Shown: piece after piece, positions 1-64,000 of the stretch
Numbering within the stretch: the first letter of the stretch is position 1
How the letters are laid out: each line of letters starts with the position of its first letter
Origin: Rhina ancylostomus
Taxonomy: Eukaryota
Reading direction: 5' to 3'
DNA: 64,000 nucleotides
Assembly (NCBI GenBank): GCA_030265395.1
Contig: JARFYF010000017.1
Span: 22,767,566 to 22,831,565, forward strand
The notes under the pieces: model-generated
Database searches by the model: none
What the model was told of the DNA's origin: nothing
What the model saw: the letters and a program-made list of their open reading frames with translations, nothing else
Translations under genes and position numbers: made by a program

Positions 1-55
1 TATCACAAAACAACAAATTTCATGACATATGTCAGTGATAATAAACCTGATTCTA
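1..55 (+). mobile_element. 3' tail of Rex1/L2-like LINE family
   Basis: CAAAACAACAAATTTCATGACATATGTCAGTGATAATAAACCTGATTCT, shared with the tails at 21040-21092 and 32410-32460. Confidence 0.8.
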
Positions 56-3000
56 ATCCACAATTCTCCTACTTTTATCCTAATTTACACTATCTCTTCA
101 TATAATACTGCTTAAAACCTGAGGATGTCTAACAACATTAAAGATACTGTTAAAAATGGAAGTTGTTTATGTTGATGTCTCAGTCTCAGCCCTCTATTTA
201 AGTCTTTACAACTTTGTCCATTTACAAACTTTTAGGCAGAATTATGACCTATCATAAAATAATTAAAGAATTCAATCAAATTACCAACCAATCAGCATGG
301 ATTCTTTTTTGAAAATATGCAAGTTATAGTTAGTTTGGCAAAATATACATTTTCTAATTACACTACACTCCTTATTTTGCTGGTGACTAATTCCTGATAG
401 ACAGAATTCTGATACCAATTGTTTCAAAGTTATTGTTATTTTGGTGAACTTATCTTGAGGATCACACAACATTCATCGAAACTAATTGATCTATTCTTTA
501 TCTACTTATTTGTTTACTTAATGAGTGTTTGTCTCACTGGCAAAACCACATCTTTTGATTGGTGTAGTCCTTATGAAGAAGATATTCCCACTGGTGTTGC
601 TGTTAAGGAAGGTTTAAATCCAGCAACCATGAAGGACCATCACCTGTGTGCAACTGTGAAAAAGAAACTGGGAGGGTGTATTGTTCAGGACTCACCTGAT
701 AGTCTTTGATTTAAGCAGAGAAAAATCAGTGAAGTTTTATTAATTGTGTACATGCCTTTTGATCCAGACAATGCCAATATAACTAGTAAAAATATCTATC
801 AAATGGAATCTAATTTCTGCAGTACTCTGATCATTAGTTAAATAATTTCATCTTTACTTCCATTTGTAATAAAAGAAAACATATTTCCAAACAACTTCTT
901 TCAGCTCAATAATATAATTCCTGAAATGTACTAATCGCAGAGTCATAGAGCACTGAAACGGTGCCTTGGCTCATCTTGTCCATGCCAACCATCATAAGTA
1001 CCCATCTATACTCATCCCGTTTACTTGGTCCATAGCCTTCTAGGTCTTGACAATTCAAGTGCTCATCCAGATGCTTTTTAATTGTTGAGTGTATCTGCCT
1101 CCACTGCCATCACTTTGCAAAAATTACAAAATTTGTCTTCATTGAACTACTCATTTATTTTACTGCTGAATGAAATGGAAACAATTTAAGCATATAATCT
1201 TACTTAAATTGTTGCAACAGGGCTAAAGAAAGTCCCAGAAAAATCCAGTTATTCTCCACTCAGTTAAATTTAAAAATAAATTCCACCATGAAATTGGTGA
1301 TTAAAACAAATTAATAATGTCAAAAATAATACAGAAACACAATAGTACTAACTTTAGACCCACAAGACAACCACAAACTTTCTAGCAATATTTCTCAGCA
1401 TAGGAGTGAGGCAATGCTTGCTGCTTCCTTGAAGCACAGGGATGAACCGCTACTCACAGAAGCAACCTGCCACTTTTACTCTCAACAAAGTCACACATCT
1501 TGAGTGTTAATTTCATTTTTTTTGGCTTTTATAGATTACAGTCCAAATTATTTATTCTACTTATTTTTCCCCCCCACTTTTTTTTATTGTTTTAATTTGA
1601 TCACTGGCACGTTAACAGCTGCATCTTCTGTTCATTTCACTGACACCCCATGCTACTGTGTTCTGTTCTTGAACCTACAGTACTGTACTGGGTGATATCT
1701 GAAGTCTGGGGCAAAGTAGCACTATTTAGTTGCACTTTTGATAGCATGAACATCTTGGGCCTGAGCTCTCCCTCACTTCAGGATTTTCTGACACTTGCTA
1801 CCATTTAGCCTGTATCAGCAGACTGACATTCAACTTGGACTTGCACCTTCATAAACATCTCTAAGGTAGGATTGCCACTAGTCACATGTTCCCTCTACCT
1901 CAACAGAAACATGGTATTCTAGTATGACTTTGATACAGGATGGCAATTTTTCCTTTGAGGCAACAAGGTTGGGGACAGGGCCAGGAATCTCCAGGCCAGC
2001 TCCAACACCAAATAAGCAATATCTTGTGATTTAAACCCACAGTCTACAGTGAACTTGGAAAACTTACACCAATTGATGACTAGGGTCATTTGTGTGGAGC
2101 AAAGCTGTGGCTGCATTCCAGAGATAGGAGAACATAGGATTCTTTATTATTATTGTTGTTGTATTTTCCCATGCCCTTTAAATAATCCATGCTCATCCTC
2201 ATATTGCAGACTTGACTTGCTTTACTCCCAGTCTACCTAAATATCACTCCTGCCCCACCCAGTGGTCAGTCACCAGGGCCTGACCCAATGTTCAGTCTGG
2301 AGAACAAAGCCAGGAAGAGTCTAGGGAGTAGGAGGTTTTGGGAAGCTGTGGAGACTGTCTGGATAGATTGACAATCAGGAGGGTTGTGGAGAGGCTGGAG
2401 ATCATGCAGACAATTGAGACTGNNNNNNNNNNTGGGGAGAAACGCCACGTTGGCTGTTTTGAGAAAGATGTGAAACTTCCACCTATGTTGCAAACATACT
2501 CGGGTGTAATGAGTGGCTCTCACTGCTTCATCTACCTTCCTCCACATGCACACATGTTTGGTGGCCCCAGCCTCCTTACCACAAAACACATATTCAACCA
2601 ACACCATGATTGCATTCAGTGGATAAATAGAGGAAATTCCCTTAAATTTGCCACATATTTTGTTGAACCAGCTTCCCAGGAAGACCTGATGTTGCCCCCT
2701 TAATTCAATAATGCTATTGCTCCTTTAAGCAAAGTAAGGTTTATATTTTGCTGTTGTCCAAGGCTTCTGGTTCTTTCACAAATATTTTTGGGCACACTGA
2801 AGACAAATATTGCCAATTTATAAAGCAACTTACATCTCCGCAGGATTTTGCAGTACCAACCCATAGAGATTAGAACCATGCACAAAATGCATTTTAGTTG
2901 CTGTTTTATTCTCACAGATGACAATTGACATGGACTTCTAATGACTGCAGCTGATAAATTGTCATATTGCAGCATGTTTATAAACATTGCTTAATGATTT

Positions 3001-3825
3001 GTAGTTTGAATGAATACTACTTTCCTTGATGGCATAAAGGGGAGCCCAAAAATTATGTTAAAGAAAGAATATTACCGAGAAAACATGGTTTCACCAGTGA
3101 GCTGAATTATTTTTTGCATATTGCAGGAGTCTCTAAGTGTCATCTAAGTCTGTGGTGATAAATTTTCCCACATAAAGATTATGTTAAAAACACAAATACC
3201 ATATCTCGTAGAAAAATTTCTACAAATTTCTTAAAATTTATTCATCACACCTACACATGGTATATAATCATTCGTACTTAAATTCCTACTCTTAACTTTG
3301 ATAGTCACANNNNNNNNNNNNNNNNNNNNNNNNNNNNNNNNNNNNNNNNNNNNNNNNNNNNNNNNNNNNNNNNNNNNNNNNNNNNNNNNNNNNNNNNNNN
3401 NNNNNNNNNNNNNNNNNNNNNNNNNNNNNNNNNNNNNNNNNNNNNNNNNNNNNNNNNNNNNNNNNNNNNNNNNNNNNNNNNNNNNNNNNNNNNNNNNNNN
3501 NNNNNNNNNNNNNNNNNNNNNNNNNNNNNNNNNNNNNNNNNNNNNNNNNNNNNNNNNNNNNNNNNNNNNNNNNNNNNNNNNNNNNNNNNNNNNNNNNNNN
3601 NNNNNNNNNNNNNNNNNNNNNNNNNNNNNNNNNNNNNNNNNNNNNNNNNNNNNNNNNNNNNNNNNNNNNNNNNNNNNNNNNNNNNNNNNNNNNNNNNNNN
3701 NNNNNNNNNNNNNNNNNNNNNNNNNNNNNNNNNNNNNNNNNNNNNNNNNNNNNNNNNNNNNNNNNNNNNNNNNNNNNNNNNNNNNNNNNNNNNNNNNNNN
3801 NNNNNNNNNNNNNNNNNNNNNNNNN

Positions 3826-3995
3826 TGTTGTCTTGTAGTAATAAGTTTTTACGGTATCGGTCTTTCTGTTTGAACACTTTTTCTCAAGGAGCGACATTGG
3901 GACAGAATTTTGTCTGCCGTGGTTATGAATTTAAAAGGCTACGTTATGTTCCCTGCAGATCCTGCTGTCAGCAAAACAGAGATCCCATTTTCAAG
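3826..3995 (+). CDS. SPG7: SPG7 exon 1, visible 3' part (mitochondrial targeting region); start codon presumably in N gap 3310-3825
   Basis: Open frame ...KFLRYRSFCLN...NRDPIFK, Arg/Lys-rich, ends at strong donor AAG|GTGAGT in phase 0, compatible with the next exon. Locally elevated CpG. Confidence 0.7.
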
Positions 3996-4650
3996 GTGAG
4001 TGATCATTATTTATCCTTGTTCTTGGAGAACATGGTAGGTTGATGTGTTTTTAAAATGTCAGTTTATTGATGAAAATCTGAAACAGCAGCTCTTTTTAAT
4101 ATTTATTTCTGCTATTTTCTGCTTAGTATTTCAAAATCAATATTGATGACCAGTTTTGTACGAGCTAAATAATAAGGCTGAATTTACGGTCGGTTTGAGC
4201 CCAACACAAATTTAAGTTATGTAAATATTAAAGTTAGAATTGGATGATTCAAGAATTGTGATTTGGCCCAACCAGTAGCGACTTTCTTTACATGAACCAG
4301 AAACTTAAAAGTAATTTGTTTGAAATGTCGACCATCCCTTTGCTGCTCGACCCGCTGAATTCTTCCAACAGTTTTTTTTACTTTGTTTGCTCCTTGTGCA
4401 CGATAGTGTCATTGTTCTTAACTGCAAGCCTGATTTTATTTAATTCCACAATATGCTTATACAATCAATTCTGGTTCTGCGTTTAATTTCTTAAAGGCCT
4501 TTTAGACGCACAGTTAAACGTACATCCAATATTTAGTGAGTGTCGAAGCACGCGCACACACTAGATTGAAAATCAACAAAAAAAATTGTGAAAGCTGGAC
4601 ACTTAGGTTTTCTTTTAGAAAAACAGAAAATGCTGAAAATATTCAGGAGT

Positions 4651-5492
4651 TCAGAATCAGATTTGTTATCACTGATGTATGATGTGAAATTTGTTGCTTT
4701 GCAGTAGCAATACAGTGCAAAGACAAACTATTTTTGTAACTTATAAATTTAAAAAAAGGAATAATGAGATTGTGTTCATGGGTCATTCAGAAATCTGATG
4801 GCGGAGGGGAAGAAGCTGATCCTGAATGATTGAGGTTGGGTCTTCAGGCTCCTGTATCTCCTCTGTGATGGTAGTAAAGAGGGCATGTGCTGGATGGTGA
4901 GGGTCCGTAATGATGCCTGCTGCCTTCTTAAGGCACCACCTCTTGAAGATGTCCTCTGGTGGGTAGAGTTGTGCCTGTGATAAAGCTGGCTGAGTCTACA
5001 ACCCTCTGCAGCCTCTTTCAATCCTGCACATTGGAACCTTTAAACCAGGCTGTGATGCAATCAGTCAGAATGCTTTCCACCATACAGATGTAGAAATTTT
5101 TAAGAGTCTTTGGTGACTTTTTCGTGATTGCATCAATGTGTTGGGCCCAGGATAGATCCTGAGAGATGTTGACGCCCAGGAACTTGAAGCTGCTCACCCT
5201 TTCCACTGCTGACCCCTCAATGAGGGCTGGTGTGTGTTTTCCCGACTTCCCCTTCCTGAAGTCCACAATCAGTTCCTTGGTCTTGTTGATGTTAAGTGTG
5301 AGGTTGTTGTTGCAACACCACTCAACCAGCCGATCTTTCTCACTCCTGTACGCCTCCTCATTGCCAATGGAAATTCTACCAACAACAGTGGTGTTATTGG
5401 CAAATTTCCAGATTGTGTTTGAGCTGTGCTTAGCCACACAGTCATGAGTGTAGAGATTAGAGCAGTGGGCTAAGCACTCATCCTTGAGGTGC
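4651..5492 (-). mobile_element. 5'-truncated non-LTR retrotransposon (Rex1/Babar-L2 type RT)
   Basis: Minus-strand ORFs with KFANNTTVVG (decayed FADD), WC..NNLTLNINKTKELIVDFRK, FKFLGV and SFFPSAIR, plus the family 3' tail. Confidence 0.9.
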
Positions 5493-5494
5493 AA

Positions 5495-5695
5495 AATAAA
5501 AAGAAAACTGAATGCTGAATATCTAAAACAGAAGCAGAAAAAGCTAGAAATATTCAGTGGATCAGGCCACATCCATGGGAAGAGAAACAGAGTTAATGTT
5601 TCAGATCAGAGACCTGAAACATTGAATCTTTTTCTCTTCCTGCGGGTGCTGCCTTATCTTCTGAGCATTTCCAGCATTTTATTGTTTTTATTGTA
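5495..5695. repeat. palindromic (foldback) Penelope-like terminal-repeat element
   Basis: Left arm AAGCTAGAAATATTCAG..GAGAAACAGAGTTAATGTTTCAGATC mirrors right arm GACCTGAAACATTGAATCTTTTTCTC..CTGAGCATTTCCAGCATTTT. Confidence 0.7.
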
Positions 5696-6208
5696 ATACA
5701 TGGTATAGGTANNNNNNNNNNNNNNNNNNNNNNNNNNNNNNNNNNNNNNNNNNNNNNNNNNGTTAATGTGGGACTTTGGTGTGTCCAAATTTATTGCTGT
5801 GATCATACATTTCTGAAAAGAATCAGATGCTCACAGCACAGTCAGTCTACGATTTGCCTGATTCTCCTGAAGTTGTTAAATGTGAGGCCAGTACTTCAGG
5901 TAGCAGTGATGTTTCCCTTCAGCTGTGATCCCTCAGACCAATTGTAATCCAGTTTTTCAAATGTGCTGGATTTTATTATTGCAAATTCATGTTATCTTGC
6001 TCTACTCTAGTACCTCATAATGGTATGTTTTTAAAGAGGAATTCAGCAACTTGTGCAGGTATGGCAAAGTAATTCTGCCATCTAGAAAAATAGATTCTGT
6101 AATTTTCCTGTTGATAAACATGTAATTTCCATGAGAAAAAAATAATATGAAAAATCTTAATGTACGTGAAAATGCATTTGTTTTGTGTTTTCCTGCTTAT
6201 TTTCACAG

Positions 6209-6311
6209 AGCTTCTTGTCTTGCCCACTAACTCATCATTTCCAAGGATTTAATAGAATACAGATTTTAAGGCAGTTGACACAAGACCCAACAAAGATTTT
6301 CCAGTTTTTAG
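6209..6311 (+). CDS. SPG7: SPG7 exon 2 (103 nt)
   Basis: ttttcacag| SFLSCPLTHHFQGFNRIQILRQLTQDPTKIFQFL(G) |gtgggt. Length and 0/1 phases match human exon 2 as recalled. Confidence 0.8.
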
Positions 6312-6395
6312 GTGGGTGAGAAAGATTTTCAGGTGTTTATTGTGCTTGGAGAGATGTTTCTCATCGTTATAAAATTAAAATATTCTTTTTCGTAG

Positions 6396-6485
6396 GTGGC
6401 ATGTACCACTTCAACACATCAAAATCATCTCGAGATCAAAAACAGAATGAGAAATCCAAAGGGAGAAGCTCTGAAGAGGATGAAG
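6396..6485 (+). CDS. SPG7: SPG7 exon 3 (90 nt)
   Basis: tttttcgtag| GMYHFNTSKSSRDQKQNEKSKGRSSEEDE |gtattt. FNTS...KSKG..EEDE resembles paraplegin. Confidence 0.9.
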
Positions 6486-7388
6486 GTATTTGAATATTTG
6501 GCTTATTTTCACAAATGACTACTTTTTTTGAAGATAACAATAAGAAATCTCTAACGTGCTTTGTAGAAAAGTACAAAGAAAACTATTTCTGGACCAGAAA
6601 TGGAGAAATAATAGAAAGAATGGTGAGGTAATTGTATTTTGTAATTTAGAAAAACGGGTGGGTTTGGATGGAAACATTCTTGAATTTATTTAGCACTTTT
6701 CATGGTCTTGGGACATTCCATAGCAAATTAGACAGCAAAACATATTTGAAGGGTAGTCGCTGTTGTATTATAGGATTTCAGATATGTAGGGTTCCAAGAA
6801 CCTGGGTGATAAATCTTTGCAGCCATTGATAGGATTGAGAGGAAATTGTGCAATGAATTGGACGCTGTAATGAATTGATATGTATGAATGGGATGCAAGA
6901 CAAGTTTTTCACTGTACCTCAGTACGTATGACAATAATAAACCAATTTATCAAAAGGTGAGACCCGAGTCAAATAGTGTGGCTGGGAGGGATAACGAACA
7001 TGTATCTGGACAAGGTGGCAGAGGTCCAGAATCTGACACTGGAAGTGTGAGGAAATGAAATTCTTTCCTTCACCTTTCTAATTTAGAGCAACAGAAGGCT
7101 TTAAGCCAGAGTAACTCAGCAAGGATAGGTGAGCTCCATGTGTAAAGTTTAGTATGGTATAATGAAAACTGTTATGGATGAAAATTCTTTCAATAATATA
7201 GATTTTATTTCAGTACGAGTCAATATATCTTTCATGTATTGAAATAGCTCAACTTTGTTTTCATTCTATACTAGTCAAAATGTTGTAATAATGCACATTC
7301 TGTTGTCAATACGGAACTTAATGAACTGGGAACAAGTAATCTTCTCCTTCCATCCTCCCTCCCTCCTGTTTCATTTCTAGTTCCATAG

Positions 7389-7621
<233 letters not shown>

Positions 7622-9380
7622 NNNNNNNNNNNNNNNNNNNNNNNNNNNNNNNNNNNNNNNNNNNNNNNNNNNNNNNNNNNNNNNNNNNNNNNNNNNNNNN
7701 NNNNNNNNNNNNNNNNNNNNNNNNNNNNNNNNNNNNNNNNNNNNNNNNNNNNNNNNNNNNNNNNNNNNNNNNNNNNNNNNNNNNNNNNNNNNNNNNNNNN
7801 NNNNNNNNNNNNNNNNNNNNNNNNNNNNNNNNNNNNNNNNNNNNNNNNNNNNNNNNNNNNNNNNNNNNNNNNNNNNNNNNNNNNNNNNNNNNNNNNNNNN
7901 NNNNAATATTTTCTTGGTAAGGGACTTTAGTGAAATCAGTGAGAAAAATCTTACTGCATTGCTGCTTACATGAGATGTACACAGGGAGTTTATCGTACAA
8001 GTATTACACAATACATCTGCCTTTTATGTTGAATTTAGTTAGGTGCAAGAATGCAAAATAATACTCTGAGGCTGGCATGAGAAAGATCTTTATGAATAAG
8101 TTCAAAATCTGCTTTGATGTTTCTATTATTTAAATGGTGCCTCAAAATAAGTGTGTAATCTTCAGCACTGGCATTGCATTATGTCATTTCCAGTAATTCT
8201 GCATATGAATGTTGCTTAAACTCAACTGAACTACCTACTTGCATTAAAACTCTAATAACCTGGCACCCTTGGGACATTGGTGATGTTGATTGGCAGATTT
8301 GCTGGATGTTATTCCTATTAATAACCCAAGACCTTCTATGATTTTTTTTCAGATGTTACACAGTAATAGATTTTTTTTAGTGAACCAGGTGTAAAGGGTA
8401 CAAACCCAGTGAGCTCGATGCCAAACTGTCAGAATTTCTGAACAATCAAATAGTAGCTTATCAGAGTTTCAGAATACTGTGGACAATATGGAATTTAGAC
8501 CAAGTATCCTTTGACAAGTGACTCTGCCCCTTCCCCACCCAATGCTTTAAAGCCTTTCCATTATTTATGAAGTACAAGCCAAGAATGTGTTGAGGGGTTC
8601 CCAATTTCCCTAGATGGGCACAGATGTAGTAACACTCAAAAAGCTCGATACTACCTAGAACAAAGTACACCACTTAAATGGAATGTTGTCTATATTATTC
8701 GCTCCCTTCTTCACTTGCATCACAGCAGTTGTGTAAACCATTTACAAGTGCACTGTAGTTGTTCACCTACCCTGCTCCAACAGTTTTTTCGCAACCCATG
8801 ACCATTATTATCAGGCAGTTTCAAGGGTAGCAGCACCTCTCAAATCTCAAACACCCTGACCTGATAAAAGACCATTACTCTGACTTCAAGTTTAAATCCT
8901 GGAACTTTTCAACAACATGGTGAGGAATACTGCCATCAGAAGGACTGCAGCAGTTCAAGATGGTGGTTCACCATCACCTTCTCTAGGGCAGTTAGGAAAA
9001 GTCAACAAATGATAGCTGGATACTAGAAATTAACTAAAAGTAAGGGTTTGAATATTTCTTGGCAGTGAGACAAGGTGAGACAGACATTAAAATGGTTTCT
9101 TCCACTTCATTTTTGTTTTGAAGGCCATTCAAAGTATTTGGAGAAACTAAATTGCTTACTGAAATTATCTGTGCAGTACTTGTACTTCAGTTTAGAATCA
9201 TTCATAATAATGACCAGGAAATTACTTGTGTCCACAGGCATCTCTCATCCACTTCTGGATGCTAAATTATATACTACTTGGCTACATTTCCAGATTTTTC
9301 TAGTTGAGGGTTGATGTTGAGTGACTGAATAAGTGATTTTACCCAAATATTTTATTTGACCTTTTCACTTTTATTTATAG

Positions 9381-9521
<141 letters not shown>

Positions 9522-10264
9522 TGAGTTTATCTTTTATTGTTGAGGGTTATTTGGCTCTGGGGGTGGGGAGATAAAATGTAACAATTCCCAGGGTGTAAGT
9601 AGAAATTTACAGAAACATTGACACAATCAGTCACAAGTTCATGATGTGCCTGTGGTAAAGAAAGAAGACATGTATTTCAGAAGTAAGGAAAAAGAAATTT
9701 CAAGTGATTCATGTTTTTAGATGTTGCTACTTTGAAAATAGGATTCTGAACTTGAAGTTCTGCATGTTACACATTGAACTAAATTTTACTTTGATCTCAT
9801 CAGGCTTTTCCATCAGTTTTACAAATGCATCTTTTGCTATGAGAATCAGATTCAGTATGGTTAAATGGGAATTTAAATGTATCTGGGCTTGACATTTGTT
9901 GCTGAACTAAAGAAAATGGTATTTGGGTATTTTTCACTAGATGTAGTTTAACAATCATGCCCTTGAAACTGCTAGCAGTTTGTGCATTGATCCCTTGTGT
10001 ATTGTGCATGTCAGGTTATTGATTTTAATGAGGAAGGCAGAGAGATTTAGTGAATCAAAATGGGGGATAAAAGGAAACCTGTTACTTCCGGTGGAAACAT
10101 TGAGCCAGATCTTAGAATTGTAATACAGAACAGTTTGATGTTTTAAGAGTAAATTGTACTTGTTTTATTGACAGAAAGTTAAGGATACAAATGAATCCAA
10201 AAAAGTGGCATTAAATTGCCAGAAAAAGTAGCAGGCTGGAAAATTCAGCAAAAATAATCATAGC

Positions 10265-10525
10265 GATTGATTAAGAGAGTGTGGGAAGATATTTAGGGCA
10301 TCACAGAGGTTGGTGAACCTGTGAAAATCAACTACAGAAAACAGGAAGGCCAAGTTGCTAAATGTATTTAAGAAGGAGATGGGTAGATTTCTCGACACAA
10401 AGGATATCAAGGCATGAGAGGAAAGAACAAGAATATGATATTTACATAGAGGATCAGCCATGACTAAATGTCAAAGAAGGCACCAAGGATCAGTTGGCGA
10501 CCTTCTGCTATTTTTCTATATTTCT
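10265..10525 (+). mobile_element. CR1 LINE 3' end
   Basis: CACAGAGGTTGGTGAACCTGTG...GATCAGCCATGA...CCTTCTGCTA, similar to 29985-30185. Confidence 0.65.
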
Positions 10526-10615
10526 AAAGAATTTCAATAGAATTGAGATGTCATGCTTGTAATGGAAATTGCTTCAGGCCTGATTTTAGTCAAAATGTAA
10601 TTAATGAACTCATAA

Positions 10616-10876
<261 letters not shown>

Positions 10877-11700
10877 TAAATTCCACATTAATTAAGATGC
10901 AGTAGTGATTGCAGCCATATTTTTTATAAATGTCATTTATGTGTTCTGAAGTTGGTTTGGATGTTTTGGTCAATCTGCCACAATCCTTGGGGGAAAGCAT
11001 GTTGGAATTTTACTCTTGAAAGTAAGGGAGGGAAATCCAGTACAGTATTTCTTGATGCCCAACCTGAAACTCATCTGGTTGCTATACAAATGTAAATTCT
11101 ACAGTTTGCTTCAAGGATTTAAATCTCTTTTGGTTTTGGTCTTCATTTAGCTGTGAGCATTTTTTAAATGCACTTTGAAAATTACTTTCCTTATTATTCT
11201 GTCCCTTCATCCACAGTACACATTTTCTGTTGGACAAGCCAGATATAACTTGTTCATTTCTTTTTAACTTCAAGATGTCTAGATTCTCCCTTCCACCCCA
11301 ACCACCACCCCAGCAATTTTGATGGTAGTTTCATTTCTTGCTCCATTTTATAATTCTGGGATTTAAACTGTTGCTTATTGAGATGTTCAAGATGTAAAAT
11401 TTATCTAACTCTTACATTGTTAATGTTATCAAAATTCCTTCTTATTTGTGAGAGCAGATGGTGTATTATGCTAAAATATCAAATTTTCACTATGCACTCT
11501 TGTACTTCTTGATATGCTCTTGTATTTCAAAAATAAAATCAGCTACAGTTTACAATAGTAGATTTTCAAAAACAATTGTAGAGAACCAAAAGTGATAGTG
11601 AAGAAGGGAAAAGTTGTCCAGTGCTAATAAATCTTCTACGGTGTAGAACTATACAGTTTTTTACCCCCGATTCATGTTACATTTTATGCTACGTACCTAG

Positions 11701-11904
<204 letters not shown>

Positions 11905-13434
11905 TAAGCCAAGAACAAGCCTTTCAAGGTGTAGCTAAAGTCGTAATTGCCCCTGAAATTCCCAATGATGCAATTGCCCATTGCCAGCCACATTAATGGA
12001 TGAGACAATCAAGGGAGTTGGGAGTTATATTTTGAAATATCATAAAAGTAGGTAACAATGTTTCATGATGCTATATTTTTGGCCAAATGCATACAATCAG
12101 TTAAAAATAGCTCATTATTCTGGATGGAAAATTGAGAAAGAGGTAAGCAGTAAATGCAGAACCTCACATGGAGGAACTTGTCATTTTGAGCTATTCCTTA
12201 AAAAGTGGAATTTGCAGATTGGAAGTAGTTTTTCGGCCTCTAATTCCAGAGTCAGTGAATTATGTAGACTTGAAGAATTGGGTGACTGATAAGATGATAC
12301 AAATGAAAAACTTTCTATGAATGGCACAAGAGACTGAGCTGTGTTGTCCTCATCATTGATCAGTGACAACTTAAGCAACCTCCAAAAATGAAACTGAATT
12401 ACTAGGTGGGATTTCTCGAAAAAGCCATGTGTTAAGATGCTACTTATTGCTGTTTTGGGGATGCATTGCTCAGTTGTGCCTTGTCTTTGACCAACTGATG
12501 GAAGATATAGAGACCTATCTCATTGTCTGTTTCATATATTGCTCTGCTGATTGTGGTCTTAAAGAATATTGTGGAAGGGAATATAAAAATTAGATTGCTT
12601 CATGGAGGTCATTATGTAATGAGTCAAAATCTTCTGGAATGATTCTGTCAGTGAAAAGCACAGTTCAAACTGCTGTAATTGTATCTTCAGTACAACTTTT
12701 CAAATTGAAAGCTAGTTAAAATCAATTGGGCATGTGCTACAAGCTTTTAAATAACTGGTCTGGCTATAACTGGGTCAAAGTGTGTGTGTGTATTCCATTA
12801 ATTTTTTTACTAAGTATGTTAACTTGGAAAGAAAGGTTGTGTGGGACTGCAGTGAAGTGATGTGGAACCTTAAAAGCAACATCAATATGATCAAATTATT
12901 GCTTAAGAATAAAATTCTTCATTGTAGTGATGATTCGTTANNNNNNNNNNNNNNNNNNNNNNNNNNNNNNNNNNNNNNNNNNNNNNNNNNNNNNNNNNNN
13001 NNNNNNNNNNNNNNNNNNNNNNNNNNNNNNNNNNNNNNNNNNNNNNNNNNNNNNNNNNNNNNNNNNNNNNNNNNNNNNNNNNNNNNNNNNNNNNNNNNNN
13101 NNNNNNNNNNNNNNNNNNNNNAGATTTACAAATTTCTTTATATGAAGTTTTTTTTTTACTGAAATCTTTTCATGAACAATGTTCATTCCCAAGGAAAATA
13201 TGCTTGTTTGTATGATATTAACATTAACTCCATGACATTTGACCTTGACAAAGATGTGCTTTAACTTAATCAGTTTAATGTCAATCAGCTTGTCAGTTTC
13301 TGTGGAAAGTTTTATTTGTTTAATTGAACTGTCCTTTTTAGTGTTTCAACTTGTGATGTAAATATATCCTATTTAAAATGTAGGTGCCTTCCTTCAGAAT
13401 GCTTTCCAGCCTCCACTTTTTGGAAAGTAACATT

Positions 13435-13760
13435 CACGAGGTCCTGATGCAGGACCTCAAACCGAAATGTCAACTATTCCTTTGCCTCCATAGATGCTGT
13501 TCTACCTACTTGAGTTTCTCCAGCAATCTCTGTCTCTTCTCTTCCTTTGGTTTAGGATAACGGTCCTCGTGGACCTGGAGAGGCAAAAGACTGCAAATGC
13601 TGGAATCTGGAGCACCAAACAAGTCACTGAGGGAACTCAGTGGGTCAGGTGGTCCAGATGAAGGGTCTCAGCCCAAAACGTTGAATGTCCATTTCCCTCC
13701 ATGAATGCTGCCTGACCCACTGAGGTCCTCCTGCATCTTGCTTGTAGTTCTTGTAGACAC
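13435..13760 (+). mobile_element. two adjacent Penelope-like terminal-repeat fragments with decayed hammerhead cores
   Basis: GGTC-CTGATGC-AGG..CC-GAAATGTC at 13440 and GGTC-CAGATGA-AGGGTCTCAGCCC-AAAACGTT at 13651. Perfect 14-bp inverted repeat at 13636-13649/13711-13724. Confidence 0.65.
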
Positions 13761-13993
13761 GCCTGATAACAAAGATCGAAAGAAAACCAAATATTGAACA
13801 AATGAAATGGGGGATTCCTTAGATATAGGAGTTTCTGTAGATGTTGCTGTTGGGTCAAATGTGTTTTTTTTTTTAAAACTGTATCAACAGGTTACTGCTT
13901 AGTTACCACATTTAATTTATGGAATAGCACTTTTTAGGGGTGTAAGCAGGAGCAAATTCTGCAGTTATAACACTTGGAAAGGAAGGAAAGTAA

Positions 13994-14377
<384 letters not shown>

Positions 14378-16396
14378 TGAAACTAGTTTTGCTGCAACAG
14401 GTATATTAGACCAGAAATAAAGCAAGTTTTGGATTTACGTAATACCTTTTGTGTCCTTTTTTAGTAGGTCCTGAATTACCTTACAGCAAATAAACTATTT
14501 AGACCATAAGACGTAGGAGCAGAATTAGGCCATTCAGATACCTACTGCTGTATTGAAGGAACATAGAAGTCATATTGTGCACAGCAAGCTTTAACAATCA
14601 GTTTGTTTTAGAAATGTTGATTCTGGAATTAATATTCCCCAGAACAGATCCACTTTCTCTTCAGAATTGTGCCATTGGATCTCTTATATCCAGTTGGGAA
14701 AGGAGTGGTGACTTGGTTTAAAGTCTCATCCAGGGGAGTTCTAACTTCTACTTCTAATGTTTAATTTATTCAGTTGATTAGAAATAAAAAGCAAACATTC
14801 AAGTGGAGTTTTACTTTGTATTGATTTTAAACTGACCATCTCAAGTAATTTCAAGCCTTTGGCACAATACTCATTCTCCCTTTCCCTCTGTGATCCATGA
14901 GCCGTGTGGATGTAAAAAGGTCATGGATAGACCAGAGCAAGCCTGACCATGAAATCTCATTGAAAATCTTCAAAAGACAGCAAAGCATGCACTGGCTTAT
15001 GGTGCAAGTAGTTTCTCAAAAGCTCTAAATATGCCTGGATTTAGATTCTTTTTAAAAACTATTAAAAATAAACAATTGCATTTTAAAATAAATAAGTACC
15101 TAACAATATCTAACTCCTAATTATTTGCATTTTGATAAATGTAACTTGCCTTATTATAACTTTTCTTCCTCAGAGCTATACAATTGCCATTCAAATGAAT
15201 GGACCTGTAGTCCGATTATGGGTTCAATTTAGCGAAGGATTCAAGAGCACATTCCCCATTGTAAATCCTGTGAAGTCTCACCATCCCTTGATTTATTATT
15301 ATATTCCATACAGAGTTCAGCACTAGAATGCAGCTGGGAAATTACCAGTGGAGTTTGGCCAGCAAGATTGCGATTTTTTTTTTTGGATTTGCCTGTAACT
15401 TTGCATGAATGAGTACTGGACAGGGGGTAACTGCCCTTGGAATTTGTGCCAGTGATGTAGTTGGCTAACATTCAGCCTAAAGAGCTTTCACTGAAAATAA
15501 ATTCCAAACATAAATGGAATACTACAACCATCTCCAAATAGGCTTTAAGCATTGTAATCAGCTTAAAAAAATAATGGGGATAATAGTGGCTTTAGGAAGG
15601 TTCCATTGGAATATTTTAATGCAAGAGTAGTTGCTGTACAGATTTAAAAAAAAGTCAGACTTTAACAGTGTACAATTGCAAAGTTGGGACATTAATGTTC
15701 AGATACCTTTTTCTTTACAAAAGTACTACCAAATGTTAGAAGGAAATAATTTGCTTACAAATAGTACATTTTACTTGCCTTGCAAGTTTAAGTGTTTTAG
15801 CACCTGTGGAGTTTTGAGGCTACATTTTTGCAAATGCACTAAAATCCTACAAGTGGCAATGAGATGGTGATGTCGATTTAATCTGTTGTAAGGGAATGAA
15901 TCTGTAGGAATATGCGGTGTCAATCTACAGACAGTCAGTGGCCTTTGTTTAATGCTGCATTTGAACAGCAGCTTTTGCAATAATGTAACACTATTTTGAT
16001 GTGTCTTCTGGATTATATGTTGCAGTGGGTTTATATAGAATTGAATTCACAACCTTCTAATCAGAAGGAAGATGGCTAACATTTGAGACAACTTAACTTT
16101 ATTTTGAGGTTTTCTCAATCAAGATAATCCAACACGCATAATTGCAAGATCAAGTTTATCAGAATCATTTCATGTTGGTTGCCCAGAGTCCCCTCTGTTT
16201 TCCTGCTTCTTGTGTTACTGTAGAATTAATATCATGAATGTGGTTTTTGAATTTTGTGATTAGTTACCCAGACTTTATTTTGCTGATGAGTCTGTTTATT
16301 CTGAAAAATAATACTTTATTTCTAATAAATGAAAGCTTTTAACATCATTATGAAGAATTGAATCACTGTCCTTTTAAACATGGCTTTTTTTTTTAA

Positions 16397-16660
<264 letters not shown>

Positions 16661-17262
16661 TAATATATCACTAATTATTTTAATTACTTACTGAAATATA
16701 AACTGTTCTTTAGTATTGCTAGAAGTGTATTGAATGTCTACCAAACGAGTATTGTGGTTTGGGCTAACTTTTGTATGCTTTTTTAAAAAAAAATTAGCGT
16801 TGAATGCAAATTAAATCAGTGATTAGTTTGAATGTTGTACTTGTGTCCCTAATGGTAACCCTAAGATTCTAGAAGAATGATGTGTCATTTCTGAACATGA
16901 AGTACATGACTTAATGTTATTTATATTGAAAGTACAACTGAAACCAAGGGGACCAACATATTTTCAGTCAATTATTTGTGAGTGCAACAGAATTTCAAAG
17001 GGTATTTTGACAACCATATTAGATCTAAACTCCTTAAATTCTATTGCAGCCTTAGGTTGTTACTTGCTCATTTCCACATGGCAATATAAAGCATGAATTC
17101 TAATAGTTTCTTTGTCATATTTGATTCACTGCACATCACAGAAATTTAAATGCTTGTCTTATGTACATTTATTGTATATATTCAAACATCTGAAACATTG
17201 CCAATTTTGTGTAGTAGAACCATCTGGCCTTATTGAAACGTTGCATATTGTCTTTATTTTAA

Positions 17263-17478
<216 letters not shown>

Positions 17479-19089
17479 TGAAGCTGAAATTTGCATTTTA
17501 ATCATTCAACTTAATGTGTTTGTGGATTTGTTGATCTTTTAGGCTTCACAGTTCGTATTAAGATAAAACAACACATGAGCAAAGTTACTCATTTTGCCTA
17601 TGTTTACTATTCTTTCTCACTTGCAATACTATTTTAGAAACATGGTTTTTAATGTTTGTTTCCAACTTAATTCATCTCTGCAACTGATTTCTGTTGAAGT
17701 GGGAACAATTTTGTAAAAAGCTGTCATTTAATTGGGTTTAAATTTTAAACCAATTTATGGAAGATGGAAAATCTGACATGGTGCCATACCTGTGGGCCTG
17801 TTGGTTTCTTAAAAAAAATCTTAGTGTATGTAATAAGGAGCTGTCAAACAATTTTGAGAGATCAAAATTAAAGCTATGCTTGATGGACTGATGGTTAAAA
17901 ATATTTTAAAGAACTTTGACAGCAATTCTACTTAAACTATTTATTTAAATAACAAAATCGTAAACCAGGTACATTTGCATACATCTTTGTTATTCACAGG
18001 ATGCTGGCAAGGTCACAATATATTGTTCATCTCTAATTGTGCAGGAGAATATAGTGACCTTACTCCTTAAGTCACTAAAGTTGCTACGGTGAGGGTATTT
18101 TGACTGTGTGGTTAGGTAGCAAGATCCAGAATATTGACTTTGCAGGAATGAAAGGAAAGCTATTTGTATTTCCAAGTTAGGATGATGTGTGCGACTTAGA
18201 GACGCTGTTCCTTTGTGCCTTCTACCATTATTTTCTAGGCATTAGAGATCACTGGGTTGGGAGTTGCCTTCAAAGAAGCCTTGGTGAGTTATTGCAGTAC
18301 AGTTTGTAGATGGTACACATTACAGTCTTCTTTTCATGCTGTTGGTGGATGGGATGCTTTTGCCAGAACTTTGAATTTTTCACAGCAAAACTCTTCATAC
18401 AAGTTGAAAGATTTCCATCACATTTCTAAATTTTGCCTCAAATGGTTTGTAAACCTTTTGGGTGCTGCAATATATCCTGCTCGTGTAACCACAGTATGTA
18501 TGAGCTGAGTTCATTTGGATTTCTGGTTAACACTAACCCTCAGAATGTTAGAGGACAGTAGATTTCGGCAATGGCAATGCCCTTGAATAACAAGGAGAAG
18601 TGGTTAGATTCTCATGTTGGAGCATATTGCTGTCTGGCATTTATATCCACAAATATTTCTTCCTTTTTAAAAGCCCAATGACGTGATCTTTACCATGTGA
18701 GAATTCCAAGAGAAATGCTGGGAGCAGCACCAATATGGCGCTTTTCAACCATGTTAAAGCTCTTGACTCCATCAATGGGGAGGGATGCAGGGCGCTCTCC
18801 TCCAATTTGGCTACCCACAGAAATTTGTTTACATCTTGCTTTTGCTCTATGATTGCATGCAAACCATGACTTTAACTGACAGATCTACAACTTAGTCAAT
18901 GTCAATGAAGACTTGTAAAACAAGGCTACATCATTACCCCAACATGTTTCCAGTCTCTCCCACTAGTGCTGCTCCTTGCAGAATTCCTTTAGGAGTAGAG
19001 ATAGTCTTCAGAACACAAGTTATTCTTCAGCCTACAGCATATACATTTCAGAACCAAGATAACTGGAACCTTCGTAGTCAAGCTGCAGA

Positions 19090-19625
19090 AGATGGTGCAT
19101 GCAAATGCTCAGAGGCTGGCCCCCAAATCTTTTGTCGATTCATTCACCAAAGCATTGTTGAGAATGATCCTTGTATCTAGCACCCACATGATAAATGTTC
19201 TCTTCCAACTTGCTCTTGCTGTATATAACACTGCTCTTTGGCAATAAAGGTTCACAGTAAGAGACTGGAAATTGTGGACTACTCATTTCCAGGCAGCCAC
19301 CTCTTAGCAAAAGCAACCATTTATGAAGAAATTCATGATTGCCTACAATGTGCCTGCACAGCCTCTGCTTGATTGAAGAAAAGGGTGTTTGAAGATCAAG
19401 ATCTTAAAACTGGCTCAAAACTTGGCCTACTAACAGCAACAACCTGAGCCATCCTCTATGCTTTTGAACCTAGATGACTTACAACCAGTATCTCAAGGCA
19501 CTGGAAAAATACCACCTATGAATTCTCCTCAAAATTCTCTAAATTCACAGGAAGGATAAACAAGTCAATGTCTGTGCCTTCTCCCAAGCTTGCGTCACCA
19601 GCATTGAGGTTCTAATTATGCACAC
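19090..19625 (+). mobile_element. decayed RTE-clade LINE fragment
   Basis: Decayed YLGS.LS / LKKRVFEDQDLK / LKALEKYH-type RTE RT C-terminal motifs. Confidence 0.5.
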
Positions 19626-20149
19626 TTAACTTTTTTCTGCATTCTCTCAATTGCATCTATCCTTTTTATAATATGGCAATCAGGACTGTAATAGGTACAA
19701 TAAGTGTGTCTAAAACAAAATTGTTCAATGCTGGTTTAGTTTAATTTTCCTACTTTTCAATTGTTTCCCTGAAAATATAACTTGCTTTTTTTTAATGGCT
19801 TGGCTAACTCTTAGAGAGACACTTCATGATTGGTGTTATTTGTCCTCCAAAGTCCCTTTTATTCCTTTACTCTGCCTTGTCTAACACCTACCAAATGCTA
19901 AGTGATCACATATTTTTCCAATAACATTTTGATAGGAAAGAATGTAGCTTAAGCTTCTGTTCTAAATTGAAGCAAGGCCATTTTTTACTAGTTGAGTCAT
20001 GATTAACAAATGTGGACTGGAAGCAGCTAGAAATATATTGGAGTGAGAAGCATTCAAAAAAGAGTCAGTAAAGTTCAGAACAAATGTGTTTTGTGGGGAA
20101 GGATTGCAGTCAATGGTCCTTCTGCCAATGAACACTGAAGGCCTGTATC

Positions 20150-21092
20150 CTGTGTGAATTGGTAATAACGTCTCCTCACTGACAATCAATACAGGTGCAC
20201 CACAAGGATGTGTGTAGCCCACTGCTCCTTTCTCTTTAACTCACAACTGTGTGGCTAAGCATAGCCTAAACCCCATCTATAAATTTGCCAATGACACCAC
20301 TGTTGTTGGTAGGATCTCAGACAGTGATGAGGAGGCATACAGGAGCGAGATAGATCAGCTGATTGAGTGGTGTCGCAACAACAACCTCACACTCAATGTC
20401 AGCAAGACCAAGGAATTGACTGGACTTCAGGAAGGGGAAGTTGGGAGAGCACACAGCAGTCCTCATTGAGGGGTCGTGGCAGAAAGGGTGAGCAGCTTCA
20501 AGTTCCTGGGCATCAACATCTCAGAGGATCTATCCTGGGTCCAACACATTGATGCAATCATGAAGAAAGCATGTCAGAGGCTCTACTTCATTTAGAGCTT
20601 GAGGGCATTTGTTATGTCACCAAAGACCCTTGCAGATTTCTACATCTGTACGGTGGAGAGCATTCTGACTGGTTGCCTCACAGCCTGGTATGGAGGCTCC
20701 AATGCACAGGATCAAAAGAGGTTGCAGAGGGTTGTAGACTTAGTCAGCTCCTTTATGGACACAAAGCTCCCTACCATCTTCAAGAGGCAGTGCCTCAAGA
20801 AGGTGGCATCCATCACTAAGGACCCGAACCATCCACGACATGCCATTTTTGCATTACTACCATCAGGGAGGAGGTTCAGGAGCCTGAAGATGCACACCCA
20901 ACATTTTAGGAACAGCTTCTTCCCCTCTGCCATCAGATTTCTGAACAATTTGTGAACACTACCTCATTATTCCTCTTTTGCACTGTTTATTTATCCTTGT
21001 AACTTGCAGTAATTTTTATGTCTTGTGCTCTACTGCTGCTGCAAAACAACAAATTTCATAACATATGTCAGTGATAATCAACCTGATTCTGA
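20150..21092 (+). mobile_element. 5'-truncated Rex1/L2-like LINE, same family as 4651-5492
   Basis: GAPQG..., YKFANDTTVVGRISDSDEEAYRSE..WCRNNNLTLNVSKTKEL and NSFFPSAIRFLN, with frameshifts and an intact 3' tail. Confidence 0.9.
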
Positions 21093-23286
21093 TTTGGTTT
21101 AACAGCTTCTCAAATGCTTCAAGGGTTATTGTTTAAATAGGAAACATGACAGGCATTGGTGCTTGGTAAGAATATGTATTGGTCTGATGCCGCAATGAAT
21201 GTAAAGAAAGATGTGAGCAGCTTGTATTTTATTTCTTGTGTACAGCTGAATCAACTTATGGAGAGCACTACATATGAGCAAGCTCCCATAATATTATTAT
21301 ATTTAAAAAATCTGAATATACACATGTTCATTCCTACGAATGGCTGAACTAGTTTCCTCTCTCTTTCCACTTTTAATAATCGTTCTTATCAGTCTTGTGT
21401 GCTTTTGATGCCATTCCTTAAATACAGTGTTGGTATGGTTACCATATCTAGTGAATTTTGTGTATTTTCCAACTTGTGATCAAAATTGACCAAAGGGACA
21501 TCAATTAAAACAGAACCTATTTGTTACCCGTGGATATCCTGTATTTATTTATGAATGCTATATATTTAAAATAAAAATTATCCATTTAAAGAAAATAAGC
21601 TCTGAATTTTACACCTTATTGTTGTTCAGAAACACATTCAGGACTGCATTGCACTTTCTCTGTAGCTGTAACACTTTATTCTGCACTCTTTTTCCTTGTA
21701 CTACCTCAATGCACTGTGTAATGAATTGATCTATACAAATGGTATGCAAGAAAAGTTTTTCACTGTACCTCTGTACACATGACAGTAATAATAAAAAAAA
21801 CAAACACAGAGCAAGATAAAGTTTAAAGAAAAAGGTGAGACATTGGGGATACCGAGAGCTAACCACAGCAAAAAAAAACCTGGAAGAATATAGAAGGTAC
21901 AGGAATAACACTTAAAAAGGAAGTTAGGAAGCCAAATATAATGCATGAAAAATATTGGCAGGTAAAATCATGGAAAATTTAAGATGTTCAATAAATATGT
22001 GAAAGAGGATTAAAAAGAAAGGAGTAGGTCCTGTTAGTGACCAAAACAACAGTGTATGTACGTAGACAAAAACATGAGAACAATGAGTATTTTCTGTGTC
22101 TTCACAGAAGGGTGAAATGATCAGGACGCTGATGTCACAGATGCCTTTGTTACCGCTTGGAGTCTACTATTCCAGAGCTCTCATAGCTGGCCACCCACTT
22201 CAGACATTCCCTAAACTTGATCTCAACCAAAATGCTGCTGTATATATTTCATCTCTCCTGGTTGGCACCCAGTCCAGTGGAACCATGGTTATAAATTGCT
22301 CATCCTTGTTTTTAAATCCTAATGGTTCCACCTCTCTTCCTGTAATCTGCATTACATTCCTCAGATCTCTGCACTCCATTAATTACACTTTCTTGCATTA
22401 TTATAGTTTCACCACCATTGGCATTAAAATGTGGTTTACATGCAGATATCTTGATGCTCTCTGACATTCTCCTTTGGGGTTCCTTAAATTGTACCTCCAG
22501 GCAAGCTTGCTCAGTATCAGATTTTACCTGATGATGCTCCTGTGAATTGCTATGTGATGTTTGACAATTGGTGCAATATAGATTCAGATTGTTTTTGTAC
22601 CAATTAATGAAACACATTGATCCTCCTGAGTGTTGAAAAGGATGCAGATCTGTCAGAGATTTATTATTAGACTGTAGGATGCTCTTAACATTTTTCTGTT
22701 GATTTGTATGTGATTGTTTGGTCATTTCAATTCCAGTGATTCTCCTTCCCTGTTCTGTGCTTTCATATTCCAAATGAAGATAGTCAAGTTGATTGCACTT
22801 CAGCTTATTTTTTACAATTACGCAAACTTGAAACTCCCAGTCAAGAAAGTTGTTACAAATAATTGTGCTGACAGCAATTTGTGCACAATAATAGAAATAC
22901 TGACGATGTTTTGTGTTATTCAAAACTGACTATTGTCAAATATATCCTTACAAAGGATACATAAATATCCTGCACTTTATTTGTAATGCCTTTTTTGTAT
23001 TCTATGAAGCTTTATGAAGTTTATCAAAATGTTGTTTCAAGATGACAAGATCCATGGCCTGATTATTAAATTGTAGAAGTGCATGCTTTTAAAATAACAG
23101 TATTAAAAGAACCGAAAGGATGATTACCTAATTCTAATTTTACACAATCCAACTGCTATCATTTTAGATGAAACAGTTCACTCAGGTTCTAGGTTGCTCT
23201 GTTCAGTAACTTTGAATTAGAGAAGCACTTTCAAAATACTATGAAAAGTTGAATCATGATGTAATTTTATAAGTGTCATTGTTTAA

Positions 23287-24055
<769 letters not shown>

Positions 24056-24120
24056 TAGTATTTGGTGCAACTAAAATCTGGCACACAATAGTCATTATAT
24101 GTAGATCTGTTTTGGTTTAA

Positions 24121-24267
<147 letters not shown>

Positions 24268-24329
24268 TGAAGATATGTTTTTATTTTGAGACCTTCCTCA
24301 AAATTTACAGTAGTGGTATAATTGTTCAT

Positions 24330-24885
24330 GCTTGAGCACTGTAGCGCAGTACAGGCCCTTTGGCCCACAATGTTGTGCCGACATTTTATTCTGCTCTAAG
24401 ATCTAACCCTTCCCTCCCACATAGCCCCCTATTTTTCTATCATTCATGTGTCTGCCTAAGAGCCTCTTAACANNNNNNNNNNNNNNNNNNNNNNNNNNNN
24501 NNNNNNNNNACAACAACCTCTGCCAGCAGTGAGTTCCACGCACCCACCACTCTCTGTGTAAAAAAAAAAACCCTTACCCCTGACATTCCCCCTTACACCT
24601 TCCTCCAATCACCTTAAAATTATGCCCCCTTGTCGCCCCGGGGAAAAGTCTCTAACTGTCTACTCAATCTATTCCTCTTTTCATCTTGTACACCTCCATC
24701 AAGTCACCTTCTCATCATCCTCTCCAAAGAGAAAAGCCCTAGCTTGTTCAACCCATCCTCATAAGACATGCTCTCCAATCCAGGCAATATCCTGGTAAAT
24801 CTCTGCACCCTCTCTAAAGCTTCCACATCCTTTCTCTAATGAGGCAACTGGAAAGGAACACAATACTCCAAGTGTGGTCTGACGA
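24330..24885 (-). mobile_element. CR1 LINE 3' fragment
   Basis: ACAGGCCCTTTGGCCCACAATGTTGTGCCGAC tail and CAATACTCCAAGTGTGGTCT (reverse of RPHLEY). Confidence 0.7.
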
Positions 24886-24929
24886 TGAATTAAACAAAGT
24901 ATAGAATTTCCAATGAGTAATGAAATAAT

Positions 24930-25600
24930 GACAGTTGCTGCTAATCTTGAAGAAAGCTCCTTTCAGAGATCCAGCAATCCCTGGTGTGGCTAACAGTCCT
25001 TCTTGAGAAGGTACTCCCACAGTGCTGTTGGTAAGTGTTTTCAGAATTTAGACCCAGTAATGAAGAAGGACCAGGGATATGTTTCCAAATTAGGTTAATG
25101 CATAACTTAGAGCAGAATTACAGTTTGGTGTTGCCATGCACCTACTGTTCTTGTCCTTTTTTGTGGTGGAGGTCACAGGTCTGGGAGTTGAAGCCTGGCT
25201 GACTAACTGGAGCACTTGTTTTAGATACTGTGCCACCATGTATGGAGGAAATGAATGTTGTTGGTGGTGAATGAGGTGTCAATCGTTTGGGCCACTTTGT
25301 CCTGGATGGTGTTGAACTTCTTGAGAGTTATTGAAGCTGCACTCATCCAGCAAGTGGAGAATTTTCCATCACAGTCCTCTTGTCTTGTGGCTTTAGATTA
25401 GTGGAACAGCTTTGGGGTGTCATGTGGTGAGTCATTTGCTATAGGATACCCAGTCTCTGACTTGCTCTTGCAGCTATAGTTTTTGTGGCTGGTTCAACTG
25501 AATTTCTGGTCAGTGATGATCTCCAGGATATTGATGAAGAAGGATTAATCAATGGGATGCCATTGAATGTCAAAGTTGGCATTTTGCTGGCATGAATATT
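24930..25600 (-). mobile_element. decayed L2/Crack-like LINE (related pieces at 8690-9010, 18140-18640, 62975-63190)
   Basis: Shared CCAAAGC..TCCAC.ATCTA.AAG.CACAAG (TIYKAQVR-like) motif among copies. Confidence 0.5.
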
Positions 25601-26412
25601 ACTCATTTTGCATGCCAATCAATCACCATTATTGAGAGTTGTTACATCAAAGGCTATGGAACCAGAAAACATCCATCTGTAGTACTGAAGATCTGCTGAA
25701 TATTAGTCATTTATAGTCAGGCCATAAATTCTTGGTGGTAATTTGTGAACTTATTGCAGGTAACATGTTGAAAGCTGAATGGAACACTTAATCTTTAAAC
25801 CACTGAAAACATTGGTAGAATTTTTTTTTAAATCAGGAATGTAATCTAAATTGAGACAGAAATCATTACCAAATATTTAAATTTCAGCCTTGTTTTATGC
25901 TTCTTTGTAAACCTCTCTAATTCAATTACTGTCATGAAATAATTCTGGTGAATACCTAGGCCGAAATAACTGCTGCTTTTTCAAAGCTAAACCAAGTCAA
26001 CTACTGTTTGTACAAACCAAGTCAAAGATAGTTAAGTAGCATGGATAAATATTAAGGAGAGAGCTCTCTAGTTGTCCTCTTCATTCAATGGCATGCAGCA
26101 CATATTGGAAAGCAGAATAGTCCTTCCAGAAACAACACAATGTAATCTCCTGATATCTTTTGTCTAAAGATACAGTACAATCTTGAAGGAAAAGTTTGCA
26201 GAGCTATAGCATAGAACTTTTATGAAGTAAGCTAATGAACCATGGGCTGCCTTTTATGATTTTTTCTATATTCTTAACATATCTCTTTCCCATCCTCAGA
26301 GAAACATATAATAGCCCCTGTTCAAATATACCAAAATCATTGTCCAGTGATTATTTAAATAAAATCTGAAAATATCAAGTAACATTCACATTTTCATTTC
26401 ATTTTCTTCTGA

Positions 26413-26547
<135 letters not shown>

Positions 26548-27470
26548 TAATTATGATTCGCATTAATAGCGTTTTTTATAAACTGTTATGTAAATATGTT
26601 CCTATTTGAAATAGCTGTTCCTACTTTTAACAAACGTAAAACACCAGAAGCAGCTTCCTGAATGGCTCAGTTGAATCAGTATCTTGTAATAACTGGGGTG
26701 TCTTCTGGGAAAGATTACACTGTTACATTTTTGCCTTTATTTTAAGCTGATTGTTAGAAGAAGATATTTAACAGGAGCTTGTGGGCAGTAGTTTTGTCTC
26801 TGAGGTTAGGATCTCTGCTGTCATAGTGAAGCTGAATCTCAACCATTAAGGGAACAAACTTGTTAATGTCAATTAATAATGCTATAGATGAGGAATAATA
26901 CTATTTCAAAGCAAGACTGAAAAGTAAGATGAAAGGACTTGTACTTAGTAAAATGTAAATGTTAAATGCAGGCTGGTTGAGGCAAAAACATTAGACATCA
27001 TGATGGTGAAGAGAGACTTGAGCTTTAGTTGGAAAAATGTTAATTTATAATTGTTGAATATCCAGCTAGTGTTAGTAAGCTATTCACTCATGGGCAGGTC
27101 ATTAGTCAAGTCTATTCCCTTTTGCACCCAGTGGTAATACACAGAAACCATTGAATAGCCGAGAGTAGAAACAGTGTTGTTTTTCTTCCCCCACTTCTTG
27201 TCTACCTTGGGGATGGTAAAGTGGAGATGATCCCCCTTTTGGATTATTGAACAACTAGACAAAAACAGAGCAATAAGTTTTTGGGAAAATAAACTTTGGT
27301 TATGTTTTCAAATACACTATCAAGTATGAACATCCTTTATTATTATATTTAACTTCAGAAAATGTCATGAAACTTTTATTTTGTGTGTTTTTTTTAACCA
27401 TTTATTTCATGTTCTAGTATGACTATGGTAAATTGCAAGTAACTCCTGATCTGACTACTACTCTCTCTAG

Positions 27471-27635
<165 letters not shown>

Positions 27636-29049
27636 TAAATTTGTAAATATTTGCACGATTCTTTCCTCTCAGTGGGAGGAACTTATTGGCTTCTGTTGGC
27701 TAAAATTATGTATATTCAACATCCTGGATATCCAAGATCTCTATGATTTGTTTTTTTTTGACCCATCAAGGTGATAAAGAGTGACTATCTCATTTTATGT
27801 ATCTTTGGTATTTTTCATCCTGTCTGGATGAGAGGATTGGAGACCCACCTTCTAGTCACCTTCTGAAGCCACTGAAACTGGCTTGTGGAAGGGAATGAAT
27901 CAGGATGACTTTCTCTCCTTGTTGCAAATGAAAATTATCAATCCTTTTCATGTGAGGTGCTGAATTTGACATCCTCAATTCTCCCAGTGTAAAAATGATA
28001 CCTTGTGCTGTTTTACATTTCATTAACCTTAAGAGCACTCTCTACTATTGAGAAAGTTCTTAAGGCTAATGAAACAATCTATCCCTTTGTTTCACCCACT
28101 GCCCAACTTCCACATTTTGTGTTGCCTAGGCTACCTTGTTTCTTTTTCAGTTCTGATGAAGGGTCTCAGACATGCACTGTTTTCCTTTCTACAGATTTTG
28201 CCTGATCTGCTGAATTTTTCCAGCATATGTAACATGTATGTATTTTCCGACTGTTCGATAGAGTCTTGACATTCAGCAGTCACCTTCCAGTATGTTGCAT
28301 GTGGTGGTTATCCATGAACTTCAAGTGTCTGCGGACTATTGAGTTATAGAGAATTTGTGCTTCAAAAGCAAAATACTGCAGATACTGGAAATTTGAGGGG
28401 GGAACAAAAGCAGAAAAGTACTGGAAACACTCAGCAAATCAGACAATATTAATGTGGAGAGAGAACAGAGTTAAACTGCTGATGAAAGTTCATTGATCTG
28501 AAATATTAACTATATTAATCTTGTATGCAAATCCAGCAGTATAGTTTTTAAGCACAAGCCTTTTTTTAATCGAGGAATAATAAGGTCTTTTATACCTCAA
28601 CCTAGCTGAGAATTGCACATTGAACAAAAGGGAGGTTTACAATTATATAGTGTATATCACAGCCTTTCATATGGGAAAAGATGGCATCACAGTTGCAAGT
28701 AAGGAATCACAAACAGCAAATGACATGAATAACCATTCTGTTTTCGGTAGACGTTGAATTATAAATCTTCTTAGAATGTCATTGCTTATCACACCATGCC
28801 TTTATTTAGCTTCCATCTAAAAAGGCAGGATTAACACCTTATTTGAAAAAGTTTCTCTGTACGACCCAGAATTAGCAGTGCTCAAGTTCATAGTAAGAAT
28901 ATAACCTTTGACACAAGATAACATTCAAATTGTAACTTGAAGATAGAAACTGTAGTTTTCCTCAAATTCATCAACTTCCTGGATGAATTCTGAGTCATCA
29001 TAATTAATAGAGATACTTAAATAATTTGCATTTTCTTACAACATTGGAG

Positions 29050-29312
29050 ATCATTGAGCCCATCAGTCCCATTTCCCTGTAACCTACACCCTCTCAAATG
29101 TCCATCAATTGCTCAGTTCTCCTGCCATCCCCACTCTGGGCAATTACAGTAGCTAATTAGCCTACCAGCACATCTATGACATGGGTGGAAACCAGAGCAC
29201 CTGTGGACAACCCATGTAGTAACGGATATGCAAACTTCATATATGGCATCCATTGAACCCAGATCCCTAGAGATATGAGGCAGCAGCAATAACTGTGTGC
29301 CATAATGCTGCC
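29050..29312 (-). mobile_element. decayed V-SINE copy
   Basis: GGAAACCAGAGCACCTG..ACCCATG..TGCAAACT, reverse V-domain. Confidence 0.65.
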
Positions 29313-29769
29313 CCTTTTATAGCTATCTGTAAGTAGCTTAGGTTACCTGTCTAAAAAAGCAATTTTTAAGGCTGGATGGGTGTGCGAATAGGCTACAGTG
29401 TTGTTATTTTGCCTCTTTGCATGTACTAAAATTAAATCTTGCTGCAAGCTCCCCCTGCCCCCCCCACTTGTATTAATTAATTATTTCCCCATTCTTTCCT
29501 CCTCCTCCTCCCAATTGCAGTCATTGTTAATCACCTGATCACTTGAATTATCTTGTCTAACTTAGGGCTTTCTTGACCAAACAGTACTTTATCCCGACCA
29601 ATTTATCAGGTATAATTAAAAAAATTATTGCTGTTTGCATGGAGTACTTAATACTGTTTAGTCATGTTCTGTATGTTATGCATTAGTTATTCTCAATGAT
29701 ATGCTTATCTGCATTTGCAAGTTTTAGGAGTAGATTAATCGTGTTTTGGGAATTGAATGAGATCAAATG

Positions 29770-29899
29770 TGGCGCACACAGTAGCATAGTGGTTAGCACA
29801 ATGCTGTTACAGCGCCAGCGATCCGGGTTCGATTCCCGCCGCTGCCTGTAAGGAGTTTGTATGTTCTCCCGTGTCTGCGTGGGTTTCCTCCGGGTGCTC
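29770..29899 (+). mobile_element. tRNA-derived V-SINE (HE1-like), young copy, runs into a gap
   Basis: A-box-like TAGCATAGTGG, B box GGTTCGATTCC, V-domain GTTTGTATGTTCTCCCCGTGTCTGCGTGGGTTTCCTCCGGGTGCTC. CpGs retained. Confidence 0.85.
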
Positions 29900-30335
29900 N
29901 NNNNNNNNNNNNNNNNNNNNNNNNNNNNNNNNNNNNNNNNNNNNNNNNNNNNNNNNNNNNNNNNNNNNNNNNNNNNNNNNNNNNCCAGGGAAGCAGTGGA
30001 GGCTACCTCATTAGATATACTTAAGAGACAGTTAGATAGATCTTTGCATAGTAGGGGAATTAAGGGTTATAGGGAAAAGGCAGGTAGGTGGATCTGAGTC
30101 CATGGCCAGATCAGCCATGATCTTATTGAATGGCAGAGCAGGCTCGATGGGCCAGATGTCCTACTCCTACTCCTATTTCTTGTGTAATTCATTGACAGCT
30201 GCTTATTGGATAAGTCGTGTACATTTGCAGAATTGGCAGTATGTTTTGTGTTCCTAAAATCTAACCGAATGTACGTGGAAGCAAAAGTAAGAATACAGAT
30301 AGTAACCTCCTGAACTTAAATAGCATAATGTTTAA

Positions 30336-30629
<294 letters not shown>

Positions 30630-30849
30630 TAAGGAGCGCTCATTTTTTCATGCAGTTTTGCTTTTAAAAGGATCACTTTCTTAGCGAATTGGATAACCAG
30701 GGCTGTAAATAAAGCTTTAAATAGTAGTGTTATCAGTTCTGTTGAGGGAAATTTTTTAAAAAGTTGAAGAAAAATAACAAAATTATGACTGCAGGGTGGC
30801 AGATTGTCAGAATCTGTCAAAAAGGGACAGTGCATACAAACGTAATGAG

Positions 30850-32250
30850 GAAAATGATGCAAAGCTAAAATTTAGATGCACGTTGTATTTGGAACAAGGA
30901 TGTGAATTGAAAGCACAAGGGAAGAACAAAGCCATTACAGAAACGTGGTTGTAAACAGTAGCCAAGGTTGGGAATTAAATTTTCCAAGATACTTGTGGAA
31001 GAATGGATACTGATCAACCAGTTCTGAGATATTGTATATCTAGGCTTTCAGACGACACTCAAAAGTTTGTCAAAGTTAGAGCTCACATCATTAAGGATAA
31101 TGTGCTTACATAAACTGAGGATTGGTNNNNNNNNNNNNNNNNNNNNNNNNNNNNNNNNNNNNNNNNNNNNNNNNNNNNNNNNNNNNNNNNNNNNNNNNNN
31201 NNNNNNNNNNNNNNNNNNNNNNNNNNGTTAATGGAAATTAGGAATAAATGTGTTATTTCCAGATAGTGAGGCTGTATTCACTGGACTGCCATGGGACCCC
31301 AGCTGTTGACAATGGGACCAAGTGTAATAGATCCAATTTTGCTGATAATACTGAACTGAGTGGCAGTGTGGACTGTTTGGAGGATGCAGAGTGGCTTCAG
31401 GGGATATGGACAGTGAGAGGAGGTAAGGACCTGGAGGTGGAATGCCATGTGGTGTTCCACTTTGGTAGGAGGAAACCAGGAAGATATTATTCTTTAAAAG
31501 GTGAGAGATTGAAGGTTGCTGCTGTTCAGAGATTCCTTGGTGCCCTTGTGCATGAATCTCTGAAAGCTGACATGCAGTTACATCAAGTGTTTAGGAAAGC
31601 CAACAGTGCATTGTCCCTTATCTAATCAACTTTTTTGTTTGTTTTTACTCATACCACAATGATGGAAAACTGATGAGGTGGATTGGAGGTTCACCAGCTT
31701 AAACACTAGGATGGCAGGTCTATTGTATGAGACGCATTTACTGTATGAGGTGATTAGATTGGGCCTATGCTCTGGTATAAAACCAGAAAATGCTGAGGAC
31801 GCTAAGATCAGGCAGCATGTGTGGAAAAAGAATTAAAGATTTCAGGTTGAAGACTCTTTGCCAGAATGAGGAAAACCAGTTAGTTTTAAGTTGTGGAGAG
31901 TATGGATGAGAGCTGGGTGGGACAGAAGGGATGTACTCTCTTGAGTATGAAAAATGAAAGGTGATGTCATTGAAATGAACAAAATTATTAATAGACTTGA
32001 CAGGGTGGATCTGATTGCGAAATCTAGATCTAGGGTATGTAGCCTCAAAACAAGAGGTTGGCCATTCAGGTCTGCGATGAGGAATTTCTTCATCCAGTAA
32101 GAAGCAAATCTTTGGAATCCTCTGCTTGGCTTGTGGAGTTTCAGTTGCGGAATATATCAGACACAGATCATTAGATCTTACTGTTCAGGGAAGTCAGGAA
32201 AATGGCATTAAGAATAGAAAAGTGCCGATATGAAAGATCAGCCATGATCT
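30850..32250 (+). mobile_element. decayed CR1-clade LINE fragments with an inserted Penelope-type piece at about 31780-31925
   Basis: FADNTELSG (FADDTK), CHVVFHFGR and LGALVHESLK motifs; 3' tail GATCAGCCATGATCT. Confidence 0.75.
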
Positions 32251-32332
32251 TTGGTAGCACTTAGTTTTCCATCATATTGATATTGGTAAAAATAAAGTTG
32301 AGTAAGTGTTCCATTACTAGTTTACATCATAG

Positions 32333-32460
32333 GTCCATGAACACTACCTCTATTTCTCTTTTGCACTATTTTTGTAACTGTAGTAATTTTTATGTCTTGC
32401 ATTGTACTGCTGCAAAACAAATTTCACGACATATGTCAGTGATAATAAACCTGATTCTGA
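32333..32460 (+). mobile_element. Rex1/L2-like LINE 3' tail about 50 nt upstream of SPG7 exon 16
   Basis: ATGAACACTACCTC...AATAAACCTGATTCTGA, matching 20950-21092. Confidence 0.85.
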
Positions 32461-32511
32461 TGGCTTTAATGACATGCCCAATTATGCTTCACTTTTTTCT
32501 TAATTCTATAG

Positions 32512-32589
32512 GAAGTCAAATTACTGGTGGCCCGTGCTTACAGACACACGGAGAAACTGATAATGGATCACAGGGATAAGCTTAATACA
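32512..32589 (+). CDS. SPG7: SPG7 exon 16 (78 nt)
   Basis: ttctatag| EVKLLVARAYRHTEKLIMDHRDKLNT |gtaagt. Confidence 0.96.
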
Positions 32590-32794
32590 GTAAGTTGCTG
32601 CTATTGAACACTGGAATAGAGGAATGGAATGAATTTTTTTTCATTAAGGTACAGGAAATTATATTTAGTCACAAATTAAGACTGATAGGAGGTTACTATT
32701 TTTGGTTTTCCAAAAAAAGATTACTTTAAATAATTGTTTTCAAGTGTTTTATCTGGAATTAGTGGTGATAATTGACATCCAGGATAAGATCCAG

Positions 32795-33040
32795 TGGCAT
32801 AACTAGTAGAACTGCTGCCTCACAGGACCAGCAATCCAGGATCAATCTACAACTCAGTACTGTCTGTGTGGAGTTTGCATGTTCTCCCTGTGACTGCATG
32901 GGGCTACTCTGGTTTCCTGTGACAATCCAAAGACATGGGTTGGTAGGTTAAGTGGCCACACTAAATTGCCTCTTGTGTATAGTTAAGTGGTAGACTATGG
33001 GGGGGAGTTGATGGATTGCAGTGAAAATAGATTATAGAGA
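32795..33040 (+). mobile_element. V-SINE copy
   Basis: CTGCTGCCTCACAG...GTGGAGTTTGCATGTTCTCCCTGTGACTGCATGGG. Confidence 0.8.
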
Positions 33041-35189
33041 AAATCTGTGGGATGATGAGATTGCTCTGGGAGCTTAATTGCCCCTATTTACATCATAACA
33101 AAATATGGACATTAATTTTTTTTGTTGACAAAAAATTAATTTTAAACATTTGAGTTCTGCCGCTGGGGAGTTGTGCTTCGGAGGGGCCAAGGTGAATTAT
33201 TTTACTGCAGCCGTGGGGAGGAAGTGGTGAATCATGGTTGAATCAGGCTGGGATTGGTGAAGGTTGAGTGTGTACTGAAGTAGGCTGAGAAGCACTGAGA
33301 TTGCAGTTGTGCCAAGGTTAGCTGAGGCAAATTGTGGTTGTGCTTGGAGGACTTCCTGATGGACAAGTAGTCACAATTTGCATTCACGTGACCTTTGAAT
33401 CTCGGGTTCTTAATCTGTATGTCACGTTATTTTTCAAACACTCATTTATTGCTCAATATACTGTATCCTTTAAAATTGGTTGTGTTTATTGATGAAAAGT
33501 TGTGTGGCAAATTAGGAATTCAGAAAAGATTACCAAGTGAAGTGCAATTTTTAGCTTCATACAAAACCTTAAAAACCAGTCTTTAGTGTACTGGATGTGG
33601 AGTCTGGCTCAATAATAACGTGTTGTAATGATGGATTGTCCTTTATTGTCACACCTGGGAGAACTTGTCCTGTTTTTACTTGTGTTTTCCATATTCTTAC
33701 TACCAATTCCTTTTCTAAAATTTCATTTCTCAGATCCGAGTGAACAGTTCTGAGAAGTTTAAAATAAAGCAAGTAGAAGATGAAATGGAGCTGGAAGATC
33801 CAGGGGTGTGGANNNNNNNNNNNNNNNNNNNNNNNNNNNNNNNNNNNNNNNNNNNNNNNNNNNNNNNNNNNNNNNNNNNNNNNNNNNNNNNNNNNNNNNN
33901 NNNNNNNNNNNNATTATACAATGTTCTTTCTGACACAGTTGGTATCCAATGCCAAGAAAGCTGGTGATCTGGATATTTGGCACTACCTAGCTCAAGAACA
34001 ATCTGGAAACATTTTTTGCGTCGCTTTCTAGAGGGAGACTTGCAGATCTCCAGCTGATTTACTTTTTGCAGGGATATAATTGCTTGATTCTTTAAATTAT
34101 TCTAATTTAACTTTCACTTGTTCCTGTTGGGTAATAGTTCAGATCTTAGTTATTTAACATGCACACTTTCCTGCCAGCGCACAGACAACTTAAAAACACA
34201 CTGGGGGAGAAAAAGCTCAAATATAACATTTCCATAAGCATTATGTTACAGAACTACTAATAGCATTTGTGTTTACCATTGTCTTGTAAAATGTATTTGG
34301 TTAAAGTGATATCTTGAAAAATGTCCTTGGGAGTTGAAAATTGAAACAGTTTGCTTTCTGCAAACAATTTTAATTTGTTTTATTTAACCAGGTGCTGCTT
34401 TTGAAGTCCTCTCAGATTACTGAGAAGAGTATCCATCTGCCTATTATATGCAACTTCAAAAGCTACACCTGCATAAAGTAAAATTCACCCACTTTAACTA
34501 CCAAAAGTAAGAATGTTCTCCCTCAATCACCTCCTTAGCAGGGTTGACCCTTATTGGTATGTGCTCCCAATTACACTCTCCCTGTTTATCCAAGGCAGCC
34601 AAGTTCATCACAGAGATGTTGTCCATATAGCATTAAATCTGCTCAAGATTTCAGAAAGCTGTTTTGCAGCTAAACAGTAATCACCTGCCATTGTCCATTC
34701 TGTCAGTCCCAAGTATGGAGTGTGTTGCATTTACAGTATCTGCCATGGTCATGAAGTTGGCTAAACTGCTGCATATTTCAGTCCTATTTACTTCTCTATT
34801 GGCAAATCTTGCAAAAAGCTTTCCACTTGCATGATTTGTTTGTAGCAGAACAAATAAGAATTAACAAGTATCAACAATATAGAAGCTAGAATTTGTCTTT
34901 GTATTGCAAAGTCCAAGTGGGAGCTGCGAGAAAAATGGAAATTCTGCCTGCAAGGGATGACTTGATTGTTATTCTAGTGAATGAGCTTGTAGAAAGAGAA
35001 GGGGTAAAGATAGATATCAAATACCAGAAATGGCAATATTTCAACAGTGTTAAGACTTAGCTTCCTGAGTTGTCAAAATTCTACCTCTGATTAACTAGTC
35101 ACCGCATTTTATATTTTTTTTAAATCACATTTTCATGAATATGCCACACATCAGTGGTGTGGCTTGTACTAAATGAAAGTAGTCCAAAG

Positions 35190-35875
35190 CGTATAGGAGC
35201 ATGCATATGAATCAGGAACAGGCCATTTGGTCCCATGAACCTGCTCTATCATTTAATGAGATTGTAATTGATCTTGTTGTAACCTCAACTCTGATTCCCA
35301 TGTACCTGTGCTAAGCTTTCAGTTTGTTGTTCATAAAGTATCTATTTATCTCTGCCTTAAAAGATTCGGTCTCTTTCCACTGCTCTTTGAGGAAGAGAGT
35401 TCCAAAGATCTGTGACTCTCCTGAGGAAAAAACATTCACCTCGTCTGTCTTAGGTATATAATTGGTACTCTATACGTAGATTTTCCCATGAAAAAACATC
35501 CTCTTCACGTCTCTTCTGTCAAGACCAATTGAGATCTTGTATATTTTGATCAAGGCCTTTCTCACCCTACTGATCTCCAGCAGATAAAAGCCTGGCTTGT
35601 CAAACCTTTCCTCATTAGACAACACACCCATTCCAGATATCAGTCGAGTAAATTTTCTCTAAACTACTACCTCATTAACATCTGCTTTTAAATAAGGAGA
35701 CAGTTCTCTGGATGTGGTCTCACCAATGTCCCATGTAACTGAAGCAAAACCTTCCTATTTTATATTCAGTTTCACTAGCAATAAATGATAAAATTCTGTG
35801 AGTTTTCCTAATTACATATTGTACCTGCATACCAGCCTTTTGCATATCATCTGCAGATTCTCTGCATTCTCTAGT
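35190..35875 (-). mobile_element. decayed CR1 LINE 3' fragment
   Basis: Reverse ORF GMQVQYVIRKTHRILSFIASETEYK; CR1 tail (AGGAACAGGCCATTTGG) at the left end. Confidence 0.7.
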
Positions 35876-36048
35876 ATTTAGATGATATGCTGTTGTATTT
35901 TTCAATTACAGTTGCTTCAAATTCAAACATTTACTCTTTGGTTTATCAGTTCAAAATTCTATCAGAGGTATGAATACTAATCTAATTTTTGAGCTAGAAT
36001 GATGATTTGATTTGTGACACAGTTTAAAATAATTATTAAAGCTTATAA

Positions 36049-36261
<213 letters not shown>

Positions 36262-36409
36262 GATGGCTGTTTAGAAAAACTGAGGTGATTGTTACAGTCT
36301 TGCAAAATTAAGGATGGAACGTTGAGAATGTTGGTAGAGCTGAGATTCGAGGAGAGGAATTAAATGGGAGGAATTGCTATTTGAATGTGATTATGTACTG
36401 TTGGGCATC

Positions 36410-36700
36410 TCCAGTGACCTGAGCATAAAAGCTTTGGTTGACAGTCCAGTGCAGTACAAGAAATACTGCACCATCAGAAGTGCCATCTTTCAGATGATGA
36501 AATAAACTAAGAGACTGGTCTCCAGGGTGGGTATAAAAGGTCTCATTCCACCAGTTTAATGGGAACCAGGAGAATTATCCCAGTTTATAAGGCCTTTATT
36601 CTACAAAAGCATTANNNNNTTGCTTTTGTGGGAGCTAGCTGTGTGTGGATATCGGTTTCAGCGTTTCCTACATTCTAAGAGTCACTTTAGGATGATCTCA
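36410..36700 (+). mobile_element. DeuSINE-like (SacSINE1/AmnSINE1 core) in the SPG7 3' UTR region
   Basis: CCAGTGCAGTAC..ACTGCACCATCAGAAGTGCCATCTTTCAGATGA resembles the Deu-domain core as recalled. Related decayed copies near 14570-14740(-), 28660-28890(-), 37620-37900(+), 40840-41090(-) and 49560-49820(+). Confidence 0.6.
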
Positions 36701-37292
36701 ACCTTGAAAGATGGCCAATAAGTCTAAGACTTTTTTTATAGCTGATCTAAACAAATAAAACAAAAATAGGAAAATCAAAAAATGTTGATGCTGGAAATTT
36801 GAAATAAAAACAGAAAATGCTAAAAATATTCTCAGGTTAGGCAGCACCTTTTGGAAAGAGTAGCAGTTAACATTTTGGATCAAAGACCTTTCATCTATCC
36901 TGCTTTTATTTCAGAACCAAAATATGGTCATGTGCAACAGTCGATAGACACTATATAACTAGTTGCCACATGGACCAAATTTATCCCATCTTCTGTCCTG
37001 CTATGGTTAGATCGACACATGAAATATGAAAAACCATGTTTCACTGCCACTGCATTGACCCCATAAGGTATTTTTTCCCCTTGGGGTCAGTGTAGTTCAG
37101 CGAGTTTTTCATTATCTATTATTTGGAGATCATTGGCTTTCATTGGAAGGCCATTTATAACAGATATGGATATATTTTTAGTAACTTTCCATTAATATTT
37201 TTGTTTTCTTTCATTCAGGAACTGGTTTTCCATATTTTCTTTGCACTAGGACGTGGACTTGTATGTTATTTACTCCACCAGTTAAATAGATG

Positions 37293-37298
37293 AATAAA
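37293..37298 (+). terminator. candidate SPG7 poly(A) signal (alternatives at 36501 and about 37572)
   Basis: AATAAA followed about 25 nt later by a GT/T-rich tract (tctgttctggtttt). Usage is not provable from DNA. Confidence 0.4.
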
Positions 37299-39199
37299 AT
37301 TGCCTTTTGGAAATTATCTGTTCTGGTTTTAACAAAAAAGCTTGGTCTGTGATGTGTAAATTATGTTCAAATAGGCTATTGTGAATATTTGTACAGCAAG
37401 ATAATCCATTTAATATTTGCCATGTAAAATGTGCTATTGTACTTAGCTTCTAATCTCAATGAAAGATCTAAGACTTTTCCTAGGTTTTTAGTGAAACAGT
37501 TTAGAACATATGGTTGATGTAGATCATTTTAATGACCTAATAAAGATAATTTCAGAGACTTTGAATTTCCAAATAAATAAAATATTTGTATGACAGATTT
37601 AATAACATGTATTTATTTAAAAAAGGCAGAAACTGCCTTAAAATATCAAGCTCTGTCTTTCAACAGATGTAAAAGGATTCCATTGCACATTTCAGAGAAT
37701 AAAGGTAGATCCAGTATCTTGGCTGATATTTATCCATAAACACAACGATGTTGTGCTAATGTTAATTGATCCTTGTCCAATCTTGTTGAGGATAGATTAG
37801 TTACTGGGTTTTCCCATAATTGCAATAATTACCACATTTCAAAATACTCTGCTATTAAGTACTCTGGCCTGTTCTGATTCTGTGCAAAATGCTCATATAA
37901 ATGCATACTATTCCTTGTCCATCGTGTTAGTTTCATTTACAGTTATCTGATTTTCAGCCACAAAAACAATATTCATGTGTGTTCCAAAGATAAAATATCC
38001 TATCCAATATAGGATTGTTCATCCACTTCTGAAAGATCCTGAATTTGCTTACTTGTCTAGACTAAGTTCTCTCTGAACAAATAACAGCAATTGTGCAGAG
38101 ATGCTATAGTGTTAATATTTCAAGTTGACAGAAGGATATTGATTACCTTCCTTCCTGAATGTTCTCTAACTTGCTGCATTTTTTTGTTTCTGGTTAAGAT
38201 GTCCAGCATGTATAGTATTTGGTTCTTAGTCCAGCTCATCTCTCTGAGCTATATAGAAAATAACCTCCAGTGCTCTATTTCTGCTTACTGATTTGTACTG
38301 GAAGCTGTATTTATGAGTGGTGGATATTGGCTCTATGATGCTCCAATTCTGGAAAGACTATCATAGCTTATCGCCAAGGGTCTGTATGAAAATGTATGGC
38401 CATTCATAGTAATGAATTGGGGTGTATTAATACTCTCAATTTTGGTGGGAACAAATGTATTAGTAGCCTTGGCTGAGCCTTTTGTTTTCTGACAGGAACT
38501 GGGGAGGCAAGAAGCATATAATAGGGTATATCACGTGGTGGGAATGGTAGGCTGTTTGACTGGAGTATTACATCTTAGTGTAATTCTTGCCTCATGGAGA
38601 CTGAATGATTATACATCAAATATAATGAATCACTTGAGAATGCTGTCATGTTTTCTACCTTCCTATTCCACTTGCAAATGTAGTTACTGGTATTAATTGC
38701 AACATCTCAGTACTGTAAGACAGGGATTGAACTCGGGACACTTTTTTGTATTATTTGGCAAATTACACAAATTATTTTCGAGTTCCAGGCTGGTGTGGAC
38801 CATCCTCATTTGGGATTATTAGTTTGCTTAGCTTTTACTTGTACCAAATCCAATCCTGGGTAGATTTTCTCTACAACCCTAAAGCAGTAAAGAACATTAT
38901 TTATGTACTGCAATCTCTGAAATTGTAAGAAGCCAAAATATGACTGTTTTCTCTATAAATGATGATTTATTTGTGTATTTTCATCTGCTTTTCAGAATGC
39001 TTGTATCTTAAATATTTGAATACATGTACTCTCATTGTCCTATCACAGAAATATTTCATGCACTTATTTTAAATTAGTCACTTATTTATGCAATTGAAAA
39101 GACCATTTTCTCTTTTACATGCAAGGAGGTCATTTTATTCATGGAATCCATGGTGGTCACTATACTGTCTCCATTAGTTTTCCTTGTACCCTCTACTTT

Positions 39200-39435
39200 C
39201 CCATTAATTCACCCCAGATTCTAACAGTTACTCACAAAGTATGGGCAAATATAATGGCTAATTAACCTGCCAACTTGCAACTCTTTGGGATGTGGGAAGA
39301 AACAGTGCACCTGAGGAAAGCCCCCACAGTCACAGGGAGAATATGCAAATTCCACCCAGACAGCACCACATTTCAGGATTGAACCCAGTTTGCTGGAGCT
39401 CTGCATCAGCAGTGCTAGTAGCTGTACCACTCTGC
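39200..39435 (-). mobile_element. V-SINE copy
   Basis: Reverse complement of the V-domain (CACAGGGAGAATATGCAAATTCCAC). Confidence 0.75.
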
Positions 39436-42400
39436 CAAGTCATTCCAGATCAAGATCCTACAAACTATTCTGACGATGGACATTAACTGGGATATTAACA
39501 ACCTAATACCATGACAATATCCATCTGTGCCACTGGAACAGGCAGACAGAACTGCAAATGAACATCTCATCTTGGGTGCACTTTTCACAATGTGGCATTG
39601 CAGTGATAACTGATTCTTTATTATCAATTTCCATTATCCCACTTCTAGAGTAGAGTTCATGAGCACACTTTCTCAAAGACAGAATTAATGCTAAACAAGT
39701 TATTTCAGCCATAATGTGTGTCTATAGATAATACAGGCCTTCATGCATTACCACAGTGAAGCCACTTCGTTGGCTGTAGAAGACGAAGTGTCTTGATGCT
39801 TTTGTGTAAGGCACGTCATGAATGCAGGCATTTGAAAAACATTGAAATCATTGGTGACAAGGAGGAACTGGGGAAAATAAATTTATTTAGCAGCCCTCAG
39901 TAGATTGTTGCCTATTAATGCAGCATTCCTGTTTTTGTTGTTTTCTGCAAAGGCTTTGATTCAAATTGAGCAATTTTGTGCATTGAAACTGTGTCCATTT
40001 CAAATTTTAAAGCCACTTGCCCAATCACCTTGGTTGCCATCCATATCCTAAATGTTTCAAAAAAAGGAAGAAACGTTCTCATAATTAGCATTTCATTGCT
40101 ATTATTTCTTATGTACTCTTAAACTTAAATCTCAGTAAAGCCATCAGACTGTGTCGTTAATAGTAAAAACTTGCCTGAACAAATTACTAAAAATTCCATT
40201 TTATACCTAACTACTTAGTGTAATTTGTAATAATTACAAATTATTAGTGTGTAATGTAGTGTAGTGTAATTTGTGCCTATTGCTAAAAGATTATTTGTTT
40301 CTTGGCACCACCAACTGGTTACATATAGAAGTAGCATGGTTGTACAATACAACTAATCCGGTTAAAGGATGTAGCACATTCACTTTTAATATCCCTCACA
40401 ATTTTCATAAAGAATAGGACTGGATAGTAGGAATTAGTACAGTTTAAGTTAATACTTTCAGAGGGGAAGAAATTTGTTTTTCTTTTAGGATTAAAGAACA
40501 GCAATTAGCTTTACATCAAAACAATTTACATTTGTGATGCATAGTGTATATGATGCAGGCTAATAAATTCATGGCTAGACATTTTCCTAAAAATCAAATT
40601 GTAATATAAATGTAAATATATTACAAAGCTAATTTTATTGAAATGGGAGTTTTTTTCCCCCAAATAGATGGCTTTGTGCCACAAGAACACAGAATATTTT
40701 TAAAAGCCTTTTGGTATTCGGTTCTCCTGGCAAACTTCAAGTCTGCAGATTGTCATTTAACGTTCACATGCAACAAATATAATATTAGGAAGAATAAGAA
40801 GATCATTTAATTTTCTATAGGTAGAAATTAAATGTCAATGGCAACACCTTTCAGAAACTCAGGACATCCCAAAATGCATAACTGCCAATGAATTTTATTG
40901 AAGTGTTGTCATTGTGAAGCTGATTGAGATAACTATTTATCAGGATATGGGAGCTTTTAAATTCTCTTAAGAGAACAGAAGAGTGCTGTGGTTTAACATC
41001 ACATCCAAAAAAAAATAAGCTCTGATAGTCCAGCCTCCCATCAGGAATCCCACAAGTTTTTTCTTGTGACTTGAAATGTCAGCCTTCTGATTGATATTCA
41101 GATGTAGTCAGTCCCTCTGGTTTGAGTATAACTTGCTTCCACACTTGTTCTTTGGTTCTCATGAAGCTGATATGGGATCCACAGACTCTGCCTCAGATGG
41201 ATGACTGGATACGTGGGCATTATTGTAAATTATGCTCTCCTCCTATTTCAGTTGGTCTGCACACCACCACATGAAGAAACTTGAGGTTTTCAATGCCATC
41301 CCCAGATGTTCCTTTTCAATATTGATTGGTCCTGAGCCAGGGATTTCTGTGAATTGATAAATTGTATATGGCGGGTTACTACAATGAACTGGTAGATCAG
41401 AATATTGAATTGTTTTCATGTCCTGAAGCTTTGAGAATGTACTTGAAATGATTCTTCTGGTAATCTCTTGCTTGGAGCTTGGATATAGACCTGTTTTAAG
41501 AGTCTTCTATCTGGCACACAAATTACATGGCCCACCTATTGGAGCTGGCTGTGTAATTACAGTAAAAGTCTGATAATCTGGTATCTGATTGTCCAGAAAA
41601 TATAATGGTTCAGCATCTGCCTCATTCATTAATATTGGTAACTAAATGAATCTATTCTGGTCCAGTCCAAAAAAGCAGGAATGGGTACCTGTGTTCACAA
41701 GGTTGGTCCAAAATGGGGGCTGGGTGTGCTGTCAGAACAGGGTACTTCATTGCCAAGTGTGTGAGAAAAGCCAGGGTCTAGAGTGCTGAAACTCTATTTC
41801 CAGGGAGATTTACTTTGTTTACATTTATGGAGAGGACATTTCCAGCAGTTTCAGAGGTATCCAAATTTTTAAATTTATCTGTGGGAAGTCACAGCCCCCA
41901 TCCTTCATGAATAACAAACACTTGTATGTTACAATATTATGTAGCCTATGTTGGGTGCAGTACATGAATTTACTGTATTACTGTACAAGCTGTCCAGGGG
42001 TAATGAATGGGTTCTGCTTTTACAAGCATTCATCGGTCAATTTTAACCGTAGGTCAGAAAATACACAAAAATCAGTCAATGTGGTAACCATCTCTTCATT
42101 CATAGTATTGTAATGAAATGTATCAAAAGCACATAAGACTGATAAGAAAGAACTGAAAGTGGAGGGGGGGGAACTATTCTGCCATTCATAGGAACAAAAA
42201 TATGTACATAGGTTGGACTTTTGAATTTAATAATATTATGGAAGCTTGGTTGCATGTAGGGGTATCCATAAATTGGGCATTCATAATCTGAGGATTGACC
42301 TGTACTTGTGTAATGTGTAAAAAAAAGTGAAACAAAGGAAGTTGGTTATTATTAGGAGTAACATTCAATAGTCTGGAAAATCACTTATTGTGGCACCACT

Positions 42401-42729
42401 GAAGTCTCAAGGTGCCGGATTATTGAGTTTGATTGTAGTGCCTCAGTACTGGGGATATTGATCTGGGAATGGTTGCTGCCTGACCTGTAAAGCATTTCTT
42501 ATTTGATTTTACTTTAGACTTCATAAAGTTGCCGGTGCTCATGTTGGGATCGCTTCCGGTTTGTGTATAAACTGCATTTGAAACTTTAACATTTGTCCTC
42601 TCCAAATTTTCATTGTTCCTGAACCTCACCATACTGCTGCACATAACGTCGACCGTTCATTTCCCTCCATTGATGCCGCCTGACCTGCTGGTTCCTCCAG
42701 CATTTTGTGTGTGTTGCTGACAATAAACC

Positions 42730-42866
42730 GGCCCGGCTGTCGGCCTCCCTCCCGGTGCCCACCACTGAGCGGGGCCCGGCTGTCGGCCTCCCTCCCGGTG
42801 CCCACCACTGAGCGGGGCCCGGCTGTCGGCCTCCCTCCTGGTGCCCACCACTGGGCGGGGCCCGGC
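42730..42866. repeat. 43-bp GC-rich tandem repeat, about 3.2 copies
   Basis: Unit GCCCGGCTGTCGGCCTCCCTCCCGGTGCCCACCACTGAGCGGG at 42731, 42774 and 42817. Copies 1 and 2 are identical; copy 3 has 2 substitutions. Confidence 0.97.
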
Positions 42867-42931
42867 CGCAGCCTCTGCGCTGATTGGTTGATCTTCGCCG
42901 GCTCTACATATCCCAGCATACCCGGCGTTGG

Positions 42932-42966
42932 CTCTTTCTTTTCCCGCGGCCATTTTCCTGCTGACG
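42932..42966 (+). other. RPL13: RPL13 non-coding exon 1 with TCT initiator / 5'TOP tract
   Basis: CTCTTTCTTTTCCC pyrimidine tract typical of ribosomal-protein TSSs, then donor ACG|GTATGT. Exact TSS base uncertain. Confidence 0.85.
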
Positions 42967-43871
42967 GTATGTCGTGGGTGAGGGCGCGGATAATCCGGCT
43001 CCATCGTAGGGTTTCGTTGGGTCATCCATAGATGCACCAATGTGCAGAGAAATGGGGAAGGACGGAGCCTCGATATCCGTGACTATTTCAAACGAAAAAT
43101 GCGGTTAAAGCGAGTGGGCCGGGCTTTCCGTGCGCCGGGGCCTAAGGTGGAGGCAGCGGACAGGTTATGCGGATCATGTGTCGGTTCCTCCGGAGGGTGA
43201 GCGCTCTCCGCTGCTGCTCCCCCCGCCTCTGCCGGTGTCCCCTCCGCCGCTGCTGGCCTCCCTCCGCCGCCGGACCCGCTGCACCGTCTGATGGGCGGCA
43301 TGTTGCCGGCTGCCAGGGTTGTGGCGAGGAGTTGCAGAATAGTTCTTGTTCCCTGGAAGCGTTGAGCAGGTTAGGCAGCATTCTCCCATGGAGAACCTTC
43401 ACATTTCGGGTCAATAACCTTCCATCAGAACGGTTCACCGAGACGCTTGTTCTGTTTTTGGAGCACTTGTCCCGTTCGGATTGACTGCTGAGTCGATATG
43501 TTGGTTTTCTCCGCCTTGTTTCTCGTTTGTTCCCCGCGGTGCACACTGCGTCCGAAAGCAGCGAGAGTAATTGCTGTTCTTTTGGGAGGTTCAACAAAAT
43601 GGATGAAGAGCCGAGCAGTTTCATTATATCAGTCCGTCCGTAAAAGCTTTCAGCGTATCTTTCTTATTTTCGGATGCCCATTCATCTGCAGAGGTGGCAG
43701 AGGGGTTTTATGGTTTTCTAATATACGTGCAAAACATCTCTGCCGGCCTCTTAATTTTATTTTGTTTAAATCTTCTGAACAGTAGTTTGGTCATACAGTA
43801 GCTGCATTATATCAGATCAGTTATTTGTTTTTCACATTTTACCTGTTTTAGGTGGTTTCACCGTTCAATAA

Positions 43872-43988
<117 letters not shown>

Positions 43989-44285
43989 TAACACTTTTCC
44001 ATAAAAGGAAGTTTTTTTTTTAAGGAAGAGAGAAGTAGCTAGGACAATATTTGGTTAGATGTAAGAAGGTTTATAGATATGTGTTCCTAAGAACTTGTGC
44101 AGCAGCCACCCTTGAGTTTGGGGCAGAGCAGTGGCATCGAGTACACATGTAGATCTGCCTTTTTACCTGCAGATGACTGAAAAAAAATTCCAGAATAATT
44201 TGTAATTGAGAAAGCATTTAAAATCAAAGGTTGCTTACGACAGTGATCGGCCCTGATGTGAGAGCCGGCCATTTATCCTTCCTAG

Positions 44286-44347
44286 GCTGTTTCTTGAGGT
44301 TGATGACTAGTGCCTGATGGGGCCGATCTGGGACACAATGTTGTGTG
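44286..44347 (+). other. putative 62-nt poison (PTC) cassette exon in RPL13 intron 2
   Basis: Branch-like CCCTGAT 44251-44257, acceptor TTTATCCTTCCTAG|G, donor GTG|GTGGGT, in-frame TAG at 44308-44310. Embedded in a stem-loop. Confidence 0.5.
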
Positions 44348-46271
44348 GTGGGTACTTGCAAGCTGTTATTCTAGACATCCCCTAGTACTACCTATTCAGT
44401 GCTTTGAAGTGTCTGCTATAGGCAGTCCATGACTTGATGTACAAAGTGCAAGGATTACTGCTGCTGTGAACTTTATGCCAGATTTGAGGGCTTGAGTCGC
44501 AAGGATTCTTATATTGAATGTACAAAGTAGAAGCAGGAGTGGGCTATTCAGCAGCTTGCACCTGCTCCACTGTTCAATTTGATAGCTATGCAGTGCTACT
44601 AACTCAATCTTCCTTGATATGCAATCTGTCTTGAATACAGGTGCTCCCTGGGTTACGAATATTGATTGTTCATGTGTCTGAGCTCCTGTAAATATAACTA
44701 AATTCAAAGGAGAACCTATCTTTTGGGGGGGGGGGGGGGAGGAGGTGGTTATGTTTACCTGTCACCTCCCTGCAGTAGTAAGACACTGGCTGCCAGTTTC
44801 ACTGCGGGAAACTGACGAGCAATCGCTTCTATTGATCCATGTGCAATGATATTCTTGAACAACGTAACATCCATGATACTTCAAGCCCATCAAAACCAAC
44901 TGTTGAGTGTGAGACATCCTGATTCTGTACCATTTTAACTAGGCAGGGAAAGGCAATAAATAAGTATTCACATTAATTGACCCTCACCAACACCATTCAT
45001 TACAATATTGTGGAGTATACTTGTATCGATTATTTTTGTGTATTTCCTGACTTGTGGACAAAGTAGTCTATGGATGTCTGTAAAAATGGAAAATGCTCAT
45101 AACTTGGGGGCAGTCTGTACTCAGCAACTCTATAAACTCTCCTGGTAGAGAATTCCAAATAGTTTCTTCTCATCTTAGTCCTGAAAGGTGCACTGAATGA
45201 AATGGTTAATTCCACAATTCACATCTGCTTTCCAAGGTCTTGAGAATTTTTTTTGATGGGGATTGCTCTTGTAGAATGGAACAGTTTGGCAGAGGACCTT
45301 TGTTTTGCACATGTCGGGTGCAATATCTTAAGCTATGGTGACTAAGCTGATGATGAGTTAGAATTTGGCCTCTGAATGTGTATATTGTTTGTCTCCCATA
45401 TCTTTGATTTATTTTTTTGTACTGAATTCTATTCTAGAGCAGAGTTGATACAAATTGAACAGTTTCTCATTTGTGCTGACCAGTTCCATGTTAGCATGAA
45501 GCCTGTTGAGTTGAGGTGTAGTATGGATCCAAGGACGGTCGAAACTTCTGGGTGATACAGTGATAGCGGAGAGGTATGATGGGTTAGGGAAGGGACCCTA
45601 CAAGGACGACAGCCAGTCAGTGAGGTGATGACAGTCTTCACTCCTTTGGCACGTTGGTTGTCTGGTTTTTCTAGGGTCACGTATCTACCTCAAGTCTAGC
45701 ATAATCTGTTTTCTCTTTTTCTGTTTGACTCTCCCCCTGCATTACCTTATCTGTTGCTGAAACCCTTGTGTGGCTTTTGTCCATTCTACTGTCTCATATT
45801 GCCCTCCTACATTGTTCACTCCATAAACTTGAGAGCATCTAAAATGTTGACCTAGTTCTAAGTAGCACCAAGTCCTTCTCCAGATATTAGTTTAGAGGAA
45901 ATTTTGGCTTATTTAGTACTAAGTGTCAGTGAAACATTGTGCCAGTTTTGAAAAAGCTATTATTTCAGGGATGTAATGGGGTATGGCACTAAATATTGCC
46001 ATTGTTCAAATTTTGAGGTGATACTTAAGGACAGCGTATAGGTGTGAAATCGGGGAACCTTGGAGTTCTGTGCAGGATTGGTGAATGGAATGATAGCCAG
46101 GAAATTACTTGAACCAGTGTGTAAAAATAGGGCCAGTTGAATGTGGTTCTACCTGGCTGGGAGGTGTTAGAAATTTAAGAGAATGTAGTCAGCAATACCA
46201 AAGGCTGCAGAAAGGACAGGGAGAAGAAAAGCAGTGAATTTACTATTTTCCTGGTCACTGGGTCATGTATT

Positions 46272-46357
46272 TGCGCAGTTAGATGATGACAATTTCTCCG
46301 GAATCTCTGTATTTGAATGATGAATACAGTTGAACCCTTTCTGCTGATAACTGTGCA
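46272..46357 (+). ncRNA. SNORD68: C/D box snoRNA, SNORD68 (HBII-202) paralog A, RPL13 intron 2
   Basis: Box C ATGATGA 46283-46289, guide TCTCCGGAATC, C' TGATGA, GAACCCTTT, box D CTGA 46344-46347. 10-bp terminal stem TGCGCAGTTA/TAACTGTGCA with one G-U. Confidence 0.9.
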
Positions 46358-46504
46358 CTGCCCCAGGTGTTTTTATTTAAATTCTCTTAACAAAATAAGG
46401 TAGTTTGAAATTTGTATTTCTTATAATTTTGTTACTACAATGAACTCTAACCTTGTGTCTCTCTGGGGGGGGGTGGAGGGAGGAGGAGAAGGAAGGAATG
46501 CCTC

Positions 46505-47290
46505 TAGTTTATTGTCCAAATTCACAAGTACATGTATGCACAGGTTTAATGAAAAACTTAATTGCAGTAGCATTCTCAAAAAATCTTTTTTTTTACAAGG
46601 AACACAATTAGAACAAAAACAAAGTCAATTTTACTGCAAAGTGACCATAGTGTTGCTTTACTGAGGTAGTGATTAGGATTGTGCTGGTTGGTTCAAGAAC
46701 CAAGTGGTTGAAGGGAAGTGGCTGTTCTCAAAACTGGTGGTCAGTGATGTCAGGATGGTAGCAGCAAGAAGATGGCCTGGCTCAGATGGTGGGGATCTTT
46801 GGATGTAGTCTTCTTGAGGTAGTGCGTCCCTTAGATACCATTGGTGGGGAGGGACATGCCTGTGATGTATTGGGTTGAGTCCAAAGCTGCTTGCATTCCT
46901 GTGCATTGGAATTACAGTACCAGACCATGATGCAACCAGTCTGGATACTTTCAACAGTACATCTGTAGAAGTTTTAGAATATTTGGTGACAAACCAAACC
47001 TTGTCATCAAGTGTAACAGCTACAGAGAAAGTGCAGTGCACTACTCCTTTTTAAAAAAAAGCGCAAAGATGTTGGTGCACTTTCCTTGTGATTGTGTTCC
47101 TTGAACCTGGTGTTGGGCCAGGACAGGACATTTGCTATGTTAATACCTAGGAATTTAAAGCTGGTGACTCCCTCCACCACTGACCCCTTTTATTTCCCCC
47201 CCCCCCCCCCCCAATGTTACTGGTGCATTTTCACCCTCCTTTCTCTTCCTGAGGTCAACAATCAGCTCTTTCGTATTACTGACATTGAGC
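46505..47290 (-). mobile_element. Rex1/L2-like LINE fragment (related subfamily) in RPL13 intron 2
   Basis: Reverse strand resembles the RT 3' region (FKFLGIN, ..FENSHFPSTT.FLNQ). Confidence 0.75.
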
Positions 47291-47506
47291 TAGGTCAGAA
47301 GATGCTACTTTAAAACTAGTGTTTTGATTTAATATAGGTAATGGGTGCTGATTGTAACAGCAAAATAACCACTTTTCAAGCAATTGTTAACCAAGTCACT
47401 TAGCATTGGTGTATAAATCTACTGTTTATTAAAATGACTGGGTTCTCGTTTTGCTTTGAGCAGTCTTAGCTGCATTGTAAAAGAATTTTCTAACATCTGT
47501 TAACAG

Positions 47507-47648
47507 ACGGAAGGCACGGCAAGCTAAAGCACGTCGCATTGCTCCACGCCCAGTTGCTGGCCCCCTTCGACCAGTTGTCAGATGTCCCACTATTAGGTAT
47601 CACACTAAAGTACGTGCTGGACGAGGATTCAGCCTGGAAGAATTAAAG
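47507..47648 (+). CDS. RPL13: RPL13 exon 3 (142 nt)
   Basis: taacag| [47 protein letters not shown] |gtagct. Confidence 0.98.
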
Positions 47649-48026
47649 GTAGCTTTTTTAAACCTATATTGGCATCGGAAGATTGAACTGATCTGAAATA
47701 GCAAGTGAATAAAGGGGGAGGGGATGGATTTCCACTTGGTTTTTGTTGATAGTTATTTGTGTAGAGGGTTCTTGAAGGGGAAACGGTACAGCAGATTCAT
47801 TGAGTTAGTGCATGTAAATAAAAGAATGGACTAATAGAGATCTGAAATTGAATTAATGCAGATGTGTTCATTTGGCTGGAATTCTTTAGAAAATGAGCTG
47901 TCAATTGTGTTCAAATAGTTTTAAGTACCTCCATGATGGGGTCTTTTTCAACTTTTTCTAACTTCACTATTTACATGAGCTTTGCTCTCCATCTTCTAAT
48001 AGAGTAATTTATTTTGGCCATAATAG

Positions 48027-48200
48027 GCAGCAGGCATTAACAGGAGAGTGGCACGTACTATTGGTATTGCAGTTGACTATAGACGCCGCAACAAGTCAAC
48101 TGAGTCTATTCAGTGTAATGTTCAACGTCTGAAGGAATATCGCTCCAAGCTAATCATCTTCCCTAGGAAGGCTTCTGCACCCAAGAAGGGAGATTCTACA
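48027..48200 (+). CDS. RPL13: RPL13 exon 4 (174 nt)
   Basis: taatag| [58 protein letters not shown] |gtaagt. Confidence 0.98.
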
Positions 48201-49295
48201 GTAAGTGTACATATAAAGATTTTTGGAACGTAACTCTGAAGTTCTGGGGAACAGATGAAGTTATTGATTTGTATTTAAAAACTTCCTAGAATAATAAATG
48301 TGTATGGACACTCCAAATGGTGTAGTAATTATAATTTTAGATTTTTAAAACTATTGTATAAATTGTTTTCCTTTTGAAGATGTTGACTTGTTTTGTTTAA
48401 TTCATTCAGTGTTCTGCTCGCACTGTTAGTTGTATCTTTAGGGACTCTGCAAGTTTGGCAGTTTAGCAGCTATGACCCTAGGTTCTGGATATTGTATTGA
48501 ATTGCACATTAATCTCTAAGTTTCTGATGGTTTTGGGTGTCAGTGGTTGAAACTTGCTGCATTTTAAGGTAATGTTCTCTTGCTTGAGTTAATGGGGTAT
48601 TATTTTATTTGCATTATTATTAAGGAAAGCATGATGGACAGGTAAAAGCTTGGATTTCTATATAACTTTGTGACTTCATTCATTTTTGAGGTGCTTAACA
48701 AAATGCCTTACAAATCATACACATTTTAATGTAGTATTTAACTGGTGGTTGAGTTCTTGGATATAGCAGTGTGCAGAAGTTAGTCCCTTGCTTGTAGGTG
48801 ATGAGTGAGATGGGAAAGTTACTGAGTGGTACATTATGAAATAGGTGGCAAAGTTGGAATAGGAAGAAATGAAGCAGTCCTAACTTAGCATGAGATGTGT
48901 ATTAATGGATTAGATAGNNNNNNNNNNAACAGTGGAAACTCGTTTGTAACTACTTATGGATTGAAAAAGGTTATTTAGAGTCAGTGTCAGAAGAGATGGG
49001 CTGGATAAGAGTTTGATTTTTGAAGTATTTAGGGACCTTGATAAAGGAAGATATGATTTCAAACTGTTAGAATTCTTACCTAGAGAAAACCTACTGGAAA
49101 TGTGAAATTATTTCCAAATTATTTACATAAACAGAAAATATCAAGCAGGTGGTTATACCTTTTTAGAAGCATTTATTTGAGTGAAATTAGTTTTGAAGAT
49201 AAAAGAAAATGTACATGCTGATCAGTATCTCGTAAAGAAGCAATATATTCTTTTGGGGCTCTAAGTGCTAGGCCTTGTTTTTAATGTCATTTTAC

Positions 49296-49379
49296 CACAG
49301 TCAAATGATGATATTTTCTCCGGAATCTCTGTACATCTTTGATGAATTTCATTGAACCCTTTTCCATCTGATGACTGTG
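49296..49379 (+). ncRNA. SNORD68: C/D box snoRNA, SNORD68 paralog B, RPL13 intron 4
   Basis: Box C ATGATGA 49305-49311; guides TCTCCGGAATC (antisense to 18S GAUUCCGGAGA) and GAACCCTTTTCCAT (antisense to 28S UGGAGAAGGGUUC); box D CTGA 49368-49371; stem CACAGTCA/TGACTGTG; 81 nt from the 3' splice site. Confidence 0.95.
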
Positions 49380-49452
49380 AAGAGGTGTTGATTGATTTAA
49401 ATTCTTTGCTTTTGTTTATTGGCATTTGTTAATGCAGTTTTCTTTTCCATAG

Positions 49453-49509
49453 GCTGAAGAAATTCAAGTGGCAACTCAGCTAACTGGACCAGTCATGCCA
49501 ATCAAGAAT
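49453..49509 (+). CDS. RPL13: RPL13 exon 5 (57 nt)
   Basis: ttccatag| AEEIQVATQLTGPVMPIKN |gtgagt. Confidence 0.98.
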
Positions 49510-50225
49510 GTGAGTAATTATTTTTTTTAAATGCTCAAGTTTGGACTGATCATTGCCCATGGGTGAGTCTCACCAAGGCCTGAATGGACTGAGGGAGTGC
49601 TCTCAAGATGCTGTCAAGGGTGTATTGCCTTTCCAACTGAGTTTGCTCTCAAGTGGATGTTTCCTTTCTAAATCTAGATTGTAAAGAGGAGGAAGGCTTA
49701 TCTTGATCTTTTTTGTGGGAACTTGTGGGTCTAATTATTTAGATGTAGTTTCCCTCCATTATAATGGTGGCAATATTTAAATATCTTACTGGCTGTGGAC
49801 CTAAGGATGTTCTTGATTGATTTAGCCTATGTTAACAAATGTTATCTATTGTAAAAAAAAATGCACTAATAGTTATAAAACAGTTAATTCTAGTTATTAT
49901 CACTTTAGTGTTTGCTTGTATGAAAGTGCTGAGGTGTCCTGAACATCAGGTGCTCTACCTCTGGGAATTTTGCCTCTACCAGATGGAAGAGGCAAAAGAA
50001 ATCTTTAGTTGAAGCAGAGTATTCAGGGGAAATTGATCTGGCAGGCTTGAACTGGAAGTTGAACAATTAAGCCTGCAATTATTACTGCAATATTCTCAGT
50101 TTGGAGTCTGTGTAAATGTGATTTGGGTACTTTACATTGGCACTTCATTATTCAAGACCTATCCATGTGCTGCTTGTTTTTTTTTTGTTGTATAATTGCA
50201 AACTTGTATGTGCAGTATATTTTAA

Positions 50226-50405
<180 letters not shown>

Positions 50406-50457
50406 AAACACAAAAGAAATGGAACTATTAAATATAAAGCTCAACTTTTTAAATGAA

Positions 50458-50463
50458 AATAAA
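50458..50463 (+). terminator. RPL13 poly(A) signal candidate
   Basis: AATAAA about 52 nt after the stop. A second AATAAA (50401-50406) overlaps the stop codon. Confidence 0.6.
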
Positions 50464-51027
50464 TTGTCATTCTTTGCAAAATGACATTCAACTTTTTTAA
50501 GGATACTTGATTTATGCTGGTCTACATGATGATGGACACATTAAGTTGTGGCTCAGTCCATTTCATTGTAAAAGCATTTCAGTGTTCAAGATTGATTTAA
50601 TAGTTAAAATAATGACTGCTGGTGTCTTCAACGAGTATTACTGGAGTAGGGGGAAACATCGTAAATGTAAACAAAAATTGAAGTACCAGACAAAGCACTT
50701 TGAAGATTCTGTTGACTGGGAAGGAGTATCATTAGTGTCATGCATGGCTTGGAGTTGGCAATTTGGCAATTCTGGTCTCAGTCCTACATGCGCACAAATT
50801 TTGAACTGATATTTGAGCATAGTACAGTTTTTAAATGAGAAGTTGAAAAGAATGTGCTTTAAAGGTTCGGTGAGACCATCATGAGTAAGATCTATACGTG
50901 TTCTCTTGCCCTTCCTCTGAGGGTTGTATTTTTTTTTAATAACTTATCCAATAGCCATTTGAAATATTAGCAATGAACTTACTTCCACCATATACTTGGG
51001 CAGATAGAGTTAGGAGTTGTGCACAGC

Positions 51028-51235
51028 TGGCACAGTGGCTAGTAAAGCTGCTGCCTCAAACACCAGTGACCCAGATTCAATTCTGACCTCTAGTGCTGTC
51101 TGTGTGAAATTTGCAGTGTCAACAAATGAGTTTTCTCTGGATGCTCTGGTATCCCAGACAGGATGCAGGCTGCTGTAAATTGCCCAAACTCTGTAGGCAA
51201 GAAATAGAATCTGAGAGTTGATGGGAATGTGAGAA
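51028..51235 (+). mobile_element. V-SINE copy
   Basis: GGCACAGTGG..AGCTGCTGCCTCA..CCAGTGACCCAGATTCAATTCTGACCT..GCTGTCTGTGTG. Confidence 0.75.
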
Positions 51236-54019
51236 GTGTTTCTGTACTGTTTAACCCCAATGCATTACATTGGCTTCTAAAGAGTACTTTCACTGTCACT
51301 CAACAGGGTTACATATTTCAAAATGCAGCTTCGTCAGTGGGGGGTGGATAAACAGTTAAGAAGCTCCATCTCTTTATGTGGTAATATTGCAGATAAAACA
51401 ACATTCTTTACTGTTTTTTAAAACAGGAAAGCTTTTGAGTAATAAAAGGCCCCAGTGCTACTCAAAAGCATCACTTCACACTGCTAGAATTTTGTCAAAA
51501 AAGTTTATCCTGGCCAGGTTAAGTCTGGAAAATGATAAAGGGAAGAGGTGGTCTGGGCCTCTTGTGAAAAGATGGACCTTGTNNNNNNNNNNNNNNNNNN
51601 NNNNNNNNNNNNNNNNNNNNNNNNNNNNNNNNNNNNNNNNNNNNNNNNNNNNNNNNNNNNNNNNNNNNNNNNNNNNNNNNNNNNNNNNNNNNNNNNNNNN
51701 NNNNNNNNNNNNNNNNNNNNNNNNNNNNNNNNNNNNNNNNNNNNNNNNNNNNNNNNNNNNNNNNNNNNNNNNNNNNNNNNNNNNNNNNNNNNNNNNNNNN
51801 NNNNNNNNNNNNNNNNNNNNNNNNNNNNNNNNNNNNNNNNNNNNNNNNNNNNNNNNNNNNNNNNNNNNNNNNNNNNNNNNNNNNNNNNNNNNNNNNNNNN
51901 NNNNNNNNNNNNNNNNNNNNNNNNNNNNNNNNNNNNNNNNNNNNNNNNNNNNNNNNNNNNNNNNNNNNNNNNNNNNNNNNNNNNNNNNNNNNNNNNNNNN
52001 NNNNNNNNNNNNNNNNNNNNNNNNNNNNNNNNNNNNNNNNNNNNNNNNNNNNNNNNNNNNNNNNNNNNNNNNNNNNNNNNNNNNNNNNNNNNNNNNNNNN
52101 NNNNNNNNNNNNNNNNNNNNNNNNNNNNNNNNNNNNNNNNNNNNNNNNNNNNNNNNNNNNNNNNNNNNNNNNNNNNNNNNNNNNNNNNNNNNNNNNNNNN
52201 NNNNNNNNNNNNNNNNNNNNNNNNNNNNNNNNNNNNNNNNNNNNNNNNNNNNNNNNNNNNNNNNNNNNNNNNNNNNNNNNNNNNNNNNNNNNNNNTGGGG
52301 GCGGCGGATAAAAAGCCCCTGAATGGGAATAGGGCTTCCAATTCATAAAAATAACATACTAATAAACTATTAGAAATTATTTGTCCTACTGACTTCAGCT
52401 AAATACCCATATGAATATACTGTAGTGGTTGTACATTGTAATTGGGTTCCAATGAAATATATGCAATGTTACTCAGAATGTGGAGTAAAGGAAGTAATGG
52501 GATTAATGTAGAATTAATGAAAATGGGTTGATAGTGTGGACTTTGCAGGCTGAAGGGTCCATTTCCATGCTGTATTTGTCTATGACTTGGTCAAGAATTA
52601 GCCGCCTACATACTCCCACCAAGTTTTGTTTATCCATCACTGCTACACTCACTGATCTAAATTATGTTGCTTAACTAGAATCCAAATTTCAAAATTGCCA
52701 TCTATAATTTCAAGTTCAAATCCTGAGATAGCTGTATTTCTCCAATTTTGATGTGAAAGTCAGCCAACACTAAAATCAGACAACAGCAGAACCAAAGAAC
52801 TTGCGATCAATGCTTTATTAGTTTAACACTAGTGGGAAGGATACAGAGAGTAAACAGTCTAACCCAAGCTCTGTATTAGACCCACTCAAAGATTTATACC
52901 TACTTCATGAGAAACCTTCATGGGGAGTTGCACTTACTACGGCAATTGCTTACAACAAGCTTTAGCAAAACAAGATATGTTTTAAAAAAAACTTTCTTAC
53001 CTACATCTGGCCTGACTTCCAGTCATAACTATCATCACCCTGTGGCTGAGGTAACTTCTTACAATGGGAATAGCTGACTATCCCATTGTATAATAGACCA
53101 GCTGCATACTATTAACCTTTGCATTGCTGGTCATTAACCCTTGCACTTGCAGTTATCTTACATTAAACTCCTGTTAGAAGGTAGGAACCAACACAGTTTG
53201 GTCTAATATGAAACAGTGGTATACTCCAGGAGCTGAATAGTCTACCTCTGTAATGACTTAATATACAAGATACAATGGAGGCTTTGGGACACAGGAAAAT
53301 TTCATTTTTCATCATTTTGTAGTTTTGCAATGTGTCAATTGATAAACCATATTAAGACCAGTCTGATTCTCCACCTTGTTATATCTTTGAAGATTTTGTT
53401 TTTTTCTCCTCAAGAAAAAACTAGCTATATATAGCTTTATCTCAGAACTGGATTCAAATCTAACCTAGACTTCAAATTCCCTGCCACAATCATACTGAAA
53501 AATTAATTTGACCTTTAAGTATTTAAGGGAGCAGGGGAAACACTAGTTCCGTTTCTGTGACCTGTTCGTAACCCAGTTTGCAAGTCAGGAATGTGGCCAT
53601 GAACCAAGTTCCCAGGCAACCGAAGATGCCTGAAGCCTGGCATCAGCCAGCAAACTGATTCCACTAGTCTCTCAAATGCTTGATGTACGTAAGTCGTACG
53701 TATGTAAGCTGGGGAGGACCTGCAATTGAATAATTGTTCAAAAGAGACGAGCTCTAAAAGGTATGGTCTATTTCTAGCTTGTTTCATTGTAATCGGGAAA
53801 TGGATCTAAAATCATGCCCATTAATGTAAGGTTTCAAATTGAGAGATGTGATTTTACATGTCACCATTGACTTTAAAACTTGGTAAAGTACAATTTTGCA
53901 TGTCACTGACCAAGGCCCAATATGAATAGTTAGTATCCTCAGAAGTTTGGTGACAGGTTTTAATATTTGCTGGACATTCACAAAAACGTGGTAGAAATTA
54001 TTTTAAAGATGTACATTGT

Positions 54020-54038
54020 CACCACTAGATGGCATTCA
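54020..54038 (+). promoter_or_regulatory. candidate CTCF site
   Basis: CCACTAGATGGCA fits the CTCF core consensus CCACYAGRKGGCR. Confidence 0.55.
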
Positions 54039-55989
54039 AGTTATTGGAAATCGAAGAAAAGTTCTGATTGTAGCTTTAGGGGATTAACCTCTTTCTGAGA
54101 AGTATAAACTTTAACCTCTTTGAAGATGCTGAGGTGACTTTCCATGACTTTCACAACTTATTCTGTTTTTGCCTAAACCAACTTTATACCATAACTTGAT
54201 GAGTAAAATTTGTTTTATTTGCTTATTAGAAATTTCCATATGATGCTACAATAGTAAAGGGATATATAGGGGCATAAATTTTATTTAATTTTCCTTCATT
54301 TTTCTTTTACATTTGTTTTGTAATTAGTTCTATCTCAACTTCTTGCATTTGTTATGAAAGCTTGCCTGAATGGTGTTTTTTGCAGTGAGTTAGAAAATTA
54401 GGGACTGAAACTTTAATTGGATATCCACTATGGAATCTGTATGCTGTATTGGTGGGATTGCCATTAGTTGAATATGAAATTCCTCTGCCTTTTGAAGTGA
54501 ATGACAGACTGCACAGTATATTTTCCCTGCCCTTGGTCAGACCTGCACTACACATATTAGTTGTCACATTAACTCCAGTGACGATGTATTTTGTGTTGTA
54601 TGAATACAAATTTGAATAGCTGTGAATAATTAAAAGCAAAATTAAATATCACATCTTAAAATAACAAATCATGGATAACATTTTTGCATTTAATTTTAAG
54701 ATGCAAATTTGCAAAATATCTACAATATATAAAAATCCAAAATAATATGACTATAGAGAATCAAATTGAGTAAAGAAAGTAGGTTGTACATGGTTGCCTA
54801 TGTGCCTCACTCCCACCAAAACAAACTTGTAACATCACTTTGTGTAACTGTCATTGTGACAATATGGATTCACTAGCTTTATTGCACGTCACCAGCCATC
54901 TAGTTTTCACTGAAGTCATTGTGATAAATACACCAGCCATTATGTACATTTGCTATCCACACAAAGGAATGTAATTTATTGCTTTATGCATGATAATTTA
55001 AAGTTGACTCGTATTCAGCCTAAAATTTTGTCATCAGAAGCTTTACTTGCCAACACTGATCAGTGCAAAAAGCCAGAAATATGCTTTTATTGTATTAAGA
55101 GTAAATTTACATATTGGCCTGGATTTTGAGGTTGTACCAATGCCAATTCTCAGTGTGTGCAAAATATCTACGATCCCTGAGTTTTGAGTTTTTAATGGCA
55201 TACTATGTCATGGTTATTGCTCAGCAAACACTTCAACCTAGTAAGGGCAATTACTGAAAACTTGATTAAATGGCTCAGAGTATAATTGCAATGTGCACTG
55301 AAACTGTTAAAGTAATGCAGTGAAGAGAGCCTATGTTGGTTGCTTCCTGGATAGCGGGAAAGAACATGCAAAGAATGATTCAAGTGCACAGCATAATTCC
55401 CATCCTTTCAGTGCAATTATGCTCAAAACCATGTGGTTTAAGGATTGGTGAAGAAGTGCCAAGTTATCTGAGTAATCACTTTTCACTGAGAGTCACTGCA
55501 GTTCCAGTCATAAGTTCTGTTAATTGCTGCAGTTTGTGGAGACTTAAACAAATCCTATAAATATTCTCTGCATTAGAGTCACACAGGACAGAAACAAGCC
55601 CTTCAGCGTACCATGTTCATTCTGCCCATTGTTCCTACCTGTGTAAATCACTTTTACCCATGTTAGGTCCCTAGCATTGTATGTCTTGGTTTGACTCAGC
55701 TACATGTCAAAATGCTCCTTAAATTTTGTGAGAATATATGTGTCCATTATGCCTTCAGGTGGTATATTCCAGATTCTGACCATCCTCTCTCTGAGGATAT
55801 TCCCCGTCAGGTCCTTTCTAAACTTACCTTGTACCTTAAACCTATGACCTTTCTACTTAGCCACTGTTACCGTGGGGAAAAAAGATTTTTACTATCTTAC
55901 CCTATTTATCCCCCTTAAAACTTTATATACCTGTATTAGGTCGCATTCCCCCCCCCCCACATTGTTTTCTCTTGTCTCATTCCATTCTT

Positions 55990-56900
55990 ATGGCCAAGTA
56001 ATGCCTTAGAATGATTTCCCTTCCCATGCCCGCACCATCACTTCCAGAGCTCCCCATGGATGGAGGTTCGGGTCCCTCCCATTTTTCATCAACATTTGTT
56101 TGATGTCCTTCAAGTCCATGTTTGACTTGGTTTATGTGTGTGGTTGATCAGTCCAATTTGTGCTCTGAAATGTCTGGCACAACAACCGAGAGATGCTACT
56201 GTGGGTTTCATGGTTAACAGGAGATGTCCTGGTGGTGTGAGATTTCTGCTACTTGCACTTTTGTTCTGCAACAAGACTTGTCCTTTGGCTCACAGCCTGT
56301 AGCTCCAGTGTGGATGAAGCTTATCAGCTGGAACAACCCTGAGCAATATCGAAATGGTAATTGTGCATTCAAGAGCATTATCAATAATGCAATGCTTTAA
56401 GGATGACTAGAGGGAGATCATGAAACATTTCTTCTGTCTTCCCTGTGAGCACGTTCTCTTCAACTTGCCATAAGAAATTTTTTATGACAGTTCCTCATCT
56501 AATATCCTGGGAACATAACATGGCCACCTCATCTGGAGTATCATCAACCGAATACAGGTGTTTGGAATATCTGTAGTGCAACAACCTCAGTGTTTGGGAC
56601 TTTGACGTGTTATGAGTTTTCTTGGTCAGCTCCTGTAACAGTAGTTCAGTTTTATAGCATGGTGTTTACACGTGTGTACAGCAAGGCTGACAACACAATA
56701 GATTTGTGGGCCCTCCAATTTGTTTGTTGAATGATGTCTCTGCACTTCCAGAGATATTACGTGGTCTGCTAAAGCTCACAGTTGCTTTGGCAATTCTGAT
56801 ACTGATTTCATCATTGTGACAGTGCACTCCTGGCAGAGAAGAGCTTGACACTGCCTCTGGTCTAATAGGTTTCCACTGGCATCTTTCTGAGTATATACTA
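55990..56900 (-). mobile_element. decayed RTE-clade LINE fragment
   Basis: Reverse ORF has DEISIRIAKATVSFSR, typical of the RTE C-terminal domain. Confidence 0.55.
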
Positions 56901-57377
56901 CACAGTCCTCTTGTTGTTTTAGTTTGAAACTTGGAAGCTAGCAATCCATGTGAGACTTCAGCCTTCAGACTTATTTTGCTCATTTCAGTTATTTATGTGG
57001 ATTTTTTCTTTTGCTTCAAAATTGCATCAGGCCGTTATAGTAGTAACTACACCAGGAATAGTTAGTTTTCATTATGTACTTGAGGTCATGAGAAGCACCA
57101 CATAAATGTAAGCCTATCTTTTCCTTCATGTGAACATGGTATAGGCTCATAAAAATGAGTTTGAAGCTATTTGAAACTGGAGTCAAGAGGAGTGGCAAGA
57201 GTTTGTCACAGCCTCACCAGAGAAATGCAGCCTCTGTTTGCCGATTGTGTAAGACCAGGAGGAACATTCACCAAGAGTGGGATATAGCTCACCAGGACTG
57301 GGATCAATGCCCTTCATTGGAGATTCATAGGTGAGTAATTGGGGAAAGTATAAACAAAAGTGGGCTCTTACACTATA

Positions 57378-59216
57378 AATTTCTATCATTCTGTCTTGTT
57401 CTTGCTGCCACCTTCTAGGACACAACAGAATTGAATATAAGCATTTGGGTACAATCTATTGGAAGTTAAATAAGAAAAACTTACATTTGATATAAAGGGT
57501 TGTTGAATCCATTGTTGGATGGGATTATATATGCTGTCTGCATTTAGTGTAACCCAGTATAGGGATTATGGGAGAAAGATTTAGGGGACAAATGGAAGCT
57601 ATATTATAAATTATTTTGTTTTTATTCCATTTTTAAAGTCATAAGTGTTTTTAAGTACTTTTGGTTATTTTTTTTAAACTTCATAATGTATTTAAATTAT
57701 TTACCTCAGTGTTAATAGTTTTTTTTGACTGTTTCTGAATTTCAGGATACTTTTTAAAAACTTTCAGAATTCAATTGCAGCTCTTACAGCCAGCCATGCC
57801 CCACCCCTAGCTTCCTCAGTCGTCAAAGGACATCAGAGACATTTCTTGGGTAGGCCTTCTCACTACATCACCTTAGGCTCTGTAAAGTCAGAGAGCCAGC
57901 TGATGGACACTTGGTCATGGAAACACAGTGAGATGGGCCCACTGTACCTTGACAAGGTAAGTACACACTGAAGGTGGTGATTCTTGGCAGGGGGTACAGG
58001 AACAGCAAGATGGAAAGAAAAATTGTCATTGAAGGGTCAAGGAGAGAATCCATTTTATTAAGGAAACAAAGAGACTAACACACCACTGTAATAGTGAAAG
58101 GGAGATATGCATGAACTGTAAAGTGATGATATTGGGGGGGGGGGAAACGACTTCAAATGCCCCAATATTAGTTGAGAAAACGTTAGTGTAAAAGGCAAAG
58201 AAGGGGAAATTACTGAACTGTATTCTGTAGAACTTCGTTGATCATTGTGTTTAGTACCACTAGGAGGCATTGCTGGATCTAGTTCTAATGAGGTGGATGA
58301 AGTGTTAGTAAGAGCTTTCACAACCACATCTCTTAGCAAACGTAAACATTAGGATCACCTGAGAAACTTTGGCTTCAATGCTTCAGAACCATTCAGACAT
58401 GTCCATCTTTCCCCATCCTTGCTTCAACTTAAAACTAACTTGTTTTCTCACTGTTCTAGTTCCGATTAAGGGTCTTCAAACCTCACCATTAACTGTTTAT
58501 CTTTCCACAGATGCTGTCTGACCTGCTGAGTGTTTCCAGCATTTCCTGCTTTTGTTTGTTTGCCACCGTCTGCAGTTTTGTGATTTCTTTTGGTCAGTGA
58601 GAGAATTTTGACAATTGGGGGCATAAATGCTGCCAGTTCAACATTTTTAAAGGCAGCTACATTTCCTGGCCAGGATAAGGAAAGAAAGCAAGGGAAGAAA
58701 CAAGAGAGGTCCAGCCATCATCTTCCAGTCTCCTTTGGCTACAGATGTGATGCCCATGGAGTGGAAAGAAGCCAAGACGATATATAAAATCACAAGTGAA
58801 CAGGTAGGATTTTCCCTTAAGTGGTCAATATCTATAAGGTAAATAGTAGAAGGATTAGAAGTTGAGGAAAAGGTTTTTGCTCAGAGTGGCAGGGTGTAGA
58901 ACTGCCTGAGAGAGTAGTGAGGCAGAAACCCTGATTACATTGAGTTAAACATTTGATGCAGCATTGGCTACAAGGCAGAGAGCTGGGAAATGGGATTAAT
59001 CTAAATAGCTCTCTTTTAGCCATAAAGGGAATGTGAATTTCTATCATTCTGTCTTGTTCTTGCTGCCTTCTTCTAGGCCACAACAGAACTGAATATAAAC
59101 ATTTAGGTGCAATCTGTTGGAATTTAAATAAGAAAAAAATCTTACATTTGACATAAAGGTTTGTTGAATCCTTTCTTTGGATGGAATTATACAAGCTGTC
59201 TGCATTAAGAGAAACC
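57378..59216 (+). repeat. about 180-bp direct duplication (57378-57554 and 59036-59216)
   Basis: Both copies start AATTTCTATCATTCTGTCTTGTTCTTGCTGCC and stay collinear to GCTGTCTGCATT. Confidence 0.9.
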
Positions 59217-62200
59217 TGTTTGAAGCTGTATTGTAGTCTGTTATGTCTTGGCATGTTGGACATTATGCATGGCCTGGGACCGTATTGCATGTGGAATGAT
59301 TAAACATTCAGAAAATCCAGATCAGGAAGATATCTACCCAGACACTGCTCCACCACAATATAGGATGCTTTATAATGTATTTGGGGGGGAAAAAAAACTC
59401 TCTTGTCAATGACACATATGGTAGTGACAATTCAAAACCACACATTCACTGAACCAAGAACAGAATCCAATATGTCTGCACGTAAGATGACAGAAGGTGC
59501 TAGTCTCCTGAAACGGAGGCATCAGTCGGTGGCATTCTATTAGCTATGCACCCCAGTTCACAGTTTCTTACTGTGGGAGTGGATGCATTTGCTTCCTTCA
59601 CAAGCTGCACTCTCACTGGTAACACTTGAGGTGCACAAAACAAACAACTAAACACCTAGGAGGATGAGATATATTTAGGCAGGAACATGCAGAACATCAG
59701 GGACAAATCATAAACAATTTCCTTGATATTTTAGAAATGTTTTCAATAAATGTATATACTTGATCTAATTTGTCAAAACTAGATGGAAACAAACAGCTGA
59801 GTCATAGTGTTCACATGGTGTAATAAATATTGCACAATCAATAACACAGAAATACATGGAGTAGATAGCCAGACGCAGACCAGACAGCTCAGCCAGTCGA
59901 CGCCGGTGTTTATACTCCGCACAAGTCTGCTCCCGTTGCATTAACCTCATCTCAGTCTTTCAGTATATCTGGCCATTCCATTTTCTTTCTTGCCCAGATT
60001 CCTTTTACCTAAGGTATTTGTGATTTCTATACTATAACCACACTCTGAATCAAGAATCTTTTCAATATTTTTCCTGTTTGGAAATATTAATTTTCCACTT
60101 ACTAATTAACAACATTGTGTTCAGTATAGCTGATTTTGAAAATAAATGCAATGTTGGAATTTTGTATTTAGGAATAGTTTCCCTTCAGGAGATAATTCTA
60201 TTTGTTCTCCTGTGAAGTGAAGAGCTGAATTTTGTCACAGACATATATGGAACTGGATTTCCTGTAGTTATGGTGCACTAAAATATTGTCCCAGTTATTC
60301 CCAAATCTGGTGATACCTAAAAAATTGAAATTGCTCAAATACAAATATGCAACAGTGTTAATGTTTTACACCCAGAAAGAAGTGTTAAAACACTTGCATG
60401 GTTCCTGACAGGACCAGACTCCACTGAATGCAGCTGCCAACACTTTGCTGTGCACAATCACAAAATGATGTCAGCCCTTAAAGGCACACTTCCTCTGTGG
60501 TCAGACAGCAGCAATCCAGAAGGGAAAGGTTCACTCACAAGCACACAATTCCTGAAAAATTGAGGTCTTAATATTAGTACACAAGAATTATCTCCACTCT
60601 CACACAGATGCACAGTGACTGACATCATTTGGTGCAGGTGTGGTTCATGCCTGGAACTGCTGGTCCAATTTCACAATTGCCTTAATTTCAAATGAAATTG
60701 ATCACTAATGCAAATTAGTTTGGGTAAATTCAATTTTGGATCATCCAGCATTGAAGAACAGCTGACTTTGTGGCAAAAATATAATTAACATTAATATCTT
60801 GATAGTATCCATGTAGTTCACCACTTTAAAGGATGGTTATGAGTCTTCTACCTGTGTATTGGATCGTTTTCAAGCTGTAAAGTGGTGTGTGATCCAGCTT
60901 CAATTTCAACATGCTTTTCAGCAATGGAGTGTTAGTATTTAATATGAATAATTTATATTTTGGGCAGGTTCCTAAATCTTCAGTTTGACTTTGTTTAGTT
61001 AGTATGCATGAATAATTCTGCCACAAATTATGTATTTGTCACTGTTGTTAACTTTGAGGAATGAATTGGAAAGGGAGAACATTTGGAAAGTGGCCATAAA
61101 GGTAAACTATAAAAACAAGTAGATGAGTAGGCTCATTTTCACTGACTTTCTCAGCTAAAGTGACAATGTGAACTTCTGTTCATTTTTTTTCTAAATGAAT
61201 GAGTGAACACAGGAAAACCTCTATCAAGATAACACAGCTAATAAGCAAGCCTCTGTTTGTATATTTGTACCTGGTTTCACAGTCCATTCATCATTCTAAT
61301 TTATGCTTCCTTTATTGTGCTTGTGATGTTAATTTCATAATCTTCAATCTGATTCTTAAGGATTTACACAGGTGCTGTTCCTGGATGGCCTGCCCACACG
61401 ATCTCACAGTTTCAGCAACTCCAAGGGCAAGGTGTCATTGGCACTGAAAAGGCAAGTCTAAGTGGACCCTGACTGCTCACACACCAGGGCAATACGTGGG
61501 ATATTTTGGTTCTCTTTTCTCATCAGCAATAATTTTTTTTCAAAAGGTGAAGCATTTCCTTCATATTTTGCAATAATTTTTACACATTGTTCTGAGTTTC
61601 CTGTGACAAACACATATAGTTCAATGCTAGACCAGTCAGTATTGAATTGGCACCAGTAGGGGTGTACTCTGATGCACCATATTTGCTGTAGTTTTCTCCA
61701 TTCCTGGGTCTGTGGCAGATATGACAAACCACTGAGAAATCTTGGAGCAAAACTTGGGTGTGATTTGATGTTTTAAATCGTGAACACATTTTTATTTACT
61801 TCATATTATCTATAGCACATATAAGAGGACATTGTACATTAGTCTCAATGGGCAATCTGATTAAAAACTTAAAACATTTCACTTATTCATTCACCTCTTT
61901 GCATCAGGTCTCCCTGCTGAGCCCAGCAGCAGATGCCCTCTCCACTCAAACATGAAGTAGTGCTGGGGTTAGACTGAATTTATCTTGATGATCTCTTTGG
62001 CCTTAAAGCAGATTTGCTCAGTTAATAACCATTGCTTCACATGAATGGAATGAGTTTCATGCAACTGAACTTAGTGCACAGAAAATAAATGACATTCTTG
62101 TCTTTCAAACTCATACTGGACATAGTGTCATTATGGAATGATGTTTATTTGATGAAATGAAAAGGATTTTACTTGCCTGCTGTCGGAAAACAAGGGAAGT

Positions 62201-62829
62201 CAATAACCTTAGTCTCCCAGACTCTGAAATTAACTATTAGTAGTTTTCATTCCCTATTATTAACCTTGTAAGTCACAATCCCTATCTACAGCTCCTGTGG
62301 CTTCAATTCCAGATTATGGTACATATTCAACAATTCTTTTTAAAATATTTTAATATAATCTTTTAAAAAAATTACACTGCTAGAGAAATAATGCAATGAA
62401 CACAGCAGGTATCAATTGTCTGCAGAAACACTACAAAAGTGCCAGTGATAATTATCCTGTGATGGAATAACTGAAGGTCTGCAGGTGTTATCATTTATAA
62501 AAATATAAAAGAAAATGTATATCATTGTAAGAAAAAATAGCAATTTTACAAGTTCAATTCATTAACATTTAATTTTCCTTCCATTTAATAGAACATTTTG
62601 TTCTGAATTCAGGAAAACTATTGAACCCTGTCAAGCCAGTATTTAAGCAACACAATTATCACATTCATTCTGTCTCATGATGCATGCCATTCAGAATGTT
62701 TTTTCTAGTTTGATGCATGTTCAAGTCCCAGATGAGCAACTAACATTCAAAGCTGATGTCCATATTTTTGTTAGAGCCACTCAACTCCAGACCTCATCAC
62801 AGTTTTGGTCCAAATATGGACTAAAGTTT

Positions 62830-62972
62830 AAATGTTATTTATACAGTACAGTAACAGACCCTACCTACCAGCCCAATGAGCCTGTGCCACCCACGTTAAC
62901 CTACCCATAAGTCTTTGGAATGTGGGAGGAAACTAGAGCCAGAGGAAACCCACGCAGACACGGGGAGAACTT
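62830..62972 (-). mobile_element. V-SINE 3' part
   Basis: TGTGGGAGGAAAC..GAGGAAACCCACGCAGACACGGGGAGAAC. Confidence 0.75.
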
Positions 62973-64000
62973 GACGTCCCAAGGCTTTTGCACCATCTAC
63001 AAGCCACAAGTCAGAAAGGTGATGTAGTTCTCTCTACTTGCCAGGAGCACTGCAACTTTTAATAAAGTCAACACCATCCAGGACAATGGAGCCCTCTGGA
63101 CTGATATGCTTCCATCATCCTTAACATTCATTTTCTCCACCATCATTGCACAGAGGCTTCAATGTGTACCATCTACCAAAGACACTGATATACTTCAATA
63201 ATATTTAACTTTGCCATGTACTTTTCCAACTTTAATGATTTCAAATGCANNNNNNNNNNAACTTTAAGCCAAACTCCACTGGCATTAAAAAATCTTGCAA
63301 TTTCTATATTTAAACAAATCTAAATCCATAAGAGCATGAATTTTCATTTTCTGGGGTGTCAGGCTTTTTTCTGTGAAATCCCAGTGAAGGATTGGAATAG
63401 TATGGGCAGAAATTCATTCTTGTAATTTTTAAAAATTGATAAAACCATTTGACAAAACACTCTCATGCTATTAAAAAAAAACATCTTACTGTCTCCCTTT
63501 ATTCTCTGTATAATCATCTCTTAAAACTACTTATACTGTTTGTTATCCAGGTAACTTGTACAGAAATTTAGTACCCATTTGGCTGAACAAGTTCCCTTCC
63601 AACATCTAAATATTTTTATTTGTGTCCTTTAGAAATGAATGAATTTGGTTTCCTTTTGTAGAGCGTAGCACAATGCTCTAAGATGAAAGGGTACAAGGTA
63701 AAATTGTAATGGATGATTATCATCACTGCAAGTGGTAATCCTGCTTAGTAATTAAAATGCAGCATTCACAGAGATTGTTCCAATTGAACTATATGTTAAA
63801 AGCCTCAAGTTCTCTAAGAATTACAGATGGGTATATTAATTTATTTCCCTTAGCCATTATATACACAGAACAATCTTCACATACTGACACCTCTGACAAT
63901 TTATGGCAATGTATAGTCAGTCATTTCTACTAAATGACCAGAAATAGCTTGAGCTCTGACATGCTTCCAGTTAATTAGGCACCATTTAAATGAACATACA

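Follow-up and report, generated by a model that had tools for sequence, protein, structure and literature searches.

RPL22L1, the gene of a large-subunit ribosomal protein (RP), carries a poison-acceptor hairpin that is read by eL22. Autoregulation by unproductive splicing coupled to nonsense-mediated decay (NMD) has also been described for RPL3, RPL12 and RPL10A (PMC4937301). In NMD-null mouse data, clear accumulation was reported for RPL3 only among the junctions examined, and the same study, whose table may bear on RPL13, reported 14 alternatively spliced RP introns (PMC4114680). Few vertebrate RP genes are known to regulate themselves through unproductive splicing, and no such case was found for RPL13. 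The gene does not appear in the accessible part of a review's list of self-regulating RPs (PMC8623629), in the main text of a study on snoRNA hosts and NMD (PMC4233243), or among the cis-acting snoRNA switches in the available sections of a further report (PMC10324135); the supplements of PMC2653536 gave no match, and a sno-lncRNA described for RPL13A concerns a different gene (PMC4234469). Within this literature, which includes the available parts of PMC7668251, PMC6984369, PMC7038934 and PMC3349704, no report of unproductive RPL13 splicing or of the element discussed here was found; the human RPL13 isoform annotation lay outside this scope and may already list such a junction.

The locus considered here lies on the forward strand of a 64-kb window, the whole stretch of ray DNA that was analyzed. 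Three of four tested exon peptides (exons 2, 3 and 4, but not exon 6) matched the Pfam family Ribosomal_L13e, identifying the gene as RPL13; the peptide of exon 3 matches a ray eL13 at 100% identity, which places the source among cartilaginous fishes and probably rays, and all three members of the ray eL13 cluster are 211 aa long. Two predicted eL13 proteins (P0001 and P0003; 152 and 164 aa), in which all or most of exon 4 is missing, may be exon-skipping isoforms or annotation errors. Exon 2 (43852..43981, with the ATG at 43878) ends in phase 2, intron 2 spans 43982-47506, and exon 3 occupies 47507..47648. The gene houses two SNORD68 copies (RF00324): copy a in intron 2 (box C to box D at 46284..46347; Rfam span 46286-46363; 48.6 bits) and copy b in intron 4 (49306..49371; Rfam span 49309-49389; 68.6 bits). 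Copy a keeps a 13-bp 18S match and has a D guide with no 28S match; copy b keeps a 14-bp 28S match, and at the 18S site its D' guide reaches no uninterrupted match of 10 bp. The two copies may therefore divide the work between 18S and 28S.

In the same intron as copy a, a patch of 118 bases (44236-44353) had been proposed, in a sequence-only reading, to hold a structured poison exon in non-repetitive, CpG-retaining DNA. The patch is indeed single-copy: it has one genome match at E≤10, and contig depth over it is flat in sequencing runs X1 and X2, unlike over nearby repeats, which rules out a dispersed repeat. Four CpGs are present, versus 0.4-0.7 per 100 nt in the flanking intron; three of the four differ in the related animal of run X2, so that CpG retention is a weak argument. 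Rfam returned no family for the patch, just three weak unrelated matches at E≤10. Exon 2 has a single match in the genome, with no sign of retrocopies that might carry an extra exon.

The predicted splice signals are all present at the positions proposed. A branch-point-like CCCTGAT (A44256), whose CCTGAT core overlaps, within 44252..44259, an atypical box C, TGATGT (44254-44259), and is unchanged in X2, precedes a pyrimidine tract and AG (44272..44285; AG at 44284-5), and a candidate donor GTG/GTGGGT (44345..44353; GT at 44348-9) closes a would-be exon of 62 nt (44286..44347). Read in phase 2 from exon 2, this exon runs into a TAG, and stops occur in all three frames; the patch, as read from its letters, thus contains alternative splice signals that would add a premature stop. 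When scored with approximate vertebrate weight matrices, the acceptor reaches 6.6, higher than four of the five real RPL13 acceptors (0.4, 0.5, 4.4, 4.9 and 8.8), and the donor 2.4, versus 2.3-4.5 for real RPL13 donors. The acceptors of exons 3 (47507) and 4 (48027) have very low scores (0.5 and 0.4), below that of the cryptic acceptor. Acceptors scoring as high as 6.6 number 18 on the forward and 13 on the reverse strand. Combinations of a branch point, an acceptor and a donor that equal or exceed this one occur four times on the forward strand of the 64 kb (once as the real exon 5 and once as the patch) and twice on the antisense strand, from which about 0.1-0.2 chance sets are expected across the RPL13 introns. 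The splice signals by themselves are thus near chance. In X2, the change G44347A replaces the -1 G of the donor and lowers its score from 2.4 to -0.6, a level reached by 37 of 248 intron-2 GTs. Because of this loss and the roughly two equal signal sets per 64 kb of antisense strand, the cassette exon in its proposed form was not borne out, and the 3' end given for the extra exon is tentative. X1 and X2 are runs of unrecorded kind that behave like genomic DNA, with no joints over 43800-44800.

Two competing folds are predicted for the patch. In tight folding windows it forms a three-way junction, H1, composed of helices P1, P2 and P3. P1 is the helix previously described as having 11 bp; its arms lie where they had been placed (44245..44254 with 44319-44328), and it folds as 10 bp (nine Watson-Crick pairs and a U.G), with the eleventh pair, G.U, outside the minimum free energy (MFE) structure. 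An extension by ACGACA/TGTTGT, also previously suggested, is unstable (pair probability 0.29-0.51 in two tight windows and ≤0.04 in the other seven of nine), and the weak outer helix P0 (44236..44242 with 44339-44345), part of the MFE, stays at ≤0.51 in all nine windows. P2 (44260..44295; 44260-70 with 44285-95) is an inner hairpin with the pyrimidine tract as its loop, and P3 (44297..44315; 44297-300 with 44312-15) is a small hairpin common to both folds whose loop holds a box C'-like TGATGA (44301-44306). In the rival fold, the long hairpin H2 (44280..44332) carries the AG at its base and spans the stretch in common with a bird-like intron discussed below. A G-rich strand (44319..44328) has two alternative partners, 44245-54 in P1 and the strand behind the AG in H2. 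P1 dominates in three of nine folding windows (0.97-0.99), H2, which buries the AG, in five (0.71-0.93), taking over in the wider ones, and one window is mixed; P3 has a probability of 0.56-0.98 in all nine. In H1, P1 covers the 5' flank of the branch point alone and leaves A44256 itself unpaired, which makes gating more likely to act on the AG, via H2. The patch is nevertheless well folded: its 84-nt core has a z of -2.16, with 7 of 200 shuffles folding as well, and only three of 609 windows over 43982-50243, all at one poly-G run, fold lower.

Comparison with the close relative bears on these folds. Over the patch, run X1 shows no difference except for a gap of 3 bases between contigs. Run X2, which is about 97% identical, shows 28 listed differences in 43800-44800, five of which lie in the 118-base patch. 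The substitution rate there, 5/118 (4.2%), compares with 8/254 (3.1%) and 12/447 (2.7%) in the flanks; conservation of the patch in X2 is not above that of its flanks. Four of the five changes fall in stems of H1, a fold computed before the X2 data were examined; three pairs are kept, one of them through a double change, and none is broken. The H1 pairs at G44239A and C44248T survive, and C44266T together with G44289A converts the P2 pair C44266-G44289 to U-A, a compensatory double change with a probability of 0.014 given three CpG changes. Random change sets break no pair with a probability of 0.50. Set against the wider-window fold that contains H2, the X2 changes break two pairs, and G44289A breaks an H2 pair at a base in common with the bird-like intron. 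The structure of the patch looks to be under selection.

A more distant comparison was obtained by scanning metagenome contigs with a SNORD68 motif, which yielded three RPL13 loci, only one of which, L016, likely an amniote and bird-like in sequence, includes intron 2. A viral scan with this motif for orthologous introns gave no loci, and a single bacterial match, like eight viral matches to a motif common to ray and L016, is attributed to chance. Another contig (L017) is a chimera in which bacterial flagellin-like genes (identified by eye) are fused to an intron and an exon of fish rpl13. In a teleost-like rpl13 intron 5 (L018, ~2620-2650), intron sequence ahead of SNORD68 is complementary to the snoRNA at its two ends and folds back over boxes C and D, resembling the snoRNA-intron duplexes described in the available sections of PMC10324135.

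Intron 2 of L016 is 425 nt long and contains, upstream of SNORD68, two blocks around a small hairpin that match 44280-44332 (about 50 bases). This is the best local match of the patch, with p values of 0.003-0.17 depending on the test. Under +2/-2 scoring, the stricter scheme and the second one tried, 23, 69 and 56 of 4000 shuffles scored as high (p 0.006-0.017), as did 0 of 562 real L016 windows and 6 of 2038 window tiles; the match jointly with at least five shared MFE pairs was attained by 1-2 of 4000 shuffles. Under +2/-1.5 scoring the match is weaker, with 279 and 355 of 3000 shuffles as high (p 0.09-0.12), 63 of 1500 and 172 of 1000 in further shuffles (p 0.04-0.17), and 3 of 562 and 6 of 1019 real windows. 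H2 is the fold of each stretch alone (z -3.94 for L016 and -1.10 for the ray), and across both stretches 24 of 26 cells pair, with no double change. P3, at 0.98 in all six L016 windows, appears by eye with its GG and CC strands swapped between the two. RNAalifold applied to an untouched MAFFT alignment recovered P1 with 9/9 pairs kept, including one double and three single changes; a second aligner kept 6/9, and imposing P1 on L016 carries a penalty of 4.7 kcal/mol. A covariance model made from one of the two sequences did not detect the other, in either direction, and the two-sequence model R3 found its own two inputs only, below E 0.76, in 93,590 bases. Evidence for conservation of the element between orthologous introns is thus mixed, given the spread of p values, the failure of single-sequence models and the weakening of the donor in X2. 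From the sequence resemblance, we lean moderately toward homology between the L016 stretch and the ray patch.

Both sequences also have a CTGA branch-like word 23-30 nt before the AG at the hairpin base, although the L016 AG is displaced by one base and weak (0.2). If this L016 AG were used through to exon 3, a premature stop is predicted; one of three tried L016 donors would instead give an in-frame exon without a stop. The L016 read-through peptide occurs in none of 31 candidate annotated proteins, which is weak evidence.

What the patch does can be read in several ways, and the one that competes most directly is that of an orphan or decaying box C/D snoRNA, closed by P1 and cut from the intron like its SNORD68 neighbors. 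The sequence-only reading had mentioned such an RNA in passing with a degenerate box C, GTGAGAG; TGATGT at 44254-44259 reads better, and the case is stronger than then presented. Boxes occur in the order C (TGATGT, 44254; deviant, as CTGATGT), D' (CTGT at 44287 or TTGA at 44294), C' (TGATGA, 44301) and D (CTGA, 44314..44317), and P1 would close them from outside. When the 64 kb were scanned for boxes C and D with at least 8 bp of stem and a perfect inner TGATGA, using thresholds set after the patch had been seen, this layout appeared only in SNORD68 copies a and b and the patch on the forward strand and nowhere on the reverse; 0.05 are expected per strand (40 Markov shuffles). The C-to-D span is 64 nt, as in copy a, and X2 has no change in boxes C, C' and D. 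A canonical C/D kink-turn has a purine before box C, a 3-nt bulge and a stem adjoining box D; the patch departs from this geometry, with a pyrimidine before box C, a T as the last base of box C and a P1 register that leaves no 3-nt bulge. In addition, P2, which appears selected, buries the D' guide, P3 takes two box D bases, and G44289A in X2 strikes either the D' CTGT or the fifth base before TTGA. In L016, boxes C' and D are absent from the matching stretch, with no CTGA at the place that corresponds to 44314..44317. Related annotations exist elsewhere: Xenopus rpl13 has three SNORD68-type entries, including an extra C/D entry, snoRD68x, known from coordinates alone (PMC6984369, in its available part), and zebrafish rpl13 has three annotated SNORD68-type RNAs and a predicted 59-nt C/D RNA, novelsnoRNA165, as the 5'-most (PMC11880993 and PMC6954239, likewise). 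Expression of the latter is very low, at 0.69 and 0.12 in two of 11 stages (same sources), which counts against the parallel. The predicted 59-nt zebrafish RNA, at chr7:67469134-67469192 (GRCz11), lies 2.2 kb before the first annotated SNORD68, a spacing like that of the ray patch, as judged from coordinates alone (PMC11880993, available part).

Guide potential speaks against this snoRNA as well. Among 18S, the 5.8S region, 28S model positions 24-2337, U2 and U6, no guide of at least 10 nt with a Watson-Crick pair at D+5 was found; in the 3' third of 28S, the search extended to six exact words in the alignments of one paper. The D' guides are matched by 28/60 and 38/60 shuffles; the D guide is matched by 1/60 but has its fifth base mismatched, and two SNORD68b segments are matched by 0/60. 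Beyond the boxes, no similarity to SNORD68 was detected (803/2000 and 1682/2000 shuffles as high), and the patch does not score above the RF00324 gathering threshold or contain its conserved guides. Other rRNA-directed readings were rejected: a SNORD13-like pairing of the pyrimidine tract to the 18S 3' end, with one bulge, is equaled by 28/60 shuffles, a sense match over 11 nt between the G-rich arm and 18S is expected about 0.2 times by chance, no sense match longer than 11 nt to the rRNA searched was found, and model R3 gave nothing below E 3.4 in rDNA. An H/ACA reading fails, with the ACA 38 nt from the pocket. The rDNA match itself (G000:C7:38232420-38238298; L002, L003, L006-L009) is irregular, with a full 18S bearing an insertion and a gap, a second, diverged 18S 3' part, and a 28S that ends near model position 2337. 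We regard the orphan or decaying snoRNA as less likely than not, only somewhat behind the reading favored below. Less probable is that the patch is a neutral, GC-rich piece of intron, with the helix, the splice words, the boxes and the likeness to the bird-like intron being chance features selected in hindsight. Its X2 substitution rate at or above the flanks, the loss of three of four CpGs, the even chance of random change sets sparing every pair, the failure of single-sequence models on L016, a whole-region z of -1.54 and the 45 perfect 9-bp stems with 40-120 loops in the window would all fit such a patch. Three partly independent signals weigh against it, namely the compensatory pair, the C/D layout and the L016 match with shared fold, all somewhat post hoc. 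Least probable is a combination in which the C/D motif forms on the pre-mRNA and switches the poison acceptor off: since A44256 is also the A of the box C G.A pair, binding of Snu13 or a snoRNP would mask the branch point. The overlap of branch point and box C, the C/D layout, the placement of boxes C and D opposite each other in H1 and the precedents of SNORD86 (NOP56) and SNORD2 (PMC10324135, available sections) suggest this arrangement; it requires both halves, each unproven, and faces the missing boxes in L016, an atypical kink-turn register and the absence of any logic by which snoRNP proteins would control eL13.

We tentatively favor, with confidence short of even, a single-copy structured cis-element that sits on a cryptic 3' splice site of RPL13 intron 2 and gates use of that acceptor, because the only evidence from a more distant relative favors the AG-proximal hairpin over the boxes. 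In this model, the two predicted folds would interconvert and set how often the acceptor is used. In H1, the upstream arm would hold the G-rich strand, and the branch A and the pyrimidine tract would lie in loops, as would the A of the AG; in H2, the G-rich strand would pair with sequence at the AG and behind it, burying the acceptor. A ligand or co-transcriptional folding may set the H1/H2 ratio, and free eL13 as that ligand is a guess from precedent. Use of the acceptor would yield stop-containing transcripts destined for NMD. In the compact bird-like intron, an exon that begins after the AG and runs on into exon 3 would keep the snoRNA sequence and introduce a stop; the ray would need a donor further downstream, and the proposed one is weak, and weaker still in X2. 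The earlier model of a cassette exon under eL13 control is a plausible hypothesis. A broader conjecture, which we consider improbable, is that RPL13 intron 2 houses an old two-state RNA switch common to rays and amniotes, in which the G-rich strand opens or buries the poison acceptor and free eL13 tips the balance, and in which, in rays, the branch point serves at the same time as the box C of a C/D motif and couples the switch to snoRNP levels. In any event, the patch is a real, single-copy and probably selected structure with several candidate functions.

The consequences differ between these readings. A conserved switch would represent a new feedback loop in a gene that delivers SNORD68 and could uncouple snoRNA from protein output; an old switch tipped by eL13 would be an undescribed vertebrate RP feedback loop; and an orphan C/D RNA would be a modest addition to the non-mammalian snoRNA set. 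New here are the L016 resemblance, the emphasis on an acceptor hairpin with two folds, and the C/D alternative raised in weight.

Among known systems, RPL22L1 is similar by description: this large-subunit protein gene also has, in its intron 2, a hairpin next to a cryptic 3' splice site. The patch shares with SNORD68/HBII-202 (RF00324) its host intron, box set and C-to-D span; it differs in having no Rfam match, no similarity between boxes, no guide for 18S-U428 or 28S-A2388 and an atypical box C. Like SNORD86-NOP56 and SNORD2-EIF4A2, it combines a C/D-like sequence with alternative folds over a branch point or splice site and possible routing to NMD; those are established snoRNAs with experimental support, whereas in the patch box C itself lies over the branch point and the boxes are missing from the bird-like stretch (PMC10324135, available sections). 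With RPL10A and its element L10ARE, RPL3 and RPL12, it has in common an RP gene, an intronic element possibly kept between distant vertebrates, and an alternative site that would add a premature stop (PMC4937301, available part). L10ARE lies between two 5' splice sites and binds its own protein, whereas the RPL13 patch, known from sequence alone, lies at a 3' splice site (same source).
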